Shown here: positions 1 through 38,499 of the stretch, one piece after another
Layout of the letters: each line of letters begins with the position of its first letter
How positions within the stretch are numbered: position 1 is the stretch's first letter
DNA from: Candidatus Woesearchaeota archaeon
GTDB lineage: Archaea; Nanobdellota; Nanobdellia; Pacearchaeales; GW2011-AR1
DNA length: 38,499 nt
Assembly: GCA_964555925.1 (NCBI GenBank)
Contig: CAZKUJ010000003.1
Span: 1 to 38,499 of the forward strand
Reading direction: 5' to 3'
Notes under the pieces: generated by a model
Databases searched by the model: none
Told to the model about the DNA's origin: nothing
Seen by the model: the letters and a program-made list of their open reading frames with translations, nothing else
Translations under genes and position numbers: made by a program

Positions 1-1001
1 CCCAATTCTTTCAAGAACTTTTGTTTATTAAACAGCTCTATTTTATCGTACTCTTGACCTGTTCCAAGAAAAATTATAGGTTTTTTTGTAACGTGTCCTA
101 CAGATAAAATTGTTCCGCCTTTTTCATCAACATCTGCTTTAGTTAGAATAATTCCATCAATATTTATCGCCCAATCAAAACTTTTCACTTGTTCTATGAT
201 GTCGTTACCTGTTATCGCTTCTCCAATAAAAAATTTCAAATCTGGTTTGCAAACTCTTGCAATTTTTTCTATTTCTTTTATAAGGTTTTTAGAGGTGTGC
301 ATTCTTCCGGCAGTATCTATTAGAACAACATTTATGAAATTTTTTCTGGCGTATTGTATTGCATCAAAACCAACAGCTGCAGGATCAGAACCATATTGTT
401 GGGCAATTACATTAACTTTGAGTCTTTCTCCATGTTTTTGAAGTTGTTCTATGCTTGCAGCACGAAAAGTATCTGCAGCAGCGAGAACGCAAGAAAACCC
501 TCCCTTTTTTAGATAATGTGTAATTTTTGCAATTGTTGTCGTCTTTCCGGTTCCGTTTATTCCTGCGAAAAGAATTACATAAGGCTCTTTTGGTTGATCT
601 AAATTCTTTTCTTTTATTTTTTCGATAATATCAAATGGTTCTATAAGAATAGTTTCAATTATTCTTTTTAGACACTCTCTAATTTCAGATTCTACCTCTT
701 TTTTTAGAAATTCTTTTCCTATTATTTCCTCTTTGAGACTCTCAATGATCTTATCTGCAATTTCAAATGCAACGTTATTTTCAAGAAGAAGCATCTTTAA
801 TTCCTCTTCATAAGCTTCAAACTCTTTTTCAGAAACTTTAATTTTTCCTGCTTTTTCAGTTATTTTCTTAAAGAAACCAGATTCTTTTTCTTCTTTTCTG
901 AGTTTTACAGCTATATAACTTTTTTCTTCTTTTTCAGATTTCTTTTCTGTTGAAATCTTTTTTGCCCAATTTGTTATTTTTTCCTTTAAAAATTTAAACA
1001 T
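1..1001 (-). CDS. ftsY: SRP receptor FtsY (3' end runs off the window)
   Basis: Not in the ORF track. Manual minus-strand translation from ATG at 1001 gives MFKFLKEKITNWAKK..., with SRP-GTPase motifs GINGTGKTTT, DTFRAA, DTAGR and TKADVDEKGG. Confidence 0.95.
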   Translation of the reverse strand, partial: MFKFLKEKITNWAKKISTEKKSEKEEKSYIAVKLRKEEKESGFFKKITEKAGKIKVSEKEFEAYEEELKMLLLENNVAFEIADKIIESLKEEIIGKEFLKKEVESEIRECLKRIIETILIEPFDIIEKIKEKNLDQPKEPYVILFAGINGTGKTTTIAKITHYLKKGGFSCVLAAADTFRAASIEQLQKHGERLKVNVIAQQYGSDPAAVGFDAIQYARKNFINVVLIDTAGRMHTSKNLIKEIEKIARVCKPDLKFFIGEAITGNDIIEQVKSFDWAINIDGIILTKADVDEKGGTILSVGHVTKKPIIFLGTGQEYDKIELFNKQKFLKEL

Positions 1002-1200
1002 GTTTATAGAAATTGGAGTTAATTTATAAATTTAAACACTTTCGCTTTTTCTTCTCTTTCTAATCTATAGAGATTTAGATAGGGCGTTTTCTCTGAATTT
1101 TGCAGAAATATCAACCTCTTGTTAAGTGAATATAAATTTTTATAAACAAACTTGTTTTCATAATCCTATGGGATTATTTAGGCCAAGGAGGAGCATTTGA

Positions 1201-2562
1201 ATGAAGGGGATACTCGTGCTTCTTGATGGATTAGGAGACCTATCTTCTATTCAACTAGGAGAAAAAACCCCCTTGGAAGCAGCTGAAACTCCTAATTTGG
1301 ATTTTTTAGCAGCAAGAGGTGAGATGGGCTGTATGCATCCTGTAAAACCAGGTTTTGTACCTGAATCTGATGATGCCATCACTTCCCTTTTTGGAAATAC
1401 AATTCTTGATAGTACACGGGGGCAACTTGAAGCAAGAGGAACAGATTTAAAAATTACGAGGGGAGATTTGGCTTTGCGCGTTAATTTCGCAACAATTGAT
1501 TCTTTAAAAAACAGAAGTATAATTGATAGAAGAGCCGGAAGAACACTTACAACAGCTGAAGCAGAAATTCTTTCTAAGGCATTAAATAAAATAAAGCTTC
1601 CATGCAAATTCGTATTTAAATCAACAATTCAACATCGCGCGGTTTTAGTTCTAAAAGGGGGATTTTCAGACAATGTTACAGGAAACGATACAACTTATTT
1701 AAAAGGGGTAGTGCGAATAGTAGATAAAATAGGAAATTTTAAGGCTTTAGATGAAGAAGAAAACACACAGTATACTGTAAATATTCTTAATGAATTTATT
1801 GAAAAAGCTTTTGAGGTTCTTGATAAACACCCCCTTAATGAAGAAAGAAGAAAAAGAGGATTATTGCCTGCTAATTTTCTTTTGATGAGGGGAGCCGGAA
1901 TTGAACCACCAAAATTAAAATTTTATAGAAGGTGGCTTTCTATTGTGTATATGCCTCTTGAAATAGGTTTCTCTAAAATAAGCGGAATGACTGTCTTTTC
2001 TTTTGATTATCCAAAAATGAAAACCCTTGATTCATATGAAAATCTTTGGGATGGCTTGAAGAAAGCCTGCAATTTTTCTATTAAAGTTTTAAAAAGAAAT
2101 ATTAAAGGTTTTGATTACGCTTATATTCACATAAAAGAAACAGATACTCCCGGACATGATAATAAACCAATTGAAAAAAAATTAATGATAGAGTATTTAG
2201 ATAGAGTTTTATTTAAGTTTTTAAAAGATTTTGCAACCCAAAACAAAATAAAGATTGTTGTTACAGGAGACCACTCAACTCCATGTAAGCTTAAATCTCA
2301 TTCAGCAGACCCTGTTCCGGTTTTGTTTTATAATGATAAACCACCAAAACCAAAAAGTAAATTTTTATCATTTTTTCAGGCAGCAAATAAAAAAATTCTT
2401 TTTTCTCAAAAGAAAAATTCTCAAACTTTAGATGAAAAAACAGAAAATATGCCAAAATTAGAGCAAATTAGAGAAAAATTTTGCGAGAAAAATGCAAAAA
2501 ATGGCAATTTAGGAAGATTTTCAAGCAATGAATTGCTGGAGAAAGTAGGATTTCTAAAATAA
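1201..2562 (+). CDS. apgM: 2,3-bisphosphoglycerate-independent phosphoglycerate mutase (archaeal ApgM type)
   Basis: Motifs LDGLGD, KTPLEAAETPNLD, PESD (phospho-Ser), DRRAGR, DTPGHD, TGDHSTP and HSADPVP. SD-like AAGGAGGAG upstream. Confidence 0.92.
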   Translation: MKGILVLLDGLGDLSSIQLGEKTPLEAAETPNLDFLAARGEMGCMHPVKPGFVPESDDAITSLFGNTILDSTRGQLEARGTDLKITRGDLALRVNFATIDSLKNRSIIDRRAGRTLTTAEAEILSKALNKIKLPCKFVFKSTIQHRAVLVLKGGFSDNVTGNDTTYLKGVVRIVDKIGNFKALDEEENTQYTVNILNEFIEKAFEVLDKHPLNEERRKRGLLPANFLLMRGAGIEPPKLKFYRRWLSIVYMPLEIGFSKISGMTVFSFDYPKMKTLDSYENLWDGLKKACNFSIKVLKRNIKGFDYAYIHIKETDTPGHDNKPIEKKLMIEYLDRVLFKFLKDFATQNKIKIVVTGDHSTPCKLKSHSADPVPVLFYNDKPPKPKSKFLSFFQAANKKILFSQKKNSQTLDEKTENMPKLEQIREKFCEKNAKNGNLGRFSSNELLEKVGFLK

Positions 2563-2669
2563 CTGTTTTGAATATTGGTTGTATTTTACTATAGCAATTG
2601 TTAAAAATAGGGCAGATTTTTTAATTTTGAAACAATTTAATTACTTAAACTAACAAGAAATAAAGAAAA

Positions 2670-3224
2670 ATGATAACATATAGTGATATTTATGAGGCAA
2701 CCCGGAAAGAAAGATATTCAGACCAAATTCAACCCCTATCTAAGAATTTTGTAGCAGAGGTTTCGACATATCTACAAGAAAAAAAACAACTCTCTCTAAA
2801 AGATGACGATGTTCTTTCCGACATGATAGCTAAGACAAAAAAGCAATTAGAAAATGCTATAACTCTTTTTAGAGAATTAATAATAAGGCGTAGGAAAAAA
2901 ATACTTAATCTTGTTCTTATTGCAGCAGAAACTGGAATTTCAAAACAAGATTTTGAAAATATGCTCCCCTTTGAAAGAATTATGTTTGAAGAGCTGATGA
3001 AAAATATAGAGGTTTCTGACAAAAAGATTAATGAAATTCTGAGCAATAAAAAAGTTGAAGAATCCAAAAATGAACTTATCCTATTTAATGAAGGTGTTGG
3101 AGAATTTTTGGATATAGAAGGAGAAAAAATTGGACCGTTTGAAAAAGGTCAAATAGCAAATATACCTCGCGAAGTAGCGAAAATTCTTGTAGAAGATGGA
3201 AGAGCCGAATTTGTTGAAAAATAG
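2670..3224 (+). CDS. GINS complex subunit (Gins51-like, A-B domain order)
   Basis: Helical N-terminal part (RKER...QPLSKNF...RRRKKI) plus C-terminal B-domain GEFLDIEGEKIGPFEKGQIANIPREVAKILV. Confidence 0.8.
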   Translation: MITYSDIYEATRKERYSDQIQPLSKNFVAEVSTYLQEKKQLSLKDDDVLSDMIAKTKKQLENAITLFRELIIRRRKKILNLVLIAAETGISKQDFENMLPFERIMFEELMKNIEVSDKKINEILSNKKVEESKNELILFNEGVGEFLDIEGEKIGPFEKGQIANIPREVAKILVEDGRAEFVEK

Positions 3225-3254
3225 ATTTAAAAACTAGTCGGTCTTTTTTATAAA

Positions 3255-3563
3255 ATGGCTAATTTAGCATATCTAATAATTGTTTCGGTTTTTATCTTGT
3301 ATTATCTTTTAATTTTGTTATTTGAAAAAAAGCTTCTTTCTGATCCAAAAAACATTATAGAGAAATTTTTAGCTGTACTGTTAACTTATGTTGGTGTGTC
3401 TTTAATCTATTTTTCTTTTACAGGCAAGCCCTTCATAGGAGACGATATTAATAGTTATTATGTGTATATATTTGTGATAGGATTTATTTCTGTGATTTGG
3501 GCAATTCCTAATCTTTTGTCAGAATTTAGATTTTTTAAAAAATTTATCAAAAAGAAGAAATAA
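3255..3563 (+). CDS. Hypothetical membrane protein (about 3 TM helices)
   Basis: 102-aa ORF with three hydrophobic stretches and a basic C-terminus. Confidence 0.75.
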   Translation: MANLAYLIIVSVFILYYLLILLFEKKLLSDPKNIIEKFLAVLLTYVGVSLIYFSFTGKPFIGDDINSYYVYIFVIGFISVIWAIPNLLSEFRFFKKFIKKKK

Positions 3564-3633
3564 GAAATCTTTTAAACCCGTACTTCTCATTAGAACAATA
3601 AAAGGAATTTCGCAAAATATCCAAAGAACTACT

Positions 3634-3705
3634 GCCTGTGTAGCTCAGGGGTAGAGCGGCGCACTTGTAATGCGTAGGTCGGGGGTTCAATTCCCTCCAC
3701 AGGCT
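3634..3705 (+). tRNA. tRNA-Thr(TGT)
   Basis: Acceptor GCCTGTG/CACAGGC, anticodon arm GCGCA-CTTGTAA-TGCGT, T-loop GGTTCAATTCC. Confidence 0.96.
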
Positions 3706-3723
3706 TTGTTTTGCAAAGAGGTT

Positions 3724-4350
3724 TTACAAAATTACTTTTAATAATTTTAGTCCACGGGCGTATTCTTGCTTTTTTTCTTTTTCTGGTGTCTTAGCGATAT
3801 CTGCTTGGACTTTTTCTTTTAATTTTTCCAGCTTAAAAACTCTAATTTCACAGAACGATAAAGGATAAATCTTTTTAAGCTTAAGACTTAGGAATTTTTG
3901 AATATTATTTTTCATAAGTTCATCAAAGAGGGTTTCAACAGTTTTAGCCTTGGCGTAATTTATTAATTCTTCTCTGGCTTTTTCTCTAAGAGCTTTTCTC
4001 ACAGCCCGCGAAACCTTTTTTCTTGTTATTAGAAATGGTTTTATTCTTAAAAAAGCATCTTTGCATTCAGCTGAAAAAGAATCTTCAACATAATTTGTGC
4101 CTTTTCTGACCATTTTTCTTATAAAATAAGGCAGAACAATCAATTCTTTTGGTTCTGCTAAAGCTGAATTGTCTTTAATTTTTACATTTAATTTAAGAAT
4201 TGCTCCTTTTCCTCTCAAAAATCGTGTTAGATCATATATTATATTTCTTCCTTCTAACTCCTTTAATTCATATCCATATAACTGGGTTTCTTTCTTTATT
4301 ATTGGTATTTTTACATCAAAAAACTTTTTTCTTTTTTTTGCTTGAGCCAT
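3724..4350 (-). CDS. rps3ae: Ribosomal protein eS1 (S3Ae)
   Basis: LEGRNIIYDL, RKMVRKGTNYVEDSF and KKIYPLSFCEIR match the S3Ae family. Co-transcribed with eL42. Confidence 0.88.
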   Translation of the reverse strand: MAQAKKRKKFFDVKIPIIKKETQLYGYELKELEGRNIIYDLTRFLRGKGAILKLNVKIKDNSALAEPKELIVLPYFIRKMVRKGTNYVEDSFSAECKDAFLRIKPFLITRKKVSRAVRKALREKAREELINYAKAKTVETLFDELMKNNIQKFLSLKLKKIYPLSFCEIRVFKLEKLKEKVQADIAKTPEKEKKQEYARGLKLLKVIL

Positions 4351-4352
4351 TT

Positions 4353-4664
4353 TTATTCTTGTAGCACCTTTCCTGCTCTTTTTCCTTTTTTCTGATATTT
4401 AGATTTTCCGCAAACCTCACAGACGTAAAGGAAATTTGTTTTTTTATTAGTTTTTGTTTTTCTTTTGAATTTTGATACAGCTGGTTTAGAGCCCCATTTA
4501 CCTTTGTTCCCTATACCTCTACCGAGTCCTCTGGCCTTAGCTCTTGAGATACTCCCTCTTTTTAGAGCTCCTCTTTTCGCTCCTGTTGAAACCAACTTTA
4601 TTTTTTGCTTGGTTTTTTTATTACAGTATGGACAAAATCTATTTGTTGTTTTCGGAATTTTCAT
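4353..4664 (-). CDS. rpl44e: Ribosomal protein eL42 (L44e)
   Basis: MKIPKTTNRFCPYC...YVCEVCGK zinc ribbon, highly basic. Confidence 0.93.
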   Translation of the reverse strand: MKIPKTTNRFCPYCNKKTKQKIKLVSTGAKRGALKRGSISRAKARGLGRGIGNKGKWGSKPAVSKFKRKTKTNKKTNFLYVCEVCGKSKYQKKGKRAGKVLQE

Positions 4665-4755
4665 TATTAAATTTCTGGAATTTAATTTGACGAAATCTAG
4701 TATTTAAGTCTCTGGAAAAAAAGAAAACGAGTTTTTAAAGTCTTTTATGCCTGAA

Positions 4756-4826
4756 TGGCCCTGCCCAGGATCGAACTGGGGCTTTGTCCACGTCAAGGAC
4801 AAGGTCTACCATTAGCCTACAGGGCC
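4756..4826 (-). tRNA. tRNA-Val(GAC)
   Basis: Reverse complement: acceptor GGCCCTG/CAGGGCC-A, anticodon arm TGTCC-TTGACGT-GGACA, T-arm CCAG-TTCGATC-CTGG. Confidence 0.94.
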
Positions 4827-4934
4827 TTATTCTGAAAAAGAAGTTTATTACTTATAAAAATCTTTTTAGAGTTTTATCTTATGTTTTTTCAAAAAATTCA
4901 TAAGATTTAAATATAAGAAATCTGATATTTAGAT

Positions 4935-5150
4935 ATGAGATACAGTAGTTATAGCGCTTCTAAAAAAATAAGGGGTTTGGTTATGTTTTTATACATATTA
5001 TTCGCACTTTATTTTTTGAATTATCCTTTTGGAGTTATTGTTATACCTGAATTATTTTCTTCTGTTGAGCCGTGGATAATTTTTATCGGAGGAATTTTGC
5101 TGATTATTGGAGGATTTAGTTATTTTAAGAGAGGAAGAATGCATTATTAA
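4935..5150 (+). CDS. Small two-TM membrane protein (paralog of 13749..13949)
   Basis: 71 aa, two hydrophobic helices, TATA-like TTTAAATA upstream. Aligns with the 13749 ORF. Confidence 0.75.
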   Translation: MRYSSYSASKKIRGLVMFLYILFALYFLNYPFGVIVIPELFSSVEPWIIFIGGILLIIGGFSYFKRGRMHY

Positions 5151-5255
5151 TTGAGGGACTGAATTTTCATTTATTCTCTTTTTTATCAATAAATTTATAT
5201 ACATAATTCCCATATTTTTTTTATGAAGCTAAAAAGAGGAAAAGGGGGCTTTTTT

Positions 5256-7085
5256 ATGAAAAATTCTAAAGGACAGGTAACGATTTTTATTATCATTGCA
5301 ATTCTTATTGTGGTTGGAGCACTGATTTACTTTTTTTTAAGGGGTTCTATGACTGAAACAGCTATTCCAGCACAGATGGAGCCTGTTTATGCAAATTTTT
5401 TAGCGTGTTTAGATGGAGCAACAACTACTGGAATAAGTGTTCTGAATTCTCAAGGAGGATATATTTATCTACCAGAATTTGAACCTGGTTCTTCTTATAT
5501 GCCTTTTTCATCGCAACTTAATTTTTTAGGAAATCCAGTACCTTATTGGTATTATGTCTCTGGAAATAATTTAGAGAAAGAACAAGTTCCAACAAAAAGA
5601 ATGATGGAGGACCAACTAAGTGCTTTTATTGAGCAAAAAATAAATAATTGTGATTTTACTTCGTATTATTCAGAAGGTTTTGAAATCTCGTTAACAGAGC
5701 CAAAATCAAAAGTTACAATCAAAGAAGATAAAGTTGAAATTAGTCTAGATGCTCCTTTAAGAATTGTAAAAAACGAGGAGAGTGTTCTTGTAAGAAATCA
5801 TAAAGTTACTGTGCGTTCGAAATTAGGTTCTTTGTATGATTCTGCAAAAAAAGTTTATGATAACCAGCAAGAGACTCTGTTTTTAGAAGAGTATGGCTTG
5901 GATGTTCTATGGAATTATGCGCCTGTTGATGGTGCAGAGATTACATGTTCTCCTCTTATTTGGAAAGCAGACGAGGTTTTTGATGAATTGCAAGAAGCTA
6001 TCGAGGTAAATACTTTTGCTCTTACAACAAAAAGCGCAAGAGACGATTATTTCTTTGTTGATATTCCTGTAAAAGAAGAAGTTCGCTTTTTGAATTCAAA
6101 AAACTGGCCAAATACTTTTGAAGTTTCTCCTGCAGAAGGGAATATTCTTTTGTCTACTCCTGTTGGAAATCAACCAGGCTTAGGAATTCTTGGATTTTGC
6201 TATGTTCCGTATCATTTTGTTTATGATTTAAAATATCCTGTTATGATACAGGTTCAATCTGGAGATGAAATCTTTCAGTTTCCTATGGCTGTTATTATAC
6301 AAGGAAATAATCCAAGAGAACCTCTAGATGCTGAAGCTGTAGAAGAGGCTGATCTTGATCTTTGCAAGTATAAAAATACACAAATAACAGTCAAAGTTAT
6401 AGATAAAAAGAATAATCCAATAGAAGCTGATATTTCTTTTGGATGCTTTGCGAACAAATGCAATATTGGAAAGACATCTGATGCAGGAATGCTTGTTGAA
6501 AATTTCCCTCAGTGTGTAAATGGATATGTTTCAGCAAGAGCCTCTGGATTTAAAGAAACAAGATATTTGTTTTCAACAGTCTCTTCTGGAAGTGTAAATA
6601 TAATTATGGAAAAACTTTATTCTAAGGGAATTCAATTAAAACTTGACAGAGTAAATTATAATGGAAATGCAATAATTTATTTTATTTCAGAGGACTCAAC
6701 AAAAACACTTGTTTATCCAGAGCAAAGAATTGCAGAGCTTGGAGAAGGACAGTATGAAATTCAGGTTTATATCTTTCAAAATTCTTCAATTAATTTAGAA
6801 GGAATGACTACAGAGCAATGTTTAGATGTCCCAAGAGCAGGAATTCTTGGGGTTCTGGGATTAAAGCATGAAAGGTGTTTTGAGATTGAAATTCCAGAGC
6901 AAACTATTTCGCAGGTTCTTTCTGGAGGTGGAACGCAGAATTATTATGTTTTAGAATCAGAATTAATGAGGCCGGGTTATATTGAGATATCTACAGAAAG
7001 TATCTCAAAACCTGAAAATCTTGAGCAATTGCAAAACAATCATCTTTTATTTGAGGCTAAGAGCCTTGAAATAAAATTTTTATAA
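5256..7085 (+). CDS. Exported protein with class III (archaeal pilin/archaellin-like) signal peptide
   Basis: MKNSKG|QVTIFIIIAILIVVGALIYFF. ATG 5256 follows AGGGGG and is preferred over the track start at 5223. Several Cys, beta-rich C-terminal part. Confidence 0.8.
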   Translation: MKNSKGQVTIFIIIAILIVVGALIYFFLRGSMTETAIPAQMEPVYANFLACLDGATTTGISVLNSQGGYIYLPEFEPGSSYMPFSSQLNFLGNPVPYWYYVSGNNLEKEQVPTKRMMEDQLSAFIEQKINNCDFTSYYSEGFEISLTEPKSKVTIKEDKVEISLDAPLRIVKNEESVLVRNHKVTVRSKLGSLYDSAKKVYDNQQETLFLEEYGLDVLWNYAPVDGAEITCSPLIWKADEVFDELQEAIEVNTFALTTKSARDDYFFVDIPVKEEVRFLNSKNWPNTFEVSPAEGNILLSTPVGNQPGLGILGFCYVPYHFVYDLKYPVMIQVQSGDEIFQFPMAVIIQGNNPREPLDAEAVEEADLDLCKYKNTQITVKVIDKKNNPIEADISFGCFANKCNIGKTSDAGMLVENFPQCVNGYVSARASGFKETRYLFSTVSSGSVNIIMEKLYSKGIQLKLDRVNYNGNAIIYFISEDSTKTLVYPEQRIAELGEGQYEIQVYIFQNSSINLEGMTTEQCLDVPRAGILGVLGLKHERCFEIEIPEQTISQVLSGGGTQNYYVLESELMRPGYIEISTESISKPENLEQLQNNHLLFEAKSLEIKFL

Positions 7086-7086
7086 A

Positions 7087-10000
7087 ATGAAAAAAGAAAT
7101 CAGAAATAAAAAACAGAGAATTGTTTTGAATATTTCTTTATTTGTAATTTTCCTAGCAAGTGTTCTGCTTATTAATCTGGCTTCAGCAGAATCATATTCT
7201 CGATCAGTTACAGGATATAGCCAATATGTTGGCGTGCAATATTCTACTGGAGATACCTACTTTCCTTTTGTATATGGTGCTGACGGAAGTTTTAACAGAA
7301 ATCTTTGCCAGGCAGGACAGGATTTTCTTCTTTATGTTTCTCCTACAGGATGTATTCCTTCTGTTGTGAGAAGTGATTTGCTTGAAGAGCAAAATGTTCC
7401 TGTTTTTTGTCCGATTATGGCAACAAAACTTAATCCTTTAATAAATGTTGACGCAATAGATTATGTTTCTTTTAGAGGAAATACTCCTAAAGAAGTTTCT
7501 GGAATTGGATATTATCCTGCGCAAGCTGCATTGGGAAAAGCCGGTTTTCAGGTGACTTCTTCTTTAGCAAACAATATAGGTTATGCAGTTATTGTTTTAA
7601 AACAACAAAAAAACGAATCTGCAATGCCTAGTTTTGTTGAAGGAAATATTACTGCTGTAATAAAATACGATATTAAAAATGCGTTTGGAGTAGGACAAGC
7701 ATCATTTTATCTTCCTGTAATGAGTGACGCAGAATGGAATGAAAATTTTAAAAGATATGGTTTTTGGCAAGGAAGAGGTTATCTAAGAGTAGATTCTGTT
7801 GAAGATGATAGAGCAACAATTTCGATTTATTCAGATAGAGAAACATATAGTTTAGCAAAAACAGACAAAAAAGTTGTTGCAACTGTTCCGATTGAAATAG
7901 GAAAAACCTCAAGAGAAATACTCATGCCTGGTTTTGATTATTGTATGGGTGGTTTACAATTAAAACTTAATGGAATTGAAAATCCTGATACGATGGTCAA
8001 ATTAAATGTGAATGGAGATTATTTTGATTTAAAAAAAGGAGAGAAATTCATCGATGAAAAATGTTATGTAAAAAATCTAGATAAAAGAGGTGTTATTGAA
8101 TCAGTAGAAATAACTTGTAGAGAAGATGTAAAAACAAATACCTTTTCTCTAAGCATAAATCCAAAAATTGTGCTTGAGATGGGTGGAGTTGCAAGAAATT
8201 ATAGTCTTGGTGAGAAATTATACGCAGAGATTAAAGACGGAAAAGAAACTGGAAAATCTGTTTATCTTGTTTATGCTAGAACAAAAGGAGATACAAGAAA
8301 AGAAGAAAATCTAACGGTCACTCTTGCCGCTATTCCTGGAAATGCAGAGAAATTAAGTGATAGTGATTTAACTTCTATTGGAAAATTTTTAAATAAATAT
8401 CCTTCACCCGAAAAAAGCAGCACAATTGCGGAGAGAGGGATTAATGCACTTAAATCTGTTTTATCTGGAACAGGACTAATTCTTAGGGGAATAATAGAAG
8501 GACAAGCTTTTAAGGACATCAATGTTAATGAACCAGCAAAAGAACTTTTTGGAAAAAATATAAAACTTATTGGATTTGCAGGTGCAAGAGATGCAGATAC
8601 TTCTCGGTTTTATCCTTTATTTAAGGAATATTATGATAATGCTATGAAGGATTATAATGCGATTATAGGTAATTATCCTAGTGAAAAATATCCTCAAGAA
8701 GAGCAAATAACTTTAGGACAAAGGGCTTTAACTGAAATGATAGGTCTTGCGTATAAAGCGCAACAAATGAGAACAATTATGGATTTGTGCAGGAATTTTG
8801 AAGAAAAATATTCAAATTTTGATGTTCCAGATGTTTGCCAAGATTCTCATAAACTTTCAAGTTTTGATGCTTCTTCAAAAGATGTTGAGATTGGAGGAAA
8901 AGTTTACAGTATTTCAATGGTTAGAATTCAAGAACCTTCTTTTGAAGATTTAGGCGTAACAATTGATATTAGCGGAACATCTGTGAATTTTACTGGTTCT
9001 AGAGATTTGCGTTTGAATGATAGAGTATATGTTAATGAATCAGAATATATTTCTTTAATTGGGCTTGAAAAAGATTATGCTGTTTTTGATATTAGCGGGA
9101 TAAGTAGAGCAGCAACTACAGTTGGAAGCACTGTAAAGATAAATTTAAATTCTTATGAGCTTGTCGGAAGCAATAATTATCGTATTGGCGTAACCACAAT
9201 TAATCTTAAAAAAGTAGCAAAGGTTTCTGTTATTCCACGCATAGAACGCGAAACAACTAACGCAACATTTTCATTTAAGATAGGAATTGAAAAAAGGGGA
9301 ATACAACTTACTCCTGAAAAAACACAAGAGAGAATTGAAAAACTTAATAAAACAATTGCTCAATGGAAAAATCTAAATGAAAAATTAGGCAGCGTGGTTA
9401 AAGCAGGTAAAGCAGCATGTCTTGTTACAGGGACAGCACTTACTATTAAAAATTTCTTTGCAAATCTTAAAGGTGAAGGAATTGCAAGAGAAATGGTTAT
9501 GAGGAAATCTGGAGGATGGTTTGAATTTTGTGAGGTAGAAAAGATTAAAACAGGACAATCAGTGGACTCTTGTTTGTTAGCGAATTCTGATAAGATAGAT
9601 TCCAATGTAGAAGAAGTTACTAAAATAATACAAGAGCAAAATAACAAATACAAAGAACTTCAAGAAGGAATAACTAAGAGAACTGATTTTTTAGGAGAAG
9701 ATGTTGTTGATACAGATGCATTAATGAAAAGATTTGTTGATGAAGACCCACAGTTTAAGAATGATTTGAATAATATTGTAAATAAACTAGAGAAGGTTAA
9801 AATTAGCGGCTCTGATGTGAATGTTTCAGAGATAATTAAAGGAATCAATAGTGAAACAATTACTTTAACTCAGGCAAGAGAGATTCAATTGAATTCTAAA
9901 CTTTTGAATTCTGAAGACGCCAAAATAAAAGAAATTGCGAAAAAGAATTTAGAAGCAAGTTTAGGAGATGTTTGGGTTAATTCAAGAGATAAAATTGCCG

Positions 10001-13000
10001 TAAATACTCTTAAAGATAAACTTCCAGATGGTTTGAAAGATTTAGGAGTAAGTGTTCGTGCTCAAGGAACCGCGATTACAGAAGTGTATGAAGGAAAAAC
10101 AACAACCCAGCAAGTTGGCCAAATTCCTGCGAATGTTCCTGCACAAACATTGATTTATGGTGGAAAAGATTATATCATAGAACTTGAAAAAGCAGGAGAA
10201 ACCTATAGAGTTAAAGAAATTTATGATACTATGGGAAACAAAATAGATAGTACTTTATCAGCATATCAAGAAATAAAAAATAAATTTATATTTAGGCAAT
10301 TCGACAAAACCACATATAAAAATCCGTCTACAACAATGGTGTTAAGATATTATGAAACTGGAAATTATAAGGGTGTTCCTGCAATTGTTCCTTTTGACAC
10401 TTCAAATGGATGGTATGCTGCAATTAAACCATCTATTCCAATACTTGGCGCAATAAAACCTGTTGATGATTCTGGAAGAGTTTCAAGTTTCTGGCTGTGT
10501 AATGTTGGATCAAATAAAAAAGAAGAATTCTTTGAGCTTACTGATTCTGGAAGAGGAGATGATATCTGCCAGATGATTAATCGCGCAACAGGACAAACAT
10601 ATGACTCGTTTCCAGGACTTGATTCGAGCGAGGCATCTAAATTAGTTAATAATGCACAGCTTGCAATCTCGCAAGCCCAAAGAGCTTACAAATCAGGAAT
10701 GAGCAATAAAGTGAATATACTCGGAAAATCTATTTCATTAGGAGAACCTACTTTTGGCAATCCCGATATACAATGTCAAGATTTTATGTCTCCTAAAGAC
10801 TGCAATCTTATGTTTAATGTTTGTGACCCTGTTGTTTGTCCAAGTTCACGATGTAATCTAGGTGGTGCCTATACTGTAAAAGATGTAATTCAATCAGGAA
10901 TAGCAGGAAGCATTGCTCTTTGTCTTCCTAATTTCCCAGAAGTTATTGTTCCTGTTTGTCTTTCAGGAGTTCATGCAGGAATTGATGGTTATCTAAGTGT
11001 TATGGAATCTTATCAAGAATGTTTGGAAACTAGTTTGAAAACAGGGCAAACAGTTGGAATTTGTGATTATTTAAATTCTGTTTATATGTGTGAATTTTTC
11101 TGGAAGCAATCTTTACCTGCTGTAAAATACGTTGTTCCTAAATTAATAAGCAAGATAGTTGGACAAGATGTTCGCGGAGGAGGAGAGTATCTTAGTGCTA
11201 AAGATGCATGGGAAAAAGCAGGAGATTCTGTGGATTTCTTTACCCAGTATTATGCAGCTAATTCTTATGCTGCTTTTAAAGCAAGATCACTTGAAGGAGT
11301 TGGAACTGAATTTTGTAAAAATTGGCTTTCGATTCCTGGTTTAGGAAATGGAGAACTTTTTGATGCTTTGATAGCTCCTGATTCTCCGTCTCAATTTTAT
11401 GGAAGTTTTGAGGAAATACCTTTTACAACAGCAACTGTTCCACCAATTTCACAATATAAGGTATTTTATCATATTTATGCTGGAAAAGATTTACCTGCTT
11501 ATTATGAGGTTTATCTAAAAGGAGATGTTGGTTATTATTATCAAGATGTTTCTTCTAGAAGACTTGTTGCAAGAGGATTTATTGCTACAGGAGAGAGTGC
11601 ATCAAATACAGAAGATTTCACAGCTCCTTCAGGATATAATGAACTTTGTATTGTTGTAAATAATCAAGAAGAGTGTGGATTTAAGCAGGTTTCAACTGAT
11701 TTTGCTGTCCAGTATATATCAGATAGTTTTGTTGCCCAACAAGCTAAACAAACAGATGTTACTAGTTCAACTGAATGTGTCTCTGGAACATCTAGTCTTC
11801 TTAGTTTATTAAATCCAAATCTTCAGGCAGGAGCAACTGAATTGCTAAATCCTGCAATTTACAATAGAGGAATTATTAGAATCTGTTCAACAGATAATCC
11901 TGGAAAAACAACAGACTCTTATGCGGGGACAGAGAAAGCAAGATGGAAAGAAGTTGGTTATTGCGACACTACTGCAATAAAATGCTGGCTTGATACTAAA
12001 AGTGTTAAGGACACAATAGAAATAGGAACAATTGAAAACGCAACTCTGAGCGAGGTGTCTACTAATTACTTATCAATTTTAATGAATGGTTCAGATTATG
12101 TTGAAAATTTTGATGAGCTTGTTAAGGAAATTGAAAATGAAAATGTTTTGACTGAAAAAATAAAAAAAGTAAATGAAAATTTAGACAAAGTCTATTTTAA
12201 TTATCAAAAAGGCTATCTAACATTATTAAGAGGAGATGCTTCTAAAGCACTCGCTAATCTTGCTATCTCGCTAAAAGTATCTATTGCAGGTACAGAAACT
12301 ACTAGCGATAAAACTGAAACTCCTCCTAGCGATAAAACTGAAACTGTTTCTGATTACAGAACCCCTATAGATAACATAGGAATAACATCTCCAATTCTTG
12401 AATATGAGTCTGGAGGAACCCTCGGATTAGGCAAAAACAAGGTTTATTACATATACTCTAAAAGTAAGTGGTATTTTTCTCTTACTGGAGAACAAAAAAC
12501 AGAAGAATGGTTTCCTATAGATAAAACTCTTCCAGAATATGGAAAATTATCCACGAAAAATCAAGAACTTACAAATAGTTTAGTTGATAAGTCTTATTTA
12601 GATGGGCTTATGCTGTTGATTTACAAAACAACCCAGAATGAAGATGGCGGTTTTTTGTCTAATGTGTATTTATCTACAAAAAGAATTGAATTTTCACACA
12701 ATAAAAGATTTACATTCCAATCATATGAACCATTAACTTTTTATTTTGAATATGATGATTCTTTAAAAAAATGGAAGTGGTCTGATAATAAAGAACAATG
12801 GTTTTCAGTTTCAGAGAACATTTCATCTGCATCAGATACAGCGCAATTAGCACTTGCGTACGAAACAGAAAATTTAAGACCTTTAATAGAGAAATTTAAA
12901 AATTTAGTAGGAGCACTTAGAGAAAAATCATTTTATCAAGGATCTGCATTAATTTTTCAAATTGATGCAGTAGAATTTTCGATTGAAACTCCTTCTGAAG

Positions 13001-13542
13001 CCGAAACTTGTCCTGTTCCAAGTCCTACAGAAGCAGTATTAGCAATATCAGATCCTCAAAAAAGAGTTTTGAAAACAGTAGAGGAGCTTAATGGAAAACC
13101 TGCCCCTGGTTCTTCTTGTTTTCATTCAATTGAATTTGTTTATAGAAGCGCAGCAGTTGATTTTGGATGTACATATTCTGATAAGTCAGGTCAACAATAT
13201 AATATAGATGGAGAGATAATAATTATAGGTGAAGATAAAGATGCTCAAAATGCAATTATCTTTCTTGTGCCAACAGGAGCAAGCTCTTGTAAATATCCTC
13301 TCGGCGCATTAAATTATCAGCAAAAGCTAGACCAAATTCAACCAGGAGATTGGTTAGATGTTGCATGGACAGATAAATCATCTCATGCTGTCATATTTAT
13401 TGGATGGGAGAATAAAGAAAAAGGATATGCACGAATATTTGATTGGATAGGCGGAGGAAGTAGGACCTATGGATATCAAAATGTATATTTAACAGAAAAT
13501 ACTAATCCTGTTTATTTGCATAGAAGTCCTGTACTGGCGTAA
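7087..13542 (+). CDS. Giant (2151 aa) Cys-rich exported protein with putative C-terminal NlpC/P60- or CHAP-like peptidase domain
   Basis: Sec-type signal (FVIFLASVLLINLASA|ES), Cys-dense core (CQDFMSPKDCNLMFNVCDPVVCPSSRC), C-terminal SCFHSIEFVY...IQPGDWL...SHAVIFIGW. Starts 1 nt after the upstream stop. Confidence 0.75.
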   Translation: MKKEIRNKKQRIVLNISLFVIFLASVLLINLASAESYSRSVTGYSQYVGVQYSTGDTYFPFVYGADGSFNRNLCQAGQDFLLYVSPTGCIPSVVRSDLLEEQNVPVFCPIMATKLNPLINVDAIDYVSFRGNTPKEVSGIGYYPAQAALGKAGFQVTSSLANNIGYAVIVLKQQKNESAMPSFVEGNITAVIKYDIKNAFGVGQASFYLPVMSDAEWNENFKRYGFWQGRGYLRVDSVEDDRATISIYSDRETYSLAKTDKKVVATVPIEIGKTSREILMPGFDYCMGGLQLKLNGIENPDTMVKLNVNGDYFDLKKGEKFIDEKCYVKNLDKRGVIESVEITCREDVKTNTFSLSINPKIVLEMGGVARNYSLGEKLYAEIKDGKETGKSVYLVYARTKGDTRKEENLTVTLAAIPGNAEKLSDSDLTSIGKFLNKYPSPEKSSTIAERGINALKSVLSGTGLILRGIIEGQAFKDINVNEPAKELFGKNIKLIGFAGARDADTSRFYPLFKEYYDNAMKDYNAIIGNYPSEKYPQEEQITLGQRALTEMIGLAYKAQQMRTIMDLCRNFEEKYSNFDVPDVCQDSHKLSSFDASSKDVEIGGKVYSISMVRIQEPSFEDLGVTIDISGTSVNFTGSRDLRLNDRVYVNESEYISLIGLEKDYAVFDISGISRAATTVGSTVKINLNSYELVGSNNYRIGVTTINLKKVAKVSVIPRIERETTNATFSFKIGIEKRGIQLTPEKTQERIEKLNKTIAQWKNLNEKLGSVVKAGKAACLVTGTALTIKNFFANLKGEGIAREMVMRKSGGWFEFCEVEKIKTGQSVDSCLLANSDKIDSNVEEVTKIIQEQNNKYKELQEGITKRTDFLGEDVVDTDALMKRFVDEDPQFKNDLNNIVNKLEKVKISGSDVNVSEIIKGINSETITLTQAREIQLNSKLLNSEDAKIKEIAKKNLEASLGDVWVNSRDKIAVNTLKDKLPDGLKDLGVSVRAQGTAITEVYEGKTTTQQVGQIPANVPAQTLIYGGKDYIIELEKAGETYRVKEIYDTMGNKIDSTLSAYQEIKNKFIFRQFDKTTYKNPSTTMVLRYYETGNYKGVPAIVPFDTSNGWYAAIKPSIPILGAIKPVDDSGRVSSFWLCNVGSNKKEEFFELTDSGRGDDICQMINRATGQTYDSFPGLDSSEASKLVNNAQLAISQAQRAYKSGMSNKVNILGKSISLGEPTFGNPDIQCQDFMSPKDCNLMFNVCDPVVCPSSRCNLGGAYTVKDVIQSGIAGSIALCLPNFPEVIVPVCLSGVHAGIDGYLSVMESYQECLETSLKTGQTVGICDYLNSVYMCEFFWKQSLPAVKYVVPKLISKIVGQDVRGGGEYLSAKDAWEKAGDSVDFFTQYYAANSYAAFKARSLEGVGTEFCKNWLSIPGLGNGELFDALIAPDSPSQFYGSFEEIPFTTATVPPISQYKVFYHIYAGKDLPAYYEVYLKGDVGYYYQDVSSRRLVARGFIATGESASNTEDFTAPSGYNELCIVVNNQEECGFKQVSTDFAVQYISDSFVAQQAKQTDVTSSTECVSGTSSLLSLLNPNLQAGATELLNPAIYNRGIIRICSTDNPGKTTDSYAGTEKARWKEVGYCDTTAIKCWLDTKSVKDTIEIGTIENATLSEVSTNYLSILMNGSDYVENFDELVKEIENENVLTEKIKKVNENLDKVYFNYQKGYLTLLRGDASKALANLAISLKVSIAGTETTSDKTETPPSDKTETVSDYRTPIDNIGITSPILEYESGGTLGLGKNKVYYIYSKSKWYFSLTGEQKTEEWFPIDKTLPEYGKLSTKNQELTNSLVDKSYLDGLMLLIYKTTQNEDGGFLSNVYLSTKRIEFSHNKRFTFQSYEPLTFYFEYDDSLKKWKWSDNKEQWFSVSENISSASDTAQLALAYETENLRPLIEKFKNLVGALREKSFYQGSALIFQIDAVEFSIETPSEAETCPVPSPTEAVLAISDPQKRVLKTVEELNGKPAPGSSCFHSIEFVYRSAAVDFGCTYSDKSGQQYNIDGEIIIIGEDKDAQNAIIFLVPTGASSCKYPLGALNYQQKLDQIQPGDWLDVAWTDKSSHAVIFIGWENKEKGYARIFDWIGGGSRTYGYQNVYLTENTNPVYLHRSPVLA
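12302..12345 (+). repeat. 20-bp direct repeat (24-nt period) encoding the TSDKTETPPSDKTET linker
   Basis: CTAGCGATAAAACTGAAACT at 12302-12321 and 12326-12345. Confidence 0.9.
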
Positions 13543-13591
13543 AGATGCGAGACAAGTGAATGTTCTGTCGCATTTTTCATTTTATTTCAAA

Positions 13592-13675
13592 TGCGGGAGA
13601 TAGGATTCGAACCTATGTAGGCACTAAGCCATCAGGTCCTAAACCTGACCCGTTTGACCACTCCGGCACTCCCGC
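13592..13675 (-). tRNA. tRNA-Leu(TAG)
   Basis: Reverse complement: GCGGGAG/CTCCCGC-A, anticodon arm TCAGG-TTTAGGA-CCTGA, long variable arm GGCTTAGTGCC, GGTTCGAATCC. Confidence 0.96.
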
Positions 13676-13748
13676 ACTCCAGCATGTAGATTTCTGCTTT
13701 AAAAATATTATTCGCAAGATATTTAAATCTATTCTAATTATTTAAGAA

Positions 13749-13949
13749 ATGTCAAAAAGTTTAGAAATATTTTTCTTTTTTATCTACTTAATATTTGGAA
13801 TTTATATCATAAACACCGGATTTAATTTTCTTTCAATGCCTTTGTTTATTCAATCAATTAGTAAATGGATTGTTCTAATAGCAGGCTTTTTACTTATTTT
13901 TGGTGGAATACTTTATCTAAAGCCAACCAAAGGCGGTTTTTTTTATTAA
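13749..13949 (+). CDS. Small two-TM membrane protein (paralog of 4935..5150)
   Basis: 66 aa, TATA-like TTTAAAT about 20 nt upstream. WIVLIAGFLLIFGG matches WIIFIGGILLIIGG of the 4935 ORF. Confidence 0.75.
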   Translation: MSKSLEIFFFFIYLIFGIYIINTGFNFLSMPLFIQSISKWIVLIAGFLLIFGGILYLKPTKGGFFY

Positions 13950-13967
13950 ATCTATTTGAGAATTAAT

Positions 13968-14894
13968 TTATTTTTTTGATTTAATCTCGTTTTCTTTTTG
14001 TTTTATTTTGTCTTCAAGTTCAAGTTTTTCTATTAATTCTTTATATCTATTTCTTATTGTTACTTCTGTAATTCCTGCAATGTCTGCAACTTCCCTTTGT
14101 GTTTTTTTCTCATCATTCATTAAAGCTGCTACATATAATGCTGCTGCAGCAATTCCTGCAGGCCCCCTCCCAGAAGTTAATTCAACATCCTCTGCTCTTT
14201 TGAGAACCTTAAGAGCATCATTTTGCGTTTTTGGTGAGAGCTTTAAAACAGAAGAAAATCTTGAAATGTAATCTTTTGGAGAGCTTTGATTTACTTTTAT
14301 TCCGAGCTTTCTTATAATAAATCGATATGTTCTTCCTATTTCTTTTCTTTCTACATCAGAAGCTGTTGCCATTTCGTCTAGAGTTCGTGGTATATTATAA
14401 GATCGACATGCAGCATAGAGGCAGGCTGCGATTACAGATTCCATTGAACGTCCACGAACAAGCCCTCTTTGCACAACATAATTATAAATTCTGGCAGCTT
14501 CATCTCTTACAACATTTGGAAGATTTAGATAAGAAGCAATAACTCTTAATTCAGCCATTGCAAGTCTAAGGTTTCTTTCAATGCTTGTGGACACTCTTTC
14601 TTGCCACTTTTTCAATCTTAGAAATTTTCTAGTTTGCTTTGGTTCTAATCTGTATATATCTGAAATCTCACCCACATTAGTAGTGAGTCCTTTGTCGAAT
14701 TTTTGAATGCTTGTTGGTGCACCACCCCTGCCTTTTTTCTCTCCTTTGTCAAATTTTCCTTGCAGGTCAATTCCTGTGTCAACCATTTTTTCCTCGACAA
14801 CTAGCCCGCAGTCATTACAAATGATTTCTCCAAGATGAGAATCGTAAGTAAGATGAATACTTCCACATTCAGGACATTTCTTTATAAATGCCAT
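13968..14894 (-). CDS. tfb: Transcription initiation factor IIB
   Basis: CPECGS...GEIICNDCGLV zinc ribbon and two cyclin repeats (RGRSMES, GRGPAG, TQREVADIAGITEVTIRNRYKE). Confidence 0.98.
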   Translation of the reverse strand: MAFIKKCPECGSIHLTYDSHLGEIICNDCGLVVEEKMVDTGIDLQGKFDKGEKKGRGGAPTSIQKFDKGLTTNVGEISDIYRLEPKQTRKFLRLKKWQERVSTSIERNLRLAMAELRVIASYLNLPNVVRDEAARIYNYVVQRGLVRGRSMESVIAACLYAACRSYNIPRTLDEMATASDVERKEIGRTYRFIIRKLGIKVNQSSPKDYISRFSSVLKLSPKTQNDALKVLKRAEDVELTSGRGPAGIAAAALYVAALMNDEKKTQREVADIAGITEVTIRNRYKELIEKLELEDKIKQKENEIKSKK

Positions 14895-15016
14895 TTTAAG
14901 AATATAAGAACATTTTTTGTTACTTCCTGGTTTACAACAAACTTTAAAAATAAAGTTATTCGCAACCTTTATAAATTTTTCCCCTTTATAAGGCTTTCTT
15001 TTTAGAATTTTGCTTT

Positions 15017-15385
15017 TTATTGCTCACTTTCGATTAGAATTCCATTAATCATGCCTTCTTGACTTGGCCTATTTGTTATTTTGGCTTTTCCTAATTCTGT
15101 CTCAACAATTGTTCCTTTTGTTAGGATATTCTGTCTTGCAAGGAATCTATTTGAAGGAGTTTCAAGAACATTTTTTATTTCTAGTTTTTTATTTTTATTT
15201 TTAATTTGAACATTTATGAATTTTGATTTTAGAAGAAAGGTTTTCGAATTTCCTCCCCGAACAATTAGGCTTCTTCTTTTATCTTCCCCTAATTTTACAA
15301 TTCTTTTCTGACCTGGCATCTCATAAAGTTTCTTCTTTCTTGCCTTATGATATTTTCCACCAGAAATTTTTCTTCCTTTTTTCAT
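15017..15385 (-). CDS. rps8e: Ribosomal protein eS8
   Basis: RKISGGKY, VRGGNSK, NILTKGTIVETELGKAKITNRPSQEG. Confidence 0.96.
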   Translation of the reverse strand: MKKGRKISGGKYHKARKKKLYEMPGQKRIVKLGEDKRRSLIVRGGNSKTFLLKSKFINVQIKNKNKKLEIKNVLETPSNRFLARQNILTKGTIVETELGKAKITNRPSQEGMINGILIESEQ

Positions 15386-15652
15386 TTTTTATAAAGTGAA
15401 ATTTACAAAATTTTTTAATTTTAGTCTAGGCATTTTAAAAAAATGTATTTGCTTTTTTTATTTATCTCTTAGGATATTTTTAATTTTTATATTAATGCAA
15501 CCCCTTTTTTTATTTATATAACTTTCTATTTTAATAAGAGACACACATTTAATTTTCGAATGAATATTCTAAGAAATATTAATAACGAAATGTTTATAAA
15601 TAAAAACCTACAGGTGATAGAATACAAAAACTACATAAAATAAAAAATAAAA

Positions 15653-15904
15653 ATGGTTAACGGAATTGAGCGACCTCTTGACCTTTTGAACAATTCAAAA
15701 GGAAAAGAAATTCTCGTTCATTTGAAGGGAGATAAACAGTTCGTTGGTACTCTACTAGCATTTGATATCCATATCAACTTGGTTCTTGACAACATAAAAG
15801 AAATGGAGAACAATGAAATAAAAAGAAATCTTGGATTGACTTTTTTAAGAGGAGATACTATTATATTTATTTCTCCAGCATCAACAGCCTTAAGGAAAGA
15901 ATGA
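15653..15904 (+). CDS. Sm-like archaeal protein (SmAP/Lsm)
   Basis: RPLDLL, Sm1 motif GTLLAFDIHINLVL, Sm2 motif FLRGDTIIFISP. Confidence 0.95.
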   Translation: MVNGIERPLDLLNNSKGKEILVHLKGDKQFVGTLLAFDIHINLVLDNIKEMENNEIKRNLGLTFLRGDTIIFISPASTALRKE

Positions 15905-15951
15905 TTTCTATTTTAGTTACTTTTATTAACTAGTAGGATTTATTTTGAATT

Positions 15952-16854
15952 ATGGCAGAAAAAATAAATATCACTTTTCTTGGAACAAGTGATTCTGTAC
16001 CAAGCGCAGTAAGAAATCATCCTGCTGTGCTTTTGACTTACTTAGAGGAAAATATTCTTATTGATTGCGGAGAAGGAACTCAAAGACAATTTAGAAAAGC
16101 AAAAAGAAATCCGTGTAAAATAACAAGAATTTTGATAACTCATTGGCATGCAGATCATGTACTTGGAATTCCAGGACTTTTGAAAACTCTTGCTCTTAGT
16201 GGTTATAATAAAACTCTGTTCATTTATGGGCCAAAAGGAACAAGAGAATTAATGAAAAATCTTTTAAATTTATTTGGAATTAGAGAGAAATACCCCCTAA
16301 TAGTAAAAGAAGTTAGTGGCAAATTCTTTGAAAATGAGAATTTTTCTATTGAAGCAGAAAATATGACTCATGGAATTCCTTGCAATGCTTATAAGTTTAC
16401 TTTAAAAGGAAAAATAAGAATTGATAAGAAAAAACTAAATAAAATAAAAATTCCGAATGGCCCAAATTTAAGAAAATTAAAAGAAGGAAAAAATATATAC
16501 CATGAAGGAAAAAAATATTCTGCAAAAAATCTTACTTCTAGAGAAGAGGATAGAATAATTTCTTTTGTTTTGGACACTTCTTTTAATAAAAATATTATAC
16601 CTTTTGTAAAAAATTCAGATATTTTAATTTGTGAATCTACGTTTATGCCTGAACTCAAAACTAAAGCAAAAGAATATCTGCATCTTACTGTTAGTCAAAC
16701 AGCAGAAATAGCAAAAAAAGCTAGAGTTAGAAAACTTTTCTTAACTCATATCAGCCAGAGATTTTCTAAGGATTTAAAAAGAGTTTTAGAAGAAGCTAAA
16801 AAAATCTTTAAAGAATCTTATCTTCCCCGCGATTTAGACGTTATTGGAGTTTAA
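15952..16854 (+). CDS. rnz: Ribonuclease Z (tRNA 3' processing)
   Basis: FLGTS, DCGEGTQRQ, THWHADH metallo-beta-lactamase motif, flexible-arm region (PNGP), CESTF, LTHISQR. Confidence 0.95.
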   Translation: MAEKINITFLGTSDSVPSAVRNHPAVLLTYLEENILIDCGEGTQRQFRKAKRNPCKITRILITHWHADHVLGIPGLLKTLALSGYNKTLFIYGPKGTRELMKNLLNLFGIREKYPLIVKEVSGKFFENENFSIEAENMTHGIPCNAYKFTLKGKIRIDKKKLNKIKIPNGPNLRKLKEGKNIYHEGKKYSAKNLTSREEDRIISFVLDTSFNKNIIPFVKNSDILICESTFMPELKTKAKEYLHLTVSQTAEIAKKARVRKLFLTHISQRFSKDLKRVLEEAKKIFKESYLPRDLDVIGV

Positions 16855-16928
16855 TTTTCTTCCTGCTTTTTCTTTAGATTTTAAATAGAAAGATTTTAAA
16901 TAGAATTCTTTCTTGTTTTTTAAAAGAA

Positions 16929-17050
16929 GCCCGGGTAGCTCAGCCTGGATAGAGCGACTGCCTTCTAGGGAATATTTCCGTGAGGGAATAAACTTGTTCC
17001 GGAAATCCGTGGCAAGCAGTAGGTCGCAGGTTCAAATCCTGTCCCGGGCA
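16929..17050 (+). tRNA. tRNA-Arg(TCT) with 47-nt intron at 37/38 (16968-17014)
   Basis: Acceptor GCCCGGG/CCCGGGC-A, D-loop GGATA (A20), stem ACTGC...GCAGT with loop CTTCTA|intron|A, GGTTCAAATCC. Relaxed BHB at the junctions. Confidence 0.9.
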
Positions 17051-17204
17051 TTGTCCTTTGGGCAATTCCTAAAAACGCCTTAGCGACGTCGTTTTAGGGC
17101 ATGATTGTTCAGGTTAAGCATACACACTTAAATCCAATGATTTCGTGAGCATACGTAGACTAGAATCAGAGATTCTGTCAGCATCGTTCAATAAATTAAA
17201 CGCT

Positions 17205-17321
17205 GCGGGGATGGCGAAGTGGTTAACGCGCTCGGTTGCAGTTTGGAACAAGATTCCTAACTCTACTCTTAGGGTAAGAGCAGAACCCGAGTATTCCTGG
17301 GTTCGAATCCCAGTCCTCGCT
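17205..17321 (+). tRNA. tRNA-Cys(GCA) with 44-nt intron at 37/38 (17242-17285)
   Basis: Acceptor GCGGGGA/TCCTCGC with U73, stem CTCGG...CCGAG, loop TTGCAG|intron|C. TTGC pairs with intron GCAG as the BHB central helix. Confidence 0.92.
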
Positions 17322-17463
17322 TTTTGAAAATTAACAAATTTTTGTTGAATTGAATTATTTTTAACTATATACTCCATATCAAAAAACTTTTTAAAGAGGT
17401 ATTTCTTTAACATTCTATGAAAAAGAGGTTCACGAGTTCGCTCGTTTTTCCATTTAAATAAAA

Positions 17464-18927
17464 ATGAGAAAAGAAATTTCATTTCTTGTTATTGCTGCGA
17501 TTATTGCATTGGGCATAATTATTGTCTATTATTGGGGGGGGCAGCCTACGGGATTTTTTGTTTTTGATGAATATGAAAACCAGACAGCTTGTGAAGATGC
17601 AGGATATGTCTGGGAAAATTTAACAGCGCAGAATTGTACTGCTATTGTCGATTGTACTCTTTGTGTAGTTGGATGTAAAACTAATTGTACTGAATGTATC
17701 GATGTTGTAATTGGTGAATGTGTTGAAAATATAACTCTTTCTGAAAATTATTGTGAAGATGCGAATTATACTTGGTGGGAAACTACTGAGCAGAATTGTA
17801 CTGATATTGTTAATTGTACTCTTTGTGTAGTTGGATGTAAAACTAATTGTACTTCTTGTGAAACTATTATAATTAGCGGACGGTGTACTGGAGATGTTTG
17901 CGATTCTGATAATTTAAACTTATGTGTAGAAACAAACTGTACAGAAGCGGGAGGACACTGGTATGACGGTTCCTGTCAGGAATCTGTTCCTAGTCTAACA
18001 TGCGTGCCTTCTTGGAATTGTAGTACGTGGACTCCAGAAATATGTCCATCTTCTGAAACTCAAACAAAAACTTGTAAGGATTTAGAAAATTGTGGAGTTG
18101 AGAAACGTGTTGAGAACAGAACCTGTACCTATACTCAGGCTCCAATGCCCTCTCTTAATGCAGATAATATTGAAAATCTTAAATTAAATCCAGGAGCTTC
18201 TTCTGAAATTGCATGGAATGTTATAAATAGTGGAAAAGTCTTTTTGAGTTCTTGTTCTTTTGAAGCTAGTGGAGATTATGCTGAGTGGATTTCTTTTGCA
18301 GGTGATGGAATAACAGATATTGGAATAGGAAATACAGCTAATTTTAATTTTAGTGTTAATGTTCCTGAAGAAATTGAAGAAGGAGAGTATGCTTTGAGTG
18401 TTATTGTTAGATGTTCTCAAGTATATGTTTCAAAGCAATTTGTTTTGCAGGTTGAAACTAAGAAACTCGAATTTGATCTAATTGCTGCAGATAGAACAAG
18501 ATTAGATAAGGTAAGAATAATTTATTCTTTAGGAGAGCTTACAGGAGAGGCCCAGGATGTAGCACTTAAGTTTTTACTTATTGGAGCAGGGGCTGAAGAG
18601 GTTGCATTTATTGAAGAAAATAGAAGTCTTAAGGCAAACGCAACTAAAGAATTCACTGCTAACATGCCGATTAATGAATCTCTAGAAGGAGAGCTTGAAT
18701 TAGTTATTAATTATAATTCAGAAATATACTCAAGTTCTGTAAGAGAGCCAATTGTTCTTGGTGCACCTATTGGAGGAGCAGCAATCTTCGAAGATATTGG
18801 TACTGGTGAAATTGCTATTATTGTAATTGTTCTGGTTTCTTTGGTTTTAGCATTGTTTGTTGTAAAAAAGATAAGAAGTTCTGGAAAAACACTAAAAACT
18901 CTATTTCAACGTAAAAAAGAAGTATAA
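17464..18927 (+). CDS. Cys-rich, membrane-anchored surface (glyco)protein with internal repeat and probable Ig-like domains
   Basis: N-terminal hydrophobic segment, duplicated QNCTxIVxCTLCVVGCKTNCT, WNCSTWTPEIC...QTKTC segment, many N-x-S/T sequons, C-terminal TM plus basic tail. Confidence 0.85.
   Translation: MRKEISFLVIAAIIALGIIIVYYWGGQPTGFFVFDEYENQTACEDAGYVWENLTAQNCTAIVDCTLCVVGCKTNCTECIDVVIGECVENITLSENYCEDANYTWWETTEQNCTDIVNCTLCVVGCKTNCTSCETIIISGRCTGDVCDSDNLNLCVETNCTEAGGHWYDGSCQESVPSLTCVPSWNCSTWTPEICPSSETQTKTCKDLENCGVEKRVENRTCTYTQAPMPSLNADNIENLKLNPGASSEIAWNVINSGKVFLSSCSFEASGDYAEWISFAGDGITDIGIGNTANFNFSVNVPEEIEEGEYALSVIVRCSQVYVSKQFVLQVETKKLEFDLIAADRTRLDKVRIIYSLGELTGEAQDVALKFLLIGAGAEEVAFIEENRSLKANATKEFTANMPINESLEGELELVINYNSEIYSSSVREPIVLGAPIGGAAIFEDIGTGEIAIIVIVLVSLVLALFVVKKIRSSGKTLKTLFQRKKEV
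17651..17853 (+). repeat. 41-bp perfect direct repeat, 162-nt (54-codon) period
   Basis: ATTGTACTCTTTGTGTAGTTGGATGTAAAACTAATTGTACT at 17651-17691 and 17813-17853. Confidence 0.93.
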
Positions 18928-18964
18928 AATTTCTTTTTAGCAAATTTTAAATCAAACTTTATAA

Positions 18965-19002
18965 GTAGTGCCTACAAAACATTTAAATATCTCTTTGTAG
19001 TG
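18965..19002 (+). promoter_or_regulatory. glyS promoter: TATA box flanked by a candidate operator
   Basis: TTTAAATA at 18982-18989, 21 nt before the ATG. Inverted repeat CTACAAA (18972-78) / TTTGTAG (18994-19000). GTAGTG at 18965 and 18997. Palindrome GTAG-N3-CTAC at 18965-75. Confidence 0.55.
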
Positions 19003-19010
19003 GGTAATTA

Positions 19011-20717
19011 ATGGCATTTATCGTTAAAAAAAATATTCATGGAAAAGAATACTTCTATCTAAATGAAAACAAAAGAGTAGAGGGGAAAGTAAAAACAAAG
19101 ACCCTGGCTTATCTTGGGAAGTCAAAGAAAGAAGCAGAGAAAAGAGCAAAAGAAATTATTAAAAATTTAGAAAATGGAAAAAGGCCTATGCAAGAAAAAG
19201 AAAAAATAAAGAATAAAAAACAAGATATTAAAAAGGAGAAACTATCCGAAACCAAGATGGAAATTCAAAAAATTTCAATTGAAGAATTAACGACTTTTTG
19301 CAAGCGTAAAGGATTTGTTTATCAATCAGGAGAACTTTATGGAGGATTTGCCGGTTTCTGGGACTTTGGCCATTTGGGAGTTGAAATGAAGAATAATATA
19401 AAAAAATTATGGTGGCAATTTCATGTAGCAGAAAGAGAAGATATTGTCGGAATTGACGGGAGCATTATAACAAATCCACAGGTTTGGGTTGCCTCAGGAC
19501 ATGTTTCAAGTTTCGTGGATGTTGCAATTGTGAACAAAAAAACAAAAGAAAAACTTAAAATCGACAAATTTGAAGCAGAGAATTACAAAGATAATCCTGA
19601 CTTTGAGATTAAAGGAGAGTTTAATCCGATGTTTACAACCCAGGTTGGGCCTGTTGAAGGAGACTCAATCAAGTCTTATCTTAGACCTGAAACAGCACAA
19701 CTGATTTTTACAAATTTTAAATATGTTTATGACAATGCGAGACTTAAACTTCCTTTCGGAATAGCCCAGATTGGAAAAGCATTTAGAAATGAAATTGCTC
19801 CAAGAGATTTTTTATTCCGTTCGAGAGAATTCGAACAAATGGAAATCGAGTATTTTATTAATCCAAAAGAAGAGAAGTGCCCTTATGCAATTCCAGATGT
19901 TGAAGTTTTCATCTATTCTGAAGAAATCCAGAAAAAGAATTCAGAACCAATAAAAATGAAAATAAAAGATGCTTTTGAAAAAGGAATAATCAAAAAGGAA
20001 TGGCATGCTTATTGGCTAGCTCTTGAACTTTTATGGTTTAAGAATCTCGGTGCAAATCTTGAAAACTTTAGAATAAGACAACATTCTAAAGAAGAGCTTT
20101 CGCATTATTCTTCAGATACATGGGATCTTGAATATAAATTTCCTTTTGGATGGAAAGAACTTGAGGGGATTGCCGATAGGGGAGATTATGATTTGTCCCA
20201 ACACGAAAAATCTTCAAAAAAAGATTTAAAAATTTTTGATGAAAATTCAAAAGAGAAGATTCTTCCACATGTCATTTGTGAACCAAGTTTGGGTGTTGAA
20301 AGAGCATTTTTGGTTTTTATGTTTGATTCTTATTTTTATGATAGTGAAAGAGAAAACGTGGTTTTGAAACTTAATCCAAAACTTGCTCCGATTAAAGCAG
20401 CGGTTTTTCCAATTGTTAAAACAAACAAAAATATTGTTAAAATTGCTAGAGAAGTTTATGAGGAATTAAAAAAAGAATTTAATGTGGATTATGATTCTGG
20501 AGGAAGTGTTGGTAGAAGATATTCGCGAAACGATGAAATAGGGACACCTTTTTGCATAACTATTGATGAAGAAAGTCTAAATAAAAAAGATGTCACAATT
20601 CGCGAAAGAGATACAAAAAAGCAAATAAGGGTAAAAATTTCCGAACTAAAAAATATTTTAAGAAAATTAATTGAAAAAGAGATTGAATTTGAAGCAGCAG
20701 GGAAGATTTTCAAATAA
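19011..20717 (+). CDS. glyS: Glycyl-tRNA synthetase (alpha2 type) with an 82-aa N-terminal extension
   Basis: YGGFAGFWDFG, WVASGH, YLRPETAQ, GKAFRNEI, REFEQME, ELEGIADR, EPSLGVER and an anticodon-binding domain (GRRYSRNDEIGTPF). Confidence 0.97.
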   Translation: MAFIVKKNIHGKEYFYLNENKRVEGKVKTKTLAYLGKSKKEAEKRAKEIIKNLENGKRPMQEKEKIKNKKQDIKKEKLSETKMEIQKISIEELTTFCKRKGFVYQSGELYGGFAGFWDFGHLGVEMKNNIKKLWWQFHVAEREDIVGIDGSIITNPQVWVASGHVSSFVDVAIVNKKTKEKLKIDKFEAENYKDNPDFEIKGEFNPMFTTQVGPVEGDSIKSYLRPETAQLIFTNFKYVYDNARLKLPFGIAQIGKAFRNEIAPRDFLFRSREFEQMEIEYFINPKEEKCPYAIPDVEVFIYSEEIQKKNSEPIKMKIKDAFEKGIIKKEWHAYWLALELLWFKNLGANLENFRIRQHSKEELSHYSSDTWDLEYKFPFGWKELEGIADRGDYDLSQHEKSSKKDLKIFDENSKEKILPHVICEPSLGVERAFLVFMFDSYFYDSERENVVLKLNPKLAPIKAAVFPIVKTNKNIVKIAREVYEELKKEFNVDYDSGGSVGRRYSRNDEIGTPFCITIDEESLNKKDVTIRERDTKKQIRVKISELKNILRKLIEKEIEFEAAGKIFK

Positions 20718-20860
20718 TTTTTATTAGAATAATTTATCGACGGGAAATGGGAAAAAACCAAAAATCTTATTAATTTAGAATTTGCAACTTTATTCTCAAA
20801 GCCAAAACTTTTTTAAATAAATGATTCTTGTTAATAATAATTAAAAGTAGGGGTGTAAAA

Positions 20861-20917
20861 ATGGCTAAGAAAAAGGCAGTAAAAAAGAAATCATCTAAGA
20901 AAAAAAAGAAAAGATAA
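20861..20917 (+). CDS. Putative 18-aa Lys-rich microprotein MAKKKAVKKKSSKKKKKR
   Basis: SD-like GGGGTG a few nt before the ATG, TATA-like TTTTAAATA at 20811-20819, clean ATG-TAA frame. Confidence 0.6.
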   Translation: MAKKKAVKKKSSKKKKKR

Positions 20918-20974
20918 ATTTGAGGGTTTTATGTTTTCCTTAAATTTATTGCTCTCTAAATTTGTTTTATTCAA

Positions 20975-21070
20975 ATGAAAGAATGCATTTTGTGGAAGAG
21001 TCAAGGGGGAAATTCCTTCTGAAAAAGTTTTTGAATCTGATAATTTTTTGTGCATTCTAGGCATTTCTTC
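20975..21070 (+). pseudogene. Frameshifted N-terminal remnant of a HIT-family hydrolase
   Basis: MKECI then, in a shifted frame, CGRVKGEIPSEKVFESDNFLCILGI, resembling the HIT start CIFCKIVKGEIPSxKVYEDD. No HxHxH motif follows. Confidence 0.65.
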
Positions 21071-21124
21071 GGTTTTAGATATGCCTGCGGATTTAGAGGG
21101 TGAACTTTTAATTTTAAAATAAAA

Positions 21125-21196
21125 TGGCTGCACCAGGAATTGAACCTGGGACCTCCTGCTCATGAGACAGGCGTTCTACCGCTGAACTATGCAGCC
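21125..21196 (-). tRNA. tRNA with CAT anticodon (elongator Met or Ile2; not initiator)
   Basis: Reverse complement: GGCTGCA/TGCAGCC-A, arm CCTGT-CTCATGA-GCAGG, GGTTCAATTCC. G1-C72 and no triple G-C stem argue against initiator. Confidence 0.9.
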
Positions 21197-21297
21197 CCTC
21201 CTAATTAACTTAAAAGATAAAATTCTTAAATACACTTAATTTAAAAGTTTTGAGGTGCAAAGGGAATTTCGTATAAAGAGAAAAGAAATAGAATTTC

Positions 21298-21477
21298 TTA
21301 TTGATTTTGTCTCTTAATTCTTGCCAAAAAACCCGCTATTTGATTTCTTACTTTTTTGCTTGGTAATGATTTTCCTAAAATTTCTTTGTTATTCTCAAAT
21401 TTTTCATTAAACTCAATCCCTTGTTTCATCAATCCTCGAGCAGTTCTTTTTATTAATTTTGTTTTTATTTTTCCCAT
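21298..21477 (-). CDS. rps17e: Ribosomal protein eS17 (59 aa, below the ORF-track cutoff)
   Basis: Manual translation: MGKIKTKLIKRTARGLMKQGIEFNEKFENNKEILGKSLPSKKVRNQIAGFLARIKRQNQ. Confidence 0.93.
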   Translation of the reverse strand: MGKIKTKLIKRTARGLMKQGIEFNEKFENNKEILGKSLPSKKVRNQIAGFLARIKRQNQ

Positions 21478-21559
21478 TTTATTCTTAGCACTTTTATTCT
21501 GTCTTTTCTTAGGTTTTTAAAAGTTATTATTGCTTTAGAAATCGTTTAAGCAAGCAACT

Positions 21560-22474
21560 CTATTTTAACTTTTCTATAGAACCCAAATTTCTTGTCGCGG
21601 TGATAATATCTTGAACTTTTTTTAGAGGTCCTTCAAGGCAAACAATATCATAAGGCAAATTAAACCCCAATATTTTTTTAGATGCTTTTATTATATCTAA
21701 GTCACTTATTTTCTTCTTATTGTATGCGACCAAAATCTTTTCTTTATTTTCTTCTCTTATTTTAATTAGAATTTCATTTTTACTAAAACTTACAATATCT
21801 ATTAGCTCTAGAGATTTTTCTGATAAGAATTCTTTTATTTTATTGAAGAAAGTGCTATCTTTTTGAGGAGATTTCCTTTTTCCTTTTTTTTGTTTTTTAA
21901 TTCTTTTAATTTTAGGTTTATCAAAAATATCTAATGCTTTTTCTTTGATTTTTTCTAAATCTGGTTGAAATTGATGAACACCCGCATTAAATTGCATTGG
22001 TATAGAAAGTTCTTTGATTTTTGGAGTTATCTCTTCTATTTTTTCAATTTTTTCTTTAACCAAGCCTGGTTCTTGCACACTAAAAAACTTCCACACTAAT
22101 TTTTCGTTTCTCTTCATAGGTATTGCAAAATCTTTTATTTCCCTTAATGCAACTCGAATTGCAGGCTCTTGCTCAGAATCCTCTAAAAACTTTTTTTCTT
22201 TTAGAAGTGCATAAGCATCTTTTTCTTTGCTTTTTAGATGAAATGCAAATCTTTCAAGCATAAATTCCTGTCCTGGAAGAAGATAAAGTGGTGAACTACC
22301 AACTCGCATATGGCTCGTTTTTATTCTTCTTTCTGAGAGAAGCTCTGAAAGAAAAGCAGATGTGAAAAGGGTATTTGATTCAATTTCTCTTGCAATATGA
22401 ACCGGGAGACCCGGGCCATTTCTTCTCAAAAAAGAAATTATTTTATTTTTTATTTCAGATGTATCTTGAGTCAT
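21560..22474 (-). CDS. Hypothetical protein with N-terminal winged-helix-like domain
   Basis: KIISFLRRNGPGLPVHIAREI...SAFLSEL...VGSSPLY pattern, Lys-rich linker, alpha/beta C-terminal domain. Confidence 0.7.
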   Translation of the reverse strand: MTQDTSEIKNKIISFLRRNGPGLPVHIAREIESNTLFTSAFLSELLSERRIKTSHMRVGSSPLYLLPGQEFMLERFAFHLKSKEKDAYALLKEKKFLEDSEQEPAIRVALREIKDFAIPMKRNEKLVWKFFSVQEPGLVKEKIEKIEEITPKIKELSIPMQFNAGVHQFQPDLEKIKEKALDIFDKPKIKRIKKQKKGKRKSPQKDSTFFNKIKEFLSEKSLELIDIVSFSKNEILIKIREENKEKILVAYNKKKISDLDIIKASKKILGFNLPYDIVCLEGPLKKVQDIITATRNLGSIEKLK

Positions 22475-22551
22475 TTAGAAAAAAGAATTTCAAGCATTAT
22501 AAATTTTCTTACGCTGCTATAATATGGTGAAGTTCCCTTAAAAAAGGCGCC

Positions 22552-23070
22552 TTATGGTCTAATCCACTTTACTTCATAATAACTTACATCATTTTCTTCG
22601 TCCACAATTGCTAAAAGAAGATTTTTCTTTGTACTATGGGCTACCCGATTTTTTGCAGAAAATTCATGCCAAGTTATTCTTTTTGCCTCATGGTCAGCGA
22701 ATACAATCCATTTGGCATGCTTTATTCCGGGTTTTACACCTTTATCGTAAACTCTAAAATCAGCTCCAAATTTAAGAGCTGTTTTTACAACATATCCTCT
22801 TTCTCTTAAATTCCTAAACACCGGATATTTAATGTGAATTCTTTTGTCAAATCTATCTATTTTTTTTAAAAGCTCTTTTAAAGGAATTTTTTTGTTTCTT
22901 TGAAAAATCTCTATTTTGTCTTTTTCTGCAAGAAAAAGAGCTTCTGATAGAGAATATTGAATTTTTTCTCCTATGGGCTCTCCAAAATTACTTTTTTTAT
23001 ACAGTGTGAATGCTTCTGGTGAATTACTTGAGATACATCCTTCAATAAACTGCACTGGAATTTTTTCCAT
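22552..23070 (-). CDS. endA: tRNA-splicing endonuclease (tRNA-intron lyase)
   Basis: VFRNLRERGYVVKTALKFGADFRVY, KHAKW and RVAHSTKK supply the Tyr-His-Lys triad. Confidence 0.95.
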   Translation of the reverse strand: MEKIPVQFIEGCISSNSPEAFTLYKKSNFGEPIGEKIQYSLSEALFLAEKDKIEIFQRNKKIPLKELLKKIDRFDKRIHIKYPVFRNLRERGYVVKTALKFGADFRVYDKGVKPGIKHAKWIVFADHEAKRITWHEFSAKNRVAHSTKKNLLLAIVDEENDVSYYEVKWIRP

Positions 23071-23126
23071 ATAAATTAACGTTAAAGATAATATTTAAAA
23101 GTTGCTGAGTTGTTCTTTATTGTTAT

Positions 23127-25610
23127 ATGGAATACAACTACGACTTTAATAAAATCGAGCAAAAATGGCAAAAGAACTGGGAGAAATCAAAAATTTTTGA
23201 AGTAAAAGACAATACAAAAAAAAAGAAATTTTATGTTTTAGACATGTTTCCATACCCCTCTGCTTTAGGGCTTCATATGGGGCACGCTTTTGTTTTTTCA
23301 TTAGGTGATATTTTTGCAAGATTTAAGAGATTACAAGGATTTAATGTTCTTTATCCGATTGGATATGATGCCCTAGGCTTGCCAGCTGAAAATGCAGCCA
23401 TTCAAGCGAAAATCCATCCTTTAGAATACACAAAAAATTCAATTAAGAACTTTATGAAACAACAAAAAGCTATGGGCTGGAGTTATGACTGGAATCGTTT
23501 AATAAATACTTCTGAACCGAATTATTATAAATGGGATCAGTGGATTTTTTTAAAAATGCTTGAAAAGGGAATTGCTTACAGAAAAAAAGCACCTGTTAAT
23601 TGGTGTTCTAAATGCGAAAGTGTTCTTGCAAATGAACAGGTTGTTAATGGATGTTGCTGGAGACACGAGGATACTTTTGTAGAAATAAAACATCTAGAGC
23701 AATGGTTTCTTAAAATTACTAATTATGCTGAAGAATTGCTTAGGGGTCTTGAGAAATTAGATTGGCCAGAGAATGCGAAAAAATTACAAAAAAACTGGAT
23801 TGGAAAATCATCAGGAACAGAAATTGATTTTGAAATTATAAATTCTGAAAAAAGTCTTGGAAAATGGCAGATATTTACGACCAGATCTGATACGATTTAT
23901 GGGATTACATTTATGGTGGTTTCTGCTCAGCATTCTCGACTTGAAGGGCTAATTGTTCCAAATCAGAAAAGGGAAGTTGAAAACTTTCTAAAAAAATTAA
24001 AGGGGATTTCTGAAAAACAATTGGAAGATATGGAAAAAGAAGGTGTTTTTACAGGAAGCTATGCAATAAATCCTCTTACATTAGAAAAAATTCCAATATA
24101 TGTGGGAAATTTTGTTGTTGCTGATTATGGCTCTGGAATGGTTATGGCTGTACCTGCTCATGATTTCCGCGATTTTGAATTTGCAAAGAAATATTCTCTT
24201 CCTGTAAAAGTTGTGATAAATTCCCAAAATTCTAAATTAAAAAAAGACAAAATAGATTCTGCTTATGTTGGAGAAGGCAATCTGATAAATTCAGGAGAGT
24301 TTAATGGGCTTAACAACAAAGAAGCAATTGAAGCTATTACTTTGCATTTAGAGAAGAAAAAATTAGGCAGAAGAAAGATTAGTTATAAATTAAGAGATTG
24401 GCTGATTTCTCGTCAAAGATATTGGGGAACTCCCATACCTGTGATTTATTGTGAAAAATGTGGAATTGTTCCTGTTCCTGAGAAAGATTTACCTGTTGTT
24501 CTGCCAAAAAAAGTTGAATTTGGCAAAGGAAATCCTTTACTCACAAATGAATCCTGGTTAAAAGTTAAATGTCCAAAATGCAGAAGGAATTCTAGAAGAG
24601 AAACAGATACTATGGACACTTTTGCTAATTCTTCGTGGTATTATCTAAGATATACAGATCCAAATAACAATAAAAAAATTTTTGATAGCAAAAAAGCGAA
24701 TTATTGGGCCCCTATTGACCAGTACATTGGCGGACCAGAACACATTACTGCGCATTTAATTTATGCTAGATTTTATACAAAATTTTTAAGAGATTTGGAA
24801 ATTATTAACTTTAATGAGCCTGCCCTAAGATATTTTACTCAAGGAATTGTCCATGCTTCTGATGGAGAGAAAATGTCCAAATCAAAAGGAAATGTTGTTG
24901 AACCTTTGAATATAATAAAAAAATACGGAGCAGACACTTTAAGGCTTGCGTTGGTAAGCATAGCTTCTTCGGATAAAAATACAAATTGGGATGAAAAAAT
25001 TGTTATTGGAAGCCACAAATTTCTGAATAAAGTTTATAATTATTTTGCAAATTTTAAAAAAGGAAAAATTAATTCCTTTGTTGAGAGCAAATTAAATAAA
25101 ACAATCCAGAAGGTTACAGATTATGTTCAGAATTTTAAATATAATCTTGCGGTCATAGAATTAAGAGAACTTTTTTCTGTTATTGAAGAGCAAGGAATTG
25201 ATAAAAAGAATGCTTCTAAATTTTTAGCAATGTTGCATCTTTTTTGCCCTTTTATTACTGAAGAGCTTTTCTCTAAATTAGGATTTAAGAAATTTTTGAG
25301 TTTATTTCAATGGCCAGAAGCTGATGAAAGCAAAATAGATGAAAAATTGGAAGAACAAGAATTAGCTGTAGATAAATTAGCAAAAGATATTAGGAATATT
25401 CTCGGAATTTTGGAATTGCGGGGAGAAAAAGAAAAGAAAATTGCAAGAATTTATTCTGTTCCTCAAGAAATGAATTTTTACAAAGAAAACACCCTAAAGT
25501 TGGAAAAGTCTACTTCTTTGAAGATTGAAATTTATTCTATAAAAGATGCTGCAAAAACCGGTAAGCAAATTCAAGCTAAACCAGGAAAACCAGGAATTTA
25601 TCTTGAGTAA
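23127..25610 (+). CDS. leuS: Leucyl-tRNA synthetase (bacterial-type core)
   Basis: DMFPYPS...HMGH, DALGLPAENAA, LANEQV, CP1 editing domain (TTRSDT, AVPAHD), RDWLISRQRYWGTPIP, KMSKSKGN. Confidence 0.97.
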   Translation: MEYNYDFNKIEQKWQKNWEKSKIFEVKDNTKKKKFYVLDMFPYPSALGLHMGHAFVFSLGDIFARFKRLQGFNVLYPIGYDALGLPAENAAIQAKIHPLEYTKNSIKNFMKQQKAMGWSYDWNRLINTSEPNYYKWDQWIFLKMLEKGIAYRKKAPVNWCSKCESVLANEQVVNGCCWRHEDTFVEIKHLEQWFLKITNYAEELLRGLEKLDWPENAKKLQKNWIGKSSGTEIDFEIINSEKSLGKWQIFTTRSDTIYGITFMVVSAQHSRLEGLIVPNQKREVENFLKKLKGISEKQLEDMEKEGVFTGSYAINPLTLEKIPIYVGNFVVADYGSGMVMAVPAHDFRDFEFAKKYSLPVKVVINSQNSKLKKDKIDSAYVGEGNLINSGEFNGLNNKEAIEAITLHLEKKKLGRRKISYKLRDWLISRQRYWGTPIPVIYCEKCGIVPVPEKDLPVVLPKKVEFGKGNPLLTNESWLKVKCPKCRRNSRRETDTMDTFANSSWYYLRYTDPNNNKKIFDSKKANYWAPIDQYIGGPEHITAHLIYARFYTKFLRDLEIINFNEPALRYFTQGIVHASDGEKMSKSKGNVVEPLNIIKKYGADTLRLALVSIASSDKNTNWDEKIVIGSHKFLNKVYNYFANFKKGKINSFVESKLNKTIQKVTDYVQNFKYNLAVIELRELFSVIEEQGIDKKNASKFLAMLHLFCPFITEELFSKLGFKKFLSLFQWPEADESKIDEKLEEQELAVDKLAKDIRNILGILELRGEKEKKIARIYSVPQEMNFYKENTLKLEKSTSLKIEIYSIKDAAKTGKQIQAKPGKPGIYLE

Positions 25611-25661
25611 GATTCATAGCGAATTAGTTAGATTTTTATAACTATTCTGTTTTATTTATAT

Positions 25662-26801
25662 ATGGCTAAAAAAAAGAGGATTGTTGATACTTCTTCTATA
25701 AGACAGAATACTCCCTTATTTAAATTACCCAAAACAATTCCTAATCCTGTTCTGGAAAAGAAGAAGCATAGCACAAAATATCTTTTGATAGTTTTTATTG
25801 CCCTTGCTGTTTTGACATTTATTGCCTTAAATATAGCATTATTTGACAAAAAAATAGAAGCAATTCCAACTTGTGGAGATGGAACTTTTTATAATACTTG
25901 CTCTTTAGATAAACCTTACTTTTGCGAAGAAGGAATTCTAGTGGAAAAAGCTTCTATTTGCGGATGTCCTAAATTTTTGCCAAAAAAAGAAGGAAATTTC
26001 TGTATTTCTGAATATAATAAAAATCCTATAAAAATATCATTAAATTATTTTTTAAGGGGCCAAGAGCGTGAGATTCCATTTATTACATATGAAAATATTA
26101 ATAATTATGTTTCAAATATTTCAAGAGTTGTAATTAATTACGAAGAAGAAGTGCCATTTAGATCTGATTTCAAGCAAAAAGCAATTGGTGATGAAATGCA
26201 AAGAGAATTTCTTTTACCCTTAGTTAAAAAAATCCAAAATTTCGCACCTTCTGACAAAGTTGAACAAGCAAGAATCGCAATTAGTCTAGTTCAAAATATT
26301 CCTTACGGGTCTCCTCAGAAAAAAACATCTTTTGGGGGTGTTGAGGTGGATTATTCTAAGTATCCTTACGAAGTTTTATATGATAACGAAGGAATCTGCG
26401 GAGAGAAATCTCAACTTTTAGCATTTATACTTAAAGAGTTAGGATATGGTGTTTCAATCTTTTATTTTTCAGAGGAAAATCACGAAGCAGTTGGGATACA
26501 ATGTCCCTTGGATGAGAGTTTTTATGGCAGTGGTTATTGTTTTGTTGAAACAGGCGGACCTGCTATAATCACAGATTTTTCTATGGAATTTACTTCTAGA
26601 ATAAAATTAAGAAGCCGACCCGAGATAATTTTGATTTCTGAAGGAATATCTTTACCAAGTAATATTTATGAGTATAAAGACGCAGAGACTCTAAATAATA
26701 TCCGTGAAAGAAATCTCTTGGGAATTTTTAACCTATGGAGATTTAGCAAAATAAAAGAAAAATATAATCTTTTAGAGATTTATAGTCAAAATAACAATTA
26801 G
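25662..26801 (+). CDS. Membrane-anchored transglutaminase-like (papain-fold) protein
   Basis: Signal anchor, small Cys-rich module (CGDGT...CS...PYFC...CGCP), then VQNIPY, YPYEVLYDNEGICGEKS, ENHEAVGI and FVETG. Confidence 0.8.
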   Translation: MAKKKRIVDTSSIRQNTPLFKLPKTIPNPVLEKKKHSTKYLLIVFIALAVLTFIALNIALFDKKIEAIPTCGDGTFYNTCSLDKPYFCEEGILVEKASICGCPKFLPKKEGNFCISEYNKNPIKISLNYFLRGQEREIPFITYENINNYVSNISRVVINYEEEVPFRSDFKQKAIGDEMQREFLLPLVKKIQNFAPSDKVEQARIAISLVQNIPYGSPQKKTSFGGVEVDYSKYPYEVLYDNEGICGEKSQLLAFILKELGYGVSIFYFSEENHEAVGIQCPLDESFYGSGYCFVETGGPAIITDFSMEFTSRIKLRSRPEIILISEGISLPSNIYEYKDAETLNNIRERNLLGIFNLWRFSKIKEKYNLLEIYSQNNN

Positions 26802-26803
26802 AA

Positions 26804-28585
26804 TTATTCAACTACGGCTTTTATTCTCCTAATGCCTGTAGCAACAGATTCTTCCTTTTTTATCTGGAATTTTCCAATTTCTCTGGTATTTTTTACATGA
26901 GGGCCACTGCAAATTTCTTTTGATATTTCTTTCCCTTTGTAACCAATAGAATAAACTTTTACTTTTTCCAAATATTTATTTTCAAAAACACCTTGAGCGC
27001 CTTTTTGTTTTGCTTCTTTTAAAGACATTTCTTCATAGAAAATCGGAAGATTATTTTTTATTTTGTCATTAATCCAGGCTTCAATTTTTTGTTTTTCTTC
27101 TTCTGTAAGTTTTCTGTCAAAATTAAAATCAAATCTTAATCTTTCAGACGTAATATTGCTTCCTTTCTGGCAAATTTTATTATCTTTAAGAATAATTTTT
27201 AAGGCTTCATTAAGCAAATGTGTTGCTGTATGAAGTTTTATTGTTTTCTCTTCCATATTTCCTAAACCAGATTTGAATTTCCCAATAGAAGCAGCTCTTG
27301 AAAGTTCTTGATGCTTTACAAGTTCTTTTTCAAATCCGTTTTCATCTACTTTTAATTTAAATTTTTCTGCAGTTTCTTTTGTTAATTCTAATGGGAAACC
27401 ATAGCTTTGATAAAGAAGAAATGCGGTTTTCCCATCTAAAATTTTTTCCCCGGAATTTATAATTTTTTTCAATATTTTTTCACCCTGTTCCAATTTTTTC
27501 AAAAAAATCTCTTCTTCTTTATTTAATTCTTCAATAATTCTTTCTCTGTTTTTTTTAAGATATTCATAATCTTCGTATATTTTAAAAACCGGTTTAGCTA
27601 TTTCGGAGATTTTTTCTTTAATATCCAATTCTTTTGCGTGTCTTATTGCTCTTCTAATTAATCTTCTTAAAACATATCCTTGCCGGGCATTACCTGGAAC
27701 AATTCCCTCTGCTAATATAAATATCGAAGCCTTGACATGGTCTGCAATAATCCTCATGCTTTTTTTATATGATAGATTCTTGTAACTTTTTTTAGAAATT
27801 TTTTCAATTTTTTCGATAATTGGCTTCCAAATATCTGTTAGATAATCATCATTTACCTTGTTTAACACAGCAACTATTCTTTCAATCCCTCCTCCAAAGT
27901 CAATGTTTTTTTGTTTGGCTTCTTCATAAACTCCTTTTTCATTTTTATCGTACTGCAATAAAACATTATTTCCGATTTCAACCCATCTTTTATCTGATGG
28001 ATTAAATTTTTCTGGGGCAGGAAGTTTATCAGAGTTCCAGTAAAAAATCTCTGTATCTGGACCACAAATTCCAATATCCTCTACAGGACCCCACCAATTT
28101 TCTTTTTTATCAAGAAAAGAAATTCTTTTTTCATTAATTCCTAGAGATTTCCAAATTTTTGCAGATTCAATATCTTTTGAAGCAAAAGAATCTCCTTTAA
28201 AAACAGAGGCGGCCATTTTTTCCTTGTTTAGTTTTAATTCTTCTGTCAAAAATTCAAAACTCCATCCAATTGCTTCTTTTTTCCAATAATCTCCAAGACT
28301 CCAATTTCCAAGCATCTCAAAAAAAGTGTGATGATATTCATTTCCTACTTCACCAATATCTGTTGTTCTAATACACCTCTGCACATTTACAAGTCTTTTT
28401 CCAGAGGGATGTTTTTTACCTAAAAGATATGGAATTAGAGGATGCATTCCTGCTGTTGTGAACAGAACAGAAGAATCTTCTTTTGGTAAAAGAGATGCAG
28501 AAGGGATAATTTTGTGTTTTTTAGACTCGAAAAATTTTAAATATTTTTTAATAAGCTCTTTACGACTTAGACTTCTTTTTATCAT
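26804..28585 (-). CDS. alaS: Alanyl-tRNA synthetase (short form, no C-Ala domain)
   Basis: LFTTAGMHPL, VQRCIRT, TFFEMLGNWS, GPDTEIF, GYVLRRLIRRA, editing motifs HTATH and CSGPH. Ends at GIRRIKAVVE. Confidence 0.97.
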   Translation of the reverse strand: MIKRSLSRKELIKKYLKFFESKKHKIIPSASLLPKEDSSVLFTTAGMHPLIPYLLGKKHPSGKRLVNVQRCIRTTDIGEVGNEYHHTFFEMLGNWSLGDYWKKEAIGWSFEFLTEELKLNKEKMAASVFKGDSFASKDIESAKIWKSLGINEKRISFLDKKENWWGPVEDIGICGPDTEIFYWNSDKLPAPEKFNPSDKRWVEIGNNVLLQYDKNEKGVYEEAKQKNIDFGGGIERIVAVLNKVNDDYLTDIWKPIIEKIEKISKKSYKNLSYKKSMRIIADHVKASIFILAEGIVPGNARQGYVLRRLIRRAIRHAKELDIKEKISEIAKPVFKIYEDYEYLKKNRERIIEELNKEEEIFLKKLEQGEKILKKIINSGEKILDGKTAFLLYQSYGFPLELTKETAEKFKLKVDENGFEKELVKHQELSRAASIGKFKSGLGNMEEKTIKLHTATHLLNEALKIILKDNKICQKGSNITSERLRFDFNFDRKLTEEEKQKIEAWINDKIKNNLPIFYEEMSLKEAKQKGAQGVFENKYLEKVKVYSIGYKGKEISKEICSGPHVKNTREIGKFQIKKEESVATGIRRIKAVVE

Positions 28586-28630
28586 ATCCTTTTATTAGAA
28601 TCAAAGTTTTAAAAGTTATTTGATTAGTTT

Positions 28631-29017
28631 TTATATTGCTTCTACTCTAAGTTCATCAAGCTTTTTTTCTATTTCCTTTATTTGCTCTTCTAAACCCGCA
28701 TCATAAGAAATTTTAGAAGATTTCGGTGCTTCTTTCTCTTCTTCACTCTTTTTCAATATTTCTGGCAATCTTGGTTTGGGGAGATTTCTCTGCAATTTTC
28801 CTATATTTGTCTTTATATCTTTAATTTTCTTAGCACAATCTCTTTTTAACTCTGATTCTCTTATTCGATACTCCCCATATGTTCTTACTGCCTGCGCAAG
28901 TTTCAACAACCTCATTTCAGAAGAAAGAACATTCTTTTTAGCAATTACTGCTTCTCCATAATCTAATTTTATGTGTATCGTAGTATCTTTAGACATTTTA
29001 TTTGAAAATTTATGCAA
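28631..29017 (-). CDS. Hypothetical helical/coiled-coil protein
   Basis: 128-aa ORF co-oriented with its neighbours, heptad-like segments. True start may be the second Met. Confidence 0.7.
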   Translation of the reverse strand: MHKFSNKMSKDTTIHIKLDYGEAVIAKKNVLSSEMRLLKLAQAVRTYGEYRIRESELKRDCAKKIKDIKTNIGKLQRNLPKPRLPEILKKSEEEKEAPKSSKISYDAGLEEQIKEIEKKLDELRVEAI

Positions 29018-29041
29018 AATAATGAATTTTAATTAACTCTT

Positions 29042-29614
29042 TTAGATTTTAGAAAAAATATCTCTATCAACTTTTTCTATGTGCCCTTTCATTAATCTTA
29101 TCTCGTTCTCCCATTCACGAAGTTCGAGATCTTCCTTTTCTCGGACTTTCCTCATTTCTTCAAGAGTTTTTTCAATTTCTAAAAGCTTCTTTTTTATATT
29201 GCTAAAAATTTTTAGAGATTCTTCAAATTTATCTATTCTTACGAATATTGGTTCTTCTGCGCTGGTTCCGCTCTCAAAAATTCTTCTTGCATTTTTTTCG
29301 TAAGGCTTTTTCGAAATTTCTTTTTCAAAAATTTTTAGGGGTTGGTCTCTTATTTCTCTAGTCATAACTTTTTTTATTGGACTTTTAGACATTTCATATT
29401 CCTCTTCAAATTCATCTTCACTTCCAGAAATAGCACCTTTAATAGTGTCTTGTGAAAATCTTGCACCTAAAGAATTAGAAGGAAAACTAGGTAAACCGTA
29501 TCTGATTTTTTCTTCTTTTTCTAATGAAGGAAAATCAGGCAATTTTGGCAAATCTGGCAATGAAGGAATTACCTCTTTCTTTACCTCTTTTTTATTTTTA
29601 CCAAATAATCCCAT
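29042..29614 (-). CDS. Hypothetical protein with Pro-rich N-terminus and C-terminal coiled coil
   Basis: PSLPDLPKLPDFP stretch and EPIFVRIDKFE followed by a long heptad helix. Confidence 0.75.
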   Translation of the reverse strand: MGLFGKNKKEVKKEVIPSLPDLPKLPDFPSLEKEEKIRYGLPSFPSNSLGARFSQDTIKGAISGSEDEFEEEYEMSKSPIKKVMTREIRDQPLKIFEKEISKKPYEKNARRIFESGTSAEEPIFVRIDKFEESLKIFSNIKKKLLEIEKTLEEMRKVREKEDLELREWENEIRLMKGHIEKVDRDIFSKI

Positions 29615-29783
29615 TTGTTAATTGAATATAGATTTTCTGATATATATAAAATATCCTACAGGTTTAAAAACCTTTACTCTTTATAAAGAAATAATCTAAA
29701 CTAAAAGTTATTAAATTGTCTTTTGCTGATTTTGTAGAGGAACAAACCGAAAAATATCTATTTAAACTGGCTTTAAACTTGAA

Positions 29784-30533
29784 ATGCTAAACAAATTTCT
29801 TAAAGATTCTATGGCTCTTGCTGTGGGAAAACCTGCAGAAGAAATCACAGATCTTTTGGACGCGCCGAAGTACGTTAATGAATTTATAATCGCCAAAAAA
29901 CTTAATCTGACAGTTAATCAAATAAGGAATATTTTATACAAGGCTTCAGATTATGGTTTGGTTTCTTCAATAAGAAAAAAGGATAAAAGAAAAGGGTGGT
30001 ATACTTATTTTTGGAAAATTGAAATCTTAAAATGCCTTGAATTTTTAAGAAATGAATATCTTAAAAAATTAGAGCAATTGGAGCATCAAGCAAAAAGCAG
30101 AGAAACTAAAAGGTTCTATTTTTGTGACAGATGTAATATAGAACTTAATGAAGAAAATGCACTTCTGCACAATTTTACTTGCAATGAATGCGGTTCTATC
30201 TTTGTTTTGAAAGATAATGTGAAAGCCATAAAGGAAATGAGAAAAAATTTTGAAAAATTAAAAAAAGATTTGAGTCTTATAGACGAAGAAATTAACAAAG
30301 AATTGGAGAAAACTCAGAAAAAGAGATCTCGAGAAAGAACCAAGGAAGAAAAGAAGAAAGCCATCAATAAAAAAAGAATTTCAAAACAAAAGAAATCTGC
30401 GAGCAAAAAAATTAAGATTAAAAAACAGAAAAAAACAAAACCAAAATCTAAAAAAATTTTAAGGAAAAAACTCGTCAAGAAAAAAGCCGGAAAAAAATCA
30501 AAAAATAAAAGAAAAAAGAAGAAATCTAAATGA
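29784..30533 (+). CDS. tfe: Transcription factor E alpha with long Lys-rich tail
   Basis: Winged helix (EFIIAKKLNLTVNQIRNILYK, GWYTYFW) and zinc ribbon (FYFCDRC...FTCNECG). Confidence 0.9.
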   Translation: MLNKFLKDSMALAVGKPAEEITDLLDAPKYVNEFIIAKKLNLTVNQIRNILYKASDYGLVSSIRKKDKRKGWYTYFWKIEILKCLEFLRNEYLKKLEQLEHQAKSRETKRFYFCDRCNIELNEENALLHNFTCNECGSIFVLKDNVKAIKEMRKNFEKLKKDLSLIDEEINKELEKTQKKRSRERTKEEKKKAINKKRISKQKKSASKKIKIKKQKKTKPKSKKILRKKLVKKKAGKKSKNKRKKKKSK

Positions 30534-30539
30534 TTTAGA

Positions 30540-31205
30540 ATGAAAAGACAGCATAATTTTTATCCAAAAAAAAGAAAAATTCTCGGCCGCCTTAATGTTA
30601 CAATATCTTTAATTCTAATAAATATCATAGCTTTTGTTCTTTTTTCGATTCTTCTGAGATTAGATATTCCAATAGACTCCATCGCAATAAAACCGTCAAA
30701 CATTTTGCAAGGCAAATATCTCTGGACTTTTGTTACGAGTATGTTTATGCACGGAGGAATTTTCCATATTTTTGCAAACATGTTTTCTCTGCTTTTTGTA
30801 GGAAGTCTTATTGAAAGAATACTCGGAGCAAAAAGATATTTTTTCTTTTATATGGGTTCTGGCCTTTTTGCAGGATTATTTTTTGTCCTTGCTTCATTAA
30901 TCTTCACTGTTGATTTCAATACTTTTGCAGTCGGCGCATCAGGGGCCTTGTTCGGATTGGTGGGTTTATTGGTTCTTCTAACTCCAAATCTGCCTGTTTT
31001 TATTATGTTTATTCCCATTCCAATAAAAATCAAATATGCGGGTCCTGGAATTTTAATTGTTTTATGGTTTGTGTCTATTGCAGGAGACATTCCTATAGGA
31101 AATACAGCTCATTTGGGAGGATTAATTATTGGAATACTTTATGGAATATATCTAAAAAGAAAATATCGAAGAAAAACAGAATATCTAAAAAAGGTTTTTA
31201 GTTAA
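30540..31205 (+). CDS. Rhomboid family intramembrane serine protease
   Basis: TSMFMHGGIFHIFANM, VGASGA (catalytic Ser), AHLGG (catalytic His). Confidence 0.95.
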   Translation: MKRQHNFYPKKRKILGRLNVTISLILINIIAFVLFSILLRLDIPIDSIAIKPSNILQGKYLWTFVTSMFMHGGIFHIFANMFSLLFVGSLIERILGAKRYFFFYMGSGLFAGLFFVLASLIFTVDFNTFAVGASGALFGLVGLLVLLTPNLPVFIMFIPIPIKIKYAGPGILIVLWFVSIAGDIPIGNTAHLGGLIIGILYGIYLKRKYRRKTEYLKKVFS

Positions 31206-31244
31206 TGAAAAAAGTTTTAATTCAAAATTATCAAATTAATAAAA

Positions 31245-31850
31245 ATGAAAGAAAAAAACAAAAAAAAATTCCAATTTTGTATAAAAGAAAATTATAGGAA
31301 ATGCGGGAATTATATTTCAGAATCTAGAAATTATATTCTGATTATTTTGGGTTTTTTTATTCTTTTTGTTTTAATTGGGGCATTTATTCCGGCTCCTGAA
31401 CTCATTGAACAAAAAATTTTAGAATTTATTGAGAATTTGCTTAATAAAACAGAAGGAATGTCTCATTTAGAACTGATTAATTTTATTTTTTTGAATAACA
31501 TTCAAAGCAGTTTTTTTGGAATGATATCTGGAATTTTCTTTGGTTTTTTTTCTGCAATGATCTGCGCCCTTAATGGGTATATTCTCGGATTTGTTGCTAT
31601 TAAATCTGCGCAAGTTGAAGGAATTTTTGTTCTTTGGAGACTTTTTCCACACGGAATTTTTGAGTTACCTGCCTTATTTCTTTCATTGGGCCTTGGACTT
31701 AAACTTGGAACATTTTTGTTCCAAAAAAATAAAATAATCTCTTTTAGAAATTATCTACGTGAATCTTTACGAGTTTTCCTATTTGTAATAATCCCCCTTT
31801 TAATTATTGCAGCACTTATTGAAGGCAGTTTTATATTCTTTCTTAGATAA
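31245..31850 (+). CDS. SpoIIM-like (stage II sporulation M family) membrane protein
   Basis: IFLNN, LNGYILG, PHGIFELPA and IAALIEG motifs. Confidence 0.88.
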   Translation: MKEKNKKKFQFCIKENYRKCGNYISESRNYILIILGFFILFVLIGAFIPAPELIEQKILEFIENLLNKTEGMSHLELINFIFLNNIQSSFFGMISGIFFGFFSAMICALNGYILGFVAIKSAQVEGIFVLWRLFPHGIFELPALFLSLGLGLKLGTFLFQKNKIISFRNYLRESLRVFLFVIIPLLIIAALIEGSFIFFLR

Positions 31851-31907
31851 TTCAACACTATTTGATAATTTAGCACCAATTAGAATTCGTAGATAGGATA
31901 GATTCAT

Positions 31908-32123
31908 CTAATTTCTTAGATCATTTATGCCCAATATAATAAGAAAAAGAGCCACCATAGCAACAAACCAAAAAATTCCACCCTTAAAGAAAACCCAGGC
32001 AGCATGTAAAAAATTAAAATCTTTGCCAAACAAAACCCAAGAATATGCTGAAGAGGCCCACCCTATTAAAATAACTCCTGTAAGTAGGATCAGACCAAGT
32101 ATAAGTTCAAACCATTTATCCAT
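31908..32123 (-). CDS. Small two-TM membrane protein
   Basis: MDKWFELILGLILL...LFLIILGINDLRN. ATG at 32123 preferred over the track start at 32171. Confidence 0.7.
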   Translation of the reverse strand: MDKWFELILGLILLTGVILIGWASSAYSWVLFGKDFNFLHAAWVFFKGGIFWFVAMVALFLIILGINDLRN

Positions 32124-32252
32124 GGAAACTAATAGATATTTTGATTTAAAAAGATTCTTATCTAACAGCACATATGTTTTTTGAATATGCGAATAGCTTT
32201 ATAAACAGCTTACTTTTTAGAGAAATTGAAAATATTGCAAAAGAAAAGTTAC

Positions 32253-33167
32253 ATGGAAAAGATAAAACCAATAAAAGTTACAAAAGACATGCGAGTTTCT
32301 GAAATAGTTAATGAAATGAAAGGAGCAGGTTTCGGAGCTAGAAAAATAGGGCAGGCTTCAGAAATAATGAAGAAAATGTTTTTGAATCCGAATTGCACGA
32401 TTTTTTTAGGGGTTGCTGGTGCAATGGTTCCTGCTGGAATGAAAGATATACTTATTGATATGATAAAGGAGGATAAAATTGATGTTTTTGTGACTACTGG
32501 AGCAAATCTTACACATGACTTGGCAGAAGCTTTGGGAGAGTTTCATTACTCGTGCGATATTTGGGATGATGTGGATTTTTCCAAAAAGGGCTTTGATAGA
32601 ATTCATAATGTCTTCATGAAAAATACTACTTATGAAAAAATTGAGGGGTTTTTTGAAGAAAATTGGGAAAAATTTCAGAATTGTAAAGACATAACTTCTT
32701 TTCTTGAAAAAATCGGAGAATTGTTGCCGGAAAAGGGAAACAACCTTTTAAGAACCTGTTATGAAAAAAAGATTCCTGTTTTTTGTCCAGGCATCTCAGA
32801 TTCAGGAATCGGACTTATGGTTTGGGGCAGGCTTGCGTCTGGAAAAACATTGAATATAGATGTTTTTGAGGATATGAAAAAAATTATTGATATTTCATGG
32901 AATTCAAAAAAGAAAGGGGTTATTTACATCGGGGGCGGAGTGCCTAAAAATTTTATTCAACAAAGTCTACAAGTTTCTACAGGAGCTGATTATGGGATTC
33001 AGATAACCGTAGATAGGCCAGAACCAGGAGGAAGCTCTGGAGCACCCCTTGAAGAAGGAATTTCCTGGGGAAAATTAAAATCTGATGCAAAAAAAAACCA
33101 AGATTATGTGGATGTTTTTTGTGACGCAACAATAGCTATTCCTTTGCTTTGGGCTTCTGTGAAATAA
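32253..33167 (+). CDS. dys: Deoxyhypusine synthase
   Basis: AGAMVPAG, TTGANLTHD, DRIHNV, DSGIG, IGGGVPK, GGSSGA and EGISWGK (active Lys). ATG 32253 preferred over TTG 32226. Confidence 0.93.
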   Translation: MEKIKPIKVTKDMRVSEIVNEMKGAGFGARKIGQASEIMKKMFLNPNCTIFLGVAGAMVPAGMKDILIDMIKEDKIDVFVTTGANLTHDLAEALGEFHYSCDIWDDVDFSKKGFDRIHNVFMKNTTYEKIEGFFEENWEKFQNCKDITSFLEKIGELLPEKGNNLLRTCYEKKIPVFCPGISDSGIGLMVWGRLASGKTLNIDVFEDMKKIIDISWNSKKKGVIYIGGGVPKNFIQQSLQVSTGADYGIQITVDRPEPGGSSGAPLEEGISWGKLKSDAKKNQDYVDVFCDATIAIPLLWASVK

Positions 33168-33226
33168 AATATGTCCTGAGAAAATTTAGATAAAAATTTA
33201 TATAGGGATAATATTTTTTGCTATTT

Positions 33227-34387
33227 ATGGAGGAAAAATCGATTTCTAATCTGGAAATAGCACCTTTAGAAAATATAAAAAAAGAAGTAAAAGAAGAGAT
33301 GAAAGAAGATACTAAAAAAGAAATTACCAAATCCCCCCCTAAAAAAGAGAGCTTGGAAGAAAAAAAGAACATAATAGATGTTTTGAAAATATTTTCTCCG
33401 GGAACAGCCATAAGAACAGCCTTAGATGATATTCTTCATGCAGGTATGGGTGCATTGATTGTTTTTGAAAAAGAGGGTTTGTATAGTGTTATAGATGGAG
33501 GATTTAGAATTAATTGTAAATTCAGCCCATCAAAACTTGTAGAGCTTTCAAAAATGGATGGGGCAATAGTTGTTTCTGCTGATTTAAAAAAAATTCTATA
33601 CGCTAACACTCTTTTAAGCCCAAGTGTTAAAATTGCAACAAAAGAAACAGGTACGCGACATAAGGCAGCAGAAAGAACAGCAAAGCAGTTTCAAACAATC
33701 GTAATCGCTGTGTCTGAAAGAAGAAGAAAGATTTCACTATATTTTGGAAATGAAAGCCATTATCTTGAAGAAACATCTGAAATTTTGAGAAGAGCTGCCG
33801 AGACTTTACAAATTTTAGAAAAACAAAAAGATATTTTTGATGAACTTCTTTCTCATCTTAATGTTTTGGAGATTACTAATTTAACAACTATGAGCGATGT
33901 TTGTGGGGTTTTGCAGACTGCAGAAATAATACGAAGAATATCTGAAAATGTTAAAAGATATCTAATTGAACTTGGAAAAGAAGGAATTATAGTTAGTATG
34001 AGATTAAGAGAACTGATAAAGAATCTAAATAAAGAAAGAGAAAGCATAATCAAGGATTATTTCTCTTCTGGAAGAATAAAAAAAGACGATATGTTAAAGA
34101 ATATGAATTTTGATTTTTTACTTGAAACCTCAAATATTCTTAGATTCCTTTTTGGGGAGCTTCACGATAAACCAATTTCATCTAAAGGTATGAGAATTCT
34201 TTCTAAAACCAATCTGCTTAAAAAAGATGTAAAAATTCTTTTGAACATGTTCAAAACTCCAGATAAACTATTCAATGTCGATAAAGAATCTTTAACAGCC
34301 ATATTCAAAAATGAGAATTTTGTTGATTCACTTTTTGATGAAATTAAAAATCTAAAAGAAAAAATTCTTATGGGTAAGAGAATTTAA
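33227..34387 (+). CDS. disA: DisA-type diadenylate cyclase
   Basis: SPGTAIRTALD, GALIV, GGFRINC, ELSKMDGA, ETGTRHKAAER, VSERR, then a DisA linker (RYLIELGKEG...RLREL). ATG 33227 preferred over TTG 33218. Confidence 0.92.
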   Translation: MEEKSISNLEIAPLENIKKEVKEEMKEDTKKEITKSPPKKESLEEKKNIIDVLKIFSPGTAIRTALDDILHAGMGALIVFEKEGLYSVIDGGFRINCKFSPSKLVELSKMDGAIVVSADLKKILYANTLLSPSVKIATKETGTRHKAAERTAKQFQTIVIAVSERRRKISLYFGNESHYLEETSEILRRAAETLQILEKQKDIFDELLSHLNVLEITNLTTMSDVCGVLQTAEIIRRISENVKRYLIELGKEGIIVSMRLRELIKNLNKERESIIKDYFSSGRIKKDDMLKNMNFDFLLETSNILRFLFGELHDKPISSKGMRILSKTNLLKKDVKILLNMFKTPDKLFNVDKESLTAIFKNENFVDSLFDEIKNLKEKILMGKRI

Positions 34388-34560
34388 TTCAAAATAAATT
34401 TTTAATATAATTGTTAAATTAACCGGTTTTTATTTAGATGAAATTCAGATAGATAATAATCCTCGTTATATAGATAATATAGTCAATAATTATCAATTTT
34501 CAGAAAAATTTGATTAATGTCTAATTAAAGTTTAAATACTTTATTTTGCTAATCCAAATC

Positions 34561-35604
34561 ATGCTTACAAAAAAACAAGTTGAAGAAATAAAAGAGCACC
34601 TCTCAAAAGCTCAAAATCCAATATTTTTCTTTGATAATGATCCGGATGGATTTTGTTCTTTTCTTTTGCTCCAGAGATATATTGAAAGAGGGAGGGGTGT
34701 TCCAATAAGATCTTTTCCAGGATTAGATAAAGATTATCTTAGAAAAGTAAGTGAATTCAGAGCAGATTATATTTTTATTTTAGATAAACCTGTTGTTTCT
34801 GAGGAATTCTTCAGAGAAGTAGAAAAAATAAATATTCCTGTGGTTTGGATAGATCATCATGCTATTGAAAAAGAACTGATCCCTCATTTTGTTTCTTATT
34901 ACAATCCTTTATTTAATCGGTCTAAAAAAAATGAACCTGTAACCGCTCTTTGCTATCAAATAACTGATAAAAAAGATAATTTATGGATAGCTATGGTTGG
35001 ATGCGTTGCAGACCAGTTTATGCCTAAATTTTATAATTTCTTCAGGAAAAAATATCCAGATTTAGCGGCCTCATCAAAATATCCCCCAGACATTTATTAT
35101 CGCTCTCAAATCGGAAGAATTGCAAGACTTATGGATTTTGCCCTTAAAGATACAACAACAAATGTAATGAATATGGTAAGATTTATGATAAAAGTCAAAA
35201 CACCTTATGAGGTTCTTGAAGAAAATAGTAAGAATTATACAATGCACCGGAGATTTAAGCAAATAGAAATAAAATATCGGGATTTATTGAAAAAAGCAAG
35301 CCCTATTGGAAGAAATAAAGAGAAAATGCTTTTTTTTCAATATGGTGGAGATTTAAGCATAAGTGGAAATCTTTCAAATGAATTATACTATCTTTTTCCA
35401 GAGAAAATAATTGTTGTTGTTTATATCAAGGGAGCAAAAGCGAATGTTTCTATGAGGGGAAAGAAAGTTAGAGAAGTAATAATTGAAGCAATAAAGGGTC
35501 TTGAGAATGCTAGTGGCGGAGGCCATGAAAATGCTGTTGGTGGACAACTCAATATAGAAGATTTAGAGAAATTTAGAGAGAACCTTAAGAGACTTATCGG
35601 TTAA
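34561..35604 (+). CDS. DHH/DHHA1 family phosphoesterase
   Basis: DNDPDG, FILD, WIDHH, SMRG and GGGHENAVG motifs. ATG 34561 preferred over TTG 34546. Confidence 0.92.
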   Translation: MLTKKQVEEIKEHLSKAQNPIFFFDNDPDGFCSFLLLQRYIERGRGVPIRSFPGLDKDYLRKVSEFRADYIFILDKPVVSEEFFREVEKINIPVVWIDHHAIEKELIPHFVSYYNPLFNRSKKNEPVTALCYQITDKKDNLWIAMVGCVADQFMPKFYNFFRKKYPDLAASSKYPPDIYYRSQIGRIARLMDFALKDTTTNVMNMVRFMIKVKTPYEVLEENSKNYTMHRRFKQIEIKYRDLLKKASPIGRNKEKMLFFQYGGDLSISGNLSNELYYLFPEKIIVVVYIKGAKANVSMRGKKVREVIIEAIKGLENASGGGHENAVGGQLNIEDLEKFRENLKRLIG

Positions 35605-35607
35605 TTT

Positions 35608-37062
35608 TCAATAACTTTTCCCAATATAAACAACTTCTTTTGCAGGCTTGTTGCATATGGCGCAATTTCCAGAAGGAATTTCTTTTTTTGTTGCAAGGGA
35701 TCCCCGAACCTCTGCACTGATTTCCTTTTCAACATATTCTGCGCATTTTATTCCCTCTTTTTCTATTGAGCAAAAATTTGTTTTTGCGATTTTGCCTTCT
35801 TTAATTGTTTTTTTAATTTCTTCTTTTGTTTTACAATTTATTATATTGCTTTCCAATAATTTTTCAGCATTTTTCTTTAATCTACTGTCAAATTCTTCTG
35901 CATATTTCTTTAATTTGTTAAGATTTTTTAAAGAAAGAATTTCTTTTTTCATAATATCTCTTACAAATAAAGTTAAATTGTTCTTTTTCAGTTCTTTTTC
36001 ACCAATTTCAATTCTAAAGGGAACACCTTTTAATTCCCATTCGTTAAATTTCCAACCAGGAGTATAAAAATCTCTACTATCAATTTCAACTCGGTAGTCC
36101 TTAAGCTTGTTCTTTATTTTTTTCGCGTATGAAATTATTTTTTCTTTATTCTCTTTTGTATAAATTGGCACAATTATTAGTTGTGTTGGAGATATAGAAA
36201 ATGGAAGCACTAGTCCTTTGTCATCTCCGTGCGTTGATATTACAGACACCAAAATTCTTGAAATTGCCGGGCCGTATGCTGTTGTCCATAGATAATCCTC
36301 CCTTCCTTTTTCGTCTTTAAATTTCGCATCAAATGCTTTTGAAAATTTCTGCCCCATTAAATGTGTCGAAGGTTGTTGAATTAGTTTTCCGTCTGGCATA
36401 AGAACATCAGAACCTATGGTGTATTCAGCACCAGCAAATTTGTCCCAGGTGGGTCTTTTTAATGGAAGAAATGGAATTCCGAATTTCTGATGCATAATGC
36501 TTTCTGTAATCTGGATATCTTCTAAAACCTGGTCTTCTGCTTGTTTTTTTGTTGCAAAAGCATTGTGAGATTCTATCCATTGAAATTCACGCCCTCTAAT
36601 TAAAGGACGAGTTGCTTTTGTGTCTAATCTAAATACAGAACCTCTTTGGTAAAGTTTTAATGGCAAATCTCTATGACTTCTAATCCAAAGTTTGAACATA
36701 GGTGTGAAAAGTGTTTCACTTGTTGGACGAAGAGCGAGTCTGTCCTCTCCTTTTTCTGTCTTAAGCCAAAAAACTTCTGGCGTAAATCCCTGAACATGAT
36801 CTGATTCTTTTTTTAAATTTGCCTCTGAAATTACAGAGGGCATTATTACTGGCTTATGATTTTTTTCTTGAAGCTCTTCCTCGTAAAAATCATACATTTT
36901 TTCTATAATTAGAGTTCCCCATGGTCTTATTACGATAAATCCTTTGATTTCTAAACGAGTATCAACTATCTCTGCTTTTTCAATAATTTGAGAATACCAC
37001 TTACTAAAATCTTCTTTTTTTGCTGTTATACCTTCATTAGATTGTTTTTCTTTTTTTGTCAT
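35608..37062 (-). CDS. proS: Prolyl-tRNA synthetase (archaeal/eukaryotic type)
   Basis: LRPTSET, WIRSHRDLPLKLYQ, TPGWKFNEWELKGVP, C-terminal zinc domain and terminal Tyr. Confidence 0.97.
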   Translation of the reverse strand: MTKKEKQSNEGITAKKEDFSKWYSQIIEKAEIVDTRLEIKGFIVIRPWGTLIIEKMYDFYEEELQEKNHKPVIMPSVISEANLKKESDHVQGFTPEVFWLKTEKGEDRLALRPTSETLFTPMFKLWIRSHRDLPLKLYQRGSVFRLDTKATRPLIRGREFQWIESHNAFATKKQAEDQVLEDIQITESIMHQKFGIPFLPLKRPTWDKFAGAEYTIGSDVLMPDGKLIQQPSTHLMGQKFSKAFDAKFKDEKGREDYLWTTAYGPAISRILVSVISTHGDDKGLVLPFSISPTQLIIVPIYTKENKEKIISYAKKIKNKLKDYRVEIDSRDFYTPGWKFNEWELKGVPFRIEIGEKELKKNNLTLFVRDIMKKEILSLKNLNKLKKYAEEFDSRLKKNAEKLLESNIINCKTKEEIKKTIKEGKIAKTNFCSIEKEGIKCAEYVEKEISAEVRGSLATKKEIPSGNCAICNKPAKEVVYIGKSY

Positions 37063-37064
37063 TT

Positions 37065-37982
37065 TTAATTTAAGAGTATTCTATTCAGAGCTTTCGATGA
37101 AATTTCATTTACAGATTCCTTTATAAAGTTTGATTCAAGAGCAAAGCCGAGACTTTCTGCACTTCCAACTTTGAAATTATTTATTCCAATTACCAGGCCT
37201 TTTTTATTTATTAATGGGCCACCTGAATTTCCTGGATTTAATGCAGCATCAGTTTGTATATAGGAATTTACTCCATTTAATCCTTCTCGGTGCACAGCCG
37301 AAACAATTCCTTGAGAAGCAGAAAACTGAAGTCCAAGGGGATTTCCAATTGCAACCACCTTCTCTCCAATTTGTACTGTTTCTGAATCCTCTAAATTTAA
37401 TGGCTTGTATGGGCTTCCTTCAATTTTTAATAGAGCTATATCAAATGTGCTGTTATAACCAACAAAATCTGCATTAATTATTTGTTGTTGATATGTAATT
37501 ATTCTTATATTTGGGGCTAATCCTCCAAAACTATCTGCTAAAACATGTGCATTGGTCACAATAAACCCTTCATCATGAATTATAAAACCTGTTCCTTGTC
37601 CAAAATCTGTTTTTACAGTAACTACAGAAGAAATAACTGTTTCAATTATTCCTGAAAAATCTTCTCCAACAGAAGCTTTTAAGTAATTAAATTCTTCATA
37701 AATGATTCCTAGCTGTGAACTTGTTTGCTTGAGTTCTTCTTTAATTGAAATAAGGCCATCTGACAAAGAACCAATGTCTGATTTTGTTTCTAATCTTAGT
37801 TCATTTATTTGCTTATCAAATACTTTATAATGAAGCTCTTGCCGAACAAAAATCATATATGTAAATATGCTTAAAGTTACCATTAAAATAAGAATCAAAG
37901 ATGTAAAGCTTCCAATAATCCATTTGTGGTGCTTCTTTAAATGTATATGGTGAATCTTTTGCACACGCTTATCTGATGGCAT
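37065..37982 (-). CDS. HtrA/DegP-like trypsin-family serine protease, membrane-anchored, no PDZ
   Basis: TNAHV, DIALL and IQTDAALNPGNSGGPL triad motifs. N-terminal TM plus coiled coil. Confidence 0.93.
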   Translation of the reverse strand: MPSDKRVQKIHHIHLKKHHKWIIGSFTSLILILMVTLSIFTYMIFVRQELHYKVFDKQINELRLETKSDIGSLSDGLISIKEELKQTSSQLGIIYEEFNYLKASVGEDFSGIIETVISSVVTVKTDFGQGTGFIIHDEGFIVTNAHVLADSFGGLAPNIRIITYQQQIINADFVGYNSTFDIALLKIEGSPYKPLNLEDSETVQIGEKVVAIGNPLGLQFSASQGIVSAVHREGLNGVNSYIQTDAALNPGNSGGPLINKKGLVIGINNFKVGSAESLGFALESNFIKESVNEISSKALNRILLN

Positions 37983-38044
37983 TTAAATATTAAAATATTA
38001 ACATATAAAAACCTAACTTATTTTTATTTTGAAAGGCTTAGCAA

Positions 38045-38116
38045 AGGCTCGTAAGTCAACGGATAGACTCTTCGGCTTCGGACCGAAAAATGAGGGTTCG
38101 ATTCCCTCCGAGCCTA
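38045..38116 (+). tRNA. tRNA-Arg(TCG)
   Basis: AGGCTCG/CGAGCCT-A, D-loop GGATA (A20), arm TTCGG-CTTCGGA-CCGAA, T-arm GAGGG-TTCGATT-CCCTC. Confidence 0.93.
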
Positions 38117-38166
38117 TATTAGGCTGAAGACTTGGCATTTCATTAGAAATCTCCGAGCCTGTTAAA

Positions 38167-38499
38167 ATGATGAATAAAAAGAGGAAATTTTTTTCAGCAG
38201 CATTTACTTTAACAGGAACTATAATAGGGGCAGGAATACTCGGACTTCCGTATGTTTTTGCAAAAGCAGGATTTTTTATAGGTTTGTTTTGGCTTATTTT
38301 TTTAGGATTGATTCTTCTTTTTGTAGGCCTCTGCATGGGTGAAATTACATTAAGAACAAAAAAAATATATCAATTACCAGGATATTCAAATAAATATCTG
38401 GGTAAATGGGGTGGAAGAGTTATGTTTGTTGCAATTATTTTTGGAATTTATTCTGCTCTTTTAGCTTATTTGATAGGAGAAGGACAAAGTCTTTCAAAA
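38167..38499 (+). CDS. Amino acid permease (aromatic/HAAAP-like APC family), 3' end outside the window
   Basis: Manual translation: MMNKKRKFFSAAFTLTGTIIGAGILGLPYVFAKAGF...QLPGYSNKYLGKWG. Confidence 0.88.
   Translation, partial: MMNKKRKFFSAAFTLTGTIIGAGILGLPYVFAKAGFFIGLFWLIFLGLILLFVGLCMGEITLRTKKIYQLPGYSNKYLGKWGGRVMFVAIIFGIYSALLAYLIGEGQSLSK

Follow-up and report, generated by a model that had tools for sequence, protein, structure and literature searches.

What is the function of a gene pair in which the gene of a protein with an apparent pilin signal ends one nucleotide ahead of the gene of a giant exported protein? The pair lies in the genome of Candidatus Woesearchaeota archaeon (GCA_964555925.1), within a window of 38,499 nt (CAZKUJ010000003.1:1-38499), which is the whole stretch of DNA analysed here. 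The archaeon is tiny and probably host-dependent, and the larger protein, P0002, is the product of the longest ORF of its 457-kb genome. The reading that is marginally favoured, taken as a whole, is that of a surface module, in which a P0001 anchor is coupled to a P0002 with a tail that cuts bacterial walls.

The gene pair and its conservation

4935..5150, plus strand: 71-aa ORF that encodes two hydrophobic stretches and lies 72 nt ahead of the P0001 gene (ORF list)
5223..7085, plus strand: partner gene P0001, 620 aa from 5223 or 609 aa from 5256
7087..13542, plus strand: giant gene P0002, 2151 aa (ORF list)

The start of P0001 is likelier to be at 5256, the second ATG of the ORF, than at 5223, because a GGGGG is found 7 nt upstream of 5256. 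The junction of the two genes reads TAA-A-ATG, which is the 1-nt gap that the original prediction had placed between a pilin-signal gene and a giant. Database proteins that match the two ORFs at E <= 1e-3 number 2224 and 736, respectively, and neither ORF is therefore a product of chance. The RNA matches to the pair are all small, low-depth contigs from one metatranscriptome, in which some DNA may be present. With a pI of 4.8 for P0001 and 5.2 for P0002, both proteins are acidic, and they have few N-glycosylation sequons, one in P0001 and 13 in P0002.

The pair is vertically inherited, and constitutes an ancient core locus in Pacearchaeota-type DPANN archaea. The 736 homologues of P0002 range from 1183 to 3765 aa, and those that are named all belong to the Nanoarchaeota or Pacearchaeota. 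The core of the giant was found in 79 of the 301 genomes of a phylum sample, with a strong match in 65, and in 60 of these 65 a homologue of the partner is the gene immediately upstream, with the same orientation, while the partner and giant are on different contigs in the other five. The linkage of the two genes in relatives, for which a synteny survey had been proposed, was thus confirmed. The homologues are also adjacent, and in the same order, in all 12 loci that were fetched, which had been selected for matches to both genes, and they are separated by 1 nt or overlap by 4 nt in five loci (L010, L011, L013, L015, and L017). The identity within the giant family is approximately 40% overall and 50–60% in the core, compared with 56–66% in the neighbouring housekeeping proteins.

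On contig C3, the pair is flanked by genes for ribosomal protein, tRNA, and TFIIB; a tRNA-Leu gene (13591-13676, minus strand) follows P0002, and is itself followed by a convergent TFIIB gene. No immunity gene was seen downstream of P0002, and none would be needed in an archaeon that lacks murein. The flanking housekeeping genes are syntenic too, so the adjacency of the pair could partly reflect the general conservation of gene order.

Upstream of the pair, the 71-aa ORF has counterparts of 70–74 aa at the matching place in two of the 12 fetched loci (L006 and L007), with 35% identity to that of L006. It may encode an accessory membrane protein, possibly as part of the module.

The partner protein and the pilus loci

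5256..5348, plus strand: class III-type signal and hydrophobic helix, P0001 aa 18-42 (sequence, alignment, hydropathy)
6369..6620, plus strand: transthyretin-like or carboxypeptidase-regulatory-type beta-sandwich, P0001 aa 383-466 (VIA-align on the AF2 model)

From position 5256, the N-terminus of P0001 reads MKNSKG|QVTIFIIIAILIVVGALIYFFL, with the predicted cut falling between the codons at 5271-5273 and 5274-5276 (codons checked). This is the form of a class III substrate, with a short, charged N-region, a [K/R]-G|Q-type site, and approximately 20 hydrophobic residues, and it presumably fits the FlaFind-type pattern. The KG|Q signal that had been read on a protein of roughly 610 aa is shared by its relatives, given that all 61 of the family N-termini listed conform to [G/A, once S]-Q-[V/I/L]-T-[I/V]-F-I-[I/V], and that Q18, F22, I23, and A26 do not vary across an alignment of 47 sequences. 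From these sequence features, P0001 would be an exported protein, probably processed after Gly17 by the prepilin peptidase. Hydropathy reveals a single hydrophobic helix, at the N-terminus, which may keep the protein in the membrane or within a short assembly of a pilin-like type.

The body that follows the helix is large and probably extracellular, and contains 10 invariant Cys. In the AF2 model (pLDDT 69), the N-terminal helix is succeeded by a second helix (aa 50-76), a four-stranded sheet (aa 153-198), and then beta-sandwich domains, with more of these beyond aa 383-466, up to approximately aa 600. The VIA-align matches, which cover aa 383-592 only, include 9hfj_A (Z 11.1, rmsd 2.1, 79 residues aligned), 1qmu_A (Z 11.0), and the SlaB chain 8qox_B (Z 10.1, rmsd 2.3, 83 aligned), the last of which was also recovered by Foldseek (E 7.4e-6). 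The Foldseek matches are tandem Ig-like surface proteins with TM scores of 0.1–0.16. P0001 matched nothing in Pfam, NCBIfam, or PHROGs, and neither it nor P0002 matched any PDB chain sequence. The Pfam pilin models also failed to recognise P0001, as they did three pilin-like genes from the pilus loci of the same genome, so that the lack of a match carries no information here.

Given this signal, P0001 might act as a minor pilin of large size, priming a type IV filament and remaining at its tip, with P0002 bound there, and the wall-cutting enzyme would then be carried on a retractable fibre. The conserved class III motif is consistent with such an arrangement, as is the modelled layout of P0001, which appears compatible with a pilin head. 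The genome also has the machinery: contigs C16 and C1 bear two type IV pilus-like loci, which hold ATPases, PilC/FlaJ platform proteins, and many small pilin-like genes, and there is an A24 prepilin peptidase (PF01478 at G000:C1:41298-41642, E 3.5e-16). Another gene, for a 268-aa protein paralogous to the N-terminus of P0001 (28% identity across 197 aa, E 0.002), likewise stands 1 nt before that of a Cys-rich secreted protein. The co-occurrence with a pilus ATPase and a prepilin peptidase, which had been proposed as a check, holds within the genome, but at loci other than that of the pair, which lies amid housekeeping genes on C3, in neither pilus locus, and accompanied by no assembly ATPase or platform protein. 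Archaeal class III signals, moreover, serve non-filament surface proteins as well, such as the sugar-binding proteins of Sulfolobus, and no PilY1-like fold was found among the matches for the modelled part of P0002 (aa 1050-2151). The original prediction of a minor pilin joined to an enzyme-presenting giant is thus partly supported, with regard to the signals, the linkage, and the enzyme domain, and a pilus tip is considered unlikely.

The giant protein and its exchangeable tail

7087..7188, plus strand: Sec-type signal peptide, P0002 aa 1-34, ending LASA|ES (sequence and hydropathy)
7264..12186, plus strand: conserved scaffold, aa ~60-1700, with 30 conserved Cys (HSP coverage, alignment)
10774..11091, plus strand: densest Cys cluster, aa 1230-1335, 10 Cys, each in 120 of 120 aligned sequences
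11386..11685, plus strand: beta-sandwich domain, aa 1434-1533 (VIA-align Z ~7)
12187..13539, plus strand: exchangeable tail, aa 1701-2151 (drop in HSP coverage, clusters of ends)
13045..13539, plus strand: predicted NlpC/P60/CHAP-like cysteine peptidase/amidase domain, aa 1987-2151 (VIA-align on the AF2 model)
13117-13119, plus strand: putative nucleophile Cys2011 (codon TGT checked)
13384-13386, plus strand: His2100 (codon CAT checked)

The signal sequence of P0002 is MKKEIRNKKQRIVLNISLFVIFLASVLLINLASA|ES, and the only strongly hydrophobic stretch of the protein (aa 9-38) coincides with it, with a milder one at aa 1272-1295 and none at the C-terminus. Of its 34 Cys, 30 are conserved in at least 97% of 120 sequences, and all 30 fall within aa 74-1633. 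The Sec signal, the Cys-dense core, and the absence of a C-terminal membrane anchor, all noted beforehand, were each upheld by sequence, alignment, or hydropathy. The conserved Cys of the two proteins, 10 in P0001 and 30 in P0002, fit extracellular disulfides, and were counted in favour of export. Crude composition checks for a coiled coil returned two Pro/Gly-poor, charge-rich windows, at aa 827-868 and 925-952.

The scaffold is covered by HSPs from 112–119 of 119 homologues (aa 51-1700), and has no known family or solved relative, with nothing credible in Pfam at E <= 10; the best match of the profile of the whole giant family to PDB sequences has an E of 0.19. In the genomes of the farthest relatives, the matches are limited to core-query positions ~187-270, which correspond to P0002 aa ~1287-1370, and the Cys cluster of aa 1230-1335, which encloses the milder hydrophobic stretch, is thus the part of P0002 retained in the most distant relatives. 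The AF2 model of P0002, which comprises aa 1050-2151 (1102 residues), is uncertain at precisely this most conserved, Cys-rich part (pLDDT < 50 for aa 1228-1433). The beta-sandwich that follows matches macroglobulin MG domains, the MspA rim, and the Ig-like domains of GH2, which makes it a generic fold.

Beyond aa 1700, conservation gives way to exchange. The HSP coverage falls to 53–57 of the 119 homologues at aa 1751-1950 and to 34–40 at aa 1951-2151, and the C-terminal ends of the family form eight clusters and 16 singletons. In 54 of 120 cases, the nearest neighbour by core bears a different type of end, at up to 80% core identity. Pfam domains of the following kinds are present in 20 of 54 tails of relatives: SLT in 10, M15_4 in three (one together with SLT), NlpC/P60 in two, 3D plus GDSL in two, and M23, VanY, Amidase_3, and SH3_3 in one each. 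The metagenome representatives of the giant had Pfam matches in eight of 22, these being SLT (three), VanY, M23 (just under the cut-off), DUF1615, PT-HINT, and TPM. As 33 of the 54 tails have no Pfam domain, and 13 are of 300 aa or less, the scaffold must also have a function that is independent of the enzymes.

P0002 itself has no SLT domain, even at E <= 10 on pieces of the sequence, and its C-terminal domain matches nothing in Pfam at the same limit, including PF00877 and PF05257. Foldseek with the P0002 model also returned nothing at E <= 1e-3. As modelled, the protein nevertheless ends in a papain-like alpha+beta fold of the NlpC/P60/CHAP type, with a conserved Cys and His. The first 21 VIA-align matches all fall on model residues 926-1102 (Z 7.7–9.5, rmsd 3.0–3.9, 97–118 residues aligned), and 19 of these are titled NlpC/P60, CHAP, endolysin, autolysin, or peptidoglycan hydrolase, an assignment obtained with one aligner, on a domain within the 1102-residue model, together with the conserved residues. 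All of 37 sequences keep both Cys2011 and His2100. In the model, Cys2011 (residue 962) opens helix 962-972, and His2100 (residue 1051) falls within strand 1049-1060. A profile of the domain recovered 55 weak, short matches, five of which match NLPC_P60 PF00877 (three over the cut-off), and three carry PG_binding_1. At the level of the modelled fold, then, the giant does present an enzyme, as had been proposed, and this domain may act as a wall hydrolase.

The proposed module and known systems

P0001 and P0002 would form a single, translationally coupled surface module, vertically inherited in the Pacearchaeota-type Nanoarchaeia (DPANN). P0001 would display a disulfide-bonded body with beta-sandwich domains, while P0002, which would leave the cell through Sec and carries no anchor itself, is most likely held on the cell surface by P0001. 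The giant would consist of a conserved, disulfide-rich scaffold of 1700 aa that bears an exchangeable enzyme tail, and the most likely action of the enzyme is to cleave the peptide portion of bacterial peptidoglycan at sites where archaeon and bacterium meet, for attachment, for a local breach of the wall, or to liberate wall fragments for food. The 87%-complete genome yielded neither a Mur ligase nor a PBP transpeptidase, and the target is probably the bacterial wall, because no genes for murein synthesis were found. The host is also more likely to be a bacterium than an archaeon, given that the enzyme types of the family all act on murein. With a wall-cutting tail, these archaea may live attached to bacteria, or feed on them.

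A two-component coat, with P0001 as the membrane stalk, P0002 as the outer S-layer-like subunit, and the enzyme tails as decorations, would account for a pair that is near-universal, vertically inherited, and set amid housekeeping genes. It would also fit a small anchored protein encoded together with a very large anchorless one, the acidity of both proteins, and the beta-sandwich of P0001 that aligns to SlaB, and no other clear S-layer gene was recognised among the large secreted ORFs of the genome. The SlaB match, however, is to a single, generic beta-sandwich, tied with dozens of unrelated proteins, and the anchor of P0001 is N-terminal, whereas that of SlaB is C-terminal. The sequons are few, the scaffold shows fairly high conservation for a coat protein, and murein hydrolase tails that are swapped rapidly would suit a weapon or tool more than a lattice, all of which makes a coat rather improbable. 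Least probable of all is that P0002 is released into the medium for competition or feeding, in the manner of archaeal peptidoglycan hydrolases that reportedly kill bacteria, and that P0001 has a role apart from it. P0002 does have a Sec signal and no anchor, the genome contains a separate 227-aa SLT ORF, and peptidoglycan hydrolase homologues are described as prominent in Nanoarchaeota in the available text of PMC12352652. A diffusible lysin, however, needs no conserved 1700-aa disulfide-rich scaffold, some family members apparently have no enzyme tail, and the coupling to P0001, by gaps of 1 nt or overlaps of 4 nt, is maintained throughout the class.

The preferred reading, that of an anchored module with a wall-cutting tail, can be set beside a number of known systems. 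In the polymorphic effectors, such as CdiA, Rhs, and evolved VgrG with peptidoglycan hydrolase ends, a conserved delivery part is combined with exchangeable C-terminal domains. The giant is similar in that its N-terminal 80% is conserved while its ends vary, even between close relatives, and in that one of the 22 representatives scanned (P0174) has the PT-HINT pretoxin domain. It differs in having no sequence or fold relation to CdiA, Rhs, or VgrG, no downstream immunity gene, and a locus that is a fixed core among housekeeping genes, rather than an island.

At the tips of bacterial type IV pili, minor pilins are associated with PilY1, and the large minor pilin CofB with its secreted partner CofJ. 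P0001 resembles these, and the Sulfolobus sugar-binding proteins, in the class III signal and hydrophobic helix on a large extracellular body, and its gene is similarly paired with that of a secreted partner, but no homology was detected, and the pair lies outside the pilus loci. The SlaA/SlaB coat of the Sulfolobales (PDB 8qox) also combines a small anchored subunit and a large anchorless one, encoded by adjacent genes, although the anchor is at the opposite end, the structural match is generic, and the giants carry wall-cutting enzymes.

The fold of the P0002 end matches that of the NlpC/P60 and CHAP hydrolases (CwlO, LytE, SagA, MepS, and RipA, and the phage endolysins LysGH15 and PlyC), with an invariant Cys that begins a helix and an invariant His within a strand, and, in the present authors' own reading of the sequence, the Cys/His spacing appears to resemble the PGD...H motif. 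This domain differs from them in that it matches neither PF00877 nor PF05257, and forms the end of a 2151-aa archaeal protein.

The giant family has already been published, through its transglycosylase domain only, as fam00969, the large murein lytic transglycosylase proteins of Pace- and Woesearchaeota (Castelle 2021, PMC8204110), and a "large lytic murein transglycosylase" of Woesearchaeota appears in the available text of Vigneron et al. 2022 (PMC9723730). In the available text of PMC8204110, fam00969 is defined by the SLT domain, with no mention of an upstream class III partner or of tail exchange, and its proposed role is to bind or degrade the bacterial cell wall; the words "pilin" and "pilus" occur zero times in the main text. 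A description of the fixed partner and the swappable tails of the giant was not found in the literature searched. By its description there, P0002 would belong to fam00969, as a very large (~2000-3000 aa) exported protein restricted to these lineages, with homologues that carry the SLT domain on the same scaffold, but it differs in that, in place of SLT (GH23), it has an NlpC/P60/CHAP-like fold that Pfam misses.

Architecture and setting of the gene pair

The genome comprises 457,547 bases in 26 contigs, and is estimated to be 87% complete. The window, its contig C3, is archaeal, given the neighbouring genes for TFIIB, S3Ae, L44e, S8e, and RNase Z, and the named homologues of both proteins of the pair are, for the most part, from Nanoarchaeota or Pacearchaeota.

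Features of the window
4756-4826, reverse strand: tRNA-Val(GAC), flanking the pair on the opposite strand
4935-5150, forward strand: 71-aa ORF with two hydrophobic stretches, just 5' of the partner gene
5223..7085, forward strand: ORF of the partner protein (P0001), 620 aa
7087..13542, forward strand: ORF of the giant protein (P0002), 2151 aa
13591-13676, reverse strand: tRNA-Leu(TAG), flanking the pair on the opposite strand
17464-18927, forward strand: protein of 487 aa that contains 28 Cys and a hydrophobic N-terminal stretch

The original prediction described a pilin-signal protein followed almost immediately by a giant, Cys-rich exported protein, and this observation is borne out by the ORFs, the single base between them (TAA-A-ATG), the signals, and the Cys content, while the coiled coil it reported was subject to a crude check only. 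The second ATG of the partner ORF, at 5256, has GGGGG 7 nt 5' and a TATA-like tttatata approximately 55 nt 5', and the protein that starts here begins MKNSKG/QVTIFIIIAILIVVGALIYFFL. The giant opens with a Sec-type signal, which ends LASA/ES, and its hydropathy profile has no strongly hydrophobic stretch after this signal, including at the C-terminus. No other ORF in the genome is as long, and the pair occupies 1.8% of the 457 kb.

A small RHH-like ORF was sought 5' of the partner gene and not found, the 71-aa membrane ORF being the only one there. ORFs similar to the 71-aa ORF are found in the same place in two of the fetched loci (L006 and L007), and in other families a polytopic membrane protein of 218-266 aa lies 3' of the giant instead (L011-L014). 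In one metatranscriptome, small contigs with a depth of 2-6, for which DNA carry-over is possible, fall on 7641-7900, 13333-13697, and the neighbouring genes; those on the pair are too few for the ranking of its expression.

Small metatranscriptome contigs also lie on the gene of the 487-aa protein, whose sole match is a weak one to NPCBM_assoc (E 5e-4, below the cut-off). At 16955-17022, between RNase Z and the next gene, some 62-66 bases are replaced by at least four different strings of 15-19 bases in the contigs of two DNA runs, forming a small hypervariable or repeat-like spot, in which ARAGORN found no tRNA.

The partner protein and its linkage to the giant

The partner has no family in Pfam, NCBIfam, or PHROGs, its profile matched none of the PDB sequences, and the ESM Atlas returned only its own unnamed clusters. 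At least 2224 homologues (E <= 1e-3) were recovered among the 8000 proteins scored in a word-indexed search, and the identity of the 120 matches listed is 57-78%, with 86-100% of the query covered. The motif [G/A]-Q-[V/I/L]-T-[I/V]-F-I-[I/V], with S once in the first position, is kept in all 61 of the printed N-termini of the family, and Q18, F22, I23, A26, and ten Cys are invariant in an alignment of 47 sequences.

An A24 prepilin peptidase is encoded in the genome, along with two secretion ATPases and two PilC/FlaJ-type matches, and these lie in two type IV pilus-like loci, both outside the window.

Type IV pilus-like loci
Contig C16, 1-7507: many small pilin-like genes
Contig C1, 32634-42131: many small pilin-like genes

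These loci differ from one another, with pilin-like starts of the KKG/VS type in one, and of K or R, then G, then Q, E, or D in the other, which also holds the A24 peptidase. The pair lies outside both. The original prediction, of a minor pilin that carries a large, PilY1-like tip protein and presents an enzyme to the host, is partly supported, in its class III signal, its linkage, and its enzyme, and a true pilus-tip complex is considered rather improbable.

A second module of this design is located on contig C5 (23650-28324; loci L078-L080), outside the window. It consists of a 268-aa protein with the same GQVTIFIIIAIL start, which is 28% identical to aa 3-183 of the partner (E 0.002), followed after 1 nt by a 572-aa Sec-signal protein with 41 Cys, and then by a 710-aa membrane protein with 21 Cys, all three being without a Pfam family. 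Contig C2 (24874-37761), also outside the window, carries approximately six paralogous Sec-signal proteins of 500-602 aa, with 13-21 Cys each, which start MKKSLICL...SAATINAPSCS, one of them having a weak pectate-lyase-like beta-helix match.

The AF2 model of the partner (pLDDT 69.4) has helices at aa 17-42 and 50-76. These are followed by an alpha/beta part, in which four strands form a sheet (aa 153-198), by a region of poor model quality (aa 225-336), and by beta-rich domains (aa 380-600). Matches in fold searches were confined to the beta-sandwich domains, and include the transthyretin-like or carboxypeptidase-regulatory type (Z 11.1) and SlaB (Z 10.1), the latter among many unrelated chains. 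Identity within the family is 39-53%, versus 45-66% for S3Ae, and sequence comparison indicates that the partner changes more slowly than is expected for adhesins with host specificity or for typical coat proteins. That the two proteins form a two-component coat is very unlikely.

A match to the partner is present in 277 of the 301 genomes sampled from the phylum (275 of 299 without the unpublished genomes G243 and G244, in which it is weak), although many of the weaker matches do not extend past the N-terminal two thirds. The core of the giant (aa 1101-1640) is matched in 79 of the 301, strongly in 65, and in 60 of these 65 the partner lies directly upstream, on the same strand, the two being on different contigs in the other five; this placement was compared against 150 partner-like places, those among the matches listed. 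The weak core matches all fall inside ORFs of 1016-3367 aa, and six of the 15 places adjoin a partner-like gene, two of them in reverse order. Gene order is kept in all 12 of the fetched loci, which were picked because both genes matched, and the two genes overlap by 4 nt or are separated by 1 nt in five of them. With this linkage, it is highly unlikely that the giant is a freely released lysin and the partner an unrelated neighbour.

The pair is an old core locus and no island. An inserted island was considered, as tRNA genes flank the pair, and was rejected, since synteny across the family extends over the pair and the housekeeping genes next to it. Pairwise identities compared in the mirror-tree style (rho 0.64 for the partner versus the giant, and 0.85 for the partner versus TFIIB) follow the phylogeny, and are therefore uninformative on co-evolution.

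The scaffold of the giant and its exchangeable ends

Homologues of the giant (E <= 1e-3) number at least 736 among the 7999 proteins scored, with lengths of 1183-3765 aa. In the homologues listed, BLAST coverage is 112-119 of 119 over aa 51-1700, and drops to 53-57 of 119 at aa 1751-1950 and 34-40 of 119 at aa 1951-2151. Conservation is 97% or more for thirty of the Cys, which all lie within aa 74-1633, ten of them in aa 1230-1335. Nothing credible was found for pieces of the scaffold in Pfam, even at E <= 10, or for the protein in NCBIfam and PHROGs; the family profile (2118 positions) reached a best E of 0.19 against all PDB sequences, a single-domain PDB sequence search gave no match, and the ESM Atlas no usable match to the core. 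Most domains are confident in the AF2 model of aa 1050-2151 (1102 residues, pLDDT 70.7), and the most conserved Cys-rich part, aa 1228-1433, has a pLDDT below 50. Foldseek recovered only generic beta-sandwich rows for this model, none of them at E <= 1e-3.

The last 165 residues contain, by eye, an NlpC/P60-like motif pair, ...SSC... followed by PGD...H. When the model was compared with 48,161 PDB representatives in VIA-align, rows 1-21 were mostly NlpC/P60, CHAP, endolysin, or autolysin chains, and all 21 were aligned on model residues 926-1102 (Z 7.7-9.5, rmsd 3.0-3.9, 97-118 residues aligned). Cys2011 and His2100 are invariant in 37 domain-sharing sequences, and are placed in the model at the start of a helix and on a strand, respectively, as expected for papain-like hydrolases. 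As Pfam does not recognise the domain, it is assigned by its fold and putative catalytic residues, rather than by HMM, as a predicted cryptic NlpC/P60/CHAP-like domain. When 1.84 billion representatives were searched with its profile, 146 proteins reached E <= 1e-3, including 37 that reached E <= 1e-30. A scan of 55 weak, short matches found NLPC_P60 in five (three over the cut-off), PG_binding_1 in three, and a weak Amidase_6 with DUF6584 in one, with 46 having no family. Only three short proteins with the domain, probably fragments, turned up in a word-based search.

The C-terminal ends of 120 family members form clusters of 47, 26 (that of the giant studied here), 18, 4, 3, 2, 2, and 2, plus 16 singletons, and 54 of the 120 differ in end type from their nearest neighbour by core identity (up to 80%). 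Pfam matched eight of 22 representatives, with SLT in three, and VanY, M23 (28.6 bits versus a cut-off of 28.7), DUF1615, PT-HINT, and TPM in one each, and none in the other 14. Annotation by the SLT domain only misses many members of the family, P0002 among them. A less biased census, of species representatives, covered the tails of 54 of the 64 other such genomes with a strong core match, ten being dropped due to split core matches. Murein-related families were found in 20 of these tails.

Murein-related families in the census tails
SLT: 10
M15_4: 3 (one together with SLT)
NlpC/P60: 2 (one below the cut-off)
3D+GDSL: 2
M23: 1
VanY: 1
Amidase_3: 1
SH3_3: 1

One further tail has only a weak metal-binding motif, and 33 of the 54 have no Pfam family; 13 are of 300 aa or less, one of which is truncated by the end of its contig. 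The end domain of P0002 recurs in a single tail (locus L019), where two complete copies and a fragment are present. The scaffold persists where no enzyme is seen, and in two other families SLT lies near the N-terminus of the giant instead.

No Mur ligase or PBP transpeptidase was found in the 87%-complete genome, and the simplest reading is that the enzymes would act on foreign, bacterial peptidoglycan. A second murein hydrolase is encoded in this genome, in which no genes for murein synthesis were found:

Contig C5, 8751-9059, reverse strand: stand-alone SLT lytic transglycosylase domain (locus L018, 227-aa ORF)

Function and relation to published families

The reading to which we incline, if only slightly, is that the pair forms one surface module, by which bacterial cells would be exposed to an exchangeable murein hydrolase borne on the scaffold. 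After cleavage by the prepilin peptidase, the partner would remain membrane-bound or form part of a short pilin-like assembly and, as the coupling of the two suggests, may hold the anchorless giant there. The scaffold would then display the hydrolase toward bacteria, a step based on the observed fold, catalytic residues, and range of tails, with both the enzyme activity and its target being presumptive.

A bolder reading, which is possible but rather unlikely, is that the pair is a conserved host-breaching device of the Pacearchaeota and Woesearchaeota, in which the giant is carried on a short type IV-like assembly that the partner primes or forms, its exchangeable murein hydrolase opens the sacculus of the bacterial host, and the core (aa ~1228-1433) engages or perforates the host membrane. 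This core is invariant, disulfide-rich, and partly hydrophobic, has no known fold match, and is the sole part kept in the most distant relatives. Were this reading true, these archaea, which are very abundant, would live across domains, as episymbionts or predators of bacteria, and the type of tail would track the chemistry of the host wall.

To our knowledge, no host is known for any Pacearchaeota or Woesearchaeota, and we know of no cultivated DPANN archaeon that does not live on other archaea. The conservation of the pair at a core locus, its share of the genome (1.8%), and its rotation through all major classes of murein hydrolase point toward bacterial hosts or prey, and the tail type may be a predictor of the type of host wall. 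The enzyme domain, applied to sacculi, and the partner and giant, as labelling targets, offer handles for tests of this idea.

Both the family of the giant and the idea of a bacterial-wall target have already been published. Castelle et al. 2021 (PMC8204110) describe fam00969, a family of large murein lytic transglycosylase proteins of Pacearchaeota and Woesearchaeota, and Vigneron et al. 2022 (PMC9723730) report a "large lytic murein transglycosylase" from Woesearchaeota. Many Pacearchaeota genomes are noted to carry genes for GH23 murein transglycosylases (PMC11537232), and peptidoglycan hydrolases to be prominent in Nanoarchaeota (PMC12352652). The words "pilin" and "pilus" do not occur in the main text of PMC8204110, whose supplementary tables (the co-distributed families of module 98) may bear on the partner, and a 2026 preprint on Nanobdellota genomes has no occurrence of "giant", "transglycosylase", "peptidoglycan", "pilin", or "murein". 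Full-text search of the literature found neither a fixed class III-signal partner nor an exchange of tail enzymes. What is new here is a member of this family with a predicted, cryptic NlpC/P60-like enzyme domain, together with its conserved partner.

Follow-up and report, generated by a model that had tools for sequence, protein, structure and literature searches.

A divergent NlpC/P60-CHAP-like domain predicted at the tip of a giant protein from a Pacearchaeota-type archaeon

Pacearchaeota are abundant archaea that have not been cultured and that depend on hosts. A giant gene in the window (the whole stretch of 38,499 nucleotides analyzed here, in which all features described below lie on the + strand) ends in a domain that an earlier note on this DNA had read as a cell wall peptidase. 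This raises the question of what such an enzyme would cut and whose wall it would be aimed at. The gene was called as an open reading frame (ORF) from 7087 to 13542, encoding 2,151 amino acids plus the stop codon, and a protein search returned full-length relatives of 1,877 to 2,184 amino acids. In the NCBI annotation, the tip-bearing protein is a "hypothetical protein." Judged by its sequence, the window comes from a very small Pacearchaeota-type DPANN archaeon from lake water, whose genome comprises 457 kb in 26 contigs and is 87% complete. The neighbors of the giant gene are archaeal and include TFIIB, Gins51, S3Ae, S8e, tRNA-intron endonuclease, and TFIIE-alpha.

A Kyte-Doolittle scan of the giant protein identified residues 9 to 37 (7111 to 7197) as its sole strongly hydrophobic segment. 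This segment is probably either a Sec signal peptide, for which a cleavage site between ASA and ES was read by eye, or an N-terminal anchor, and its presence suggests that the giant is exported. Seven short contigs from X14, a run filed as a metatranscriptome, were 99 to 100% identical to the partner gene described below, the giant, and the tip (13333 to 13697). DNA is possible in such libraries, so these contigs are no proof of transcription, and the gene parts that they leave uncovered are uninformative. The strand opposite the tip domain contains no ORF of at least 80 amino acids, and an overlapping gene on that strand was set aside as a source of the motifs.

Conserved residues and predicted fold of the tip domain

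Based on an AlphaFold2 model, fold matches, and family alignments, the tip is predicted to be an NlpC/P60-CHAP-like papain-fold cysteine peptidase or amidase domain, covering residues ~1973 to 2151 (13003 to 13539). The earlier note had placed it at 13051 to 13542, which corresponds to residues 1989 to 2151 plus the stop codon; the conserved domain begins slightly earlier, at about residue 1973 (nucleotide 13003). A script search of the 2,151-residue translation located the motifs SSCFHSIEFVY (residues 2009 to 2019, 13111 to 13143), LDQIQPGDWL (residues 2081 to 2090, 13327 to 13356), SSHAVIFIGW (residues 2098 to 2107, 13378 to 13407), and ARIFD (residues 2115 to 2119, 13429 to 13443). All four, together with Cys2011, His2100, and Asp2119, were found at the positions that had been claimed for them.

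Scanning 1.84 billion representative proteins for the domain with HMMER yielded 82 matches at an E value of ≤1e-3 and 54 at ≤1e-10, and a motif match by chance was set aside on these numbers. The family alignment was built from 74 of 89 stored proteins, excluding the 15 whose best match covered fewer than about 120 query positions. Although the aligned copies of the domain share only 27 to 68% pairwise identity with the query, Cys2011, His2100, Gly2087, Phe2104, Trp2107, and Ala2115 are invariant (74/74). Position 2119 is occupied by D in 67 copies, H in three, E in one, G in two, and S in one. The ordered arrangement of Cys, His, and a polar third residue that characterizes the NlpC/P60-CHAP superfamily is thus present in this family (74/74, 74/74, and 71/74 for D, H, or E, respectively). 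A catalytically dead tip that only binds, as a wall-binding or adhesion domain, is hardly credible, because a Cys and a His that stay invariant at this level of divergence are hard to explain without catalysis.

The AlphaFold2 model of residues 1970 to 2151 reached a pLDDT of 93.9 and a pTM of 0.89. It predicts a papain-like alpha+beta fold in which Cys2011 (codon at 13117 to 13119), the proposed nucleophile, starts helix 42-52 and His2100 (13384 to 13386), the proposed general base, lies on the sheet in strand 129-140. Asp2119 (13441 to 13443), the candidate third residue, is located in the adjacent strand 145-152. We compared this model to 48,161 PDB chains using VIA-align. NlpC/P60 or CHAP cell wall hydrolases, with Z scores of 8.7 to 6.6, filled rows 1 to 18 and made up 25 of the top 28 (classed by entry title or, in a few rows, as known endolysins); examples include 8h1i_A and 6bim_A (8.7), 6ist_C (8.5), and 7cfl_A (8.2). 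C39 peptidases, a transglutaminase, and toxin domains appeared only at Z scores of ≤5.8. It should be noted that models lacking true relatives also often reach best Z scores of 7 to 8, and the fold argument therefore rests on the uniformity of the match list and not on the score.

Foldseek returned no PDB or viral match at an E value of ≤1e-3. The best-ranked PDB rows were mostly MepS, CHAP endolysins, RipA, and Acd24020 (best E value, 1.4e-2), and the named viral rows were mostly endolysin, CHAP, or NlpC/P60 (best E value, 1.7e-3). Leads from the ESM Atlas scored 0.90 to CHAP/NlpC/P60 clusters and 0.92 to 0.93 to unnamed clusters and a DUF1989 cluster. Taken with the high-confidence model, the Foldseek and VIA-align matches support the papain-like NlpC/P60/CHAP fold that had been proposed.

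Sequence searches named the domain far less readily. Pfam reported only a 15-bit FimA match for the tip at an E value of ≤1. NLPC_P60 (PF00877) gave no match at an E value of ≤1 for either the domain or the whole protein, so that its gathering cutoff of 23 bits was not reached, and a six-frame PF00877 search of the source genome returned zero matches. Neither CHAP (PF05257) nor Amidase_6 (PF12671) matched the giant at an E value of ≤1 in Pfam; Amidase_6 produced only subthreshold matches, in the homologues P0074, P0080, and P0056. NCBIfam returned no match for the tip domain and PHROGs no informative one, and PDB searches by sequence with the single protein, the family profile A1, and P0080 did not name it. 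No recognized peptidoglycan-binding module was found in the giant by Pfam.

Direct hhalign comparisons of the family profile with MepS (probability, 2.4%) and with four Escherichia coli P60 domains (2.8%) were not significant. In the former alignment, His2100 was weakly aligned to a MepS His, which we take to be the catalytic one. P0080, a short bacterial-type homologue, provided a bridge. It aligned to profile A1 with a probability of 97.3% (E value, 1.7e-11), pairing Cys2011 with its C227 and His2100 with the His of its EHCG motif, and it passes Pfam NLPC_P60 with 29.8 bits against the cutoff of 23 (E value, 6.3e-7). Compared to the four E. coli K-12 PF00877 domains, P0080 reached a probability of 78% (E value, 1.8e-5), with its Cys aligned to the Cys of DCSG and its His to the invariant His. 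As the direct comparisons were not significant, the sequence link to the E. coli P60 domains is transitive via P0080 only. In the model, Cys2011 and His2100 occupy canonical places, at the helix start and inside a beta-strand, and P0080 aligns both to the MepS-type catalytic pair of E. coli. The role of Asp2119 is less certain because P0080 has Ser at that position.

According to the alignments, an insert of ~52 residues (13171 to 13326) separates the Cys helix from the PGD and His strands of the tip, and it is missing from P0080. The insert is flanked and crossed by the conserved Cys2028 (69/74) and Cys2068 (70/74), which may form a disulfide.

Conserved body, partner gene, and variable ends

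The body of the giant, defined by matches to sister genomes and by Cys counts, extends from residue 1 to ~1730 (7087 to 12276), with a Cys-rich core at ~1200 to 1600. Of the 40 other genomes of this family, 38 contain the body, most matches ending at query residue ~1720 to 1740, and it is shared by 53 of the 54 domain-bearing proteins of at least 900 amino acids. Several of the homologous giants in these sister genomes end in SLT, and the body places the protein with the Pacearchaeota/Woesearchaeota giants published as fam00969, an equation that we infer from the description in the available part of that paper and not from its sequence list. The SLT domain of the fam00969 giants was not found in the giant of the window (P0002) by Pfam at an E value of ≤1. 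An AlphaFold2 model of body residues 1040 to 1730 (13 sequences) had a pLDDT of 57.6, falling below 50 in the most conserved Cys-rich part, and was too poor for use.

Body and tip are separated by a pretip module at residues ~1741 to 1961 (12307 to 12969). It was delimited by BLASTP matches to the tails of the relatives L017 (E value, 5.8e-15) and L019 (5e-11) and to part of L029, and it is missing in L002, where the enzyme domain directly follows the body. Upstream of the giant lies a partner gene (5223 to 7085, ORF call) whose stop codon is 2 nucleotides before the start of the giant gene. It encodes 620 amino acids with an N-terminal hydrophobic segment at residues 13 to 45. In all three loci with upstream DNA (L017, L018, and L020), the ORF immediately preceding the homologous giant is 50 to 54% identical to the partner, which has no Pfam or NCBIfam family match. 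Read by eye, the partner carries a pilin-type signal with KGQ followed by V.

We scanned 31 homologous tails with Pfam. Five carry SLT, one M23 plus Amidase_3, one M10, and one DUF1615, and the remaining 23 have no Pfam family over the cutoff. In L018, this end of the giant is a matrixin-type protease. BLAST connects the tails of L017, L019, and L023 and the terminal part of L029 with one another, and it connects the L017 tail with the SLT regions of L044 and L025 as well. Within this sample the HMM of the tip domain found only L002, and it found no copy in two same-genus genomes of ~92% completeness, neither of which proves absence beyond this query. In G281, a genome of the same genus, the giant ends in an SLT-like region, and no tip domain was found in that genome. 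Among relatives, the ends of the giants vary in the manner of exchangeable cassettes.

The tip domain co-occurs with murein enzymes. SLT over the Pfam cutoff stands beside it in 7 of 51 scanned proteins (3/30 smaller and 4/21 larger ones), and YkuD does so in one, which is among the larger 21. Two domain-bearing giants contain ankyrin repeats, and wall enzymes do not account for all of the variable ends. The only SLT match of the source genome is a separate ORF of 226 amino acids on another contig, with an N-terminal hydrophobic leader.

Papain-fold enzymes act on proteins and lipids too. The tip might cut or, in the manner of a transglutaminase, cross-link surface proteins of the archaeon itself or the S-layer of a host archaeon, or it might act in this way on its own giant for self-release. 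The same fold is found in transglutaminase 7c9j_A (Z score, 5.7) and in the C39 leader peptidases 6mpz_A (5.8) and 8vp3_A (5.6), the L018 relative places a protease at this very end, and, as stated in the available part of PMC8204110, the known hosts of cultured DPANN are archaea. Action on proteins is nonetheless unlikely, as the protein-acting folds rank 2 to 3 Z units below the wall hydrolases, the domains that accompany the tip on the same polypeptide are SLT and YkuD, and P0080 passes NLPC_P60.

Probable target and role of the tip

We consider it probable that the giant is an exported protein whose divergent NlpC/P60-CHAP tip cleaves bacterial peptidoglycan in its peptide part, at points of contact between archaeon and bacterium. 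Cys2011 would serve as the nucleophile and His2100 as the base of a papain-fold cysteine hydrolase, with Asp2119 probably as the orienting third residue. The tip would hydrolyze either a bond of the stem peptide or cross-bridge or the amide between MurNAc and L-Ala. It would probably cooperate with the SLT lytic transglycosylase, a secreted protein encoded elsewhere in the genome, and the two enzymes may open the wall locally for attachment or feeding. Presentation of the enzyme module, itself an exchangeable cassette, would fall to the conserved body of ~1,700 residues together with the conserved partner encoded upstream.

The earlier note had allowed for either a bacterial or a pseudomurein wall as the target. 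Of these, bacterial murein is favored by context, namely by SLT and YkuD in the same polypeptides and by the SLT, M23 plus Amidase_3, and M10 ends that are swapped in, whereas pseudomurein gains no support from these neighbors; the interpretation as a whole was supported. Cleavage of the pseudomurein of methanogen hosts, as by the PeiW and PeiP endoisopeptidases, would suit a predicted Cys-His-Asp enzyme in an archaeon, and the Pei enzymes are cysteine peptidases. Such a target is very unlikely given that the exchangeable neighbors of the tip, SLT, Amidase_3, M23, and YkuD, are specific to murein chemistry. The best 50 VIA-align rows contained no Pei-like entry, which is not proof of absence. 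A core surface protein with enzymatic ends that are always of murein-cutting kinds would be strong genomic evidence for bacteria, not archaea, as the partners or prey.

Alternatively, the enzyme could turn over or scavenge loose peptidoglycan fragments for nutrition, and not serve in contact-dependent breaching of a living host. The tiny genome is compatible with such a diet, and in the available part of PMC11537232, Pacearchaeota are argued to use peptidoglycan-derived amino acids. We regard scavenging as quite unlikely, since an enzyme that ends a conserved surface protein of 2,000 residues with a conserved membrane partner is costly for simple digestion.

A more tentative extension of the contact-dependent cleavage of bacterial murein is that the partner and the giant form a conserved two-gene contact organ of Pacearchaeota, whose tips close relatives swap to suit the wall chemistry of their respective bacterial hosts; this is possible but somewhat doubtful. 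The swapped tips (SLT, NlpC/P60-like, M23 plus amidase, M10, and unnamed ones) may be likened to polymorphic toxin or phage tail lysin tips. If the contact organ exists, the type of tip would predict the host range of these uncultured archaea, and additional new families of wall enzymes would lie hidden among the many unannotated tips. The tip domain is small (~180 amino acids) and confidently modeled, with clear mutants to make, and its proposed cleavage of murein is directly testable.

Comparison with known systems

The tip shares with NlpC/P60 domains of PF00877, such as those of E. coli MepS/Spr, Bacillus subtilis LytE/CwlO, and Mycobacterium tuberculosis RipA, the fold class (fold matches at Z scores of 7 to 8) and the order Cys at a helix start, PGD, His in a strand, and a polar residue in the next strand. 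It differs from them in falling under the threshold of the Pfam model, in its nucleophile motif, which is (S/N)C(F/W) in the tip family and DCSG in PF00877, and in a Cys-His gap of 89 residues, compared to ~51 in the E. coli domains, which is due to the Cys-bearing insert. CHAP endolysins tied for the best fold match (PlyGRCS, 8h1i, Z score of 8.7; LysIME-EF1, 6ist, 8.5; LysGH15, 4olk, 7.5). The tip has no PF05257 match at an E value of ≤1, however, and sequence identity to these enzymes in the structural alignments was 10 to 16%. Its spacing of 19 from the His to the third residue resembles that of CHAP.

Rhs/CdiA-type proteins and the Tae amidases of type VI secretion systems (T6SS) offer an analogy only. 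Both would combine a long, conserved N-terminal body with an enzyme cassette that varies at the C terminus, and the fold of the tip recurs in Tae2, Tae3, and a CdiA-CT entry at Z scores of 5.0 to 5.2, whereas no homology of the bodies was found and an immunity gene is not expected here.

Modular archaeal peptidoglycan hydrolases have been reported to kill bacteria, and their homologues are said to be particularly prominent among the Nanoarchaeota (Strock et al. 2025, PMC12352652). As far as the available part of that paper describes them, these are likewise secreted archaeal enzymes aimed at bacterial walls, as is predicted for the giant, but they are small two-domain enzymes and not giant scaffolds. 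The survey as described there requires one Pfam catalytic and one Pfam wall-binding domain. Such a survey would presumably miss the giant, because it has neither domain type at Pfam thresholds. More generally, domain-based surveys would undercount archaeal wall hydrolases, because this tip domain is invisible to Pfam, NCBIfam, and PHROGs.

Among the closest known systems is the family of Pacearchaeota/Woesearchaeota giants that has been proposed, on account of an SLT domain, to bind and degrade bacterial murein (PMC8204110, 2021). The giant of the window resembles these proteins in lineage, size class (theirs reach ~3,000 amino acids), extracellular prediction, homologous body, and proposed wall role. 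It differs in lacking SLT and in ending with an NlpC/P60-like cysteine hydrolase, an end that the available part of that paper does not mention. Measured against that part, the NlpC/P60-like tip is an unannotated variant of the published giant family.

Fold and family of the C-terminal domain

The 3' end of the ORF for the giant protein (2151 aa; 7087..13542, +) encodes a conserved domain of enzyme-like character, in which a Cys and a His are invariant and which has an NlpC/P60-CHAP fold. The four motifs from which an earlier note had recognized it by eye were placed by script at residues 2009-2019, 2081-2090, 2098-2107, and 2115-2119, and the residue identities C2011, H2100, and D2119 were borne out. 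Residues 1954-2151, searched against 1.84 billion representative proteins, gave 82 matches at E ≤ 1e-3, of which 54 passed E ≤ 1e-10 and 6 passed E ≤ 1e-30. Of the 89 stored proteins, 74 entered the family alignment, each with its best domain copy; in the other 15, which were excluded, the best match covered fewer than about 120 query positions. Cys2011, His2100, Gly2087, Phe2104, Trp2107, and Ala2115 were each present in all 74 copies, and position 2119 was occupied by D (67), H (3), G (2), E (1), or S (1). Due to these matches and the residue conservation across the 74 copies, the domain can be considered more than a chance resemblance. That it serves purely for binding is extremely improbable. 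Cys2028 and Cys2068, kept in 69 and 70 of the 74 copies, respectively, are possibly disulfide-bonded, as would suit a protein outside the cell.

The AlphaFold2 model of residues 1970-2151, computed with a 29-sequence alignment as input, reached a pLDDT of 93.9 and a pTM of 0.89. Its helix 42-52 opens with Cys2011, strand 129-140 holds His2100, and the next strand, 145-152, holds Asp2119; the same Cys-helix, His-strand, and Asp-strand layout is found in papain-like NlpC/P60 enzymes. When the model was compared with 48,161 PDB representatives, NlpC/P60 or CHAP wall hydrolases filled rows 1 to 18 and 25 of the first 28 rows. The best matches were 8h1i_A (PlyGRCS) and 6bim_A (Trichomonas NlpC1), both at Z 8.7, 6ist_C (8.5), and 7cfl_A (8.2), followed down to Z 6.6 by CwlO, LytE, SagA, MepS, RipA, and RipB. 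Other groups with a papain fold (C39 peptidases, a transglutaminase, CdiA-CT, and Tae effectors) appeared only from Z 5.8 down. Since best Z scores of 7 to 8 are common with this tool even without true relatives, the case for the fold rests on the uniformity of the list and on the residues. Foldseek at E ≤ 1e-3 returned no match in PDB (best 1.4e-2, the E. coli NlpC/P60 enzyme MepS) or BFVD (best 1.7e-3); its top-ranked PDB rows and most named viral rows were of the same wall-enzyme types, with weak E-values. The papain-like fold for which the earlier note had proposed a check is thus predicted by a confident model and a uniform structural list, and the tip very probably belongs to the NlpC/P60-CHAP fold and superfamily.

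Pfam at E ≤ 1 yielded nothing for the domain or the whole giant except 14- to 15-bit noise. No match to the domain was obtained in NCBIfam and no meaningful one in PHROGs; the PDB returned no sequence match to the giant protein, to the family profile, or to a distant homologue, and a six-frame search of the whole genome with PF00877 (Pfam NLPC_P60) was likewise empty. Direct profile comparison was not significant, with probabilities of 2.4% against MepS and 2.8% against four E. coli PF00877 domains. A bridge is provided by P0080, a distant match of 327 aa in which the domain occurs twice in a shorter form and which scored 29.8 bits against Pfam NLPC_P60 (cut-off, 23). The family profile matched P0080 with a probability of 97.3% (E 1.7e-11), placing Cys2011 on C227 and His2100 on the His of EHCG. 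P0080 matched the E. coli PF00877 domains with a probability of 78% (E 1.8e-5), its C227 aligned to their invariant DCSG Cys and its His to their invariant His. Judged by profile alignments, the putative link to NlpC/P60 does hold as a transitive chain through this one homologue.

Variable tails on a conserved body

Matches to the giant's body (residues 1 to ~1730), most of them ending at query residue ~1720-1740, occurred in 38 of 40 further genomes from the same family, and 53 of the 54 domain-bearing proteins of at least 900 aa have that body too. The domain was patchy: 9 of 401 genomes in a sample of the phylum contained it (the window's own counted), as did 4 of 27 further family genomes, and a search of two same-genus genomes, each ~92% complete, did not find it. 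Within proteins of at least 900 aa, 23 of 48 aligned copies were strictly C-terminal and 25 were followed by 43 to 1584 more residues. Stand-alone forms of ~200-250 aa with hydrophobic N-termini also occur. The most conserved part of the body, residues ~1200-1600 (window 10700-11900), contains many invariant Cys, Pro, and Gly residues (as in CDPVxCPSSRCNLGG) and has an AlphaFold2 pLDDT below 50.

The tails of 32 homologous giants were fetched, and 31 were scanned at Pfam cut-offs, excluding a 100-aa stub (L047). Five of them (L016, L020, L025, L041, and L044) ended in SLT, one (L018) contained Peptidase_M10, and one (L042) contained DUF1615. A further one, the 3,247-aa homologue L029 (304-4800, -, contig C8 of genome G401), contained Peptidase_M23 and Amidase_3. 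No family exceeded the cut-off in 23 of the 31, and more enzyme or binding modules, so far unnamed, may lie in such tails. The tails of L017, L019, and L023 and the end of L029 were mutually linked by BLAST and carry an E-S...G(I/V)MQ motif; BLAST connected L017 with the L044 and L025 SLT regions as well. The L029 tail of 1,400 residues, with Peptidase_M23, Amidase_3, and an SLT-like end, combines three wall enzymes on one scaffold. Small BLAST groups among sister tails were L018/L021/L032, L026/L038, and L027/L033/L045.

In one same-genus genome (G281), the pre-tip module (~1741-1961) of the window's giant is followed by an SLT-like end, and in a Pacearchaeota MAG (L002) the NlpC/P60-like domain occurs without that module; the modules are therefore shuffled independently. 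Among the proteins scanned, SLT shared a polypeptide with the domain in 3 of the 30 smaller and 4 of the 21 larger ones; of the latter, one carried YkuD and two carried ankyrin repeats. The window's genome also encodes a separate SLT ORF of 226 aa with a hydrophobic leader (locus L048, 1423-2103, -), on contig C5 rather than the window's contig; it is the sole PF01464 (SLT) match in that genome. This lytic transglycosylase gene sits between ribosomal-protein-like and Cbf5-like genes. Within this core surface giant, the domain occupies the end that varies and bears enzymes, and its alternatives and companions are murein enzymes. That its substrate is a protein, or that it acts in self-processing, is unlikely.

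Genomic setting and reads

The neighboring genes in the window are archaeal (TFIIB, Gins51, S3Ae, S8e, tRNA-intron endonuclease, TFIIE-alpha, and deoxyhypusine synthase), in an assembly of 457,547 bases, 26 contigs, and 87% completeness. In the species-genome collection, the only named close relative was a 'Candidatus Pacearchaeota archaeon' MAG contig (67% identity over the 182-aa domain); members of a related cluster are labeled 'hypothetical protein [Candidatus Pacearchaeota archaeon]' at NCBI. The single hydrophobic segment of the giant, residues 9-37, ending ASA/ES, looks by eye like a Sec signal. Two nucleotides before the giant's start lies the stop of a 620-aa ORF (5223..7085, +) with one N-terminal hydrophobic segment and no family match in Pfam or NCBIfam. 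It shares 50-54% identity with the same-position ORF in all three loci with upstream DNA (L017, L018, and L020). Its N-terminus, …SKGQ/VTIFIIIAILIVVG…, resembles by eye an archaeal class-III (pilin-type) signal.

At least 0.6 of the gene's sampled words were found in nine runs, all labeled lake water metagenome, one of them possibly the assembly's source. One run filed as a metatranscriptome gave seven short contigs at 99-100% identity, including 13333-13697 (the His/Asp part), which is no proof of transcription. In the metagenome runs, depth spiked 4-fold in the 13428-13728 bin, and loose contig ends were numerous around 13591-13631. The spike, and probably the loose ends, are caused by tRNA-Leu(TAG) at 13591-13676 (-), 49 nt downstream of the giant's stop and followed by TFIIB. 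A T>G variant at 13444, found in a single contig from each of runs X14 and X2, would change Trp2120, which adjoins Asp2119, to Gly; 6 of the 74 homologues have Gly there.

Elsewhere in the window, a leucyl-tRNA synthetase (23127-25610, +) has a match to tRNA-synt_1_2, the LeuRS editing domain of Pfam (PF13603, E 1e-64), the bacterial-type form, which would be unusual in an archaeon. At 33218-35604 (+), a DisA-type diadenylate cyclase (DAC and DisA-linker domains) adjoins a DHH/DHHA1 phosphoesterase, a possible make-and-break pair for c-di-AMP in a 0.46-Mb genome.

Proposed function and comparison with known systems

We propose that the giant would be exported and that its tip would cleave stem-peptide or amide bonds of bacterial peptidoglycan where cells touch, maybe together with the genome's secreted SLT. 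The host-dependent archaeon would thereby attach to, or feed on, bacteria. Taken as a whole, this statement is likely. Scavenging of free peptidoglycan fragments by the domain is quite unlikely, and pseudomurein is a very unlikely substrate.

The giant family is already in print (Castelle et al., PMC8204110), where it is proposed to bind bacterial walls. Archaeal wall hydrolases able to kill bacteria have also been described (PMC12352652), and by the definition in that source, which combines Pfam catalytic and Pfam binding domains, the window's giant would not qualify. A full-text literature search found no paper joining NlpC with Pacearchaeota, or with DPANN and peptidoglycan; supplements might name such domains. 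The kind of giant is thus known, and its NlpC/P60-like tip is a real but divergent, unannotated form. Compared with the E. coli PF00877 domains, it is longer in two places: ~50 inserted residues separate the Cys helix from the PGD/His strands, and the hairpin ahead of the third residue is extended.

Follow-up and report, generated by a model that had tools for sequence, protein, structure and literature searches.

The locus analysed here raises the question of why an archaeal glycyl-tRNA synthetase (GlyRS) should carry 82 additional residues at its N-terminus, and whether these could act on the promoter of their own gene, as the initial annotation had suggested. The open reading frame (ORF) lies at 19011..20717 (+) of the window (the whole stretch of 38,499 nucleotides under analysis). 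It is open for 568 amino acids and its product begins with MAFIVKKNIHGKEYFYLNENKRVEGKVKTKTLAYLGK.

The fused synthetase and its translation start

The ORF product is a glycine--tRNA ligase of the dimeric archaeal/eukaryotic type. It was recognised by NF003211 (554 bits, cut-off 312; E 2.6e-166) and TIGR00389 (481.4 bits, cut-off 243.3), its NCBIfam matches were to synthetase families only, and Pfam placed the class II core (PF00587) at residues 222-431 and the HGTP anticodon-binding domain (PF03129) at residues 462-552. The GlyRS body had a single match in the genome, which is 87% complete, so that a second copy could sit in the missing part. Since the curated GlyRS models start aligning only at about residue 88-90 (TIGR00389: residues 90-414, profile positions 3-349), some 82-87 residues stand ahead of the normal enzyme. 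The protein can be divided into a head domain (residues 1-54; 19011..19172, +), a Lys/Glu-rich tether (residues 55-82; 19173..19256, +), and the GlyRS body (19257..20717, +, stop codon included), which holds the class II core and the anticodon-binding domain. The tether varies in length and sequence and is predicted to be disordered: pLDDT falls below 50 at residues 56-81, and the same columns are variable and gapped in the alignment of fused enzymes (A1). Its net charge is about +6.

The extension is widely shared. Residues 1-82 matched 448 of 842 candidate proteins (E<=1e-3), and the best 120 of these 448 matches were all GlyRS with the class II core; judged from sequence, a chance open frame is excluded. 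Translation from 19257 or another internal Met, with the upstream frame no part of the enzyme, would agree with the presence of a Met at residue 83 and with the curated GlyRS models beginning nearby, but we consider it very improbable. M83 is poorly kept (of 20 fused sequences, 3 have a Met close to this column), while the in-frame fusion with its variable tether is conserved. Moreover, a TATA box (TTTAAATA; 18982..18989, +) stands 21 nt before the ATG at 19011, and nothing comparable precedes 19257, where we detected neither promoter-like spacing nor a ribosome-binding site at proper distance upstream. The fusion noted in the initial annotation is thus confirmed, and translation very probably starts at 19011. 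In metatranscriptome X15, the matching contigs spanned 19848-20166 and 18800-18884 only, and the head and the promoter lie outside them.

Fold, conservation and relatives of the head

The AF2 model of the head (pLDDT about 95) consists of a three-stranded antiparallel sheet (residues 2-9, 12-23 and 26-36) and a helix (39-54), and the full-length model repeats this fold. This is the three-strand-plus-helix arrangement first proposed from the sequence. The head had also been said not to be a WHEP domain; in agreement, Pfam returned no WHEP family at E<=1 for the fused GlyRS (P0001) or for P0002, and the model is a sheet plus a helix. The predicted fold, together with a net charge of about +8 over residues 1-54, would suit DNA binding.

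No Pfam family spans the head, nor did Pfam assign a family to 33 members of the head family and 21 further relatives. Choline_bind_3, matched in 3 of the 33, was discarded because it reflects the GxxYYY hairpin only. The arm-type DNA-binding family PF13356 (Arm-DNA-bind_3) aligned residues 11-65 to profile positions 30-82 of 83 with 17.1 bits (E 0.0059), below its gathering threshold of 27 bits, and gave any match in only 2 of the 33 members. Structural comparison, proposed earlier as a check on the head, gave a divided answer. The arm-type domain of the HPI integrase (3jtz) ranked first in a Foldseek search of the PDB, but weakly (E 0.12), and its VIA-align score (Z 4.8; rmsd 2.6 over 50 residues, 22% identity) is tied with those of unrelated folds, which reach Z 5.6; the same holds for AP2 (Z 4.9) and lambda Int (Z 4.6 and 4.4). 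The weak Foldseek matches also include dsRNA-binding domains. A sequence search against solved structures returned chance matches only (TIF1-beta coiled coil, E at least 0.76). The nearest ESM Atlas clusters are unnamed archaeal proteins of 47-55 aa, with DUF6788 at a score of only 0.77.

When 20 fused enzymes were aligned, residues 1-50 proved near-invariant, and identity is 80-88% in the head and 38-77% in the body, in rows picked for head similarity. Across the first 48 codons of seven loci (21 pairs), 320 synonymous and 236 non-synonymous codon differences were counted.

Related heads occur on archaeal Fic proteins, GatD, histidine phosphatases, an oxidoreductase and transposases, and also as stand-alone proteins. 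Our survey of GlyRS and other enzymes found the fusion well beyond this genome, with the Fic proteins and IS1634-family transposases among the carriers, as the initial annotation had proposed; a link to viral proteins, suggested at the same time, found no support in PHROGs, in tblastn against phages or in a Foldseek search of BFVD (best E 0.04). The head is homologous, by profile comparison, to the N-termini of IS1634-family transposases: hhalign gave 94.8% (E 5e-8), and among eight loci examined, the head profile (A2) matched the IS1634 N-termini of L087 (E 7.9e-7), L090 (1.2e-6) and L089 (0.012). NF033559, the model of the IS1634-family transposase, had no match in the genome itself. P0212, considered as transposase-like, had no NCBIfam match and was dropped. 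To our knowledge, no function has been characterised for the IS1634-family N-terminus, and a literature search returned no study of it.

The stand-alone homologues, of 50 aa, head operons in related archaea and overlap the downstream gene by 4 nt, so that a fusion would be one mutation away. Apart from a divergent Fic head, no further copy of this head type was found in the genome; at 87% completeness, its missing part could include a stand-alone binder. Two other matches in the same genome, one internal to LysRS (E 0.016) and one to a helicase (E 0.16), were judged to be due to chance.

Promoter boxes and their co-occurrence with the head

Upstream of the gene, two boxes flank the TATA box as direct repeats in the same orientation, 32 bp apart. 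The distal box (GTAGTGCCTAC; 18965..18975, +) lies just upstream of the BRE/TATA region, and the proximal box (GTAGTGGGTAA; 18997..19007, +) follows the TATA box and reaches to within 3 nt of the ATG. The window contains two copies of GTAGTGSSTA, against 0.03 expected from shuffles. In the whole 457,547-bp genome, GTAGTG[GC][GC]TA occurs three times, at 18965, 18997 and C13:263; two of the three sites thus flank the glyS TATA box, and the third is paired with GTAGTACCTAA (C13:231) at the identical spacing of 32 bp. The TATA-to-ATG spacing, repeated at 21-22 nt in relatives, fits a leaderless mRNA starting at 19011, with the transcription start placed from this spacing. In 17 aligned promoters, a TATA-like A/T block stands at a constant distance from the proximal box. 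An inverted repeat around the TATA box (CTACAAA/TTTGTAG) was considered as a separate operator and set aside, since it is made of the ends of the two direct boxes.

The boxes accompany the head across genomes. Of 22 fused GlyRS genes, 17 have a forward GTAGTNNNTA at -30..-12 (16 of 21 loci without the unpublished genome G322), compared with none of 26 unfused GlyRS genes of the same class; the remaining 65,515 bases of the fused loci contained eight matches. By this pattern five fused promoters lack a forward box (L011, L016, L019, L021 and L033): L016 and L033 have near-variant boxes, and L019 and L021 have none. A box at the distal position (-46/-45) was also present in L009, L013 and L017. 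In the 17 aligned promoters, positions outside the search pattern are conserved as well (G in 11, C in 12, C in 13, and an A at +10 in all 17), while the flanks of the box are not.

Similar boxes precede genes with other versions of the head. All five stand-alone homologues have one to four [GA]TAGTGCCTA boxes within 130 nt upstream, with one box at -14..-21 in four of them, and in three of their genomes the gene's own promoter holds 4/5, 2/4 and 1/2 of the exact genome-wide sites. A related class of 165 aa had boxes in none of seven cases, hence not every relative of the head would be autoregulatory. Where boxes are found, their variants track the variants of the head, and both copies within one promoter share the variant: GTAGTTATTA in two copies in L017, GTAAGCCCTA in two copies at the Fic gene of L032, GTA[AG]AGGGTA at the Fic genes of L023 and L027-L031, and four phased sites at the GatD gene of L026. 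The Fic-type box reads GTAAAGGGTAA, and the Fic gene of the genome studied here has GTAGGGGTA. Genome G281 has boxes at three further loci. In an Rfam search of the boxed scpA-side loci, nothing appeared but a sub-threshold snoR25 (E 0.83) elsewhere in L046.

IS1634-family transposase genes with the homologous N-terminus also have GTAGTG-type boxes in their promoters, immediately ahead of the coding sequence. The nearest relatives with an identical box are the stand-alone 50-aa genes heading operons, and descent between these genes and the transposases could have run either way, so that the mobile-element origin proposed in the initial annotation is one possibility. The best reading of these sequences is that glyS captured the head together with its promoter. 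Since promoter and head are adjacent DNA, their co-occurrence could partly reflect shared descent or co-transfer rather than function.

Proposed self-regulation and known systems

The initial annotation had the head turn GlyRS into a regulator of its own promoter. The part of this proposal that concerns the promoter has strong comparative support, in that TATA-flanking boxes travel with the head and are absent from GlyRS genes without it; the binding itself is a deduction from these patterns. With moderate confidence, we propose that residues 1-54 form a sequence-specific DNA-binding domain, that the two promoter boxes are its sites, and that the dimeric GlyRS represses its own gene. The head would read an 11-bp box with the consensus GTAGTGCCTAA, and a flexible tether of about 28 residues would link it to a GlyRS that is the only one found in the genome and is ordinary in other respects. 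The two direct boxes, about three helical turns apart, would bracket the TATA box of a leaderless promoter, with the proximal box covering the region where RNA polymerase loads. GlyRS of the dimeric archaeal/eukaryotic type is a dimer, so that one enzyme could set two heads on both boxes. Occupancy would then hinder TBP/TFB or the polymerase, and glyS would be repressed when the enzyme is plentiful. Promoter, boxes and head would be one unit, heading operons as a stand-alone 50-aa gene elsewhere and fused to glyS here, and GlyRS may perhaps act at a few other boxed promoters of the genome. We infer that the head binds the boxes, that the effect is repression rather than activation, and that the dimer is used. 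The head very probably binds the two boxes of its own promoter, so that the output of an enzyme essential to translation would appear to be set by the enzyme itself.

Other readings have to be weighed against this one. The head could bind the boxes with an outcome other than self-repression, either activation, by recruitment of TBP/TFB from the distal box, or regulation of other loci, such as a small-RNA-like gene beside scpA. Archaeal activators use sites upstream of BRE/TATA, which is where the distal box lies, and there are boxes at other promoters (C13:231/263 here and the three loci in G281). Against this reading, the best-conserved box is the proximal one, downstream of TATA and ahead of the ATG, which is the classic site for a repressor, and the largest genome-wide share of boxes is in the gene's own promoter; we regard this reading as unlikely. 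The head and the Lys-rich tether might also serve as an appendage that binds RNA or tRNA in general and increases affinity for tRNA, as the appended domains of eukaryotic synthetases do, while a different factor reads the boxes. GlyRS and GatD are both cargo enzymes that act on tRNA, the disordered tether is positively charged, and dsRNA-binding domains figure among the weak fold matches. Against this, the same head occurs as a stand-alone protein and on the Fic, histidine phosphatase, oxidoreductase and transposase proteins named above. This reading also leaves unexplained why the boxes occur only where the head is encoded, and the genome yielded no second candidate binder of the head family; we give this explanation a low probability.

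Lower still is the probability that head and boxes are a hitch-hiking remnant of a mobile or operon-heading cassette, fused to glyS through loss of a stop codon and without a present role in GlyRS. The homology to IS1634 transposase N-termini with similar promoter boxes, and the 4-nt overlap of the stand-alone genes with their downstream neighbours, speak for such an origin. A remnant would be at odds with a head better kept than the bodies in rows picked for head similarity, with the excess of synonymous codon changes, with boxes conserved amid flanks that are not, and with the retention of the fusion in hundreds of sequence clusters.

Beyond self-repression of glyS, a wider picture is possible, which we put forward tentatively. 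Genome-reduced archaea of the Nanoarchaeia type may possess a portable self-regulating gene head, in which a leaderless promoter and operator boxes of the GTAGTGCCTAA type are combined with a sheet-type domain of 50 aa that binds DNA. It would have a common ancestry with the IS1634 N-termini and would stand ahead of its cargo or be joined to it, the cargo being secreted proteins, Fic, GatD, phosphatases and the essential GlyRS. Here the synthetase might have replaced the stand-alone regulator, so that GlyRS would be the sole glycine-charging enzyme and a transcription factor at once. Its small regulon might include a conserved small-RNA-like gene with a 5' end like an anti-Shine-Dalgarno sequence, tying translation capacity to transcription.

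Enzymes that double as repressors include BirA, PutA and AlaRS, and the original work on autorepression by Escherichia coli AlaRS reportedly dates from 1981. We are not aware of any aminoacyl-tRNA synthetase to which a dedicated domain for sequence-specific DNA binding has been added and whose gene has operator boxes to match, and full-text literature searches returned no description of one. If the proposal is correct, the head represents an uncharacterised family of DNA-binding domains, modelled neither in Pfam nor in NCBIfam, for which a likely recognition sequence is now proposed; it would show how feedback can be built straight into an essential enzyme of translation where transcription factors are very few; and insertion sequences and host genes would have in common a concrete cassette of promoter, operator and domain.

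Among synthetases, a close parallel is E. coli AlaRS, which, according to PMC10485164 (section 9), attaches to specific DNA on either side of the site where transcription of its gene begins and acts as a repressor of that gene. The proposed GlyRS system is alike in that a synthetase would repress its own gene through DNA at its own promoter. AlaRS is bacterial, acts on a palindrome and has no dedicated appended sheet-type head, whereas the archaeal GlyRS has a separate, tethered 54-aa module, the proposed reader of direct repeats around the TATA box, and this module serves many other proteins. BirA, the biotin protein ligase and bio repressor, is likewise dimeric and both enzyme and repressor, the repressed operon being connected with what BirA does; its DNA-binding part is a winged helix-turn-helix, its operator is an inverted repeat, and its DNA binding is switched by dimerisation driven by biotinyl-AMP. 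GlyRS, in contrast, is already a dimer, and any coupling to a ligand would be hypothetical.

In its predicted fold, the head weakly resembles the arm-type domains of tyrosine integrases (PF13356; 3jtz; lambda Int, 1z1b/2wcc), which are also N-terminal and consist of a three-stranded sheet plus a helix. These domains read short repeated sites as monomers on a flexible linker, and the same is proposed for the head; GlyRS takes the place of the tyrosine recombinase body, the PF13356 match is sub-threshold, and the structural matches are not separated from unrelated folds. With the IS1634 family (NF033559) the fused GlyRS shares a homologous extreme N-terminus and GTAGTG-type promoter boxes, the body being a synthetase here and a transposase there. 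Finally, E. coli ThrRS regulates its own translation by binding a tRNA-like operator in its mRNA through its normal tRNA-binding surfaces. The feedback proposed for GlyRS would similarly rely on a nucleic-acid operator where the gene begins, but this operator would be the DNA around the TATA box of a gene with a probably leaderless mRNA, and an added domain would do the binding.

The extended GlyRS and its start of translation

The GlyRS gene (glyS) of the window is an open frame of 568 aa (19011-20717, + strand), and the body of its product is an ordinary archaeal-type GlyRS: it scores 554 bits against NF003211 (cut-off 312), positions 3-349 of the TIGR00389 profile align to its residues 90-414, and Pfam identifies a class II core and an HGTP anticodon-binding domain. 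It is the single GlyRS match in the organism's assembly (457,547 bp, 87% complete), and the window DNA was seen repeatedly across lake-water metagenomes. The names under which close homologues are recorded indicate DPANN archaea of the Pacearchaeota/Nanoarchaeota type. The initial annotation had counted 82 residues ahead of the usual GlyRS start, which is exact; we divide them into a head (residues 1-54) and a Lys/Glu-rich tether (residues 55-82). With residues 1-82 as the sole query, we obtained 448 matches at E<=1e-3 among 842 candidate proteins of 312-994 aa, and all of the best 120 of these 448 contained the synthetase core.

In an alignment of 20 fused enzymes (those carrying the head), residues 1-50 hardly varied (22 of the positions in residues 1-44 were invariant), and residues 55-85 varied in sequence and length. 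Heads were 80-88% identical to that of the window enzyme versus 38-77% for the bodies, a contrast that is partly built in, as the rows were picked as best head matches. Over 48 head codons (7 loci, 21 pairs), we counted 320 synonymous versus 236 non-synonymous differences. Translation from an internal start is a rival reading; the Met encoded at 19257 was not conserved among the 20 enzymes. The TATA box TTTAAATA (18982-18989, + strand) ends 21 nt 5' of the ATG, and the same spacing was found again in relatives. Sequence comparison thus indicates that the extension is real and translated, and the spacing fits a leaderless glyS mRNA.

Directly 5' of glyS lies a gene for a 487-aa Cys-rich protein (17464-18927, + strand) with repeated CTxCVVGCKTNCT motifs and a hydrophobic anchor at its C-terminus; a 2151-aa ORF is found farther 5' (7087-13542, + strand). 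In three loci of relatives a tRNA-Cys gene lies 5' of the fused glyS: in L005 and L008 its end adjoins glyS, leaving ~45 nt for the entire boxed promoter, and in L011 it lies ~150 nt upstream and the search pattern detected no box in the promoter.

Promoter boxes of head-bearing genes

The upstream regions of head-bearing genes, when lined up, revealed an 11-bp box with consensus GTAGTGCCTAA. Two direct boxes stand on either side of the glyS TATA box in the window: the distal GTAGTGCCTAC (18965, + strand), 32 bp from its repeat, and the proximal GTAGTGGGTAA (18997, + strand), which ends 3 nt 5' of the ATG. The word GTAGTGSSTA occurs twice in the window versus 0.03 expected, and three times in the scripted whole-genome scan, which covered the window's own genome; the third copy is on contig 13 and has GTAGTACCTAA as its partner, again 32 bp apart. 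Among 22 fused GlyRS loci, forward GTAGTNNNTA was present at -30..-12 in 17 (16 of 21 without L024, from the unpublished genome G322) and additionally at -60..-31 in five, with eight matches elsewhere in these loci (65,515 bases, both strands). Adding one locus where the head is on another protein, GatD, and allowing at most one mismatch, the 11-mer gave 22 matches in 2,464 upstream bases versus 7 in 68,999 other bases. Box positions left free in the search pattern were also kept (GCC in 11-13 of the 17 boxes, the A at +10 in all 17), and the flanks were not conserved across the 17 aligned promoters.

As a control, 30 GlyRS loci were sampled evenly over the class, of which one, truncated, was dropped. 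All three fused loci in this sample were boxed, and none of the 26 unfused loci had a box on either strand, even at two mismatches; two of the box-less unfused genes (in G085 and G189) are from the family of the window itself. The box patterns were set after seeing the data, and the unfused control and genome-wide counts came afterwards. Exact copies of the 11-mer numbered 25 in 41 genomes from the family, versus 6 for a reversed control.

A 7-bp inverted repeat, CTACAAA/TTTGTAG (18972-18978 and 18994-19000), surrounds the window's TATA box; here, as in L013, the distal box variant contributes its 3' end (..CCTAC) to the repeat and the proximal box its 5' flank. The contig 13 pair (L046, bases 1-336; also L048 in G281 and L054 in G414) consists of GTAGTGCCTAA and GTAGTACCTAA and points away from an scpA-like gene. 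Some 100 nt beyond these boxes come a TATA box, which is conserved, and a small-RNA-like element without an Rfam match. The 5' part of this element, AUCACCUCUUUUUCCCC, is single-stranded and similar to the anti-Shine-Dalgarno end of 16S rRNA; the stem of the hairpin after it differs among the three genomes and still forms in each (folds of single sequences, with compensatory change uncounted). Two further loci of G281, L049 and L050, have box pairs in promoter-like settings: one pair precedes the TATA box of a zinc-ribbon, transposase-like gene, and the other surrounds a TATA box on a 24-kb contig, where no clear ORF follows.

Distribution and kin of the head

A profile search found the head in 273 of 401 genomes of the phylum (a tally that takes in four unpublished genomes) and in 21 of the 27 genomes of the window's own family. 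Its carriers are GlyRS proteins (open frames of ~550-596 aa, mostly from that family and from a few other families), Fic proteins (~300-350 aa; 4 of 4 tested), histidine phosphatases and an oxidoreductase fragment, a single GatD, a class of ~165 aa with no function assigned by Pfam or NCBIfam, and stand-alone genes of ~50 aa. The GatD case (L026, G359) is a Glu-tRNA(Gln) amidotransferase subunit D with GatD_N and asparaginase domains. The 165-aa proteins (L034-L037, L043-L045) join a related head, MFIRTKK..YAYLVKNxW, to a C-terminal domain without Pfam or NCBIfam match, and had boxes in 0 of 7 loci.

Five of at least ten listed stand-alone genes were fetched. All five start operons and have one to four [GA]TAGTGCCTA boxes within 130 nt upstream, one of them at -14..-21 in four. 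In three of their genomes, the own promoter held 4 of 5, 2 of 4 and 1 of 2 of the exact genome-wide copies. The gene 3' of the head encodes a large signal-peptide protein in 4 of the 5 loci, with a 4-nt overlap read off at two. In L038, L040, L041 and L042 (G065, G154, G158, G181) the 50-aa head directly precedes proteins of 500 to >680 aa with signal-peptide-like N-termini. A small stand-alone regulator thus seems to head cell-surface operons.

Other head subtypes have other boxes, and copies inside one promoter agree mutually. Six Fic genes carry GTA[AG]AGGGTA, direct and inverted, just 5' of the TATA box, and another has GTAAGCCCTA twice, 32 bp apart; the GatD gene has four phased upstream sites with a ~31-33 bp period, and L017 has GTAGTTATTA twice. 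The window's own genome also has a Fic gene with GTAGGGGTA, L047 (contig 2, 23352-24305, - strand), which encodes a Fic-domain-like protein with a divergent head (E 5.6e-4); its own box variant stands as TGTAGGGGTA 3' and inverted ATCCCTACA 5' of the TATA box. The gene starts directly behind the apparent 3' end of a tRNA gene missed by ARAGORN, perhaps on account of an intron.

From a 33-sequence alignment, AlphaFold2 predicted three strands (2-9, 12-23, 26-36) and a helix (39-54) at pLDDT ~95, the remainder being disordered; the full-length model has the same head fold, with residues 56-81 between head and enzyme at pLDDT <50. Pfam, NCBIfam and PHROGs gave no family covering the head in the window protein or its family members and relatives. 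The hints that recur all stay below threshold and concern the arm-type DNA-binding domain of integrases (PF13356, 17.1 bits versus a cut-off of 27). An integrase Arm structure, 3jtz, ranks first in Foldseek against the PDB at a weak E of 0.12; VIA-align gave it Z 4.8 (22% identity), AP2 4.9 and lambda Int 4.6, with unrelated folds up to 5.6, and membership in the Arm domain is not established. Homology to IS1634-family transposase N-termini, to which the initial annotation had likened the head, is supported (hhalign 94.8%). The model NF033559 detects such transposase genes in 10 of 201 genomes searched in the phylum; among eight fetched loci two matched the head profile at ~1e-6 and a third at 0.012, and 4 of 5 inspected genes with the homologous N-terminus had GTAGTG-type boxes beside the TATA box and start codon.

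Proposed autoregulation, origin and known systems

Besides an internal start, rival readings would make the head a tRNA appendage or a functionless relic, or have it activate or act mainly in trans. The evidence is comparative throughout, and genomes that are related do not count as independent; since head and promoter are physically linked, part of their co-occurrence reflects descent. Module and DNA word appear, vanish and vary together, and the word lies on the core promoter of the module's own gene; such a pattern marks a DNA-binding protein that regulates itself. The head is most likely the autoregulating DNA-binding module of glyS; that it binds, in which direction it acts and what part the dimer plays are all inferred.

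Under autoregulation by the head, a single head would occupy one box as a monomer, and the dimeric enzyme, whose two heads hang on ~28-residue tethers, could bridge both boxes three helical turns apart. Occupancy of the proximal box, between TATA box and start, would block polymerase loading, the usual mechanism of archaeal repressors, and GlyRS would be kept at a set point without a separate regulator. Coupling to glycine, ATP or tRNA-Gly, by analogy with BirA, is speculation.

The nearest relatives with an identical box are the stand-alone genes at the head of operons, and the most economical history would therefore be the fusion of such a gene, together with its promoter, to glyS. The mobile-element origin first proposed fits the ancestry shared with the N-termini of IS1634 transposases, whose promoters have similar boxes; descent may have run in either direction.

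Enzymes acting as repressors, such as BirA, are textbook cases. In the open full-text literature we found no description of the head fusion, the domain family, the box or the cassette, and passages of PMC5370408 and PMC9437257 do not mention a head-GlyRS fusion. A synthetase repressing its own gene has a precedent in E. coli AlaRS, according to a passage of PMC10485164. A dedicated DNA-binding head appended to a synthetase appears to be new, as do the apparently undescribed domain family with its recognition box, and the use of the head as a portable cassette.
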